From positions 1 to 37,349 of the IMG/VR virus record IMGVR_UViG_3300028326_000014: a stretch of 37,349 nt of DNA; one strand, written 5' to 3'. This DNA comes from a virus. Taxonomy: Duplodnaviria; Caudoviricetes. The notes under the pieces are model-generated. The model had not been told where the DNA came from. It made no database searches and saw nothing but the letters and a program-made list of their open reading frames with translations. Each line of letters starts with the position of its first letter. Position 1 is the stretch's first letter. Shown in pieces: positions 1 through 37,349 of this stretch. The translations under genes and the position numbers were made by a program.

Positions 1-43
1 CGGGGCGTGGCGCAGACTGGTAGCGCGCCTGCTTTGGGAGCAG
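1..43 (+). pseudogene. 5' half of tRNA-Pro(TGG), truncated in the 3' strand of the anticodon stem by the phage left end
   Basis: CGGGGCG acceptor 5' strand, TG, D-arm GCGC-AGACTGGTA-GCGC, anticodon arm CCTGC-TTTGGGA-GCAG. The sequence then continues with TGT; no T-arm or 3' acceptor strand follows. Confidence 0.9.
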
Positions 44-53
44 TGTGGGGAGT

Positions 54-217
54 CAGGCAAAGTGAGAAATGGCGTAGGGCCTAGATCGGGTAGGACGAAT
101 ATAGGCTAAACATAGGCCGGACGTGGGCTGGTGGGCGTCGGCCAAGCGCGAAAACGCCTGAAAACCAAAATGAGAAATTCGCCGAAAATCGGGCGAAAGT
201 TTCAGGCAAAGTGAGAA
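54..217 (+). repeat. Left-end transposase-binding sites L1 (54-70), L2 (162-178), L3 (203-217)
   Basis: CAGGCAAAGTGAGAAAT, AAACCAAAATGAGAAAT and CAGGCAAAGTGAGAA. L1 is separated from L2 by about 90 bp, as in Mu. Confidence 0.85.
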
Positions 218-218
218 T

Positions 219-1007
219 CTAGCGCACGTACTCCCGGCAGCTCCAGACCACCCGGCCTATGATCCGAACCATATCGGCCAAGTCGCCGGCCATATCGACC
301 TCGATTGGATCGTACCGTTCATTCCGGCTGCGGAAAACGAGCTTCCCTGGCAAGGCATGGACGTATTTGACCAGCACGCTTGAATCTATTCCCACCGCAT
401 ACAGCCCACCGGATATGATTTCATTCTGACTTTCGTCAATCAGTACAGAATCGGAATCCATCAGGACCGGCTCCATGCTGTCGCCTGTGACATCCATCAG
501 GACCATTCGTGACGGATGCCCCTTGCGATGCAGGAAATCCGTCTTGAACGCGTAGAGCCCAACGACAGCCCCCTCGGTCTCCAGGCTTCCTGTTCCGGCC
601 GAGAGTCGCGCCCGGACCTTGGGAATGAGGCTAAATCCCTTCTCTGCCGCCTCTTTCGCGCTCATCCATTGCGGTTCGCCTTCCGGGATGATGCCCGGTT
701 TTTGCTCTGATTCCGGGGCAAGTTGGGCGTGCTCACGCTGCACTGGGCCAGAGCCAAAGAGCAACCAGTCCGACGATACACCAAACCTCCTGGCAATATC
801 GATAACCCAGCCTGGGGGAATCTCTTTTTTGCTCTTAGCTGCTGAAATAGTTGACTGTCTCAACCCTAGCGCCTGTGATAGCTCCGTGTCTGTCTTGGTT
901 TTTGTCGCGACTTTAAGTCGGTTGAAGACGTCAAGGAAGTCAGTTGCATATTTTGAGGCCGAATATGCAACTGAATTTGCAACTTTATCTGCTTCAGGGG
1001 TATTCAT
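219..1007 (-). CDS. CI-like phage repressor (HTH + S24 peptidase)
   Basis: N-terminal HTH (TDTELSQALGLRQSTISAAK), SAG cleavage-site motif, GDSMEP catalytic Ser, VKY Lys, IIGRVVW. Start moved to ATG 1007 (MNTPE). Confidence 0.9.
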   Translation of the reverse strand: MNTPEADKVANSVAYSASKYATDFLDVFNRLKVATKTKTDTELSQALGLRQSTISAAKSKKEIPPGWVIDIARRFGVSSDWLLFGSGPVQREHAQLAPESEQKPGIIPEGEPQWMSAKEAAEKGFSLIPKVRARLSAGTGSLETEGAVVGLYAFKTDFLHRKGHPSRMVLMDVTGDSMEPVLMDSDSVLIDESQNEIISGGLYAVGIDSSVLVKYVHALPGKLVFRSRNERYDPIEVDMAGDLADMVRIIGRVVWSCREYVR

Positions 1008-1143
1008 TTTTTGCAAGTTATCCAAGGTATTTGGCAAGTTTTTGTCATAAAACTTGGAAAAATGAATTTGCAACCTGCGAAAACTGTTGACCGGTATCAA
1101 TTTGGGCAGTATTTCTACCCTCAAGCGGTCAACAGATTGACCG
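942..1143. promoter_or_regulatory. Divergent immunity control region: repeated operator-like boxes and probable early promoter
   Basis: TGAATTTGCAAC at 972-983 and 1063-1074; GAATATGCAAC at 961-971 with an inverted copy at about 942-953; TTGACC(1087-1092)-17-TATTTC; palindrome CGGTCAA-CAGA-TTGACCG at 1126-1143. Confidence 0.55.
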
Positions 1144-1181
1144 TCATGCCCGGAATCTAGTCGGGAATTTTGGGAAGGGCA

Positions 1182-1637
1182 ATGGCAAAGACGAGGCGAA
1201 ATTTAGGCGGAACCATGGTGCAGCTCCAGCTGCCCCTGTCCAGCCTGCCCACGGCCGGCATGGCGGCCGGCAGCCTGCGCCGCCTCGAGGCCGTCCACGA
1301 GGCACTCGACGCCGCCATCACGGCCTCCGGACTGACCCGGGCCTACATCGCCGACGAGCTTTCGCGGCTGACCGGCGGCAGCGTGAGCGAAAACCACATC
1401 AACAACTGGACCGCCGAAAGCAAGATGGGCGAGCGGCACATCCCCCTGGAATACGTCGCCGCCCTGACCGTGATCCTCGGTGACGTCCGCATGTTGGCCG
1501 CCGCCTGCCCTGCCGGCTTCGCGGTGCTGCCGCCGGACCAGGCGGCCGTCTACGAGCTGGGCAAGGTGGTGGTCGAGGAACGGCGGCGCGGCCGCAAGAA
1601 GCGCGCCCTGTGGGAGCGGATCAATGGTGAAGGGTAA
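1182..1637 (+). CDS. Early phage regulatory protein, putative HTH
   Basis: First gene of the rightward operon; HTH-like TRAYIADELSRLTGGSVSENHINNW; ATG 1182 after a purine-rich stretch. Confidence 0.7.
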   Translation: MAKTRRNLGGTMVQLQLPLSSLPTAGMAAGSLRRLEAVHEALDAAITASGLTRAYIADELSRLTGGSVSENHINNWTAESKMGERHIPLEYVAALTVILGDVRMLAAACPAGFAVLPPDQAAVYELGKVVVEERRRGRKKRALWERINGEG

Positions 1638-1830
1638 AAAGATCAAGGAATGGCTGTTCCGAAAGGAAATCAAGGGCGTGGACGTGGCCGCCGGCGCCGG
1701 AGTGTCCCGCAGCTACGTGAGCCACTTCCTGGCCGGTCGCAAGACAACCGCCCCCGCGATCCGCGCCTGGCTGCTCCGGAAGGGCTGCCCGGCCAAGTAT
1801 CTGGGCGAGGACAGCAAACAAGCGGCCTAG
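1624..1830 (+). CDS. Ner/Cro-like small HTH protein
   Basis: KGVDVAAGAGVSRSYVSHFLAGR HTH; GGAG upstream; overlaps the previous gene's stop. Confidence 0.75.
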   Translation: MVKGKKIKEWLFRKEIKGVDVAAGAGVSRSYVSHFLAGRKTTAPAIRAWLLRKGCPAKYLGEDSKQAA

Positions 1831-1841
1831 GCCGCCAGGAA

Positions 1842-1945
1842 TTTCCGCGCCTTCGCGGCGTCGGGGGCAGAGCGACACGATCGCCAGTCCACCCGGCACG
1901 AGAGGTAGAGCGACCAGATCGCCATCCCCTGCGGGGGCGCGGAAA
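1842..1945 (+). ncRNA. Candidate structured RNA element in the early transcript
   Basis: 17-bp stem 1842-1858/1929-1945 (3 G-U pairs) enclosing two 16/18-identical hairpins AGAGCGAC-NN-GATCGCCA at 1869-1886 and 1907-1924. Confidence 0.5.
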
Positions 1946-1971
1946 ATATTACGGAACGAAAGGAGGTTGTT

Positions 1972-2472
1972 ATGAGATTTCAGGCGGAAGATAGCAGGCG
2001 TCTCGGGCTGTCCGTTGCAAGGTTTGAAAGGGAGGCGATGCTTCGTGGAGAAAAAGACCCAAAGGCCGGTCCTTTCTTTGGGTTTTTCTTGAAAACAATC
2101 AATTTGAACAGAATCGAAAGGACGCTTGAAGGAGCCATGGAGCGTTGCAAGTATGTCCCGATTGTTTGCATACAGCTTAAGGCTGGTCATGGACTTAATC
2201 GAACAAGATTCCCGGAAGTTGCGTTCGACGGAAGGTATGCAGAGTATGACTACATCGGAATACGCGATGGGATGTTACTTGTTGGTGTTCGATTTTGGAG
2301 AAAACGTGGTGTTTACTTTCATATAAGACTCATTCCTTTGGACGGCATTGAGGCTCTGTCTGTTGGTTACGAGGCCAAATGGCGCAAGGCTGTGCATGAA
2401 AGAACGCGGCTGCGCGAAAAATATCCGGCAACCACCTCGTCGATGACGAGTGAAAGGCGGGTGACGCAATGA
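1972..2472 (+). CDS. Hypothetical protein, lower GC
   Basis: Strong SD AAGGAGG; 166-aa ORF; no recognisable motif. Confidence 0.7.
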   Translation: MRFQAEDSRRLGLSVARFEREAMLRGEKDPKAGPFFGFFLKTINLNRIERTLEGAMERCKYVPIVCIQLKAGHGLNRTRFPEVAFDGRYAEYDYIGIRDGMLLVGVRFWRKRGVYFHIRLIPLDGIEALSVGYEAKWRKAVHERTRLREKYPATTSSMTSERRVTQ

Positions 2473-2669
2473 GCAGACGGAAGCGGTTGACCGGGAAGGC
2501 GGAAGAGATGCGGCAGATTGCCCAGGTTTTGCGGCAAAACAAGTTGCCGGAAACGGCGATTCGGGCAGCACTTCTCGGTTTCTGCGGCGTCGGGATACTG
2601 ATGGTTGATAACGGCAGCTCGTATGCCTGGTCCCGTACTATGCAGGAATTCCTTGGGGAAGAGAACTAG
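2469..2669 (+). CDS. Hypothetical protein
   Basis: ATGA overlap with the upstream gene; 66 aa. Confidence 0.6.
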   Translation: MSRRKRLTGKAEEMRQIAQVLRQNKLPETAIRAALLGFCGVGILMVDNGSSYAWSRTMQEFLGEEN

Positions 2670-2673
2670 CCAT

Positions 2674-2735
2674 TGCGAAACCGCCCCGCGCGGGCGGTCG
2701 TCGGACGGTGGCGCGTCCGGCCTGATGAGCAGCCA
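2674..2735 (+). ncRNA. Type II hammerhead ribozyme, copy 1
   Basis: GAAA 2677-2680; stem III ACCGCCC/GGGCGGT; GTC cleavage triplet 2697-2699; stem I GTCGGACG/CGTCCGGC; CTGATGA 2722-2728; stem II TGC/GCA; loop I TGGC can pair with 3' GCCA (pseudoknot). Confidence 0.9.
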
Positions 2736-2745
2736 AGGAAAAAAC

Positions 2746-2979
2746 TTACGTTATATTGATGTCCGGGAAGCAATGAGGACACAGGCTCATAGGGAATTCA
2801 GAGTTTGCCATATTTTTGATGTAACTGTGGAGCATTTCTTCAGAGTCAAACGGGATTACCCACCAATTCGCCATTTTGTTTTTGTTGAGATTGCATGAGT
2901 AGGTGAGCCGAGTTGCGGAATGAGCTTCGCCAGAAGTTGGATTATAAATAAAAATATCATGAAATTCTGTGTTCAACAT
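2746..2979 (-). CDS. AT-rich accessory (moron-like) protein, 77 aa, C-terminal CxxC
   Basis: SD AAGGAG before the ATG; candidate own promoter TTGTAA(3057-3052)-18-TAGGGT; low GC. Confidence 0.65.
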   Translation of the reverse strand: MLNTEFHDIFIYNPTSGEAHSATRLTYSCNLNKNKMANWWVIPFDSEEMLHSYIKNMANSEFPMSLCPHCFPDINIT

Positions 2980-3076
2980 TTCCGCGTCTCCTTTGCGGGT
3001 TGACGGTTGGATGAACGGGTGACGGAAACCCTATCAGGGGACGCGGAACCTTTACAAGCGGACGGACGGCGGCACG

Positions 3077-5224
3077 ATGCAAGACAAGTACACGGCACAG
3101 GACATTGGAACGGCGCTCGGCGTGTCACGCCAGAGGGCCGAAACCAAGGCAAAAAAGGACGGCTGGCTTTACGAAGAGATGCCGTCGCCTGGCCGTGGCG
3201 GCAAGCGCCGACTGTTCCTCTTCGCCTCCCTGCCCAAAGACGTGCAGCGCGCCCTGTCCGCACACGAGGCGGGGGCGAAGCCCGAGCAGTTGCCGGCCGC
3301 CGTCACCGACCAGAACCGCGTCCAGGCGCTGCTTGCCCGATTCCAGGCCGCCCCGGAATGGAGCCGCCAGCGGGCCGAGACCCGCTTGGCCATCCTCAAG
3401 GCGTTTGAAACCTTCATCGCCTGGACCGGTATGGGCAGGGGCCGGGCCGAACGGGAATTCTCCGAACGCTACGCGCGTTGCGAGGCCCCGGGCGTTCCCT
3501 TGGACGCCTACCGCGAAGAAAAATCACTCTCCCCGGGGACCATCCGCCGCTGGCGCGGCGACTACAAGCGCGACGGCCTGGCCGGACTGCTCTCCGAACA
3601 CGGAACCAACGCCGGCACGCAGCCGTCCGTCTCACCTGAAGCGAGAATTTTCCTCCTGGCCCACCTCCAGGCCAAGCCCCTCATCCGGCCGGCCAAGCTG
3701 CTGGAACTGGTTGAAGGGGAACTCAAGGACGCCGCCCCCTCCCGGGCCAGCGTTTACCGCTTCGTCAAGAAATTCAAGAAGGACAACCCGGAACTCTACG
3801 CGCTGCTCGAAGACCCGCGCAAATGGAAAAACGGCTACCTCGCCGCCTTCGGCGACGCCGCCCACGACGTGACCCATTTCTGCCACACCTGGGAAGCCGA
3901 TTCGACCAAAAACGACGTCATCACCGCCGACGGCAAGCGGTGCGCCATCATCATGGTCATCGACGTCTATTCCGGCCGCAAAAAGATGGTGGTGGCCCCC
4001 GTGACCCGCAGTCTGGCCGTGGCCGCCTGCCTCCGGAAGTGCTTCCTGGACTGGGGCATCGTCAAACGGCTGCGCACGGACAACGGCAAGGACTACACGT
4101 CCCGGCACATCACGGCCATTTTGACGGCCTTCGGCATCGACCCGAAGCTGTGCAGAAAGTACCAGGGCCAGGAAAAGCCTTTTGTCGAGCGCGGGTTGCA
4201 GACCTATCTGCACGACCTGGTCGAGCTGATGCCGGGCTATTGCGGACACAGCGTCGGCGAGCGGCAGGCCTTGCGGGAACAGGCCGTCTGGGCGGCCAAG
4301 ATCATGGAGCCCGGCAATGAAGCCGTGGAAATCCCCTACACGTTGGCCGAGATGCAGGTCTTTGTCGACCGGTGGGTGATCCGGGACGAAACTAAACCCC
4401 GCAAGAAGTTCGGCGGACGCTCGCCCCTGGAGGTCAGCCAGGCCAGCCCGCGCCAGCCCGAGGCGATCACAAATCCCCGTGTCCTGGACATCCTGCTTGC
4501 CCCGGTGGCCACGCCGACCGTCGGCAAGAAGGGCATCACCCTGGACAGCGGCCACTATTCCGCGCCCGAGCTGGTGGACTACATCGGCTGCAAGGTCGAC
4601 GTGCGCCGCGATCTGCTCGACGCCGGCACGATCTATGTTTTTGACAAGTCGGACGGCAAGCTCCGCTATGTCTGTACCGCCGAGGACAAGGCCCTGACCG
4701 GACTTAAGCTGGAAGCCTATCTGGCGGCGCGCAAGGCCAAGGAGCGGCGTCTCAAGGACACCGTGCGGGCGCTGCGGACCCTCTCCGAAACAGTGGAAGA
4801 CCCGCTGACGGTGCTGCTGCCCACGGGCGAGCTGAAGCCGCCCAAGGTGGTGGGCCTGCGCCCCGAGACCAAGGCTCCGGCCGTGCTTGAGGCCAAAAAG
4901 GCCCTCGAAACGCCTGAAAAACCCCTGGGCCTGGCCCAGGAAATGGACCTCACGCCTGAACCAGCGCTGCCGGAAAACGTGGTGCGAGTGGCTTTTGCCA
5001 AGGATGCCGCGCCCGAGCCCGCCTCCGATGCGGACCGCCCCTATTTCGAGAAGTCCATCGACGCATGGGACTGGCTTTGCGAGCAGGAAGCCATGCGCCG
5101 TCTGGCCCCTGACGAAGTGGAGTGGAAGGACACCCTGCTCATCAACTTCGGGCCGCAAATCCAGGCCATCTTGCGGCTTCGCGCCGACAACGAAGGCCGC
5201 GAGAATCTCAAAAGGAGCTTTTGA
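3077..5224 (+). CDS. muA: Mu-type DDE transposase A
   Basis: N-terminal Mu HTH (YTAQDIG...GRGGKRRLFLFASLP); catalytic core WEADST, IDVYS, LRTDNGKDY, KPFVER; Mu C-terminal beta domain. Confidence 0.95.
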   Translation: MQDKYTAQDIGTALGVSRQRAETKAKKDGWLYEEMPSPGRGGKRRLFLFASLPKDVQRALSAHEAGAKPEQLPAAVTDQNRVQALLARFQAAPEWSRQRAETRLAILKAFETFIAWTGMGRGRAEREFSERYARCEAPGVPLDAYREEKSLSPGTIRRWRGDYKRDGLAGLLSEHGTNAGTQPSVSPEARIFLLAHLQAKPLIRPAKLLELVEGELKDAAPSRASVYRFVKKFKKDNPELYALLEDPRKWKNGYLAAFGDAAHDVTHFCHTWEADSTKNDVITADGKRCAIIMVIDVYSGRKKMVVAPVTRSLAVAACLRKCFLDWGIVKRLRTDNGKDYTSRHITAILTAFGIDPKLCRKYQGQEKPFVERGLQTYLHDLVELMPGYCGHSVGERQALREQAVWAAKIMEPGNEAVEIPYTLAEMQVFVDRWVIRDETKPRKKFGGRSPLEVSQASPRQPEAITNPRVLDILLAPVATPTVGKKGITLDSGHYSAPELVDYIGCKVDVRRDLLDAGTIYVFDKSDGKLRYVCTAEDKALTGLKLEAYLAARKAKERRLKDTVRALRTLSETVEDPLTVLLPTGELKPPKVVGLRPETKAPAVLEAKKALETPEKPLGLAQEMDLTPEPALPENVVRVAFAKDAAPEPASDADRPYFEKSIDAWDWLCEQEAMRRLAPDEVEWKDTLLINFGPQIQAILRLRADNEGRENLKRSF

Positions 5225-5907
5225 TGCGCAACAAGTTTGTGGAGACGGCCAACGTGTCCGCGTTTGTCGAGGCGGCCGGTAGCCTGGAACGCACCGAGGC
5301 CGGCGTGCCGGGACTGGCGTTGGTGCATGGCATGCGCGGTCTGGGCAAGACCCGTACGGCGATCTGGTATGCCAGCCAGAACGGCTCGGTCTATGTGCGG
5401 AGCAAGTCCTTGTGGTCGCCGAAATGGATGCTGGAAGAACTGGCCATAGAACTGGGCTTGACGCCGGCAAAGCACAAAAAGGACCTGTTCATGGGGGTGA
5501 TGGAAGAGCTGCGCCAGCGGCCCAGGCTCGTCATCATCGACGAGTCCAACATGCCGCCAACGACCTGCCTGGACGCCATCCGCGACCTGCATGACCTGAC
5601 CGAAAATCCTTTCCTGCTTATCGGACACGAAGGCATCGTGAGCCGCCTCAAGCGCATGGGGCCGTTTTTCGACCGCTTCCTCTACATCACGGAATTCAAG
5701 CCCCTGTCCACCAAGGACCTGGACTCGTTTTGCCGGACCTGCATGGAAATCCCGGTGGACGAAGACGTGATCGGGAAAGTGGTTGAACGCACGGGCGGCA
5801 ACTTCCGCAAGTCCATCGTGGCGTTCAAAGGCTTGGAAAACCGGGCCAAGATGAACGGCTCCAAGCGGATCACGGTCAAGGAAACCCGGGAGCGGGAGGC
5901 ATCATAG
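5224..5907 (+). CDS. muB: Transposition ATPase B (AAA+)
   Basis: Walker A GMRGLGKT, Walker B LVIIDE, IRDLHD, GGNFR; TGATG coupling to A. Confidence 0.92.
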   Translation: MRNKFVETANVSAFVEAAGSLERTEAGVPGLALVHGMRGLGKTRTAIWYASQNGSVYVRSKSLWSPKWMLEELAIELGLTPAKHKKDLFMGVMEELRQRPRLVIIDESNMPPTTCLDAIRDLHDLTENPFLLIGHEGIVSRLKRMGPFFDRFLYITEFKPLSTKDLDSFCRTCMEIPVDEDVIGKVVERTGGNFRKSIVAFKGLENRAKMNGSKRITVKETREREAS

Positions 5908-5908
5908 C

Positions 5909-6703
5909 ATGCGGCCCGATTCCCGCCAACGCATGTGGACGGTAGTCCGCAAACTGCCGCCGCCCGTGGCGGCGGAGGATGTCGAGCAGCTCGCCGACGT
6001 CTCCGTGGCGGAAGCCGAGGCTTTCTTGGCGGAACTGGTGGCGTCAGGTCGTCTGATTCTCCGGAGTAACGGCTACATGCTGCTTAAGGACCATGGGCCG
6101 CTTGCGCCTGCGAGCGAACAGACCTCGGTATCTCTCCCGGGAAAGCTGTCGGCGGCGGCGCGGGAGTTGGAAGGTCAGGCCGGGCCGATGCTGGTTCTGG
6201 AAGCCGTGCTGGCAATCCTGCCGGGGCTGGAAACGGTATCATTGGCCGAGGCCATGGCCGCGACCGGCTTGCCGCGTCGCAAGGTGTTGCGCGTGCTCGA
6301 CAAGCTCGCGGCCGAGGGACGGTTGGAGCTGATCGAGGACACCCGCCCGTCCAGCCCGGTCGGGAAACCCGGCCCGGTGCCGCGAGAGCCGACTTACCGC
6401 GTGGTGGCAACGGCCCATCCGGCTGCGCGGCCGGTCATGCGGCATGCCGATGCGTCACGGGACCGGGCTTGGGCGGCCATGCGCCGGTTACGCCGGTTCA
6501 CCCGGGCGGACGTGGTGGATTTATGCGGCTGTCATCCCGATGTGGCGGACGACCTGGTCAAATTATTGGAACGCAACGGCTACCTGGAGTGTATCGGCTT
6601 CCAGGAGCGCCGCCGGAAGGTGATGGTGCTGGTCCGCGATCCCGGACCGGTCCGGCCCCGAACACCCCAACCGAGAAGTAAGGAGGAGAAAGTCAATGGC
6701 TAG
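5909..6703 (+). CDS. Multi-winged-HTH hypothetical early protein
   Basis: Repeated segments RQRMWTVVRKL / RDRAWAAMRRLRRFT; position after MuB. Confidence 0.7.
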   Translation: MRPDSRQRMWTVVRKLPPPVAAEDVEQLADVSVAEAEAFLAELVASGRLILRSNGYMLLKDHGPLAPASEQTSVSLPGKLSAAARELEGQAGPMLVLEAVLAILPGLETVSLAEAMAATGLPRRKVLRVLDKLAAEGRLELIEDTRPSSPVGKPGPVPREPTYRVVATAHPAARPVMRHADASRDRAWAAMRRLRRFTRADVVDLCGCHPDVADDLVKLLERNGYLECIGFQERRRKVMVLVRDPGPVRPRTPQPRSKEEKVNG

Positions 6704-7229
6704 GGAAAAACCGAAAGTAACGGTGCTGGCGGACCTCAAGGAGGCCGACGCGGCCCTGGCCGAACTGGCGGGGCTGCGGCGCGATCTGGCTGCCGTGGAA
6801 GGCGTCATGAACGACGCCATCGACACCATCAAGGCCGAGGCCAAGGCCCAATCCACGCCGTTGACCGCCCGGGTCAAGGACCTGGAGGCGGCACTGGCCA
6901 ATTTCGCCGTGGCCCGCAAGGCCGAACTGTTCCCAAAGAAAAAGTCACTGGAAATGACCTTCGGGCTGTTTGGGTTTCGCCAGTCCAGCAAGCTCAAGAC
7001 GTTGGCAAAATGGACCTGGAAACTGGTGCTGGAGCGACTCCAGGAGCTGGCCGCCGATCCCGAGGGAAGACCCTACAGTGAGGCGCTGCGGACCAAGGTC
7101 GAGGTGGACAAGGAACAGATGCGCGACTGGCCCGAAGACCGGTTGGCAGCCGTCGGCGTCCACAAGGTGGCGGAGGACGAGTTTTATTACGAATTAAAAA
7201 GTGAGGAATTGAAGGAGGATGCGGCATAG
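6696..7229 (+). CDS. gam: Host-nuclease inhibitor Gam family protein
   Basis: Coiled-coil N-terminus, KKSLEMTFGLFGFRQS, LRTKVEVDKE, EDEFYYE; strong SD. Confidence 0.88.
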   Translation: MAREKPKVTVLADLKEADAALAELAGLRRDLAAVEGVMNDAIDTIKAEAKAQSTPLTARVKDLEAALANFAVARKAELFPKKKSLEMTFGLFGFRQSSKLKTLAKWTWKLVLERLQELAADPEGRPYSEALRTKVEVDKEQMRDWPEDRLAAVGVHKVAEDEFYYELKSEELKEDAA

Positions 7230-7232
7230 TCC

Positions 7233-7294
7233 TGCGAAACCGCCCCGCGCGGGCGGTCGTCGGACGGTGGCGCGTCCGGCCTGATGAGCAGCCA
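7233..7294 (+). ncRNA. Type II hammerhead ribozyme, copy 2
   Basis: Identical to copy 1 (67-bp exact repeat 2674-2740 / 7233-7299); GTC 7256-7258; CTGATGA 7281-7287. Confidence 0.9.
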
Positions 7295-7305
7295 AGGAAT
7301 CAACC

Positions 7306-7740
7306 ATGCGGATCTACATCGCCTCATCCTGGCGCAACCAGCACGCCGTGGAACTGCTCTCCGACCTCCTGGAGGACAACGGCCACACCGTGGTGTCCTG
7401 GATCGAGGAGTGGCGGCGGAATGAGGGGCCTGCCGTGTCCGTCCACCTGGATCAGGACGCCTGGATCGAGTCCCCGGCCGGCCATGCTCGGTTTCGCTTC
7501 GACCTCGACGGCGCTTGCCGCTCCGATCTTGTCATCTACCTCGGCCCTGCGGGCACGGACGCCTGGGCCGAGGTCGGCGCGGCCTTTGCCTGCGACGTGC
7601 CGGTAGTCGGCCTGTGGGCCAAGGGCGAGCGTGCCGGCCTCATGCGGCGGATGGTCTCCCGATGGTTCACGGATCACCGGGAATTGCTGCGATTTCTGGA
7701 GGAGGCCGGCGAGGCCGACGCCGAACGGCTAGCGGGGTAA
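7306..7740 (+). CDS. Nucleoside 2-deoxyribosyltransferase-like protein
   Basis: IYIASS, FDLDGACRSDLVI, GTDAWAEVGAAFA (catalytic-type Glu), PVVGL; SD AGGA. Confidence 0.7.
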   Translation: MRIYIASSWRNQHAVELLSDLLEDNGHTVVSWIEEWRRNEGPAVSVHLDQDAWIESPAGHARFRFDLDGACRSDLVIYLGPAGTDAWAEVGAAFACDVPVVGLWAKGERAGLMRRMVSRWFTDHRELLRFLEEAGEADAERLAG

Positions 7741-7744
7741 TGCC

Positions 7745-7945
7745 ATGGGAGACCGTATGCGGCCGGGTGACGTGGTCGTCAGCCGGCACCACAAGGGGCT
7801 GATCCTCCTGGTTATCGTCTACCGGAATGGCTCCAGCATTGGGCGCAAGCTCAAACATGACGGCACGGTCGGGCGCCAGGAAGTATGCCTGGGCACCGGG
7901 GGTATTGTGGCCGTGCGCAGACCTTTGCCGGGCTGCGACGCCTAG
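7745..7945 (+). CDS. Hypothetical protein
   Basis: Tiles between neighbours in the early operon. Confidence 0.55.
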   Translation: MGDRMRPGDVVVSRHHKGLILLVIVYRNGSSIGRKLKHDGTVGRQEVCLGTGGIVAVRRPLPGCDA

Positions 7946-7954
7946 GAGGCGAGC

Positions 7955-8173
7955 ATGTATCTTGAACTGGTACGCACTTTGGCCCAGGGAACACCGCTGT
8001 GCCAGGTGCAGGAAGGCTACAAGGACTGCAAGAACACCGGCAACCATCCGGCCGTCCTCTTCGAGGGCAAGGTCGTTTGTCCGGGCTGTCAGCAACTGTG
8101 CCACCTGCCCGGCAACATCCCAGCCCGTAGCTGCTTCATTGTACAGAAACGCCCCAAGCAAAAAGCGAGTTGA
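7955..8173 (+). CDS. Small Cys-rich hypothetical protein
   Basis: SD AGGAGG; several Cys including CPGC. Confidence 0.7.
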   Translation: MYLELVRTLAQGTPLCQVQEGYKDCKNTGNHPAVLFEGKVVCPGCQQLCHLPGNIPARSCFIVQKRPKQKAS

Positions 8174-8177
8174 GACC

Positions 8178-8750
8178 ATGCCACGGCAAAATGTTATCAC
8201 CTGCGCGGCCATCTACAACATGCAGTCCAAGATCTTTTTCGGATCGCTATTGCCCGCCACGACACTGTCTTACGAGGATGATCGTGAAGTGCTCGCTGAC
8301 CTCTTCGGCTCCATCTGTCAGTGCCCGCCGGCGACATGGTCGAAGCTGACGCTCGGGCAGCGCAACCAGGTGCTCGACGCTTTGGCCGTCAAATGGCTGC
8401 CCAACCACGCCGCCGTGGACATCCCGCTGTTGCCCAAGCGCCTGCGCGGCTGGAAAAAGGGCGACAAGCCCGACGGGTACGAGCGCCTGGACATCCCGGA
8501 CGGGCCGCTGGCCCGTGAGAAGCGGTATCTGGTCATACTGTGGTGCCTGCTCGGCTACGAGCCCAAGAGCCTGGATGCCCGGGTATCCAAGCAATTTGAC
8601 GTCGAAAAATTCGTCTGGCTGTCCGATCCGGCCGCCCTGGCCACCCTGGCCAAGGATTTTTGGACCCGGTGCCGACGGGCCGGCATTGACCCCGAGCCGG
8701 GCGGCACCAACGTGGCCACTCGGGAGACGGCAGCGGCCTGCCAGGGCTGA
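8178..8750 (+). CDS. gemA: GemA/gp16-like (DUF1018) regulatory protein
   Basis: SKLTLGQRNQVLDAL, KRYLVILW, SLDARVSKQFDVEKFVWL; Mu early-region position. Start moved to ATG 8178. Confidence 0.7.
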   Translation: MPRQNVITCAAIYNMQSKIFFGSLLPATTLSYEDDREVLADLFGSICQCPPATWSKLTLGQRNQVLDALAVKWLPNHAAVDIPLLPKRLRGWKKGDKPDGYERLDIPDGPLAREKRYLVILWCLLGYEPKSLDARVSKQFDVEKFVWLSDPAALATLAKDFWTRCRRAGIDPEPGGTNVATRETAAACQG

Positions 8751-8756
8751 TGCCGC

Positions 8757-9122
8757 ATGCAGGAAGAGCGCGAGGCGTTGCGGGCCGCCATCCTGGCCCG
8801 CCATCGAAGCATTTACGCGTTTTGCAAGGCGTGTGGCATCACCAAAAGCGTGGCGCTGCAAGTGCTGGCCGGGCGCTACCCCGGCAACGTGGCCCGGCAA
8901 ATGGCCCGCATGCGGGCAGCCCTGGCCGATACGCCGCCGGCCGCGCCGGGCGCCGAGCCGCCCACACTGACGGCGATCCACGCGGCCCTGGAGCGCGTGG
9001 CCTGCGCCCGGTGCCGGGCCACGGACAAGCGGCGCTGCAAGTCCTGTCGGACGCTGTGGCAGCGGCAGGCGGCCGAGGTGGCCGCCCTGTATGCGACGGC
9101 CGCAGTATCTCACATTGGTTGA
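8757..9122 (+). CDS. HTH / Zn-finger hypothetical protein
   Basis: SIYAFCKACGITKSVALQVLAGRY; C-terminal CxxC...CxxC. Confidence 0.65.
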   Translation: MQEEREALRAAILARHRSIYAFCKACGITKSVALQVLAGRYPGNVARQMARMRAALADTPPAAPGAEPPTLTAIHAALERVACARCRATDKRRCKSCRTLWQRQAAEVAALYATAAVSHIG

Positions 9123-9141
9123 TACGAGGGGATGTCCAGCC

Positions 9142-9570
9142 ATGAGCGAAAAACGCCGAAAATCAACCGCAATATTGCTCAAGTTGCAGGGCAAAAAGAC
9201 CGTCAAGGTCGAGCTGTTTGACGCCTCGTCCTGGGACGGTCCGGCCGGGGCGTACCGGCTTCGCCTGGACGGCTGCTGGCACAGTCCCGGCGGCGACAAG
9301 TACCAGTTTTTCACGCCGGCCGGGCTGGCCGGCGTCCTGTCCGGGTTGATCACAGGGCGGCCCCCTCTCCAGGATGCCCCGGCGCTGCCCTATCACCGGG
9401 GCGACCGGGTGTCCGTGCCGACCGGCCGGGTCGGGCTGGATGGGGAGCCCCTGTATGAGCGGACGTTTTTGTGCGGCGCGCCGATCCTTGGTATCGACGG
9501 CCGCTGGTGGGCCCCGGTGGTCGGCCGTGACGAGCCGGTGGCCCTGGATACCCTGCGGGGGCGCGTATGA
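9142..9570 (+). CDS. Hypothetical protein
   Basis: ATG 9142 after GAGGGG; stop overlaps the next gene (ATGA). Confidence 0.65.
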   Translation: MSEKRRKSTAILLKLQGKKTVKVELFDASSWDGPAGAYRLRLDGCWHSPGGDKYQFFTPAGLAGVLSGLITGRPPLQDAPALPYHRGDRVSVPTGRVGLDGEPLYERTFLCGAPILGIDGRWWAPVVGRDEPVALDTLRGRV

Positions 9571-10010
9571 GCGCGGTCTTTGACGACATGCTGCGGCTGT
9601 TGTCCCATGGCTGGGCGCCGTATCATGGCCGTGTCGAGGGACGCGTGTATGAAGGCCTGGGTTGCACCCGATCGGCCAAGGCCCGGTGGATGGTGCGCGA
9701 GGGCCGGTATATCTGCCTGGGCTGCGGCAAGCGATGCAGCCTCGTTGATCCGGCGGGGTTTGAGCTGCTGTTGCCTATCCCCAGTCAGGCAAAACGGCTT
9801 GCCTTTGCCGTGCTGCCGGCCGTATCCGCCGAGGAGCTTATCGCAAAAAAATTGCTGCTCACCATCCCCGAAGTAGAATTTTGCCTGAATATAAGTCGCC
9901 GCCAAGTCTATGATTTAATGGACGAAGGTCGGCTGTCGCGCCATCCTGATCCGCCCATCCGCATCACGACTGCCAGTGTGCGGTTGGAAGCGGCGCGGCG
10001 CAAGCCGTGA
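9567..10010 (+). CDS. Zn-ribbon + excisionase-type HTH protein, candidate late-gene activator
   Basis: CLGCGKRC; LLTIPEVEFCLNISRRQVYDLMDEGRL; occupies the Mu C/Mor position at the end of the early block. Confidence 0.7.
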   Translation: MSAVFDDMLRLLSHGWAPYHGRVEGRVYEGLGCTRSAKARWMVREGRYICLGCGKRCSLVDPAGFELLLPIPSQAKRLAFAVLPAVSAEELIAKKLLLTIPEVEFCLNISRRQVYDLMDEGRLSRHPDPPIRITTASVRLEAARRKP

Positions 10011-10070
10011 ACAGCCTTTGCAGGTATATCAGTTTCTTGATAGACAAGGCACATCAGAGGGGGGGATGTC

Positions 10071-10946
10071 ATGGCAACGTTGTTTGCTTGGATTTTTATG
10101 GCCGCTCTTTGTTGTATGATCCTTGGATTGATCAAGCCTACGCTTGTGCTGCGATGGGGAAAAAAGCGGACTAGGGCTCGGGCCTTTGGCTGGTATGCCT
10201 TGTTTGCCTTCTTGAGCATGTTGCTTGGAACTAGTTCCATGGAACACCCAAAACAACAGCAGCCGCAGAATAAACCAGAGGTTGTCAATCCAGAACAGAC
10301 CACTCAGGTCAAGCAGGAACAACCTGCCCCCCTCAATAAGGATAATGGAAATCCGATAGAGCGAGTTGTCAAGGTTGACCTTGATGGCAGTCAGACACAA
10401 AAAACGGCTTTGACTGGTGGAAATACGGAAAAAGATAAGTATCTCAAGCCGTACTGCGATTTTGTTAGCGACCTCCAAGCTGTGGTGCATGATCTGGATT
10501 GCAGCATGGGTTTTGATCCCCAGCATGGGCGCAAGCCGGGCGATGCGATCGTCCTGGAGTCCGATGTGGTAGGGACGCTAACTCCGCAGACATCAAACCA
10601 ATCGGGACAAGGGGCGGTTAAGTTTTTTACAGGGACAAAAATCAAAATACTGCAACGGTATTTTTACAGCAAAGAATGTGCTGACCTGCTGTATATTGTC
10701 GAGGGAATCGGTGTCAGAAATGAGTTTGGGCAGATTGTCCGTGGTAAAACGCAGGCGTATGTACGAACGAGCGCCTTGCGGCTCCTGTCGGATGACAAAA
10801 GATTTCTGGACTTCGCCCGCCGTCATAATGAGTCGATGGATTCCCGTACAGCCGAACTGAAAAAGAAATATATCAAGTTGCTGCCGGAGCGTATTGAAAA
10901 CATGGCCATTAGTGAAGATTGGCGGAAGGAATGCCCATCTCACTAG
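10071..10946 (+). CDS. Accessory membrane-anchored protein (moron-like)
   Basis: Two N-terminal hydrophobic helices; lower GC; candidate promoter TTGCAG(10018)-17-TAGACA. Confidence 0.75.
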   Translation: MATLFAWIFMAALCCMILGLIKPTLVLRWGKKRTRARAFGWYALFAFLSMLLGTSSMEHPKQQQPQNKPEVVNPEQTTQVKQEQPAPLNKDNGNPIERVVKVDLDGSQTQKTALTGGNTEKDKYLKPYCDFVSDLQAVVHDLDCSMGFDPQHGRKPGDAIVLESDVVGTLTPQTSNQSGQGAVKFFTGTKIKILQRYFYSKECADLLYIVEGIGVRNEFGQIVRGKTQAYVRTSALRLLSDDKRFLDFARRHNESMDSRTAELKKKYIKLLPERIENMAISEDWRKECPSH

Positions 10947-10971
10947 CCCAAGTCGCACCAAGGAGCCTGCC

Positions 10972-11256
10972 ATGTCCACCCGCCGTACCATCGCCTCGAT
11001 CCTGACTGCCCTCGTCTTGGCCGCTACTGCGCCGCTCACCACTATGGCAGCCAGCTCCGGCGATACTCCCCAGCAGGATGCCAAGTATTACGACGCCTCG
11101 GGGCGCTACCAGGGCCGGACCACCAGAAGCGGCCAGGGCCAGACCAAATCTTATGACAAATCCGGCCATTATCAGGGCAAAACCGTCCGTCAGGGTCACT
11201 CCATCAAAATCTACGACAAGTCCGGCCACTACCAGGGCCGGGTCACCGTCCGCTAA
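10972..11256 (+). CDS. Small secreted protein with three YDxSG(R/H)YQG repeats
   Basis: SD AAGGAG, signal-peptide-like N-terminus, three tandem motifs. Confidence 0.75.
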   Translation: MSTRRTIASILTALVLAATAPLTTMAASSGDTPQQDAKYYDASGRYQGRTTRSGQGQTKSYDKSGHYQGKTVRQGHSIKIYDKSGHYQGRVTVR

Positions 11257-11287
11257 CCCGAATTAATCCGAATTAATCCGGAATAAA

Positions 11288-11341
11288 CCGTGCACCGATG
11301 TGCACGGATTGCTCCACATCTGCCCCCGCCGCCGCTAGATT
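11288..11341 (+). promoter_or_regulatory. Candidate activator-dependent late promoter (lysis operon)
   Basis: Palindrome CCGTGCAC-N4-GTGCACGG at 11288-11307, 28 nt, -10-like TAGATT, ATG 7 nt later; same geometry at 19245. Confidence 0.7.
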
Positions 11342-11348
11342 GGGCGGC

Positions 11349-11807
11349 ATGAAACGCACCCGATTCCCCCATCTGCTGCTCGCTGCCCTGCTCCTGCTCC
11401 AGGCCGTCGCCCCCGTGGCGGCCTGGAGCGAGGAGCACGTGTACCACGCCACCGTGGCCGCCGTGGTGGACCACGTCCACGACGGGGACACCATCACCGT
11501 GACCGTGCCCGGCTGGCCAGCCATCGTCTCGCCCGTCGAGGTGCGCGTGGCCGGCGTCGATGCGGCCGAAATCCACGACAAACGCCCGGAAATCAAAGCC
11601 ATGGGCCTGCTGGCCCGGGATTGGCTGGTCGAGCATCTGCGGTCAGGCGAACCCGTGACGCTCCGTAACGTGCGGCGCGACAAGTATTTCCGCCTTTTGG
11701 CCGACGTGGACGTGGTGGTGGACGGCGAGACGCGGGATCTGGCCGGCGAGTTGATCCGGCGCGGGCTGGCCAAGCCCTATGACGGGCAAGGGCCCAAGCC
11801 CTGGTAA
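11349..11807 (+). CDS. Secreted thermonuclease (SNase family)
   Basis: Signal peptide; VHDGDTI, VRVAGVDAAE, DKYFRLLA, LIRRGLA. Confidence 0.9.
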   Translation: MKRTRFPHLLLAALLLLQAVAPVAAWSEEHVYHATVAAVVDHVHDGDTITVTVPGWPAIVSPVEVRVAGVDAAEIHDKRPEIKAMGLLARDWLVEHLRSGEPVTLRNVRRDKYFRLLADVDVVVDGETRDLAGELIRRGLAKPYDGQGPKPW

Positions 11808-11817
11808 GGAGGATATC

Positions 11818-12171
11818 ATGCGACATTTTGCCATATTGGCGTTGCTGGCGATGCTGACGGGCTGCGCGGGCATCACATCCACGGAGCAGACAAGCCCGGC
11901 CCTGGCCAAGATCCAGGTCGCCAGGGCCTACGTTGACGCCACCCTGGTCCGGATCAAGGCCGACGTGGCCACGCTCAAGGCGCAACTGCCGGCCAAGGTG
12001 GCGGCCATCGAGGCCAAGGCCGAGCCGGTGCTGGCCGCCCTGGAAAAGCTGGCCGGCACCTACGACGCGGCCGTGATCGCCAAGGACATCAGTGCGGCCG
12101 AATCGCTGTGGGCGACGGTGCGAACGGCCGTGACCTCGACCATGGGCGTGCTGGCCCTGTTGGGGGTGTGA
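11818..12171 (+). CDS. Lipoprotein in the lysis cluster (possible spanin component)
   Basis: SD AAGGAGG; lipobox LAMLTG-C; helical body. Confidence 0.7.
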   Translation: MRHFAILALLAMLTGCAGITSTEQTSPALAKIQVARAYVDATLVRIKADVATLKAQLPAKVAAIEAKAEPVLAALEKLAGTYDAAVIAKDISAAESLWATVRTAVTSTMGVLALLGV

Positions 12172-12172
12172 C

Positions 12173-12739
12173 ATGCCGGTGACGGACGTCAAGCTCGAAG
12201 ATCGCGTTGAGGATCTGATCCAGGCCGCCGCTGTGGCCAAAGGGCTGCTGCCAATCCTGGTCAGGGCGTTGGTGATCCAGGAATCCGGTGGTCGCGTCTG
12301 GGCCTGGAACCCCGAACCGGGATACCGATATCTTTGGGATATCAAGCAGAAAAGACCTTTTCGGAAACTTACTGAACAGGAATTGCTCTCCAAGTTTCCC
12401 CCGAAGGATTTCCCGGCACCTGCGGGTGTGGACAGGGACGCCGAATGGTGGGGACAACAAAGTTCCTGGGGCTACATGCAGGTCATGGGGGCTGTGGCCC
12501 GCGAATGTGGCTATGTCGGCGTATTTTTGGGCGGGCTCTATGAGCCGGCCATCAACCTTGAATTCGGTTGCCGGCATCTGAAAGGGTTGGCCAGCCGTTA
12601 TCTGGCCACGGCGGGCTGGCCCGGCGTGGTCGCGGCCTACAATGCCGGCTCTCCGCGCGTGCTCGAAAACGGCCAGTATGAAAACCAGGCCTACGTGAAC
12701 GATGTCTTGAATATCCTGGGCGGCGTCTGGCCCAAATAA
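12173..12739 (+). CDS. Endolysin, lytic transglycosylase (SLT)
   Basis: IQESGG, GYMQVM, AAYNAG motifs. Confidence 0.92.
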   Translation: MPVTDVKLEDRVEDLIQAAAVAKGLLPILVRALVIQESGGRVWAWNPEPGYRYLWDIKQKRPFRKLTEQELLSKFPPKDFPAPAGVDRDAEWWGQQSSWGYMQVMGAVARECGYVGVFLGGLYEPAINLEFGCRHLKGLASRYLATAGWPGVVAAYNAGSPRVLENGQYENQAYVNDVLNILGGVWPK

Positions 12740-12750
12740 AAGGAGTGGCT

Positions 12751-13245
12751 ATGCCTGATACCGTAACACAACCCCCTGTCGCGCCGGTCGCCCCGGCGGC
12801 TGTCCAGCCGGTGGCCACCCCGGCGGCCATCCAGCCGGGCGGTGGCTTGCAGGTTGCGGATTTGCGCGCCGCCGTGTCGGTTCTGGCCGGGCTGGTGGAG
12901 TCCATCCCCGGCATTGCTCCGGCCGTCGTGCAACCGGCTCCGGTTGCGGCCCCCGACGTTGTGGCCCCGGACGCGCCGACCAAAGCCGAGCCAGCGACGG
13001 TACCGGCGGGAGCGACCGATCCCTTGGCCGGCCTGTGCGCGGCGGTGTCGGACATGCCGGCCGTGGCCGGAACGCTTGTGGCGGCCGAATCCCGGCTGCG
13101 CTCCAGCCGGCTGTGGACCACCGTCGGCGGCATCGCCGCCCTGGGAGCCGGGCATTTTGCCGGCTTACCGCCCATCACCCAGGTGTGCATCACTACCCTG
13201 ATCGGCCTGTACTGCATCGTGCGCACCATCCAGGGGAGTCGGTAA
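12751..13245 (+). CDS. Pro/Ala-rich membrane protein, possible holin
   Basis: SD AAGGAG; C-terminal hydrophobic segments; follows the endolysin. Confidence 0.6.
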   Translation: MPDTVTQPPVAPVAPAAVQPVATPAAIQPGGGLQVADLRAAVSVLAGLVESIPGIAPAVVQPAPVAAPDVVAPDAPTKAEPATVPAGATDPLAGLCAAVSDMPAVAGTLVAAESRLRSSRLWTTVGGIAALGAGHFAGLPPITQVCITTLIGLYCIVRTIQGSR

Positions 13246-13248
13246 ACC

Positions 13249-13671
13249 ATGGATCAATCGCTGGCGGTGGCCCTCATCAAGCTCGTGGCCGCCATGCCCC
13301 CGGGAACGCTGGTGACCGTAATCGCCCTGATGACGCTCACTCCCATGGGGCTGGTGGGGCTCATCGTGGTGCTCTGGCAAGTGGAGGACCACCGCCGGCG
13401 CGCGGACCTGGGCCGCTACCGCGAGGACATGGACCGCATTCTCAAGGCGTACGGCGAGGACCTGCGGAGAACCACGCAATTTTACCAGGACAACGTCAAA
13501 CTGGTGGAGGCGTATCAGTCCCTGGCCGCCAGCTTGAATGACCAAGTCGTGCTCAACACCCAAGTCATGCAGCGGCTGGTGGATGCCATTTGCACGAACC
13601 AATATTGCCCGGCCGGCCGCCTCGAAAAGGGCAACAGCCCCATGTTGGGTGGGCTGGGGGGAGGGATGTAA
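13249..13671 (+). CDS. Membrane protein (lysis/packaging cluster)
   Basis: N-terminal TM segment followed by coiled coil. Confidence 0.7.
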   Translation: MDQSLAVALIKLVAAMPPGTLVTVIALMTLTPMGLVGLIVVLWQVEDHRRRADLGRYREDMDRILKAYGEDLRRTTQFYQDNVKLVEAYQSLAASLNDQVVLNTQVMQRLVDAICTNQYCPAGRLEKGNSPMLGGLGGGM

Positions 13672-13917
13672 ATGGACCTTGAGCGCGCCGCCATGGTCGG
13701 CCAGCGGGCCGAAAAAGATCTTGCCGCCAAGGGATTGCGCATCCGGGCATCCGGCTTGCGCGACTCGCTGCGCCTGCTGCTTTTGCCCACGCTACCCGTG
13801 GACGCCATCGACGACGAGCAGCTCGCCTCCCAGGCCGTGTCCCTGTCCCAGGCCGTCATCGAGCTGCGGGCGGCCGAGGCCGAGATCGCCGTCATCAACC
13901 ACCATCTGGGGCTGTAA
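13672..13917 (+). CDS. Hypothetical coiled-coil protein
   Basis: Abuts the upstream stop; SD GGAGG. Confidence 0.7.
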   Translation: MDLERAAMVGQRAEKDLAAKGLRIRASGLRDSLRLLLLPTLPVDAIDDEQLASQAVSLSQAVIELRAAEAEIAVINHHLGL

Positions 13918-13919
13918 CC

Positions 13920-14537
13920 GTGACCGGCTTGCCGGGTCGCCGCGAGCACCCCATGGAGACCGTGGAGCGCGCCGAGGAGCTGTGGTGCGTGGACGGGCTC
14001 ACCTTCGAGGCCGTGGCCGCCAGCGTCGGCGTGGCCACCTCGACCCTCAAGCGCTGGGCCGAGCGGTACGGCTGGCCGGCCAAGCGCGACGAGATCCGGC
14101 AAGCGCTGGCATCCATCCGCGTGGACACCATCAAGCTGCGCGCCAAGCTCATATCCAATTGCCTTACCTCCATGCAGGCCATGGACGCCTTTGCCGTGGC
14201 CAAGATGGAGGAGGTGGCCATCAAGGCGGCCGAGCTGGCCGACAAGCGGGCCGAGGCCGCGCCGCCGGCGACCGCCCCCATGCGTGAGATCACGAGCGAG
14301 GCCGACGCCGTGGCCGCCCTTGAAGAGGCGGTGGGCCTGCGGCTCAATGCCATGCTAGCCAGTCCGGACAAGGTGACGCTCACCGCCCTGCGCGAGGTCA
14401 AGCAAGTGCTCGATCTGCTTTCGGACATGCGGGCCGCTGCCGGCGCGGCCGCCAAGGACGGTGAGCCGGCTCGGGAGCATGGCATCAGCGCCGCCACGGC
14501 CGAACAGATTCGGGCGCTCCTCGGGGGACAGGCATGA
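13920..14537 (+). CDS. Probable terminase small subunit (Mu gp27 position)
   Basis: HTH GLTFEAVAASVGVATSTLKRWAERYGW; directly before the large subunit; start uncertain. Confidence 0.7.
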   Translation: MTGLPGRREHPMETVERAEELWCVDGLTFEAVAASVGVATSTLKRWAERYGWPAKRDEIRQALASIRVDTIKLRAKLISNCLTSMQAMDAFAVAKMEEVAIKAAELADKRAEAAPPATAPMREITSEADAVAALEEAVGLRLNAMLASPDKVTLTALREVKQVLDLLSDMRAAAGAAAKDGEPAREHGISAATAEQIRALLGGQA

Positions 14538-16000
14538 GTGAGGCATTGCTGCTGCCGTACCAGGGCCGCTGGAACCAGGACCGCACCCCCGTCAAGTTCT
14601 GCGAAAAAAGCCGCCGCGTGGGGCTCTCGTATGGTGATGCGGCCGAATCCGCCACCCTGGCCGGCCTCAAAAAGAGCGCCGGCGGCATGAACACCTATTA
14701 TATCTCCTACAACAAGGAGATGACCGAAACCTACATCAAGGATGTGGGCTTCTGGGCCAAGGTATTCAATCTGGCCGCATCGGATTTTGAGGAGGTGGTC
14801 CTGGAGGACGAGAAGGACGTCCTGGCCTACCGCGTCAGGTTCGCCTCGGGGAATCAGGTCGTGGCTCTGTCCAGCAAACCCAAGAATTTACGCTCCAAGC
14901 AGGGCCGGATCGTCATCGACGAGGCGGCCTTTTGCGAAGACCTGGAAGAGCTTTTGAAGGCGGCCATCGCCCTGACCATGTGGGGCGGCAGCGTGGAAGT
15001 CATTTCGACGCACAACGGCGAAACCAACCCCTTCAACAACTACATCCTCGACATTCGCGCCGGCAAGCTGCCCTACAGCCTGCACCGCGTCACCCTGGAC
15101 GACGCCCTGGGCGAGGGCCTGTACCGCCGCATCTGTCAGGTGCGTGGCTTGACCTGGTCCCCCGAGTCCGAGGCCACGTGGCGACAGGATCTCATCGATT
15201 TTTACGGAGACGGGGCCAACGAGGAGCTTTGCTGTGTCCCGTCCCAGGGTTCGGGAACCTACCTCACCCGGCAAATGATCGAATCCTGCATGTCGGCGAA
15301 CATCCCGGTGCTGCGCTGGTCGCCGCCGGCGGATGATTTCACGGACTGGCCCGAAGACCGGCGCGCACGCGAGATGCAGGACTGGCTCGAAGCCGAGCTG
15401 GGGCCGATCCTGGCCAGCCTCCCCAAGGACGCCCGGTCATATCTTGGCGAGGACTTCGGCCGCACTGGCGACCTGTCCGTGGATTGGCCGGTGCTCGAAT
15501 TACAGAATCTGATCCTGGCCACGCCGTTTGTGTTGGAACTGCGCCAGTGCCCGTTCCACCAGCAACGGCAGGCTCTGTTCTACATCTGCGACCGTCTGCC
15601 CGGGTTTTCCGGGGCGGCCCTCGATGCGCGGGGCAACGGCCAGTACCTGGCCGAGGTGACCCGGCAGCAATACGGCCCGGAGATCGTCCAGGAGGTCATG
15701 CTGTCCGAGAGCTGGTACCGGGAGCACATGCCCAAGCTCAAGGCCGCATTCGAGGACAAGACCTTTGTCGCCCCCAAGGATGCGCCCATTTTGGATGATC
15801 TGCGTGCCTTCAAGGTGGTCAAGGGCGTGGCCAAGATCCCGGACGCCCGCACCGGCGCCAAAGGCGAGAAGCGCCACGGCGACGCCGGCGTGGCCGCCGC
15901 CTTGGCCGTCTTTGCCGCCAAGTGCATCGAGGCCGAGCCGTTCGAGGCCATTACGGCCGTGCCCTACCAAACAACGGCGCTTTTTCGGGGGTGGCGATGA
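14534..16000 (+). CDS. terL: Terminase large subunit (Mu gp28-like)
   Basis: LLPYQ, KSRRVGLSY, IVIDEAAF, GEDFGRTGD, HGD. Confidence 0.95.
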   Translation: MSEALLLPYQGRWNQDRTPVKFCEKSRRVGLSYGDAAESATLAGLKKSAGGMNTYYISYNKEMTETYIKDVGFWAKVFNLAASDFEEVVLEDEKDVLAYRVRFASGNQVVALSSKPKNLRSKQGRIVIDEAAFCEDLEELLKAAIALTMWGGSVEVISTHNGETNPFNNYILDIRAGKLPYSLHRVTLDDALGEGLYRRICQVRGLTWSPESEATWRQDLIDFYGDGANEELCCVPSQGSGTYLTRQMIESCMSANIPVLRWSPPADDFTDWPEDRRAREMQDWLEAELGPILASLPKDARSYLGEDFGRTGDLSVDWPVLELQNLILATPFVLELRQCPFHQQRQALFYICDRLPGFSGAALDARGNGQYLAEVTRQQYGPEIVQEVMLSESWYREHMPKLKAAFEDKTFVAPKDAPILDDLRAFKVVKGVAKIPDARTGAKGEKRHGDAGVAAALAVFAAKCIEAEPFEAITAVPYQTTALFRGWR

Positions 16001-17538
16001 CGGACGGCATCTGGATCAACGACCGTGATTTTCTGGAGTTCGGCGACGCCTCGTCGTCCCTGCTCGGCGAGCTGGCCGTGCGGGACGACTGGACCACCTA
16101 TCTGGGCACGTTGCCCGATCCCGACCCCGTTTTGCGCAAGTCCGGCGAGGACGTGCGGGTGCTGGCCGATTTGTCCGCCGACTGGAAGGTCACATCGAGC
16201 ATCCAGGGCCGCAAGATCAAGACCCTCAACAAGCGGGACTACCACTTTACGCCCGGCCATGCCCAGGACGCCGAGCCCACGCCCGAGGCCACGCGGCTGT
16301 GCGACGAGCTGGTGGCCGACCTGGAGCGGGTCAACCTCTACAACGTCTTTTCCGGGGTGATCGATGCCCCGTACTATGGCTATACGCCGCTGGAAATCCT
16401 GTGGCGACCGGATGGCTCGGGCGGCCTGCGGCTCCAGGACCTGATCGCCAAACCCTGGAGCTGGTTTTGCTTCGACGGGAAAAACCGCCTGTGCTGGCGC
16501 GGCGAGACGGGCGTGACGGCCACGCCGGTGCCACCCGGTAAGTTCGTCCTGGTCCAGCATTTCCCGACCTACGACAATCCCTACGGTTTGCGGCTCTTGT
16601 CCAGATGTCTCTGGCCGGTCGCCTTCAAGCGCGCGGGGACCGAGTTCCTCATGCGCTTTGCCGAAAAATTCGGCCAGCCATGGGTCGTGGGCGAAGTACG
16701 GCCCACTGCCCAGCCGAACGAAATGCAGGACATGGCCACGGCACTGCGCGGCATGATCCACGACGCCGTGGCCGTCATCAAGGGCGGCGGCAAGGTGACG
16801 GTCCACGAGACCACGGGCAAGGCGGGGGACTTGCATCCGGCCATCATCGACCTGTTCGATGCGGCCATTGCCCAGCTCATCCAGGGCCAGACCCTGACCC
16901 AGCAGGTTGGCAAAAACGGCAGTTTTGCCGCCAGCAAGACGCATTACGACGTGCTCTCGGACTACGCCGCCGCCGACCAGACGCTCATCGAGACGGCCAT
17001 GACCGATCTGGCCTGGACCTACGGCCAGGTACGGGCGCCGGGCGTGCTGACGCCGGTTTTCGAGTTTATCAAGCCCGAGGATCAAAAATCCAAGGGCGAG
17101 GAGGCCACCACGCTCCACGGCGTGGGTGTGCGGTTTACACCGGTCTATTTCGAGCGCCGGTTCGGGTTGGCTCCGGACGAATTTACGGTCGTGGCGGACG
17201 CCGACGACCCAGACCAGGCCGGCGCTGCCGGGGAGTCCGACACCGCTCCGGCCTTTGCCGCGCCGACCGGCCAAGCCTCGCCGCATACGGCCGCCCAGCA
17301 GGCCGTTGAGGATCTGATCGCTCGGAGCCTACCGGCCGGCAAGGCGGCCTTGACGACGATGGCCAGCGAGATCCTGGACCTGGTGGCCAAGGCCGAGACG
17401 CCCGAGGACCTCGAATTGCTCTTAGCTGAAGCCTGCCCGGACCTGGGCGGCGACCTGGAAACGGCCCTGGAGGCGGGCTTGCTCGCCGCCGATCTGACCG
17501 GTCGCTATGCCGTCGTCAAAGGGCCGGATCGTGGCTAA
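15997..17538 (+). CDS. Portal protein (Mu gp29/DUF935-like)
   Basis: LPDPDPVL, DAPYYGY, NPYGLRLLS, FAEKFGQP, GQTLT, GSFAASKTH. Confidence 0.9.
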   Translation: MTDGIWINDRDFLEFGDASSSLLGELAVRDDWTTYLGTLPDPDPVLRKSGEDVRVLADLSADWKVTSSIQGRKIKTLNKRDYHFTPGHAQDAEPTPEATRLCDELVADLERVNLYNVFSGVIDAPYYGYTPLEILWRPDGSGGLRLQDLIAKPWSWFCFDGKNRLCWRGETGVTATPVPPGKFVLVQHFPTYDNPYGLRLLSRCLWPVAFKRAGTEFLMRFAEKFGQPWVVGEVRPTAQPNEMQDMATALRGMIHDAVAVIKGGGKVTVHETTGKAGDLHPAIIDLFDAAIAQLIQGQTLTQQVGKNGSFAASKTHYDVLSDYAAADQTLIETAMTDLAWTYGQVRAPGVLTPVFEFIKPEDQKSKGEEATTLHGVGVRFTPVYFERRFGLAPDEFTVVADADDPDQAGAAGESDTAPAFAAPTGQASPHTAAQQAVEDLIARSLPAGKAALTTMASEILDLVAKAETPEDLELLLAEACPDLGGDLETALEAGLLAADLTGRYAVVKGPDRG

Positions 17539-18826
17539 ACCACTGGTCGAGTCCAAGCCGCTCCCGCCCCGGGAGGCCATGGCCTTTTGGGCCGACAAGG
17601 TGCCGGTCACAAAAAGTGAGTGGAATACCTTATCTGATGCGGCCAAGGCCCGGGCCTTTGTCGTGGCCGGGCTGGCCAAGGGCGATCTGCTCGACGCGGT
17701 CCAGGCATCCCTGGGCGATGCCCTTGCCCAGGGTCAGACGCTGGCCCAATGGAAAAAGAGCGTGGCCGGCCAGGGCCTGGCCGGACTCGGGTTTACCGAC
17801 GTCCGACTGGAAACGATCTATCGGACCAACCTGCAATCCGCCTATCAGGCCGGCCGCTATGCCCAGATGCAACGGGTGGCCGATGATCGGCCATACTGGC
17901 GCTATACCGCCGTCAATGACTCCCGAACACGCCCGACCCACCGGGGCATGCACGGGCTCACGTACCCGGCGGATCATCCCTTCTGGGACACGTACTACCC
18001 ACCGAATGGGTATAGGTGCCGCTGTTCGGTGCAATCGCTGTCGGCCAGCCAGGTCGAGTCCCGGGGTATCGAGGTCCAATCCGAGATCCCGGAGATGGTC
18101 CACTACAAGGACCCGACCACGCATTTCGAGACCGAGACGCCACTGCATCCGGACCAGGGATGGGCCGGCAACGTCGGCAAGGACTGGTTTGCCGGACTCT
18201 CGCCCGAGGAGCTGGACGAGGTCATTCATCCCCTGGTCACGCGGGCGGTGTGCCGGGACGGCGGCGGCCCGGCCTTTGCCGCCTCGGGCGACGTCTGCCG
18301 GCCGCCCCTGGCCAGCCTCGACGCCAGGCACGTGCTGCCCGTGGCCGAGGGGGACATCCTGCCGGAGGGGCTCACCCCCGAGACCTACGTCAAGGCGTTT
18401 TTGGCGGAGTTCGGGCTCAAGGGGTTGGACGGGTCGAAGGTGATCACACTGCCGGGCGTTGCGTTGCCGGTTGTGGTGAACAAAGGATTTTTCTGGGACA
18501 AGCGCCTCAACGAGTGGAAGGCCACGAAATACGGGCGTGCCCCCTATGTGCGACTCCTGGCCAGGACGCTGCTCGATCCCTATGAAATCTGGAGTGTCCC
18601 GGCCGAAGTGGCGAAAAGACCCATGAACGTCTTGCGTTTGATCCGGCTGTTCGCCACACCGCAAAAACAGGTGGGGGGCTTCGTCGTTTTCAACCTGGTG
18701 CGCCAACGCCAGTGGCAGGCGGCCACCGCCTTCACGCCCAAGGTGCTAAAAACACCGCTTGAAATGCTGGAATATTTGGAAAAGCAACGCGTTGGAACGC
18801 TGTTGTATCGTGAGGAAAAGCCATGA
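17531..18826 (+). CDS. MuF minor head protein with C-terminal PBECR2-like nuclease domain
   Basis: RLETIYRTN, DSRTRPTH, FWDTYYPPNGYRCRC; extension LLDPYEIW...WQAATAF...YLEKQRVGTLLYR. GTG start at 17531. Confidence 0.85.
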   Translation: MAKPLVESKPLPPREAMAFWADKVPVTKSEWNTLSDAAKARAFVVAGLAKGDLLDAVQASLGDALAQGQTLAQWKKSVAGQGLAGLGFTDVRLETIYRTNLQSAYQAGRYAQMQRVADDRPYWRYTAVNDSRTRPTHRGMHGLTYPADHPFWDTYYPPNGYRCRCSVQSLSASQVESRGIEVQSEIPEMVHYKDPTTHFETETPLHPDQGWAGNVGKDWFAGLSPEELDEVIHPLVTRAVCRDGGGPAFAASGDVCRPPLASLDARHVLPVAEGDILPEGLTPETYVKAFLAEFGLKGLDGSKVITLPGVALPVVVNKGFFWDKRLNEWKATKYGRAPYVRLLARTLLDPYEIWSVPAEVAKRPMNVLRLIRLFATPQKQVGGFVVFNLVRQRQWQAATAFTPKVLKTPLEMLEYLEKQRVGTLLYREEKP

Positions 18827-18830
18827 AGTA

Positions 18831-19020
18831 TCGCGAGAGACTTCGGTAGGACCGGCTCCGAAGTCAGACGCGCGGCCTACTTATCCCCCCGGCCGGGGGT
18901 CGGCCGCTACGCCTGGGTCTCGCGAGTGAAGCATCTGGCCGTCCCTGGCCGGCCAGACCGGCGGGCCCTTGTTTGCGACCCCCGCCAGGGCGAGGTTCAG
19001 GTACGCCGCCGTTGCTTCGT
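18831..19020 (-). ncRNA. Candidate structured ncRNA with two multibranch, tRNA-like domains, convergent with MuF
   Basis: Seven stems predicted by eye; minus-strand promoter TTGACC(19054-19049)-16-TATATA. Confidence 0.6.
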
Positions 19021-19072
19021 ACATCATATATAGAGCCGGAGCGCGTCCGGTCAAGCGCCTCGGTGAGATCGT

Positions 19073-19178
19073 TTGAGACCGCCTTAGACCTATCGAACTT
19101 TCATCTCTCCCCCTCGGCCTTATTGGCAGCTGCCGCACCGTGCGGGCAGCCGCGCGTCTTAGACCTATTTTAGACCTA
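19073..19178. repeat. Phased TTAGACCTA repeats near the genome centre
   Basis: Copies at 19084-19092, 19159-19167 and 19170-19178, plus a degenerate copy at about 19073. Confidence 0.6.
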
Positions 19179-19244
19179 GGATTCTACCAGGATTATCCCA
19201 CCCATCCCCTCAATCGCGGACCAACGTCCCCGGACGCGCAAAAA

Positions 19245-19298
19245 CCGTGCACAGGCGTGCATGGCCGCATGGTCCGCTCCCCACCTCCCGGGCATAGT
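19245..19298 (+). promoter_or_regulatory. Candidate activator-dependent late promoter (head/tail operon)
   Basis: CCGTGCAC-N4-GTGCATGG at 19245-19264, 28 nt, CATAGT, ATG 6 nt later. Confidence 0.7.
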
Positions 19299-19304
19299 CG
19301 CCTC

Positions 19305-20213
19305 ATGAATCTCACCCATTGGATCGAGTGCGCCAGGACCGGGCGCTGGACAGCCATGAACGGCCAGCCGGTGGATCTGACCTCGGCTGACCTCGACCGC
19401 ATCGCGGCCGGGTTCAAGCCCGACGATCCGGACGGCTCGCCGCTGGTGCTCGGGCATCCGCACACGGACGATCCGGCTTACGGCTGGGCTGCCGGCGTGC
19501 GGCGGGATGGCGACCGGCTGTTGGTGCAATTCCGGGACGTGCCGGACACCGTCCGCAATCTGGTGGACTCCGGCCGCTACCGCAACGTCTCGGTCAAGCT
19601 GTCTCCAGACAAAAGCCGGTTGATCCATGTGGGCCTTTTAGGGGCCGTGCCCCCGGCCATCACCGGGCTAGCCCCGGTCAAACTTTCGGCCGGCGGCGAC
19701 GACGGCCCGACCATCGAATTTTCGGGAGGAACCATGAACGAGGTTGAACAGCTCAAGGCGCAAATTGCCCAGCTCAAGGCCCAGTTGGCCGGCGGTGCGG
19801 ACAAGGACCGCATCAAGGCCCTGGAAGACGAGTTGGCCAAGACCAAGGATGCCCTGGCCCAGGCCACGGGCAAAACCCAGGAAACCGAGCAGGCCTTCGC
19901 CAGCTACCGCGCGGCCGAGACTGACAAGGCCCGGGAAACCCGGTTTGCCGGGCTGGTGGCGGCGGACAAGATCCTGCCCGGCGAGAAGGCCAAGGTGCTG
20001 GCCTTTGCCACGGCTTTGGGCGCAGCGACGGGCGAAATCGAATTTGCCGCCCCGGACGGGCAGGTCGTGAAGGTGTCCCAGGAAGAGGCCTACTGGCGCG
20101 ACCTGGAGACCCGGCAGCCGCAAGGCCTGCTGACCGAATTCGCCGCGCCCGGCATGACCAACCAGATCCAGAGCTCCGGCAAGATCCCCGGCGATCTGGC
20201 CAAGCACGTGTAA
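19305..20213 (+). CDS. Prohead protease (Mu gpI-like) with nested in-frame scaffold starting at 19734
   Basis: PLVLGHP, PAYGW, GRYRNVSVKL, HVGLLGAVPPAI; internal GGAGG-N4-ATG at 19734 precedes a coiled coil. Confidence 0.88.
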   Translation: MNLTHWIECARTGRWTAMNGQPVDLTSADLDRIAAGFKPDDPDGSPLVLGHPHTDDPAYGWAAGVRRDGDRLLVQFRDVPDTVRNLVDSGRYRNVSVKLSPDKSRLIHVGLLGAVPPAITGLAPVKLSAGGDDGPTIEFSGGTMNEVEQLKAQIAQLKAQLAGGADKDRIKALEDELAKTKDALAQATGKTQETEQAFASYRAAETDKARETRFAGLVAADKILPGEKAKVLAFATALGAATGEIEFAAPDGQVVKVSQEEAYWRDLETRQPQGLLTEFAAPGMTNQIQSSGKIPGDLAKHV

Positions 20214-20222
20214 GGAGCTGTC

Positions 20223-20810
20223 ATGAAAGCCAGAATCGGAACCCTGTCCTATGACGATCAACGCGCTCGGGGCGGCGGCCATGCTCCGGTCGTCGTCACC
20301 CGCGCCCTGGCCACCGGCCAGGGCGTTCTGCCGGCCGGGCTGCTCCTGGCCAAGAGCGCCGCCGGCGCGGTGCCCTACGAAGAGATCGCGGCCGAGGTCA
20401 TCGCCGCCGGCACCGGCGCGCTCAAGGATTTTGCCGCCACCCTGGCCAAGGCGCCGGTCCATCCGGGCAGTCTGGCCGTGACCGACGGTGTCGAGACGTT
20501 TGTCGACGACGGCTGTGGCCGGCTGGTCGGCAGCGCCGGCGGCTCGGGCGTCATCCATTATGACACCGGCTCGGTCAGCGTCTCGTTCAAGGTCTCCCCA
20601 GCCAACGGCACCAACGTGGCGGCCGCCTATGCCCGCCGGTTGGCCGGCGTGCTGGATGAGGAGACCGACACGGCCGTGACCGGCTCCGGCCTGGTCGTCA
20701 TCCACGGTTCGGTCAGGGCCGACGTGCTGGGGATCGGCGCCACGACCAAATCCACGCTGTCCGCCGCCACCCTGGCCCGGCTCACCGAGGCCGGCATCTA
20801 CGCCGCATAA
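20223..20810 (+). CDS. Head decoration protein
   Basis: Between protease and capsid; GVLPAGLLL and AGVL...VVIHGSV pattern. Confidence 0.7.
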   Translation: MKARIGTLSYDDQRARGGGHAPVVVTRALATGQGVLPAGLLLAKSAAGAVPYEEIAAEVIAAGTGALKDFAATLAKAPVHPGSLAVTDGVETFVDDGCGRLVGSAGGSGVIHYDTGSVSVSFKVSPANGTNVAAAYARRLAGVLDEETDTAVTGSGLVVIHGSVRADVLGIGATTKSTLSAATLARLTEAGIYAA

Positions 20811-20819
20811 GGAGCGATC

Positions 20820-21797
20820 ATGTACAATCTCAGAGGCCTTTTTACCCGGGACGCCATCATCCGCTATCTGACGTCCCTGCCGGTCATCCTGACGCCGGTC
20901 ATGGACACCATCTATACGGACCGGCCGCAGCACGCCCTGCCGGTGCTGGGCGCCGACGACGTAGTGCAGCAGGCCATGCCGTTGCCCGTGATCCGGCGCG
21001 GCGCCCCGTCCATCCCGGCCGTGTCCGAGTCCGGCTCCATCGTCACCTACGAGCCCATGCCCATCCGGGCCCACAAATTTATTACCGGCGCGGATCTGTC
21101 CAACCTGCAAGTGCTCCACGGCGACGGGTTGGATGCCTGGGCTACCCAAAAGACCGATCTTTTGCGCCGGGCCGTCCGTCGCACCACCGAGGCCCTGTGC
21201 GCCCTGTCCCTGTCGGGCTCCGTGTCCTGGCCCATGGCTTTGGAAAATGGCGGCTTCGAGGCCTACGAGATCGAGTACGGCGACCCGCTGGCGATTGTGC
21301 CGGACAAGGCCTGGGACGCCAGCAATGCCAAGCTGGGCGATGTGTTCGCGGTTTTGTCCGACATGCAGGAGGCCCTCCAGGATAATGGCTACGGCGGCAC
21401 GGTGGAGATCTGGGCCGGCCGGAGCGCCTTCCGGGCTCTGTTCTCCATTGCCGAGGCGTCGGTCAGTACGGCCAAGATGCAGGTGGAGATCACCGAAGCC
21501 GGCATCAACGTCGGCGGCTACCTGATCAAGCGCCGGGCCGAGCGCTACCGCAACCCGCAGACCACGAAAATGGTGCCGGTGGTGGCGGACAAGCAGGTCA
21601 AGATGATCGCCACGGACGCCGGCCACCGGCTGCCGTACTGCGCCCTGGACGATCTGGACGCCAAGCTCCAGCCCATGCCGTTTTTCGTCAAGCCCATCCC
21701 GAAGAGCGACCCCAGCGGTTACAAGCTGGTGGCCGAGTCCAAGCCGTTCCCTGTGCCCAACGTCAAGGGCATCTGCGACGCCACGGTGCTGGCGTAG
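20820..21797 (+). CDS. Major capsid protein (lambda E-like family)
   Basis: Position and size; RRTTEALCALSLSG and DPSGYKLVAESKPFPVP. Confidence 0.85.
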   Translation: MYNLRGLFTRDAIIRYLTSLPVILTPVMDTIYTDRPQHALPVLGADDVVQQAMPLPVIRRGAPSIPAVSESGSIVTYEPMPIRAHKFITGADLSNLQVLHGDGLDAWATQKTDLLRRAVRRTTEALCALSLSGSVSWPMALENGGFEAYEIEYGDPLAIVPDKAWDASNAKLGDVFAVLSDMQEALQDNGYGGTVEIWAGRSAFRALFSIAEASVSTAKMQVEITEAGINVGGYLIKRRAERYRNPQTTKMVPVVADKQVKMIATDAGHRLPYCALDDLDAKLQPMPFFVKPIPKSDPSGYKLVAESKPFPVPNVKGICDATVLA

Positions 21798-21809
21798 GGA
21801 CCATCTGCC

Positions 21810-22244
21810 ATGACCGCCTATTGCTCCCGCACCGACCTCGAGGACTACGTGCTGGCGGCCTACCTGGACGCGGCCGAGAAGCTGCGCGCGGGCACGGTGG
21901 CCACCCACATCGGCCAGGTCTCGGGCGAGATCGACGAGGCGCTGGCCCCACTCTACAGGGTACCGCTTACCCCCGTGCCGGCCACGGTCAAACGGATCTG
22001 CGCCGTCATGGCCGCCTATCGGGTGGTCGGCGGCGTGACCACGCTGGTGACCGAGGGCGGCACCACCAAGGACGAGTGGATACCGCTCCAGGCGGCGGTC
22101 AAGCAGGCGCAAATCGACCTGGACGCCATGCGCAAAGGCACATCCGGCTACGGCCTGGACGGCTACGAGCTGGTCGACCAGGCCGTGATCGTCAAATCAG
22201 ACCGGCCCATCTTTGGCGACCGGTTCTGGCGGGAGCACTACTAA
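21810..22244 (+). CDS. Head-tail connector (Mu gp36/DUF1320-like)
   Basis: AYCSRTDL, EIDEAL..Y.VPL.PVP. Confidence 0.8.
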   Translation: MTAYCSRTDLEDYVLAAYLDAAEKLRAGTVATHIGQVSGEIDEALAPLYRVPLTPVPATVKRICAVMAAYRVVGGVTTLVTEGGTTKDEWIPLQAAVKQAQIDLDAMRKGTSGYGLDGYELVDQAVIVKSDRPIFGDRFWREHY

Positions 22245-22245
22245 A

Positions 22246-22704
22246 ATGGCTGGCACCTCCTTTAAAATGCCTCTGGGGCCGTTCATGGCCGTCGTGGGCA
22301 AGGCCACCGCCATGGTGGCCGACACGCAACACCTGGCCGAGCAGATCGGCGAGGTGCTCGTGTCCGGCACCCAGGATCGTTTTGAAAAAGGCGAGGGCCC
22401 GGACGGCACGCCCTGGCCGGCCACCAAGCGCGGCGGCCAGATCCTGGTGGACACGGGCAAGCTCAAAGCCTCCATCGGTTACGAGGCCTCGCCGTCCATG
22501 GTCGCGGTCGGCACGGCCGACATCCGGGCCGGCACGCACCAGTTCGGGGCAAAAAAAGGGGCCTATGGCAACACCGGCAAGGGCCATCCCATCCCCTGGA
22601 ACGACATCCCGGCCCGGCCGTTCATCGGTATTTCCGAAGCGGACGAGCAAGCGTCCAAGGCCTGCGTGACCCGGCATGTGGCCCGGTCGTTTGGCGGCAA
22701 ATAA
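22246..22704 (+). CDS. Virion morphogenesis / tail completion protein (Mu gpG-like)
   Basis: PDGTPW, LVDTGKLKASI, HQFG, IPARPFIGIS. Confidence 0.9.
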   Translation: MAGTSFKMPLGPFMAVVGKATAMVADTQHLAEQIGEVLVSGTQDRFEKGEGPDGTPWPATKRGGQILVDTGKLKASIGYEASPSMVAVGTADIRAGTHQFGAKKGAYGNTGKGHPIPWNDIPARPFIGISEADEQASKACVTRHVARSFGGK

Positions 22705-22716
22705 GTATCAGGCAAA

Positions 22717-23262
22717 ATGAGAACCCTGGCGGAAAATATCATCACCACTGCGGCCGTGACGGCCGGCGTGCCCGAGGCGGCCATCATGGCCGAGCCGGAC
22801 AAGCAGCGCGGGCCGATCCTGGTCAAGCCGCGCCTGGAAATCGGCTGGCTGTCCGAGACGCTGGTCCGCGCCCCCAGGCGCCTGGCCCGATTGCCCCGGC
22901 CGGCGACAAAAGAGGCGGACACGGACTGCCGCATGCGCTGGGTGGTCTACGCCGTGCGACTGCCTGTGCGGCTGACGCTCCGCACCGAGGACGGCGACAG
23001 CCTGGATACCCTGGCCAAGGCTTTTTTGTTGGCCCTGCCCAAGCTGGCGGCGGACGCGGACGGCAACCTCGTGACCATCAAGGCGAGTCGGGCGGCCTAT
23101 GGCGGATTTTTGAGCCGAATCGCCGAGCCCTTGCCGGAGCGGAGTTGCGCCATCCACGTGGCCTTTGCCGGATTTTTGTGCCGCGACGTGTCCAAGCCCT
23201 GGATCAAGACAGTCACTTTTAATGATCCCGTCACTTTTAAGGGAGTGCGCCATGACGGATAG
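22717..23262 (+). CDS. Neck/tail-terminator region protein
   Basis: Synteny only. Confidence 0.65.
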   Translation: MRTLAENIITTAAVTAGVPEAAIMAEPDKQRGPILVKPRLEIGWLSETLVRAPRRLARLPRPATKEADTDCRMRWVVYAVRLPVRLTLRTEDGDSLDTLAKAFLLALPKLAADADGNLVTIKASRAAYGGFLSRIAEPLPERSCAIHVAFAGFLCRDVSKPWIKTVTFNDPVTFKGVRHDG

Positions 23263-23611
23263 CGAAAATCTGGACACCGCAACGACCGGTACGGCCCAGG
23301 CGGCCCAGGCGGCGGAATCTGACGAAACCACGACCGCCGGCAGCGAAACGGCCGGGAAGGCCACAACCACAACCGAGGAAACGACCATGACCACCACGGC
23401 AACCAGTGCGACCAATCAGGCCGAGGCGGCCACCACGACGACGGCCGAGGAACTGGTGGACGTCGAAACGCTGGGCAAGGATCTGCCCGGCTGGAAACTG
23501 GCCGGGCTTATGCGTCACCAGCGTTGGGCCAGCGGCAAGGCCGTGACCCAGGCCGCCTTTGATGCCGCTCTGGCCGCCTTCGAGGGCCGGCCGCTCGGCG
23601 GCGGGAGGTAA
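23252..23611 (+). CDS. Hypothetical protein with Thr/Ala-rich N-terminus
   Basis: SD GGGAG; precedes the sheath gene. Confidence 0.6.
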   Translation: MTDSENLDTATTGTAQAAQAAESDETTTAGSETAGKATTTTEETTMTTTATSATNQAEAATTTTAEELVDVETLGKDLPGWKLAGLMRHQRWASGKAVTQAAFDAALAAFEGRPLGGGR

Positions 23612-23613
23612 CG

Positions 23614-25317
23614 ATGGGTCAATTGCATGATGTTTTTGAATATATCGTCGATGGCACCAGCGGCCTGACCCCGGGCGATGTCTCGGGGACCGCCGTCATC
23701 GCCGGCGTGTGCTCGGCCGGTACCGTCGGCAAACTCTACTACCTGGGCAAGTCCTCCGATTTGTCGGGACTGCTCGGCGTCGGCCCGTTGGTGGACGCCC
23801 TGCGCGACATCTTCGCCACGGCCGGCCAGGACGCCGTGGTCATGGCCTGTCCCGTGACCGGCCAGGCCGGCGGCTACATCACCGACGTGATCCACACCGG
23901 CGAGGGGCCGACCGCCACGGTGTCGGGCTATCCGGCCGCCAACGCCGACGTGATTTGCCGGATCGTGACCGGCGGGGCGCTCGGCACGGCCACGGCCCAG
24001 GTAAGCCTGGATAACGGCGCCACCTACGGGGCTGCCGCCGTGGTGCCGGTCACCGGGCAGATCCCGTGCGGCGCGTCCGGAGCCACGCTGGTGTTGGGCA
24101 CGGGCGACCAGGTGGCTGGCGACACCTACAAGGTGGACGTGCGCACGCCCGTCGGGCCCATCACCAAGGTGGGCACCGGCCCGGACATCACGGCCGCCGG
24201 CACGCCCTTGGCCGCCGCCCAGGTGTCCCTGGTCATCACGGCCAGCGGCGCGCGCAATGCGGGCCAGTACGAGCTTTCCGTGGACGGCGGCGACAACTAC
24301 GGCGCGACCAAGACCATCCCGGTGGATGGTCAAATTGCCGTTGGCACGACCGGCGTCGTCATCACCATGCCGGTCGGCACGTACGTGGTTGGCGACACCT
24401 ACACCTTTTTGGTCCTGGCCCCGGTGCCCACGGTCATTTCCGTGATTTCGGCCCTTACCCTGCCGCTTGAAACGGTGGACCCTGAATTCATCTATGTGGT
24501 CGGTCCGTCCGACAGCGTGGATTGGGCATCCCTGGGGGCGCTCATGGACACCGAGTTTTCCAAGCACCGGCCGAAATTCGTTATCTGCGAGGCGCGCCAA
24601 CCCGAAAGCGATGAGGACGTGGACGACTGGGTGACGGCGCTGATCAAGGAGCGCGACGGATACGCCCATCGATTTGTGTGCGTCGTGGCCGCTTACGGCG
24701 AAGTGAGCGACACCACGGGATACACCAAGCAGCGCAACGCCGCCGGGTTGGTGGTTGGGCGCGTGCTCAATATCCCGGTCATGCGGGCCATCGGCCGGGT
24801 GCGCGACGGCGCCGTGTCCCAGCTGGCCCTGCCCTCGACCTATACCGAGGCCCACGTGGCCTTGCTTGAGGCCAACGGCTACATCCCCGCCAAAAGGTAC
24901 GCCAGCCTGGAGGGCACCTACTGGGGCGAGGCCCATACCATGGCCGACGCCACCTCGGACTATCAGTGGATCGAGGTGTTGCGGACCGTGTTCAAGGCGC
25001 TCCGGCTCCTGCGTATCCAGGCCCTCAAGTCCATGTACGACGAGGTCGGCGATCCAGTCATTGAGGGCGGCGCGGCCGGCCTGGCCTACCTTCAGGGCAA
25101 CCTGGAAAATGCCCTGGGCACCATGATCAAGGCCGTCCCCAAGGAACTGGCCGGGGATGTGGTCTACCTGCCGCCCAATCAGGACATCGTCAACAACGGC
25201 GTCGCCTGCGAAATCACGCTGATCGGCATCCCGATCATCCGCAAGATCAAGCTCTACGCCAGTTATGTCTACGCCGGCAGCACGTTCGATCCGCGCCTGT
25301 CCAGTAGTGCGGCATAA
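23614..25317 (+). CDS. Tail sheath protein (DUF2586-like)
   Basis: Size and position; AIGRVRDG, SDYQWIEVLRTVFKALR, PIIRKIKL. Confidence 0.85.
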   Translation: MGQLHDVFEYIVDGTSGLTPGDVSGTAVIAGVCSAGTVGKLYYLGKSSDLSGLLGVGPLVDALRDIFATAGQDAVVMACPVTGQAGGYITDVIHTGEGPTATVSGYPAANADVICRIVTGGALGTATAQVSLDNGATYGAAAVVPVTGQIPCGASGATLVLGTGDQVAGDTYKVDVRTPVGPITKVGTGPDITAAGTPLAAAQVSLVITASGARNAGQYELSVDGGDNYGATKTIPVDGQIAVGTTGVVITMPVGTYVVGDTYTFLVLAPVPTVISVISALTLPLETVDPEFIYVVGPSDSVDWASLGALMDTEFSKHRPKFVICEARQPESDEDVDDWVTALIKERDGYAHRFVCVVAAYGEVSDTTGYTKQRNAAGLVVGRVLNIPVMRAIGRVRDGAVSQLALPSTYTEAHVALLEANGYIPAKRYASLEGTYWGEAHTMADATSDYQWIEVLRTVFKALRLLRIQALKSMYDEVGDPVIEGGAAGLAYLQGNLENALGTMIKAVPKELAGDVVYLPPNQDIVNNGVACEITLIGIPIIRKIKLYASYVYAGSTFDPRLSSSAA

Positions 25318-25326
25318 GGAGGCCCT

Positions 25327-25773
25327 ATGATTAACGGAAATACGTATGACTGGGAATCGGTCACGATTCAGGGACCCCAGGGGATCATGGTCGACGTCCA
25401 GGAGATCTCCTACGAGGACGAGCGGCCCGTCGACCCCACCTATGGCAAGGGCTCGATTCCCCAGGGCTACGGCCGCAAGAATTACAAGGCATCGGGCAGC
25501 CTGACGCTGTTGCGCACCGAGTACGAGGCCCTGCGCCTGGCCTGCGGCGGCTCCATCTATACCCGGCAGCCCGTGTCCATCGTGGTGGCCTATGCCAACG
25601 ACGACCAGGACACGGTGGTGGACACCCTGCCTTGTATCCACCTGACCAAACAGTCTACCGGCCCCAAGCAGGGGGAGGAGAAGATCGAGGTCAAGCTCGA
25701 CATGCAGATTCTCTCGCCCATCCAGTGGGGCGGCCAATCCGCCTACGACGACGCCGGCGCGACCGGTGACTAA
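25327..25773 (+). CDS. Tail tube protein
   Basis: INGNTYDWESV, YGKGSIPQGYGRKNYKASGSLTL; follows the sheath. Confidence 0.85.
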   Translation: MINGNTYDWESVTIQGPQGIMVDVQEISYEDERPVDPTYGKGSIPQGYGRKNYKASGSLTLLRTEYEALRLACGGSIYTRQPVSIVVAYANDDQDTVVDTLPCIHLTKQSTGPKQGEEKIEVKLDMQILSPIQWGGQSAYDDAGATGD

Positions 25774-25788
25774 CCCCAAAAGGAGACC

Positions 25789-26178
25789 ATGATGCCTGAT
25801 ACCACTGCCACTGTCGGCACGGCTACTATCCCGGCCGCCGGCCAGACGACCGCGACCGCCAGCCAGACCACGACCGGCGCCACGACCGGAGACGGCGCGC
25901 CCCAGCCCCTGGAGCTGTCCCACACGTTTACCGACTTCGCGGACAAGGAGCGGACCGTTACCTATCACTTCCGGCGGCCGAGCCGGTCCCAGATTTCCCG
26001 GACCGTGGACGGCATCCGCAAAAACGCCATGAACTCCCTGCGCACGCTGTGCCTGGACTGCGTGGTGGCCGAGGAAAAGGACCGGCTCAAGGCCGACTTC
26101 GACGCCTATGACGGCCTGGGCTCCACCTTCGGCAACGAGATCCTCGGCCGCATGGGCTTCGGCGAACTGGGAAAGTAA
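25789..26178 (+). CDS. Tail assembly chaperone (G-type)
   Basis: Between tube and tape measure; ends in slippery G GGA AAG. Confidence 0.85.
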   Translation: MMPDTTATVGTATIPAAGQTTATASQTTTGATTGDGAPQPLELSHTFTDFADKERTVTYHFRRPSRSQISRTVDGIRKNAMNSLRTLCLDCVVAEEKDRLKADFDAYDGLGSTFGNEILGRMGFGELGK

Positions 26179-26372
26179 TCCGCGCCGCCTCGGCCGATCT
26201 GGCCGAGGACGGCGCCGCGCAAATGGCCGTCCTGGTGCGCTATTGGCTGCATAAGGCCCCGGCCGATGATCTGGATGCGTTCGTGGGGCAAGTAGCCCAA
26301 GCAAAATGGATGGAAGACCGGATGTGGCAGACGTTTGCGACTATTATGAGCAAGGCCATAGGAGGCAAATAA
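26175..26372 (+). CDS. -1 frameshift extension of the tail assembly chaperone (GT-type)
   Basis: Open -1 frame of 65 codons (VIRAASAD...AIGGK) ending at TAA 26370-26372, adjacent to the tape-measure GTG. Confidence 0.8.
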   Translation, partial: VIRAASADLAEDGAAQMAVLVRYWLHKAPADDLDAFVGQVAQAKWMEDRMWQTFATIMSKAIGGK

Positions 26373-29231
26373 GTGGGCGACGCAGTCTTTAGCGTGCAAG
26401 CCATCATGACCTTGCAGGACTTGATATCCGGCAAGCTGGCCGGCATCAGTCGTTCCCTGGCCGCCACCGGCCGCGAGGCCGCCGGCCTGGGCTCGCGGCT
26501 GGGCGCCCTGGCCAAGTCCATGTTGCCGGTGGTGGCTGTGGCCGCCGCGCTCATGTTGGGCCTGGGGGGGGCGGTCGCCAAGGCAGCGGACTTCCAGCAG
26601 GCCATGTCCCATGTCGCGGCTGTGGCCTCGGCCTCAAGCGCCGAGATGGCCGCCCTCAAAGCCAATGCCCTGGAAATGGGTGCCAAGACGGCCTACTCCG
26701 CCATGGAGGCGGCCGGGGCCCAGGAGGATCTGGCCAAGGCCGGCCTAGCCGCCAACCAGATCATCTCCGCTATGCCGGGCGTGCTGTCCATGGCCGCCGC
26801 CGGCGACATCGGTCTGTCCCAGGCGGCCGAGGCGGCCACGGATACGATGAAGACCTTTCATATGGAGGCCGGCCAGATCGGTTTTATCGGCGACGTCATG
26901 GCCGCCACGGCCAACAAGACCAGCACCGACGTCGGCCTGATGGTGCAATCCTTAAAAAACTGTTCGGCCGTGGCGGCCAGCGTCGGCGTGGATCTGACCG
27001 ACCTGTCGGCCATGATCGGCAAAATGGCCGACCAGGGCGTCAAGGGCGCCGAGGCAGGCACCCAACTGCGGGACATGATGCTCCGTTTAGCCGCCCCGAA
27101 CAAGAAGGGGGCCGAGCTGATGCAGGAGCTCGGCATCAAGACCCGGGACGCCAAGGGCAACATCCTGCCGATTTTCGACGTGATGGAGCAGCTCGAAGGC
27201 AAGCTCAAGGGCATGGGCACGGGCACGCGGGCGACTTATATCAAGGAGATCTTCGGGGACTACGCCATCACGGCCACCAACGCCCTGCTCAACACCGGTA
27301 TCGCCAAAGTGCGGGAGTTCGCCGGAGAACTGCGCAATTCCGCCGGCTCGGCCGCCGAAACAGCCGCCCAAAAAATGGACAACCTCAAGGGGTCGCTCAA
27401 ATCCCTGCATGGCTCATGGGATACCTTGCTGATTTCCATCGGCGATCCGTTTTTGAAGCCCCTCAAAAAGGTGGCCGACGCCTTGATCCCCGTGGTCAAT
27501 CTGTTGAGCGATCTGGCCCAAACCGACGTAGGCCAGGCCCTCATCCTGTTGGCCGGAGGCGCGGCCACGGTGGTGGTTGCCTCGGCCGCCGTGGCCGCCG
27601 GGCTGTGGGCCCTGTCCATGGCCGGCGCGGCCGCGACCTGGGCCCTGGCCCCGCTGGGCGCGGCCTTGGCGGCCCTGGGCTGGCCGATCCTGGCCGTGCT
27701 GGCTGTGGTGGCCATACTGGCCGTGGCCTGGAAAACCAATTTCGGCGGCATGAAAACCACGCTCACCGAATGGTGGAACAAGGCCGTGCTGGTCTGCCGG
27801 GGCGTGGCGGCCGTGTTCGGCAGCTTGACCGGCTCCACCGGTGAACTCAAAGGCAAGTTGGCCAAGGACATCGAGGCCAAGGGGCTGCTCGGCATCGTGA
27901 CCAAGGTTGGCAAGGTGGTGTTCCGCATCCGGCAGTTCTGGGTGTACATGGTGGATGCTTTTAAAGACGGCACCAAGTACATCGAGCTGATTTTCGCGCC
28001 GCTGGCCAGCGCGTTCGATCCCATTCTTGACGCCCTAAGCCCGCTTTGGGCCGAGCTCAAGCAACTGTTGGGTATCGGCGCGGACTCCAAGCTCTCGGCC
28101 TGGGGCGCGGCCGGCCGGCTGTGCGGCGACGTGCTGGGTGTGGCCTTTCGTATGATCGCCCTGGGCATCCGCAGCATGCTGGTGCCGTTGCAACTGGTCG
28201 GCGCGGTGTTTGGCTTCGTGATCGGCGTCTTCACGGGCAAGGGCGGATCGCTGGCCGACCTGGGGGCAAACCTGGGCAAGGTGTTTACGAGCCTCTGGCA
28301 ATCCGTCGAGGCCGCCTTTCCGGGAATCACAGCCGCGCTGGAAAGGCTCTGGATACTGTTTGAGATGTGGTGTGTCGGCCTCGGCATCAAGTTTTTGATG
28401 TGGCTTGGCGGTATATGGCGCGGCATTAGGGACTGGTTTGCCGGCCTCGACCCCATGGGCTGGATCGGCGGCCTCTTTTCCGGTGCCGGCGAGGCCATAT
28501 CCGGCGCCCTGTCCGGCGTGGGCGCGGCCCTCTCCGGCTGGTGGGACGGTATAGCCGCCTGGTTTGCCGGCCTCAATCCGGTGGCCTGGATCACGGGCGC
28601 CTTTGCCGGTGTGGGTGAGGCCATCATGGCCGCGTTCGAGCAGGTCAAGTCCTTCCTGGCCGGCATCGACCTGTCGGCCGCCGGCGCGGCCATCATGCAC
28701 ACCCTGACCGCCGGCGTAAAATCGGCAGGCGGAGCCGTGGCCGGAGCCGTGAAATCGGCGTTTAACGCGGTCACTCCTTTCCTGACGCACTCCGACGCCA
28801 AGGAGGGACCTCTCTCCACTCTGACCGCCTCGGGCCGGGCCATCATGACCACTTTGGCAACGGGCGTGGCGTCCGCCGGGCCGCGTCTGGCCCAGGCCAC
28901 CTCGGCCGCCATGGTCGGCGCGGCCCTGACCCTGGCCAACCCGATGCCGCTGCCGGCCATGCAGCCCATGGCCATCACGGCGCCGGACTCCCCAGCCTTG
29001 CCCGACCTGACTGCCACGGCCTCCTGGCAGGCGGTCCCACCGCCGGATGTCCGCCTGCCTGACGCTTCTGCCGCCGAGAGGCCGACCTCCGGCGAAGGGA
29101 GGCATGGCCAGGACCGGCCCGGCGGCAGCCGCATCGTCATCCAGTCCCTGACCGTGACCCTGCCCGACGTGACCGACGGCCAGGGCTTTGCCAAGAGCCT
29201 GCAACGCTTCGTGGAGCAGTACGATGCCTGA
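26373..29231 (+). CDS. Tail tape measure protein (TP901-type core)
   Basis: ALEMGAKTAYSAMEAA, GVKGAEAGTQLR, Trp/Phe-spaced repeats, SDAKEGPLSTL. Confidence 0.93.
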   Translation: MGDAVFSVQAIMTLQDLISGKLAGISRSLAATGREAAGLGSRLGALAKSMLPVVAVAAALMLGLGGAVAKAADFQQAMSHVAAVASASSAEMAALKANALEMGAKTAYSAMEAAGAQEDLAKAGLAANQIISAMPGVLSMAAAGDIGLSQAAEAATDTMKTFHMEAGQIGFIGDVMAATANKTSTDVGLMVQSLKNCSAVAASVGVDLTDLSAMIGKMADQGVKGAEAGTQLRDMMLRLAAPNKKGAELMQELGIKTRDAKGNILPIFDVMEQLEGKLKGMGTGTRATYIKEIFGDYAITATNALLNTGIAKVREFAGELRNSAGSAAETAAQKMDNLKGSLKSLHGSWDTLLISIGDPFLKPLKKVADALIPVVNLLSDLAQTDVGQALILLAGGAATVVVASAAVAAGLWALSMAGAAATWALAPLGAALAALGWPILAVLAVVAILAVAWKTNFGGMKTTLTEWWNKAVLVCRGVAAVFGSLTGSTGELKGKLAKDIEAKGLLGIVTKVGKVVFRIRQFWVYMVDAFKDGTKYIELIFAPLASAFDPILDALSPLWAELKQLLGIGADSKLSAWGAAGRLCGDVLGVAFRMIALGIRSMLVPLQLVGAVFGFVIGVFTGKGGSLADLGANLGKVFTSLWQSVEAAFPGITAALERLWILFEMWCVGLGIKFLMWLGGIWRGIRDWFAGLDPMGWIGGLFSGAGEAISGALSGVGAALSGWWDGIAAWFAGLNPVAWITGAFAGVGEAIMAAFEQVKSFLAGIDLSAAGAAIMHTLTAGVKSAGGAVAGAVKSAFNAVTPFLTHSDAKEGPLSTLTASGRAIMTTLATGVASAGPRLAQATSAAMVGAALTLANPMPLPAMQPMAITAPDSPALPDLTATASWQAVPPPDVRLPDASAAERPTSGEGRHGQDRPGGSRIVIQSLTVTLPDVTDGQGFAKSLQRFVEQYDA

Positions 29232-29772
29232 TTATCCCGAGTACGACGGCTACCTCACTTTCGAGGACGGCGTCTTGCGCCTGGGCGACGAGGCCATCCC
29301 GGGCGTGTTCGCCAACAGCAACATCACCTGCGACGTCAAATTTGACGAAGCGCAAAGTGACCAGTTGTCCGGCAAAAAAAAGACGCCCATGGGCTGGGAG
29401 GATGCCGAGATCGATTTTGATTTCGTGCTGCTCTCCGACGACGACGGCGACTGCTACGACAAACTGGCCCGGGTCAACGCGCTCTTTAAAGGCTACGGCA
29501 GCACGGCCAGCCCCAAAATCTTTGACATCCTGAATCGCCACATCCAGGCCCGGGGTATCGAACGGGTGGTGTTCAAGACGCTCGCCAGCCGCGAAACCAA
29601 CCGGGACGATACCATTGTGGTGTCGCTCCATTTCGTCGAGCACACGCCGCCCATCGTCCAGGCCGAACAGCGCGTGGTCAAGTCCGACAAGGCAGCCACC
29701 ACGTCCGGCTCGGCCCCGGCCGTCAATCCGTCCAAGGCGGACGATTATACCATTTCGGTGGACGTCGGATGA
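29224..29772 (+). CDS. Baseplate / tube-initiator region protein
   Basis: Synteny after tape measure; SD GGAG. Confidence 0.7.
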   Translation: MPDYPEYDGYLTFEDGVLRLGDEAIPGVFANSNITCDVKFDEAQSDQLSGKKKTPMGWEDAEIDFDFVLLSDDDGDCYDKLARVNALFKGYGSTASPKIFDILNRHIQARGIERVVFKTLASRETNRDDTIVVSLHFVEHTPPIVQAEQRVVKSDKAATTSGSAPAVNPSKADDYTISVDVG

Positions 29773-30617
29773 TGACCATCCCGAGCCAAAGCGCCGACCG
29801 GGGAGCGCGGACCATCGACGGCATCCGGCTGCATTTTGTCGTGGGCGGCGTGGAGTACCTGCGCTGTCCGCATTGTTGGATTTCGGCCATGCGCGGCGCG
29901 CCGCTCTCCCGGGCCGGACTGACCCTGCCCGATCCGCTCGGGGCCGAGGCCAAGCGCCTGGCCAAGGGCGCGGCCGTGGAGATCCGGCTCGGCTACCGGG
30001 ACGAGGCGCCGGCCGTCTGGACCGGCACCGTGGAGTGGGCCAGGCCCGGCACAGTGGACCAGATCGAGGTCGGGGCCGCCGGCGGCGAGAAGGCGCTCTC
30101 CACCGCGCGCATCACCCAGGCCTGGCAGTCCGAGTCGCCGGACCGCATCGTGCGCCACGCCATCGAGGCCGCCGGTCTGACCGTGGGTCGCATCGACGCT
30201 CCCGCCGGCGTGACGCTCCCCCGGTTTGTGGCCTCCAATATTTCGCCCCGCGACGTGATCGAGCAGGTGGAGCACTCCTGCCGGCGCGCCTACGGCCAGG
30301 ACATGGCCGGCTGGCGGCTGTGGGTGGATGGCTCGGGCAAGGTCAACTGGGGCGATTTCGAGGACGAAACAGGCCAGGTGTTCGTGGCCGCCACCGGCGG
30401 CAACCTGATCACCCATTCGCCGGCCACCGATGCCCTGGGGCAGGGTGTCGTGCAGACGTTTCTGGCCCCGGCCGTCTGGCCCGGCCAGACGTTTACCCTC
30501 CAGGACGCCCGGCGCGGCACCAATCAATCCTTGCGCGTCCTGGCCGTGCGCCACGACATCCAGGGCACGGCCGCCCGGACCTGGATCACCTACGGAGCCG
30601 AGCATGCCCGGTATTGA
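29769..30617 (+). CDS. Baseplate hub (late control D / gp44-like)
   Basis: VEIRLGY...VWTGTV motif; synteny. Confidence 0.75.
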   Translation: MMTIPSQSADRGARTIDGIRLHFVVGGVEYLRCPHCWISAMRGAPLSRAGLTLPDPLGAEAKRLAKGAAVEIRLGYRDEAPAVWTGTVEWARPGTVDQIEVGAAGGEKALSTARITQAWQSESPDRIVRHAIEAAGLTVGRIDAPAGVTLPRFVASNISPRDVIEQVEHSCRRAYGQDMAGWRLWVDGSGKVNWGDFEDETGQVFVAATGGNLITHSPATDALGQGVVQTFLAPAVWPGQTFTLQDARRGTNQSLRVLAVRHDIQGTAARTWITYGAEHARY

Positions 30618-31206
30618 TCTGTCGGATCTGCGCGAGCTGTTGCGCCGGGCCATCGAGCTGGCCCAGCCCAACCTGCGCAAGTACATCCGCATGCCCCGCA
30701 AGGGCAAAATCGTGGCCGCCTACAAATCCGACGGCACGTACTACGCCGACGTGCAGCCGCTCACCAACGACGGCAGCGTGGACGCCGACGAGCCCATGTA
30801 TCCCAAGCTGGATCTGCCCGTGATCTGGGGTGGTCCGGCCCGTGGCGTGGTCTGCCCGCCGGCCGCCGGCACGCCCTGCGTCATCGGCTACTATGACGGC
30901 GATCCCAATTTTCCCTTCATCCAGGACATCCGGTGGGCGTCCACTCCCGAGGCCGATCTTGAGGAGTTTGTGATCCAGCTCAATCCCACCACGCAATTCA
31001 AGATCGACAAACAGGGCAACTTCTGCTTTGCGGCCAACGCCGCCGGTGCCTCGGGCGGCAAGGTCGGCAAGTCCGTGCTGATCGAGGTCGGCCAGGGTGG
31101 CAAGCTCATATTCCGAGCCCCCGAGATATGGTCCTACTCCGACGGCGGCGGCAGCGGCAGCTACGATGCCTGTCCCGTGGGCCAGCGGGCCTCCACCAAG
31201 GGATAA
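30604..31206 (+). CDS. Baseplate spike (gpV/gp45-like)
   Basis: YYADVQPL, GVVCPP..GT.C.IGYYDGDPNFPFI. Confidence 0.8.
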   Translation: MPGIDLSDLRELLRRAIELAQPNLRKYIRMPRKGKIVAAYKSDGTYYADVQPLTNDGSVDADEPMYPKLDLPVIWGGPARGVVCPPAAGTPCVIGYYDGDPNFPFIQDIRWASTPEADLEEFVIQLNPTTQFKIDKQGNFCFAANAAGASGGKVGKSVLIEVGQGGKLIFRAPEIWSYSDGGGSGSYDACPVGQRASTKG

Positions 31207-31209
31207 GTG

Positions 31210-31671
31210 ATGAGCGACACGATAAGCGCCACCGATCTTTTCGGCCAGGACATTGCCCTGGACAGCGACTGGGAGCCGGTCATCCTGGCCGACGGCAGTC
31301 TTTCCCTGTGCTCGGGCACGGATACCGCCAACCAGGATATCGCCCTGCGGCTTTACACCGTGCTGGGCACGCTCTTTTACGACCAGGAGTTCGGTAGCCT
31401 GGTCATGATGTTTGTCCGCGACGAGTCCACGGCGCTCAATCGGGCGGCTCTGTGCGCCGAGGTGGCGCGCCGCATCAACGCCGACCCGGCCGTGCAGGTC
31501 GGCTCGGCCACATGTGCCGTCAAAAAGTGGGACGAGGAGCAAGTCCAGTTGTCCGCCTCATTTACTCTTATCAACGCAACCCACCCCGAGAACATGGTCT
31601 TTAGTATTGACGTCTCGACCATGACTTTGCGGGTGGCGGACCTAGTGGCCGATGTCGATCCCCGTCTCTAA
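31210..31671 (+). CDS. Baseplate wedge (gpW/gp25-like)
   Basis: QDIALRLYTVLGTLFYDQEFGS, INADPAV. Confidence 0.8.
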   Translation: MSDTISATDLFGQDIALDSDWEPVILADGSLSLCSGTDTANQDIALRLYTVLGTLFYDQEFGSLVMMFVRDESTALNRAALCAEVARRINADPAVQVGSATCAVKKWDEEQVQLSASFTLINATHPENMVFSIDVSTMTLRVADLVADVDPRL

Positions 31672-32812
31672 GTCTCTCGATGAGGTGCGCGAGGCCCTCT
31701 ACACCCGGCTGTCCGAGGTTCACGAGACCTACGCGGCCAAGGGGTGGCTGCCGCGCGCGCTCAACCTCAACAAGGGTGTCATCAGGGGCTTGATCGAGCT
31801 GTGGGCCTGGGGGCTGTACGCCCTCTACCAGTTCCTTTTTGTGATCCTCAAGCAGGCCTTCCCGGAGTCGGCCACCGGCGCCTGGCTGGATCTCCATTGC
31901 GCCCAGGTCGGCGTCACCCGCCGGGCCGCCACCAAGGCGGCCGGCACCGTGGTGTTTAGCCGCTCCGGGACCAGCGGCAACGTCAAGATCCCAGCCGGCC
32001 GCATCGTCAAGACCCTGCCCGACGGCGCAGGCAGCATCTATCGCTACGTCACCGACGCCGACGCCGTGTTGCCTGACGGTCAGACCTCCGTGGCCGTGGC
32101 CGTTACGGCCGAGGCGTACGGCGCGGCGTCCAACGTCACCGTGGGCAGTATCACCGAGATATCCACCGTGATCGAGGGTATCGAGGCCGTGTCCAATACG
32201 GCCGATTGGCTCACCAGCGAGGGCGCGGATGCGGAGGACGACGACAGCCTGCGCGAGCGGTATTGCCTCAAATGGACCGACGCCAACGGCTGTACCAAGT
32301 TTGCCTACAAATCCTGGGCGCTGTCGGTCACCGGCGTTATCGCCGTGACCATCCTGGACCAGCATCCGCGCGGCCAGGGCACCGTGGACGTGGTGGTCAA
32401 GGGCGCGGCCGGCATCCCCACCACTGCCCTGGTCGAGGCCGTGCGCGTGGCGGTCGCGGCCGAAGCGCCGGTCAACGATGATTTCCTGGTCAAGAGCCCT
32501 ACGGCTGTGGACGTGGCCATATCCGCCAACCTGGTCCTGACGCCCGACGCCGGCGATGCCGCCGTCATTGCGGCCGCCGCCGAAGCGCGTCTGCGGGCGC
32601 TGTTCACCGATCCGACCACCGTGACCAAGGTCTCGCCGCTGCAAATCGGCGAGGATCTGACGCTCGCCCGGCTGACCGGCACCGTCATGTACGTGGACGG
32701 CATCAAGTCCGTCTCCTGGACCAGCCCGGCCGCCGACGTGACCGTGGCCGCCGACGGCCTGGCCGTGCTGGCCAGCCTCGTCCTGACCACCAGCACAGCC
32801 GGGGAGGCCTGA
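31652..32812 (+). CDS. Baseplate J-like protein
   Basis: ATGAWLDLH, GADAEDDDSLRER, YKSWALSVTGV, RGQGTVDV. Confidence 0.93.
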   Translation: MSIPVSKSLDEVREALYTRLSEVHETYAAKGWLPRALNLNKGVIRGLIELWAWGLYALYQFLFVILKQAFPESATGAWLDLHCAQVGVTRRAATKAAGTVVFSRSGTSGNVKIPAGRIVKTLPDGAGSIYRYVTDADAVLPDGQTSVAVAVTAEAYGAASNVTVGSITEISTVIEGIEAVSNTADWLTSEGADAEDDDSLRERYCLKWTDANGCTKFAYKSWALSVTGVIAVTILDQHPRGQGTVDVVVKGAAGIPTTALVEAVRVAVAAEAPVNDDFLVKSPTAVDVAISANLVLTPDAGDAAVIAAAAEARLRALFTDPTTVTKVSPLQIGEDLTLARLTGTVMYVDGIKSVSWTSPAADVTVAADGLAVLASLVLTTSTAGEA

Positions 32813-32814
32813 TC

Positions 32815-33564
32815 GTGGGCGTGATGTGGTCCTATTTCCATGACACCTTGCGCTGGCCCCTGATCCGCCTCAAGCAGGGCGCCTTGACCATGCTGGCCGA
32901 GGGCGGCGCGGGTGCCCTGGACGACGTGCGCGAGGCCATCCTCTGGCTGCGCCGGCAGTTCCTGCCAGCCACGTCCGAGGCCGACTACCTGACCAACTAC
33001 GCCGCCTCCCGGTCCATCGTCCGCCACCCCAGCGAGACCGACGCCCAATTCAAGACGCGCGTGGTGCGGGCCTGGTACTGGCATTACCTGGGCGGCAAGC
33101 AGGCCGGCATGCCCAAGATGTTGGCGCTCTACGGCTACACCGGCGCGAACATCATCAACTGGCGGCAGTACGACGCGGACCGGTGGGCCGAGTTCTGGTG
33201 CAAGCTCCTACCGCCGGCGGACCAGACCTTCGCGGCCGCCGATTACGAGCTGCTCCTGTGGTTGCTCAATGAGTACAAGCCGGCCCGGTCCAAGCTGGTC
33301 AAGCTGTCCATTGCCGTCACCGAGTCCACGTCCCTGGGCGTCGGCATCCTGGCCGTTCAGGGCGACCGGCAAACGCTCATGGCCCGGTTCGAGCCGCAAC
33401 CGGCATCGGGATCGATCATCGCCTGGGCCGGCGTAGTGGCCGGCGACCGCCAGACCGTACCGGTGGTCGACCTGGTCCTGACTCCAGGCCGACCGCCCGT
33501 CTATGCCGCCGCCCTGGTGGCCACCTGCGAACGCCTAACCGTAAGGAGCAAGTATAATGGCTGA
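32815..33564 (+). CDS. Baseplate/tail protein I-like
   Basis: RQFLPATS, ETDAQFKTRV, LNEYKPARS; follows J. Confidence 0.8.
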   Translation: MGVMWSYFHDTLRWPLIRLKQGALTMLAEGGAGALDDVREAILWLRRQFLPATSEADYLTNYAASRSIVRHPSETDAQFKTRVVRAWYWHYLGGKQAGMPKMLALYGYTGANIINWRQYDADRWAEFWCKLLPPADQTFAAADYELLLWLLNEYKPARSKLVKLSIAVTESTSLGVGILAVQGDRQTLMARFEPQPASGSIIAWAGVVAGDRQTVPVVDLVLTPGRPPVYAAALVATCERLTVRSKYNG

Positions 33565-34837
33565 TTTCGGAGGCATGGTCCTCACCACCAAGGGGCTCAA
33601 CCTGCTGGCCAAGGCCCAGACCGGGACCAAGCTGGTCATCACCCGGGTGGCGGCCGGCGCCGGCGTCTGGGCGGACGGCACCAACGCCGAGGCCGTGACC
33701 AGGTTGGCTGACGAACGCCTGACCGTGCCCATCCAGTCCATGCTGGTCCAAGGCGACGGCACGATCAAGCTGACCGTGGTCATATCCAATAGTGGTCTGG
33801 CGGCGGGATTCATTTTTCGCGAGCTCGGCGTCTTTGCCACGGACCCGGACCTGGGCGAGATCCTCTACGCCGTGGCCTACTCCGGCGACCGCTACGATTA
33901 TTTACCCGCAAGCGCGACGACGGTCGAAAAGGTGCTCGACATCTATATTGTGGTGGGCGGCGCCCAAAACGTCACGGCCACCATTTCGCCCGGCGCGGTC
34001 CTGGCCCTCAAGAGCGATATCGATGGTCATAATGCTGCTGCGGACGCCCACACGGTGGCCCTGGCAAAACACAATGCTGCTGCGGACGCCCACGAGGCTG
34101 CCTTGACCGCGTATGACCATGCTCGCCATCGCGTGCGCGAGGTGATCACCACGTCCGGGACGTGGATATCGCCGATAACCGGATCAATCGCTGTCACCGT
34201 CATCGGCGGAGGAGGCGGTGGCGGGCGCGGTTGTAGCACCTGCACTAACGGTGGCGGAGGTGGCTGCGCGGGCGGGGCCTCTGGATTTGGTGCCATCTCT
34301 GCGATTGGCGGTGGTGGAGGTGGCGGTGGCGGAGGGGCTGCTGAGTTCTCTGTGTCTGTCCCTGTCGGCGGCGGAGGCGGTGGCGGCGCTGGGGCTGTCG
34401 TGCGAGGCGGCCTGTCGGTCACCGCAGGCCAAGCCTACGGTGTAATTGTTGGGGCAGGCGGCACAGGGGGTAGCGGTGCGTCAGGCACATATTTAGGCGC
34501 GTCCGGGACAGGGAGCGGAGCAGGTGTAGGGGGAGTATCCTACCAGGGGGGCGGAGGCGGCCTGCGCAATGCCACCAAGGGTGGCGATGGCATCCAGGTG
34601 TCCACGTCAGCAGGTCTGGGCTACACGACCGGCGGAGGTGGCAATGGCGGGTCTAACGGTACAGGATATGGCGGTGGCGGAGGGGGCGGATTGGGGTATA
34701 ATGGCAATCAGGAGTCTGTAGCAGCGGGGCATGGTGTTGATGGTGGAGTGGATGGCGGGCTTGGCGGCAGCAACGGCGTGTTTGGTGGTGCAGGGGGTCA
34801 GGGGGCTGTCATCGTCGAGTACTGGGTGTGGGGGTAG
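33557..34837 (+). CDS. Tail fibre protein (P2 gpH-like N-terminus, Gly-rich C-terminus)
   Basis: LTTKGLNLLAKA, GFIFRELGVFA, HNAAADAH x2 (21-bp repeat 34031-34051/34073-34093), poly-Gly domain. Confidence 0.88.
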   Translation: MADFGGMVLTTKGLNLLAKAQTGTKLVITRVAAGAGVWADGTNAEAVTRLADERLTVPIQSMLVQGDGTIKLTVVISNSGLAAGFIFRELGVFATDPDLGEILYAVAYSGDRYDYLPASATTVEKVLDIYIVVGGAQNVTATISPGAVLALKSDIDGHNAAADAHTVALAKHNAAADAHEAALTAYDHARHRVREVITTSGTWISPITGSIAVTVIGGGGGGGRGCSTCTNGGGGGCAGGASGFGAISAIGGGGGGGGGGAAEFSVSVPVGGGGGGGAGAVVRGGLSVTAGQAYGVIVGAGGTGGSGASGTYLGASGTGSGAGVGGVSYQGGGGGLRNATKGGDGIQVSTSAGLGYTTGGGGNGGSNGTGYGGGGGGGLGYNGNQESVAAGHGVDGGVDGGLGGSNGVFGGAGGQGAVIVEYWVWG

Positions 34838-34839
34838 TC

Positions 34840-35247
34840 ATGCGTTATGCTATTGTTGCTGATGGGGTGGTCGTTAATATTGTCGAGGGTAGCGAGTCAT
34901 GTGCCCTGTTGTTGCCGGCTGGGCACAAGGCGATTACGGCCCTCGACACGTCCAGTATCGGCGACGCGCTGCTTGCCGATGGGACGTTGCCTCCGGCTGT
35001 TACGGCTGATCTTCCACAGCCCACCGACAAGGATTACGCCCGAGCTATCCGGGTTCAACGTGACAGGCGCCTGGCTGCGTGCGATTGGACGCAGCTTGCC
35101 GACTCGCCGCTATCTGCTGAGGCGAAGGCGGCCTGGGTAACCTACAGACAAGCCCTGCGGGATATCACGGCACGGGACGGATTCCCGTGGGGCGGCGACG
35201 CGTCGGCCGTGTCCTGGCCAGAGGCCCCGGAGACCACCGCATCATGA
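34840..35247 (+). CDS. Tail fibre assembly chaperone
   Basis: RDRRLAACDWTQLADSPL, WVTYRQALRDI, WPEAP. Confidence 0.88.
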   Translation: MRYAIVADGVVVNIVEGSESCALLLPAGHKAITALDTSSIGDALLADGTLPPAVTADLPQPTDKDYARAIRVQRDRRLAACDWTQLADSPLSAEAKAAWVTYRQALRDITARDGFPWGGDASAVSWPEAPETTAS

Positions 35248-36203
35248 CGCGTATCTTATCTATTGATGGTGGCGGCATCCTGGGGCTGATCCCGGCTATG
35301 GTTTTGGCCGAGATCGAGGCCCGGGCCGGACGGCCGGCTGCCGAGTTGTTCGACCTGGTCGCCGGCACCAGCACGGGCGGTATCATCGCCTGCGCCGTGG
35401 CGGCAGGCATCCCGGCCAATACGGTGGCCGACCTCTATCGCAAGCGCGGCAAGGACATTTTTGCCCGACATTTAAGGCATCGCCTGTTCACAGGGTTTGG
35501 CCTGTGGGGCCCGCAGTACGCGGCATCCGGCATTGAGGCCGCCCTGGCCGATGTGTTCCAAGGTGCCAAGCTCTCGGACTGCACCACGGACCTGCTCGTG
35601 CCGGCCTACGACATCGAGGCCAGGACGCCGGTCCTGTTCAAGTCAGCCAAGGCGAGGTGGAACGGGGTAGTTGGAGTTGAGGCCTATCACGCCCGCTCGC
35701 GCGACTACTACCTGCGCGACGTGGCCCGGGCCACGTCCGCAGCGCCGACCTATTTCCCGCCGGCACGCATCACGTCTCTGGCCGGTGAGGTCGTCACGGC
35801 CGTGGACGGTGGACTTTTCGCCAACAATCCGGCCGCCTGCGCCCTGGCCCAGGTGGCCAAGGCCAGCCGGATGTACGGTGCCGCCATGGTGTCGCTCGGC
35901 ACCGGCTCGCGCGAGCAGCCATACCTCTACGGCGCGGCCCGGCGCTGGGGCCTGGCCCGCTGGGCGCGGCCCTTACTCGACTGCATGTTCGACGGCCAAA
36001 GCGATACGGCCGGCCATCAGTGCCAGGCACTGCTGCGGGATCGATATTTCCGGCTCCAGCCAGCGCTGCCCGGCGACCTGCCTATGGACGACGCAGGGCC
36101 CAAGGCCGTCGAGATCCTGGAGTCGGTGGCCCGGGGACTGGTCGCCGAGCAGGATGAGCTGATCGACAAGATCTGTGCAATGACGCTGCCCAAGGCGGCG
36201 TAA
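35244..36203 (+). CDS. Patatin-like phospholipase
   Basis: ILSIDGGG, FDLVAGTSTGG, ATSAAPTYF, VDGGLFANNP, VSLGTG; ATGA coupling to the upstream gene. Confidence 0.92.
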   Translation: MTRILSIDGGGILGLIPAMVLAEIEARAGRPAAELFDLVAGTSTGGIIACAVAAGIPANTVADLYRKRGKDIFARHLRHRLFTGFGLWGPQYAASGIEAALADVFQGAKLSDCTTDLLVPAYDIEARTPVLFKSAKARWNGVVGVEAYHARSRDYYLRDVARATSAAPTYFPPARITSLAGEVVTAVDGGLFANNPAACALAQVAKASRMYGAAMVSLGTGSREQPYLYGAARRWGLARWARPLLDCMFDGQSDTAGHQCQALLRDRYFRLQPALPGDLPMDDAGPKAVEILESVARGLVAEQDELIDKICAMTLPKAA

Positions 36204-36205
36204 GT

Positions 36206-36284
36206 GGAGCAGGCGGGGCGAATTGCAGCCGCCCCACTGGCCCGGTGCTGGCGCGCCGGTCCACCGGCTTTCGCCAGCTGCTCC
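36206..36284 (-). ncRNA. C4-antisense-like cloverleaf RNA
   Basis: Closing stem GGAGCAG/CTGCTCC; GAAA-tetraloop hairpin; two hairpins with loops CGCGCCAGCA and GCTGCAATT; candidate promoter TTTACA(36340-36335)-18-TACCTC. Confidence 0.6.
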
Positions 36285-36348
36285 CTGCCCACCGGGAGAT
36301 GGGTGCAAGGGAGGTAGCAGGCGGCGGCACAACCTGTAAAGGCATACA

Positions 36349-36525
36349 ATGCGGGAGATCCGTTGCGGAGAGTGTAACAAGTTGTTGGCCAAAGGGGAGG
36401 CACTCAACCTCTCCATTAAGTGCCCCAGATGTGGGGCCATGAATCTCCTGAGGGCCGCGAGCCCCGGACAAGAGCCCCAAGAGGCCCCATCAGGAGATCG
36501 AGTTGTATGTCGGGAGTCTGTTTAG
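36349..36525 (+). CDS. com: Com-like zinc-finger translational activator (58 aa, absent from the ORF track)
   Basis: MREIRCGECNKLLAKG...IKCPRCGAMN; overlaps the start of the downstream modification gene as in Mu. Confidence 0.92.
   Translation: MREIRCGECNKLLAKGEALNLSIKCPRCGAMNLLRAASPGQEPQEAPSGDRVVCRESV
36443..36498 (+). promoter_or_regulatory. Hairpin occluding the methyltransferase SD, with four GAGNNCC boxes
   Basis: ATCTCCTGA 36443-36451 pairs with TCAGGAGAT 36490-36498; GAGNNCC at 36450, 36459, 36472 and 36481. Confidence 0.75.
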
Positions 36526-37258
36526 CGGGGCTGGATTGGGCGACATCGCCGTCGAAGCGATCGGTCTTTCTCATGCCTGGTTTTGCGAGTGTGACCCATT
36601 TGCCCGCGCCGTTTTGGCGCGCCGTTGGCCGGATGTCCCGGTCTATCACGATGTGAGGGACATCCATGGCCAAGACGTCAAACCTGTCGATATCGTCATC
36701 GGTGGCTTCCCCTGTCAGGACATCAGTTGCGCCGGAAGCGGAGCAGGACTTGCGGGCAAGCGATCCGGCTTGTGGTTCGAGTATGCCCGCATCATTCGCG
36801 AGCTACGACCGCAATACGCGGTCGTGGAAAACGTCAAAGCGCTTCTCGGGCGGGGGCTCCACAGAGTTCTCGGAGATTTGGCCGAGATCGGGTATGATGC
36901 GGAGTGGGACGTGTTCCCGGCGGCCGCCTTTGGCGCCCCGCATTTGCGCGAGAGGCTTATCCTTGTTGCCTACTCCGGTGGCGATCGAGGGGCAGCCGGT
37001 GCGCCAATACTTGCGCCGGGAGGAAACCTGGCAATCCACCGGCAACCTGACGGCCCGGTTGATTGGAATGGTCTACGGCTTGCGGGAGCGCGATCCCAGG
37101 CCGCCGTATCGTCTTATCGTGGCCCCGTCGTTTGTCGAGTGGATGATGGGGGTGCCCATTGGCTGGACCGACTTAGATGTCTCGGCAACGGCATCACGCC
37201 TCCTGTCCTGCTGTGGCTCCTCGAAAGGATCATGATCGCGGACAGGATGGCCGCCTAG
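36503..37258 (+). CDS. C5-cytosine DNA methyltransferase, main (alpha-type) polypeptide
   Basis: SLFSGAG (I), GGFPCQD (IV), VENV (VI), PHLRERL (VIII), RLRCLGNG (X); TTG start with SD AGGAG. Confidence 0.92.
   Translation: MYVGSLFSGAGLGDIAVEAIGLSHAWFCECDPFARAVLARRWPDVPVYHDVRDIHGQDVKPVDIVIGGFPCQDISCAGSGAGLAGKRSGLWFEYARIIRELRPQYAVVENVKALLGRGLHRVLGDLAEIGYDAEWDVFPAAAFGAPHLRERLILVAYSGGDRGAAGAPILAPGGNLAIHRQPDGPVDWNGLRLAGARSQAAVSSYRGPVVCRVDDGGAHWLDRLRCLGNGITPPVLLWLLERIMIADRMAA
36666..37235 (+). CDS. Nested alternative-frame ORF, probable beta polypeptide of the methyltransferase
   Basis: 189 aa wholly inside the MTase gene; WPRSGMM, LLPTP, and motif-IX-like PSFVEWMMGVPIGWTD; GAGG upstream of the ATG. 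Confidence 0.75.
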   Translation: MAKTSNLSISSSVASPVRTSVAPEAEQDLRASDPACGSSMPASFASYDRNTRSWKTSKRFSGGGSTEFSEIWPRSGMMRSGTCSRRPPLAPRICARGLSLLPTPVAIEGQPVRQYLRREETWQSTGNLTARLIGMVYGLRERDPRPPYRLIVAPSFVEWMMGVPIGWTDLDVSATASRLLSCCGSSKGS

Positions 37259-37265
37259 AAAATAG

Positions 37266-37335
37266 CAACCAAAATGAGAAATCGGAGAGGCCTAGGCTGT
37301 CTCACTTTGCTTGATACGATTTCTCATTTTGGTTG
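37266..37335. repeat. Right-end transposase-binding sites R3 (37266-37284, inverted), R2 (37300-37313), R1 (37317-37335)
   Basis: R1 and R3 are a perfect 19-bp inverted pair (CAACCAAAATGAGAAATCG); R2 matches the L1/L3 variant; R1 starts 10 bp from the terminus, like L1. Confidence 0.88.
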
Positions 37336-37349
37336 TGCGCTTACAAGGC

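What the first reader, a model, noticed from the sequence alone, without database searches (positions are those of the whole stretch)
2674..7299. Two identical hammerhead ribozymes bracket the transposition module (A-B-HTH-gam)
Seen: an exact 67-bp direct repeat (2674-2740, 7233-7299), each copy 3-4 nt after a stop codon. Each has the full hammerhead core (GAAA, GUC, CUGAUGA), stems I and III, a short stem II and a loop-I/3'-tail pseudoknot. Known: type II hammerheads occur in phages and leave 5'-OH and 2',3'-cyclic phosphate ends. Inference: double cleavage (after 2699 and 7258) would excise a 4559-nt RNA carrying MuA, MuB, the wHTH gene and gam. Its ends suit RtcB-type ligation, so a circular or separately stabilised transposition mRNA is possible; ligation would rebuild one intact ribozyme. 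This would be RNA-level control of transposase dosage.
Basis: partly seen in the sequence, partly recalled or inferred. Interest (0 to 1): 0.88.

Follow-up and report, generated by a model that had tools for sequence, protein, structure and literature searches.

The report
Hammerhead ribozymes punctuating Mu-like early operon
Two identical self-cutting hammerhead RNA sequences sit at gene junctions on either side of the transposase genes of a Mu-like prophage and likely cut its long early message into pieces, an arrangement already described for prophages; most relatives carry only the downstream copy, so a dedicated excised or circular transposase message is unlikely.

Summary
Observation confirmed: an exact 67-bp repeat (2674-2740, 7233-7299), both copies Rfam Hammerhead_II above cut-off, in the early operon of a Mu-like prophage. 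Cuts are predicted after 2699 and 7258.

The arrangement is in print. Clustered hammerheads flank prophage gene blocks, and circles were sought and not found (PMC3088659). Mu-like genes are the strongest ribozyme association, reason unknown (PMC10085705). Desulfovibrio type II hammerheads cleave in cells (PMC8782182).

In relatives the bracket is optional: of 176 protein-selected Mu-like clusters, 54 have only a downstream hammerhead, 7 both, 0 upstream only, 115 none. Paired copies elsewhere are 81-92% identical, and this exact allele occurs in other phages. The ribozyme typically sits between a stop codon and the next ribosome-binding site, at swappable accessory-gene slots.

Best reading: gene-junction processing of the early transcript; the bracket is a by-product. 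Circle about 6%. No RNA data were available. This scan found similar cases before on other DNA.

The parts
2674..2740 (+). Type II hammerhead ribozyme, upstream (facultative) copy; predicted cut after 2699; SD-like AAGGA at 2735-2739 with no start codon behind it
7233..7299 (+). Type II hammerhead ribozyme, downstream copy in the position usual for Mu-like phages; predicted cut after 7258; its tail AAGGA (7294-7298) is the SD of the gene starting at 7306
2469..2669 (+). 66-aa accessory ORF whose stop lies 4 nt before copy 1; no PHROG or Pfam family
2746..2979 (-). 77-aa low-GC leftward ORF with AGGAG SD at 2988-2992; swappable accessory gene between copy 1 and MuA; no Pfam family
2982..3046 (.). 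Conserved 11-bp hairpin (2982-2992 with 3036-3046) just upstream of the MuA start; also holds the SD of the leftward ORF
3077..5224 (+). MuA-type DDE transposase, 715 aa (phrog_310; rve, Mu-transpos_C)
5224..5907 (+). MuB-type AAA ATPase (phrog_296, AAA_22); start overlaps the MuA stop
5909..6703 (+). Putative transcriptional regulator (phrog_2030; no Pfam hit)
6696..7229 (+). Mu Gam-like end-protection protein; stop lies 3 nt before copy 2
7306..7740 (+). Nucleoside deoxyribosyltransferase-like accessory gene (phrog_12607), travels with the ribozyme in relatives
219..1124 (-). CI-like repressor; the early operon diverges from it

Best explanation
These are two canonical type II hammerhead ribozymes at gene junctions of a Mu-like prophage's early operon, and they likely cut the long early transcript into separate mRNAs; they enclose the transposase block probably because swappable accessory-gene slots lie on both sides of it. 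Shown: sequence, fold family, position between a stop codon and the next gene, and the distribution in relatives. Inferred: co-transcriptional cleavage after 2699 and 7258. Each upstream piece would end in the stem III hairpin with a 2',3'-cyclic phosphate 30-29 nt after its stop. Each downstream piece would begin with a 5'-OH, the stem I hairpin and pseudoknot, followed in copy 2 directly by the SD of the next gene. This would uncouple decay and translation of the accessory genes from the A-B-gam core. The downstream cut is the usual one; the upstream copy is gained and lost. The shared 60-nt sequence likely also serves as a crossover point for swapping flanking genes.
For: Rfam match and covariation: 97.8% of cells paired, 13 of 21 pairs with changes on both sides in 62 sequences. 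59 of the 80 IMG/VR pattern loci with long flanks have a Mu A, B or Gam hit. In 176 protein-selected clusters: 54 downstream only, 7 both (1 with a decayed upstream copy), 0 upstream only, 115 none, 0 on the opposite strand; first downstream copy 4.6-8.6 kb after the A start. Of 234 distinct contexts, 202 have an ORF stop within -8..+5 nt (random positions 58 of 702), 139 an SD plus start within 45 nt (86 of 702), 116 both (11 of 702); the 139 downstream ORFs fall into 84 families. Homology with relatives starts or stops at the ribozyme: L296 and L372 share ribozyme plus NDT gene but not the upstream gene; L369 and L401 share gam and resume only at about 8195. DNA contigs of one sample enter and leave the ribozyme with many different flanks. 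Literature.
Against: No RNA evidence for this phage. The random-position control is generous, since any intergenic element in a compact operon lies near a stop. 115 of 176 clusters have no such hammerhead, and 15 such loci scanned with Rfam (12, 3 of the 11) showed no other ribozyme class, so the cut is dispensable. In E. coli a twister cut in a 5' UTR did not change mRNA or protein level when the SD was free (PMC5052635), so a benefit is not guaranteed. Copy 2 is predicted to misfold with the gam 3' end on naked RNA (stem I probability 0.0, 0.98 when the upstream part is held unpaired). Breakpoints at a conserved island do not prove recombination there.
Confidence: 0.6

Rival explanations
1. 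The pair is selected as a unit to release a linear A-B-gam mRNA with its own half-life, setting transposase dosage after transcription.
For: The bracket recurs in 10 of 232 clusters including this one. In L289, L312, L314, L326 and L316/L317 the upstream copy lies about 75-110 nt before the transposase start and supplies or abuts its SD; L093 has the same layout. An upstream copy was never seen without a downstream one (0 of 232).
Against: 105 of the 115 hammerhead-bearing clusters lack the upstream copy, and it is decayed in L293. Here copy 1 is 377 nt from the A start and separated from it by a leftward accessory gene; in L290, L368 and L369 it heads a different small gene. None of the 39 hammerhead loci among 160 MuA-selected loci has an upstream copy, 37 of them with over 700 nt of upstream DNA.
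Confidence: 0.17
2. The 4559-nt fragment is closed by host RtcB (or by the ribozyme itself) into a circular transposition mRNA.
For: The ends (5'-OH, 2',3'-cyclic phosphate) suit RtcB (established chemistry, recalled). RtcB is present in 4 of 4 genomes carrying related prophages. Identical copies would give a perfect junction.
Against: Perreault et al. could detect neither spliced nor circular products for clustered prophage hammerheads (data not shown there). The halves are held only by the 3-bp stem II, and a junction rebuilds a ribozyme that can cut again. The pair is not conserved, and partners elsewhere are 81-92% identical. The prophage has no RtcB, which is also common in bacteria without such phages (10 of 14 controls).
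Confidence: 0.06
3. The element matters mainly as a DNA homology anchor or near-neutral passenger of accessory-gene cassettes, and cleavage has little effect on the phage; copy 1 is a leftover of a cassette whose gene was replaced.
For: The exact allele is shared by phages with unrelated transposases while median identity among copies is about 75%. Copy 1 keeps an SD-like tail with no gene behind it. Gene content changes at its edges.
Against: Stems covary, as selection on RNA structure predicts. All copies are on the transcribed strand (0 opposite). Desulfovibrio vulgaris copies do cleave in cells. The core columns were fixed by my search pattern, so their invariance in A2 is no evidence.
Confidence: 0.17

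Closest known systems
Clustered hammerheads flanking genes or gene blocks in prophages (Perreault et al. 2011, PMC3088659; passages and section 6 read, Figure 3 itself not visible)
   Same: Type II fold with loop-I/tail pseudoknot; several copies flanking variable gene blocks; proposed processing into operon- or gene-length mRNAs; circles considered and not detected.
   Different: Here the enclosed block is the essential A-B-gam core (4.6 kb) rather than small accessory genes, and the two copies are identical. I could not see whether their Figure 3 shows such a case.
Self-cleaving ribozymes enriched beside Mu-like phage genes (stated in PMC10085705, one passage read, citing Roth 2014 and Weinberg 2015, which I did not read)
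   Same: Hammerheads in the early region of a Mu-like phage; purpose unknown.
   Different: This work adds a positional map: sense strand, downstream of A-B in all bearers, upstream copy optional.
Desulfovibrio vulgaris type II hammerheads loc 1-3 (Olzog et al. 2021, PMC8782182; passages of text and supplement read)
   Same: Same class, near phage-like genes in a host group likely related to this phage's host; cleavage ends captured from cells (start/end analysis inconclusive for loc 2).
   Different: Their close pair is about 310 nt apart and cannot enclose a transposase; no function was assigned.
Retrozymes and viroid-like circular RNAs with tandem hammerheads (PMC6155905, passages read)
   Same: Two same-strand hammerheads flanking a segment.
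   Different: Those are small (600-1000 nt) non-coding circles; the plant ones described there use type III folds. Here the segment is a 4.6-kb polycistron, the fold is type II and the pair is not conserved.

Membership tests
Type II hammerhead ribozyme (RF02276) | Score above the Rfam gathering threshold over the whole model | tested here: met
   64.2 and 63.7 bits vs 37, model 1-66/66
Type II hammerhead ribozyme (RF02276) | Catalytic core CUGANGA, GAAA, UH | tested here: met
   CUGAUGA 2722-2728, GAAA 2677-2680, GUC 2697-2699; same +4559
Type II hammerhead ribozyme (RF02276) | Stems I and III closed by loops, stem II open and short | tested here: met
   8-bp stem I, 7-bp stem III, 3-bp stem II; covariation in 62 sequences
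Type II hammerhead ribozyme (RF02276) | Pseudoknot between loop I and 3' tail | tested here: met
   UGGC with GCCA; 96.4% of cells paired in A2 but no change on both sides, and the tail was fixed by my pattern
Type II hammerhead ribozyme (RF02276) | Site-specific self-cleavage | not testable with these tools
   No RNA run listed; copy 2 may misfold in naked context
Mu-like transposable phage | DDE transposase A, AAA ATPase B, Gam, divergent repressor, Com | tested here: met
Mu-like transposable phage | TG...CA ends with repeated transposase sites (feature recalled) | tested here: met
   TG at 44-45, CA at 37344-37345, related AAAATGAGAAAT-type repeats at both ends; another strain has a different flank at 43
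Mu-like transposable phage | 5-bp target duplication (feature recalled) | tested here: inconclusive
   Only 4 nt of right flank, which do not repeat the left flank
Ribozyme-made circular RNA element (retrozyme or viroid-like) | Tandem same-strand ribozymes flanking the unit | tested here: met
Ribozyme-made circular RNA element (retrozyme or viroid-like) | Both ribozymes kept across relatives | tested here: not met
   7 of 61 hammerhead-bearing protein-selected clusters have both
Ribozyme-made circular RNA element (retrozyme or viroid-like) | Junction-spanning circular RNA | not testable with these tools
   No RNA holder listed

The most novel reading that the evidence does not exclude
On induction the two ribozymes excise the A-B-regulator-gam block and host RtcB closes it into a 4.56-kb circular mRNA that can be re-opened by its own junction ribozyme, giving RNA-level control of transposase dosage; the bracket has arisen more than once among Mu-like phages for this purpose.
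Probability: 0.06. Interest if true: 0.85.

Novelty: new member of a known kind. Interest (0 to 1): 0.3.

Why it matters
Why Mu-like phages carry self-cleaving ribozymes is an acknowledged open question. This locus does not answer it, but the comparison narrows it: the ribozyme is always on the sense strand, always present downstream of A-B in bearers, usually wedged between a stop and the next SD, and optional upstream. Natural pairs of close phages with and without the upstream copy give a ready comparison. If a circular or dosage-setting transposase mRNA were shown, it would be a natural ribozyme-made coding circle in a DNA phage, which my nine literature searches did not turn up.

Tried and rejected
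Expression: no RNA holder listed among 24 runs; this says nothing either way.

Empty searches: no match in annotated GenBank phages. Single-protein locus searches found nothing; alignments worked. My first pattern had a wrong spacer, and one pair count used wrong columns (corrected in 94).

DNA deletion or DNA circle between the repeats: no joint of the 2699/7259 type among those listed. Contigs break at the repeat and drop rare variants, so absence is not shown. Joints ending at 7231-7233 are ambiguous between the two identical copies.

Assembly chimera across the repeat: exact contigs link 2709-3005 in 3 of 4 runs, and exact pieces on both sides have similar depth (about 4-6). No listed contig bridges a whole copy, so a chimera is not excluded.

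Translation-gated cleavage as a general rule: rejected. Stem I probability was under 0.1 in 22 of 227 contexts with free upstream RNA and 20 of 227 with it masked, and the gam junctions of L369 and L401 fold well.

Replacement by another ribozyme class: none at gathering score in the 15 hammerhead-less loci scanned.

Promoters and terminators: counts at chance level, so the operon's continuity is inferred from gene packing.

Atlas search of the 77-aa ORF gave leads below 0.9 only.

Rows dropped before counts: one search kept loci with at least 450 nt of transposase match, 700 nt upstream and 6500 nt from the A start (322 loci, 288 clusters, 232 kept). One search kept 234 contexts with score 25 or more and enough flank. 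One search left out 4 overlapping loci.
Full report
Observation. The two stretches 2674-2740 and 7233-7299 are identical over 67 nt and 4559 nt apart. Both match Rfam Hammerhead_II over the whole model at 64.2 and 63.7 bits against a cut-off of 37. All core residues, stems I-III and the loop-I/tail pseudoknot are present, and the GUC triplets end at 2699 and 7258. In an alignment of 62 related copies, 97.8% of cells pair and 13 of 21 pairs change on both sides, all in stems I and III. The core and tail columns were fixed by my search pattern and carry no weight.

Setting. The window is a Mu-like prophage: repressor on the minus strand, then a rightward early operon with a regulator, a short ner-position ORF (no family hit), two accessory ORFs, copy 1, MuA, MuB, a putative regulator, gam, copy 2 and further small genes, followed by head and tail genes, com and a methyltransferase. 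Ends TG (44) and CA (37345) are visible. The best named transposase relatives are from Desulfovibrio and Desulfovibrionaceae at 43-47% identity, so such a host is likely (inference).

What is known. Perreault et al. 2011 describe multiple hammerheads flanking single genes or blocks in prophages, show cleavage of three clusters in vitro and one in E. coli, propose processing into shorter mRNAs, and report that spliced or circular products could not be detected (figure not visible). A 2023 paper states that the strongest gene associations of bacterial hammerheads and twisters are Mu-like phage genes, reason unknown. A 2019 review calls the bacterial role largely elusive. Olzog et al. 2021 captured cleavage ends of three type II hammerheads near phage-like genes in Desulfovibrio vulgaris cells. 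Three earlier notes of this scan describe similar cases on other DNA; one led me to the Olzog paper.

Distribution. To avoid selecting on the ribozyme I fetched 160 loci by transposase and 79 new loci by the gene upstream of ner, and searched them with my own model and a profile. After clustering at 95% in A and requiring flanks, 176 clusters remain: 54 downstream only, 7 both, 0 upstream only, 115 none, none on the opposite strand. Adding ribozyme-selected loci and 40 genome stretches gives 232 clusters: 105, 10, 0 and 117. One of the 'both' cases (L293) has lost the 5' part of stem III in its upstream copy. Among the 10 closest relatives by that gene (56-82% identity) all have the downstream copy, 2 an intact upstream copy, 1 the decayed one and 7 none.

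Identity of the copies. In the eight other intact brackets compared, the copies are 81-92% identical. The window's 60-nt core occurs letter for letter in L298 (transposase 25% identical to ours) and L115, and DNA contigs of one sample run into and out of near-identical copies with many different flanks. Identity therefore reflects a circulating allele or a recent duplication, not a requirement.

Local grammar. Of 234 distinct contexts, 202 follow a stop within -8..+5 nt, 139 precede an SD and start within 45 nt, and 116 do both, against 58, 86 and 11 of 702 random positions; the following ORFs belong to 84 families. The control is generous, since intergenic elements are near stops anyway. Copy 2 fits fully: its tail is the SD of the gene at 7306. 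Copy 1 keeps the SD-like tail but is followed by the 3' end of a leftward 77-aa ORF. The interval from ner to about 2976 is variable among relatives, and similarity to relatives begins or ends at the ribozyme. In a second group (L312, L314, L316/317, L326) and in L289 and L093 the upstream copy lies directly before the transposase, which keeps a dosage role possible.

Mechanism. Shown: structure, position, distribution. Inferred: cleavage during transcription, giving upstream pieces a hairpin and cyclic phosphate just behind the stop and downstream pieces a 5'-OH hairpin before the SD. Whether this stabilises or destabilises is unknown. The glmS cut leads to decay, a twister cut in an E. coli 5' UTR had no effect, and protection of 5'-OH ends from RNase E is recalled, not tested. 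Copy 2 is predicted to misfold with the gam 3' end unless that part is occupied; this is not general across the family.

Circle. Hosts of related prophages have RtcB (4 of 4) and the phage does not. The cleaved halves are held by stem II alone (complex -30.9 vs -27.8 to -28.3 kcal/mol apart, tertiary contacts not modelled), a junction would rebuild a cleavable ribozyme, the pair is rarely kept, and the one published search was negative. No RNA run was available. I put it at about 6%.

Verdict. A real, well-formed example of a known and unexplained arrangement: a new member of a known kind. The bracket around A-B-gam recurs but is optional and best read as a by-product of accessory slots on both sides of the core. 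Interest 0.3. Supplements of Perreault 2011 (alignments, gene contexts) were not searched and could already list such a bracket.

Noticed in passing
window 2746-3046: Conserved 11-bp hairpin (2982-2992/3036-3046) about 30 nt before the MuA start; 97% of cells paired, 2 of 11 pairs with compensatory changes in 9 sequences. On the minus strand it holds an AGGAG SD and ATG opening a swappable leftward ORF: 61-184 aa, GC 0.38-0.55, several unrelated families, in all 10 distinct elements found; L295 has two in tandem. No Rfam match. Looks like a leader for accessory genes expressed antisense to the transposase leader.
   Followed up: partly
L019:4912-12506 (minus strand): A 57-kb phage contig with no Mu A, B or Gam hit in this stretch carries 24 type II hammerheads in 7.6 kb, roughly one before each small gene, many with the same SD-bearing tail: a ribozyme-punctuated gene array.
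   Followed up: partly
L131:4981-5053, L131:6097-6164, L212:11339-11408: The int-alpA RNA motif (RF02996) lies 3.7-4.8 kb after the transposase start in two hammerhead-less Mu-like loci, near or within the range where hammerheads usually sit; a possible functional stand-in, untested.
   Followed up: partly
window 1-45 and 37260-37349: Bases 1-43 are the 5' part of a host tRNA-Pro interrupted by the phage's left end (TG at 44); the right end (CA at 37344-37345) and end repeats are present, so the prophage looks complete despite a 72% completeness estimate. Another strain has a different flank at 43.
   Followed up: partly
window 7200-7280: The gam 3' end is predicted to pair with stem I of copy 2, about 8 kcal/mol better than the ribozyme fold, so this copy may cut only while gam is translated; not conserved in L369 or L401.
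   Followed up: yes
window 36349-37258: Mu Com-like zinc ribbon followed by a DNA methyltransferase gene at the right end, where Mu has mom; two overlapping frames (36503-37258, 36666-37235) both hit methyltransferase PHROGs.
   Followed up: no

What the first reader, a model, noticed from the sequence alone, without database searches (positions are those of the whole stretch)
18300..19054. MuF-PBECR nuclease followed by a convergently transcribed tandem tRNA-like RNA instead of an immunity gene
Seen: no plausible protein gene follows the MuF stop (18826). Domain A (18928-19018) has closing stem GAAGCA/TGCTTC, a 4-bp arm (18989-92/19004-07), a 6-bp arm (18960-65/18981-86) and an 8-bp arm (18934-41/18950-57). 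On the minus strand the 8-bp arm stacks on the closing stem like a T-arm. Domain B (18831-18925) has closing TCGCGAGA/TCTCGCGA, a stacked GACTTCGG/CCGAAGTC arm and a GCGGCC/GGCCGC arm. A minus-strand TTGACC-16-TATATA would start transcription near 19020, at the edge of domain A. Known: PBECR domains are predicted Barnase/EndoU/colicin E5-D/RelE-fold RNases fused to MuF head proteins. Inference: the RNA is an antitoxin, decoy or substrate for a virion-delivered RNase, making a protein-RNA toxin/antitoxin-like pair.
Basis: partly seen in the sequence, partly recalled or inferred. Interest (0 to 1): 0.82.

Follow-up and report, generated by a model that had tools for sequence, protein, structure and literature searches.

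The report
Kissing-loop RNA partner of phage RNase
Where other phages put a protein antidote gene after their head-packed toxin, this Mu-like phage and many relatives carry a conserved, uncatalogued folded RNA on the opposite strand, which likely binds and disarms the predicted RNA-cutting domain of the head protein.

Summary
Real and conserved, but not tRNA-like. The MuF gene ends in a PBECR2 domain. It is followed by two tandem ~92-nt units on the minus strand behind a sigma70-type promoter. Each unit is a long arm plus a hairpin whose loops pair with each other. That kissing helix covaries (6 of 6 pairs in subfamily A; cognate loops give >=6 bp in 27 of 51, non-cognate pairs 9.7%).

The RNA follows the PBECR2 domain. 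It was called at 86 of 109 loci with intact predicted active-site residues, 1 of 11 degenerate ones (about six lineages) and 5 of 88 MuF genes without PBECR2. MuF tails that are ADP-ribosyltransferases or amidases have small ORFs in this slot; a PBECR3-like tail has a different conserved antisense RNA. No Rfam match; no paper found; this scan had not noted it before.

Best reading (about 50%): an RNA immunity factor for a virion-borne RNase. Expression, binding and nuclease activity are untested.

The parts
17507..18826 (+). muF-PBECR2 gene (minor head protein with C-terminal predicted RNase). ORF from ATG 17507; residue numbers used here count from GTG 17531 (P0001)
   Evidence: phrog_220 minor head protein
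18395..18811 (+). PBECR2 domain, residues 289-427. Conserved K330 (18518), K333, R/H336 (18536, start of the N-terminal helix) and T/S399 (18725, last core strand)
19025..19054 (-). predicted sigma70-type promoter: -35 TTGACC 19054-19049, -10 within 19032-19025; start near 19020
   Evidence: sequence; conserved strand-specifically in relatives; transcription not shown
18928..19018 (-). RNA unit A: closing stem P1, long arm P2 (stem, GUA bulge, stem, asymmetric internal loop, apical hairpin), hairpin P3 (18958-18933)
18985..18990 (-). unit A apical loop L2 (CCCUGG), kissing partner of L3
   Evidence: helix 3
18943..18948 (-). unit A loop L3 (CCAGGG), kissing partner of L2
   Evidence: helix 3
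18831..18925 (-). RNA unit B, same architecture, different subfamily; GA / AGUA internal loop resembling a bulged-G (loop E) core
   Evidence: (model of unit A finds unit B, E 0.009)
18889..18894 (-). unit B apical loop L2 (GGCCGG)
   Evidence: helix 4
18850..18855 (-). unit B loop L3 (CCGGUC), 6-bp kiss with one G-U
   Evidence: helix 4

Best explanation
A conserved antisense element with a covarying kissing-loop fold sits directly behind MuF-PBECR2, and it likely acts as an RNA immunity factor that binds and blocks this predicted RNase domain. Shown: the fold, the strand-specific promoter signal, the restriction to PBECR-tailed MuF, and co-loss with the domain's conserved basic and hydroxyl residues. 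Inferred: (1) the RNA is made from its own promoter on the repressor strand, so it would be present in the lysogen before late genes are on; (2) it folds by an intramolecular L2-L3 kiss into a compact shape whose loop sequences are free to drift, as expected of a protein ligand rather than a base-pairing guide; (3) it would occupy the basic K330/K333/R336/T399 surface, protecting the producing cell while MuF is made and packed; (4) MuF would carry the RNA-free domain into the next cell with the DNA, where a lysogen holding a cognate RNA would be immune. The two different units in this phage would widen that protection, like stacked immunity cassettes.
For: Kissing helix: 6 of 6 pairs compensatory, 90.7% paired in 18 subfamily-A units; 3 of 6, 93.9% in 9 subfamily-B units. 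Kiss-blind parsing then cognate vs swapped loops: 27 of 51 vs 9.7% reach 6 bp, 0 of 20,000 permutations. Blind descriptor: 37 of 106 PBECR2 loci, 3 of 106 plus strand, 7 of 106 shuffled, 2 of 42 other tails, 0 of 46 short MuF. RNA called in 86 of 109 intact vs 1 of 11 degenerate domains; in loci fetched later, 11 of 12 vs 0 of 2. The degenerate RNA-less loci fall in about six separate lineages, each with an RNA-bearing sister. L072 is 63% identical to L056 and has lost K330, K333, R336 and T399. Phage Mu, whose PBECR domain is called inactive (PMC5512222, section read), has gpF overlapping gpG with no room for an RNA. Same slot: small conserved ORFs follow ART and amidase tails in the 8 loci translated, matching the immunity-ORF rule in PMC5576092 (passages). 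The RNA is kept whether the next gene is gpG (58 of 120) or the protease (43 of 120).
Against: No expression, binding, toxicity or nuclease data. Two loci keep all four residues yet lack the RNA: L214 (deletion against sister L028) and L088 (antisense TIR gene in the slot). 23 of 109 intact loci were not called; by eye most carry divergent or different elements, but that is unmeasured. The three covariance models were trained on intact loci and the residue rule was chosen after seeing the data. The structure match to colicin E5/D tRNases is weak (Z 3.9, rmsd 3.6-3.7, 85 aligned, ranks 46 and 50). Co-loss is also predicted by a protein-RNA partnership with another job or by antisense silencing. 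A plain folding z-score separates the groups only weakly (58 of 109 vs 3 of 11, controls 23 of 88). Close protein relatives carry unit A, unit B or both, so pairing is not one-to-one.
Confidence: 0.5

Rival explanations
1. The RNA is the payload or cofactor: PBECR2 binds or trims it and MuF carries the protein-RNA complex into the new host, where the RNA acts as a decoy for host defence nucleases or steers the domain.
For: Co-loss with the basic surface fits equally. R rather than H stands at 336 in 66 of 106 domains. [quoted passage not shown] Losses run both ways (L214, L088; frameshifted L089 keeps its RNA).
Against: The RNA sits exactly where immunity ORFs sit for other MuF tails. No variable single-stranded guide-like segment is seen; the variable loops pair with each other.
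Confidence: 0.2
2. Cis-antisense control (type I-like, as recalled for RatA/txpA and SR4/bsrG): the convergent transcript pairs with the 3' end of the late muF message or blocks leaky read-through, keeping the toxin off in the lysogen.
For: Convergent orientation, own promoter; in several loci the last hairpin overlaps the muF stop codon (negative distances); explains co-loss with toxicity.
Against: Antisense pairing does not need a covarying L2-L3 kiss or conserved internal-loop letters. The window's units end 5 nt short of the stop. Family members also lie 300-900 nt away behind insertions (L198, L195). Non-PBECR toxic tails lack this RNA family.
Confidence: 0.15
3. Prohead/packaging RNA in the manner of phi29 pRNA (recalled): complementary loops link copies into a ring at the portal.
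For: Three-way junction with two complementary loops; lies in the portal-MuF-protease cluster.
Against: Absent from 46 short-MuF loci and from Mu; tracks the PBECR2 tail and its active-site residues rather than the head module.
Confidence: 0.05
4. Terminator or spacer hairpins with no RNA product of their own.
For: P3 is followed by a U run in some loci (36 of 106 have a minus-strand T4 near the stop).
Against: That U-run rate is no higher than in short-MuF controls (18 of 46). Terminators do not explain a four-helix covarying fold, a kiss or an upstream promoter.
Confidence: 0.04

Closest known systems
Type III toxin-antitoxin systems (ToxIN, CptIN, TenpIN; PMC12283969, passages read)
   Same: Pseudoknotted RNA paired with a (here predicted) endoribonuclease; can occur as two non-identical tandem units.
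   Different: Those RNAs are short repeats upstream of the toxin in one operon, separated by a terminator, with H-type pseudoknots. This RNA is downstream, antisense, has its own promoter, is ~90 nt with a loop-loop kiss, and its partner is a virion-protein fusion.
MuF polymorphic toxins with immunity ORFs (Jamet 2017, PMC5576092, passages read)
   Same: MuF plus C-terminal effector in a temperate phage head module; something dedicated sits directly downstream.
   Different: There the downstream element is a small protein gene (89.4% of 191 toxin genes); here it is a non-coding RNA on the other strand.
PBECR domains (Iyer 2017, PMC5512222, section 19 read whole plus passages)
   Same: The protein is a PBECR2 member fused to MuF, with Arg/His at the N-terminal helix and Thr/Ser in the last strand.
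   Different: The parts read propose mRNA or crRNA targets and mention no encoded RNA partner.
DUF3800, drum and skipping-rope RNA motifs (Weinberg 2017, PMC5737381, passages read)
   Same: Several dissimilar structured RNAs tied to one protein domain, on either strand, function unknown.
   Different: Different protein; no Rfam model matches this RNA.
Lysine riboswitch P2/P3 scaffold (architecture recalled; loop E presence from PMC2919703)
   Same: Long arm with a loop-E-like module whose tip kisses the loop of the adjacent hairpin.
   Different: No five-way junction, no expression platform, not in a 5' leader, no Rfam hit.

Membership tests
tRNA / tRNA-like structure | cloverleaf with D, anticodon and T arms | tested here: not met
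   ARAGORN 0 in window and 22 loci; covariation supports a two-arm junction
tRNA / tRNA-like structure | T-loop consensus GTTCRA | tested here: not met
   0 of 63 aligned units in four subfamilies
Type III toxin-antitoxin | antitoxin repeats upstream of the toxin in one operon, terminator between | tested here: not met
   RNA is downstream and antisense; definition from PMC12283969
Type III toxin-antitoxin | pseudoknotted RNA | tested here: met
   loop-loop pseudoknot with compensatory changes, though not H-type
Type III toxin-antitoxin | RNA binds and neutralises the toxin protein | not testable with these tools
   needs binding and rescue assays
PBECR2 (PF18810) | profile match above the curated cut-off | tested here: met
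   78.7 bits vs 27.1; ESM Atlas top hits PBECR2
BECR-fold RNase | N-terminal helix plus 4-5 strands with His/Arg in the helix and Ser/Thr in strand 4 | tested here: met
   model pLDDT 91, helix 61-72 then four strands; R/H/K336 in 103 of 106, T/S399 in 98 of 106
BECR-fold RNase | structural match to a solved BECR RNase | tested here: inconclusive
   colicin E5 (3ao9) and colicin D (5znm) Z 3.9, rmsd 3.6-3.7, 85 aligned; no significant Foldseek hit
BECR-fold RNase | RNA cleavage | not testable with these tools
   no assay; activity is a prediction in the papers read
MuF toxin-immunity module | small immunity ORF directly downstream | tested here: not met
   slot holds the RNA; crude count of any >=50-codon ORF starting at the stop: 22 of 106 PBECR2 vs 26 of 42 other tails
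Catalogued Rfam families (incl. lysine riboswitch, DUF3800 motifs) | score above gathering threshold | tested here: not met
   no hit at the element in the window or in the two 20-locus scans
phi29-type pRNA | required part of the packaging motor, intermolecular loop pairing | tested here: inconclusive
   absent from PBECR-less head modules; oligomer state not testable

The most novel reading that the evidence does not exclude
PBECR domains are a whole class of phage ribonucleoproteins: each PBECR subfamily has its own antisense structured RNA (kissing-loop families for PBECR2, an unrelated multibranch family for a PBECR3-like tail), and the RNA is packed into the virion with MuF and injected as an rRNA-motif decoy or cofactor that works against host RNA-cutting defences.
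Probability: 0.2. Interest if true: 0.93.

Novelty: new variant of a known kind. Interest (0 to 1): 0.8.

Why it matters
PBECR domains occur in up to 26% of phage polyvalent proteins and on MuF head proteins, yet their targets and control are unknown (PMC5512222). A dedicated, covarying RNA partner gives the first concrete ligand to test. It would be an RNA immunity factor for a virion-delivered polymorphic toxin, a combination I found in no paper. The pairing recurs with a second PBECR family and a different RNA, so it looks like a general rule. It is present in phages with cultured hosts (RcapMu of Rhodobacter capsulatus, RR1-B), so it can be tested directly.

Tried and rejected
Expression: no RNA holder listed for window 17500-19400; no reads were laid.

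Cloverleaf fold: rejected. Protein-coding reading of the element: rejected for lack of any family hit or visible conservation. 5' leader of the next gene: rejected, the next gene varies and the strand is opposite. U-tract terminator as a marker: not discriminating. Folding z-score as an RNA call: too weak.

Subfamily C pair count was hurt by a poor alignment that held two chance hits (kiss 70.5% paired, 2 of 5 compensatory, P2a 54%). Models R2 and R3 lack the long arm or much of it. Foldseek and PDB sequence search gave nothing significant.

Whether the RNA follows PBECR2 outside MuF was not settled: the long homologues checked were MuF, intein-MuF or portal-MuF fusions except P0161 and P0195, and the P0161 scan returned one locus without the domain.

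Literature searches that found no description of this RNA: PBECR+RNA, MuF+noncoding RNA+phage, RNA antitoxin+kissing loop+prophage+nuclease, phage head morphogenesis+structured RNA+covariation, RcapMu+RNA, MuF+toxin+immunity+ribonuclease, type III+virion, BECR+ncRNA (112, swamped by unrelated papers). The library lacks most subscription papers. No supplements were read; those of PMC5512222, PMC5737381 and the BECR preprint could bear on novelty. Six look-ups in this scan's earlier findings gave nothing related. R-scape was not available.

Full report
Context. The window is a Mu-like transposable phage: minus-strand repressor, transposase, portal, MuF, protease, capsid and tail genes. The closest MuF homologues are from Solidesulfovibrio/Desulfovibrio prophages. 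The MuF gene ends at 18826 in a PBECR2 domain. The protease gene has its ATG at 19305. In between, 18831-19018 folds on the minus strand into two units behind TTGACC at 19054. Rfam and ARAGORN see nothing there.

Related loci. Scans gave 241 MuF loci. After dropping duplicates and loci with under 220 nt downstream, 106 had PBECR2, 42 another tail and 46 no tail. L001 is 99% identical to the window and stood in for it in scripts. A minus-strand sigma70-like promoter recurs downstream of the PBECR2 stop: 40 of 82 vs 4 of 82 on the plus strand by a strict pattern, mostly 75-100 nt from the stop, and 68 of 106 vs 1 of 106 by a weighted score. Controls gave 15 of 42 and 5 of 46 on the minus strand.

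The fold. Each unit has an optional closing stem, a long arm (stem, bulge, stem, asymmetric loop, apical hairpin) and an adjacent hairpin of about 9 bp. The apical loop is complementary to the hairpin loop. In 18 subfamily-A units 24 of 31 pairs show two-sided changes, including all 6 kissing pairs; sliding the register drops pairing from 92.6% to 34-57%. In 9 subfamily-B units the kiss is 93.9% paired with 3 of 6 compensatory. Subfamily C was weaker on a poor alignment. To avoid circularity I parsed two-arm units without using the kiss (63 of 106 PBECR2 loci, 4 of 42 and 2 of 46 controls) and swapped loops between 51 distinct units: cognate pairs reach 6 bp in 27 of 51, non-cognate in 9.7%, and 0 of 20,000 permutations matched. 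Related sequences inflate such tests, but the kiss words differ widely between clades. A model built from unit-A types also finds the window's unit B (E 0.009) and other B types, so the tandem is two versions of one element. Relatives have A only (L002), B only (L004, L013) or both (L003, L084). GUA and GA letters recur in the internal loops, like the loop E core (PMC2919703, passages); this is read from sequence only. Whether the kiss is within one molecule is inferred from each tandem unit matching its own loop.

Link to the protein. The blind descriptor scored 37 of 106 PBECR2 loci, against 3 (plus strand), 7 (shuffled), 2 of 42 and 0 of 46. The domain conserves K330, K333, R/H336 and T/S399, placed at the N-terminal helix and last core strand in a confident model, which is where PMC5512222 (section 19) puts BECR active sites. 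The fold match to colicin E5/D is weak. Calling RNA by any of three covariance models, the descriptor or the unit parser gave 86 of 109 loci with K/H330 and T/S399 and 1 of 11 without; the one is frameshifted L089. The rule was set after seeing the first loci, but it held in 14 distinct loci fetched afterwards (11 of 12 and 0 of 2). The 10 degenerate RNA-less loci form about six lineages with RNA-bearing sisters. Mu itself, with a domain described as inactive, has no intergenic space. Against: L214 and L088 keep the residues but lack the RNA, and 23 intact loci were not called.

The slot. ART- and amidase-tailed MuF genes are followed within 3-14 nt by conserved small ORFs in the 8 loci translated, as PMC5576092 (passages) reports for MuF immunity genes. 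A PBECR3-like tail (hhalign 93% to a PF18812 member) is followed by a different conserved antisense RNA: strict motif in 27 of 32 distinct loci, promoter 23 of 32 minus vs 0 of 32 plus, 10 of 19 predicted pairs compensatory in the 16 aligned. So RNA in the immunity slot is a feature of PBECR tails, with at least two unrelated folds.

Mechanism. The most economical reading is a protein-binding RNA inhibitor made constitutively from the repressor strand, guarding the producer and perhaps the lysogen against a virion-borne RNase (0.5). A co-packaged RNA cargo or cofactor (0.2) and cis-antisense silencing (0.15) fit the co-loss too; a packaging RNA (0.05) and bare terminators (0.04) fit poorly. 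Nothing here shows transcription, binding or cleavage.

Comparison and novelty. It would work like a type III antitoxin but fails that class's operon layout; it sits like a MuF immunity gene but is RNA; it echoes the DUF3800-linked motifs (PMC5737381, passages) without matching them. The BECR preprint (10.64898/2026.08.28.747851, passages) has no occurrence of 'noncoding' or 'ncRNA'. PMC9936078 (passages) was not relevant. Eight searches found no description; coverage is limited and no supplements were read. The lysine riboswitch scaffold, phi29 pRNA and RatA/SR4 comparisons are recalled. Verdict: a new RNA family tied to PBECR domains; new variant of a known kind; interest 0.8.

Noticed in passing
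window 2673-2738 and 7232-7297 (+): Two near-identical type II hammerhead ribozymes (RF02276, E about 3e-11) in intergenic gaps of the early operon, each right after a stop codon and before the next gene.
   Followed up: no
window 19084-19178 (+): Three copies of TTAGACCTA upstream of the protease gene, also seen by eye in L002-L004; likely binding sites for a late-promoter activator.
   Followed up: no
L262-L299, L042, L052, L109, L129, L207 (downstream of MuF stop, minus strand): A second, highly conserved uncatalogued RNA family behind a PBECR3-like MuF tail, with covarying stems and a probable long-range UCUCCC/GGGAG pairing.
   Followed up: partly
L203 and L229, first 40 nt after the MuF stop, minus strand: Antisense elements with a real T-arm-like GUUCGA loop; L229's tail is PBECR3. 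Truly tRNA-like partners may exist for other PBECR tails.
   Followed up: no
L035, L062, L179, L195, L197 after the stop: A divergent PBECR2 clade with yet another shared structured element, not matched by the three models.
   Followed up: no
L088 2760-3725 (-); L195 3112-3784 (-); L198 3083-3179 (-): The slot takes antisense insertions: a TIR-domain gene in L088; in L195 a subfamily-A RNA lies 5' of an inserted antisense gene 900 nt from the stop; in L198 the RNA is displaced by 300 nt.
   Followed up: partly
P0066, P0072, P0086, P0090; P0075, P0111, P0142; P0195: PBECR2 homologues with inteins in MuF, portal-MuF-PBECR2 fusions, and a PBECR2-pyrophosphatase polyvalent protein.
   Followed up: no
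window 35187-36203, 11298-11807, 7306-7740: Patatin-like phospholipase, staphylococcal-nuclease-like and nucleoside deoxyribosyltransferase-like accessory genes.
   Followed up: no
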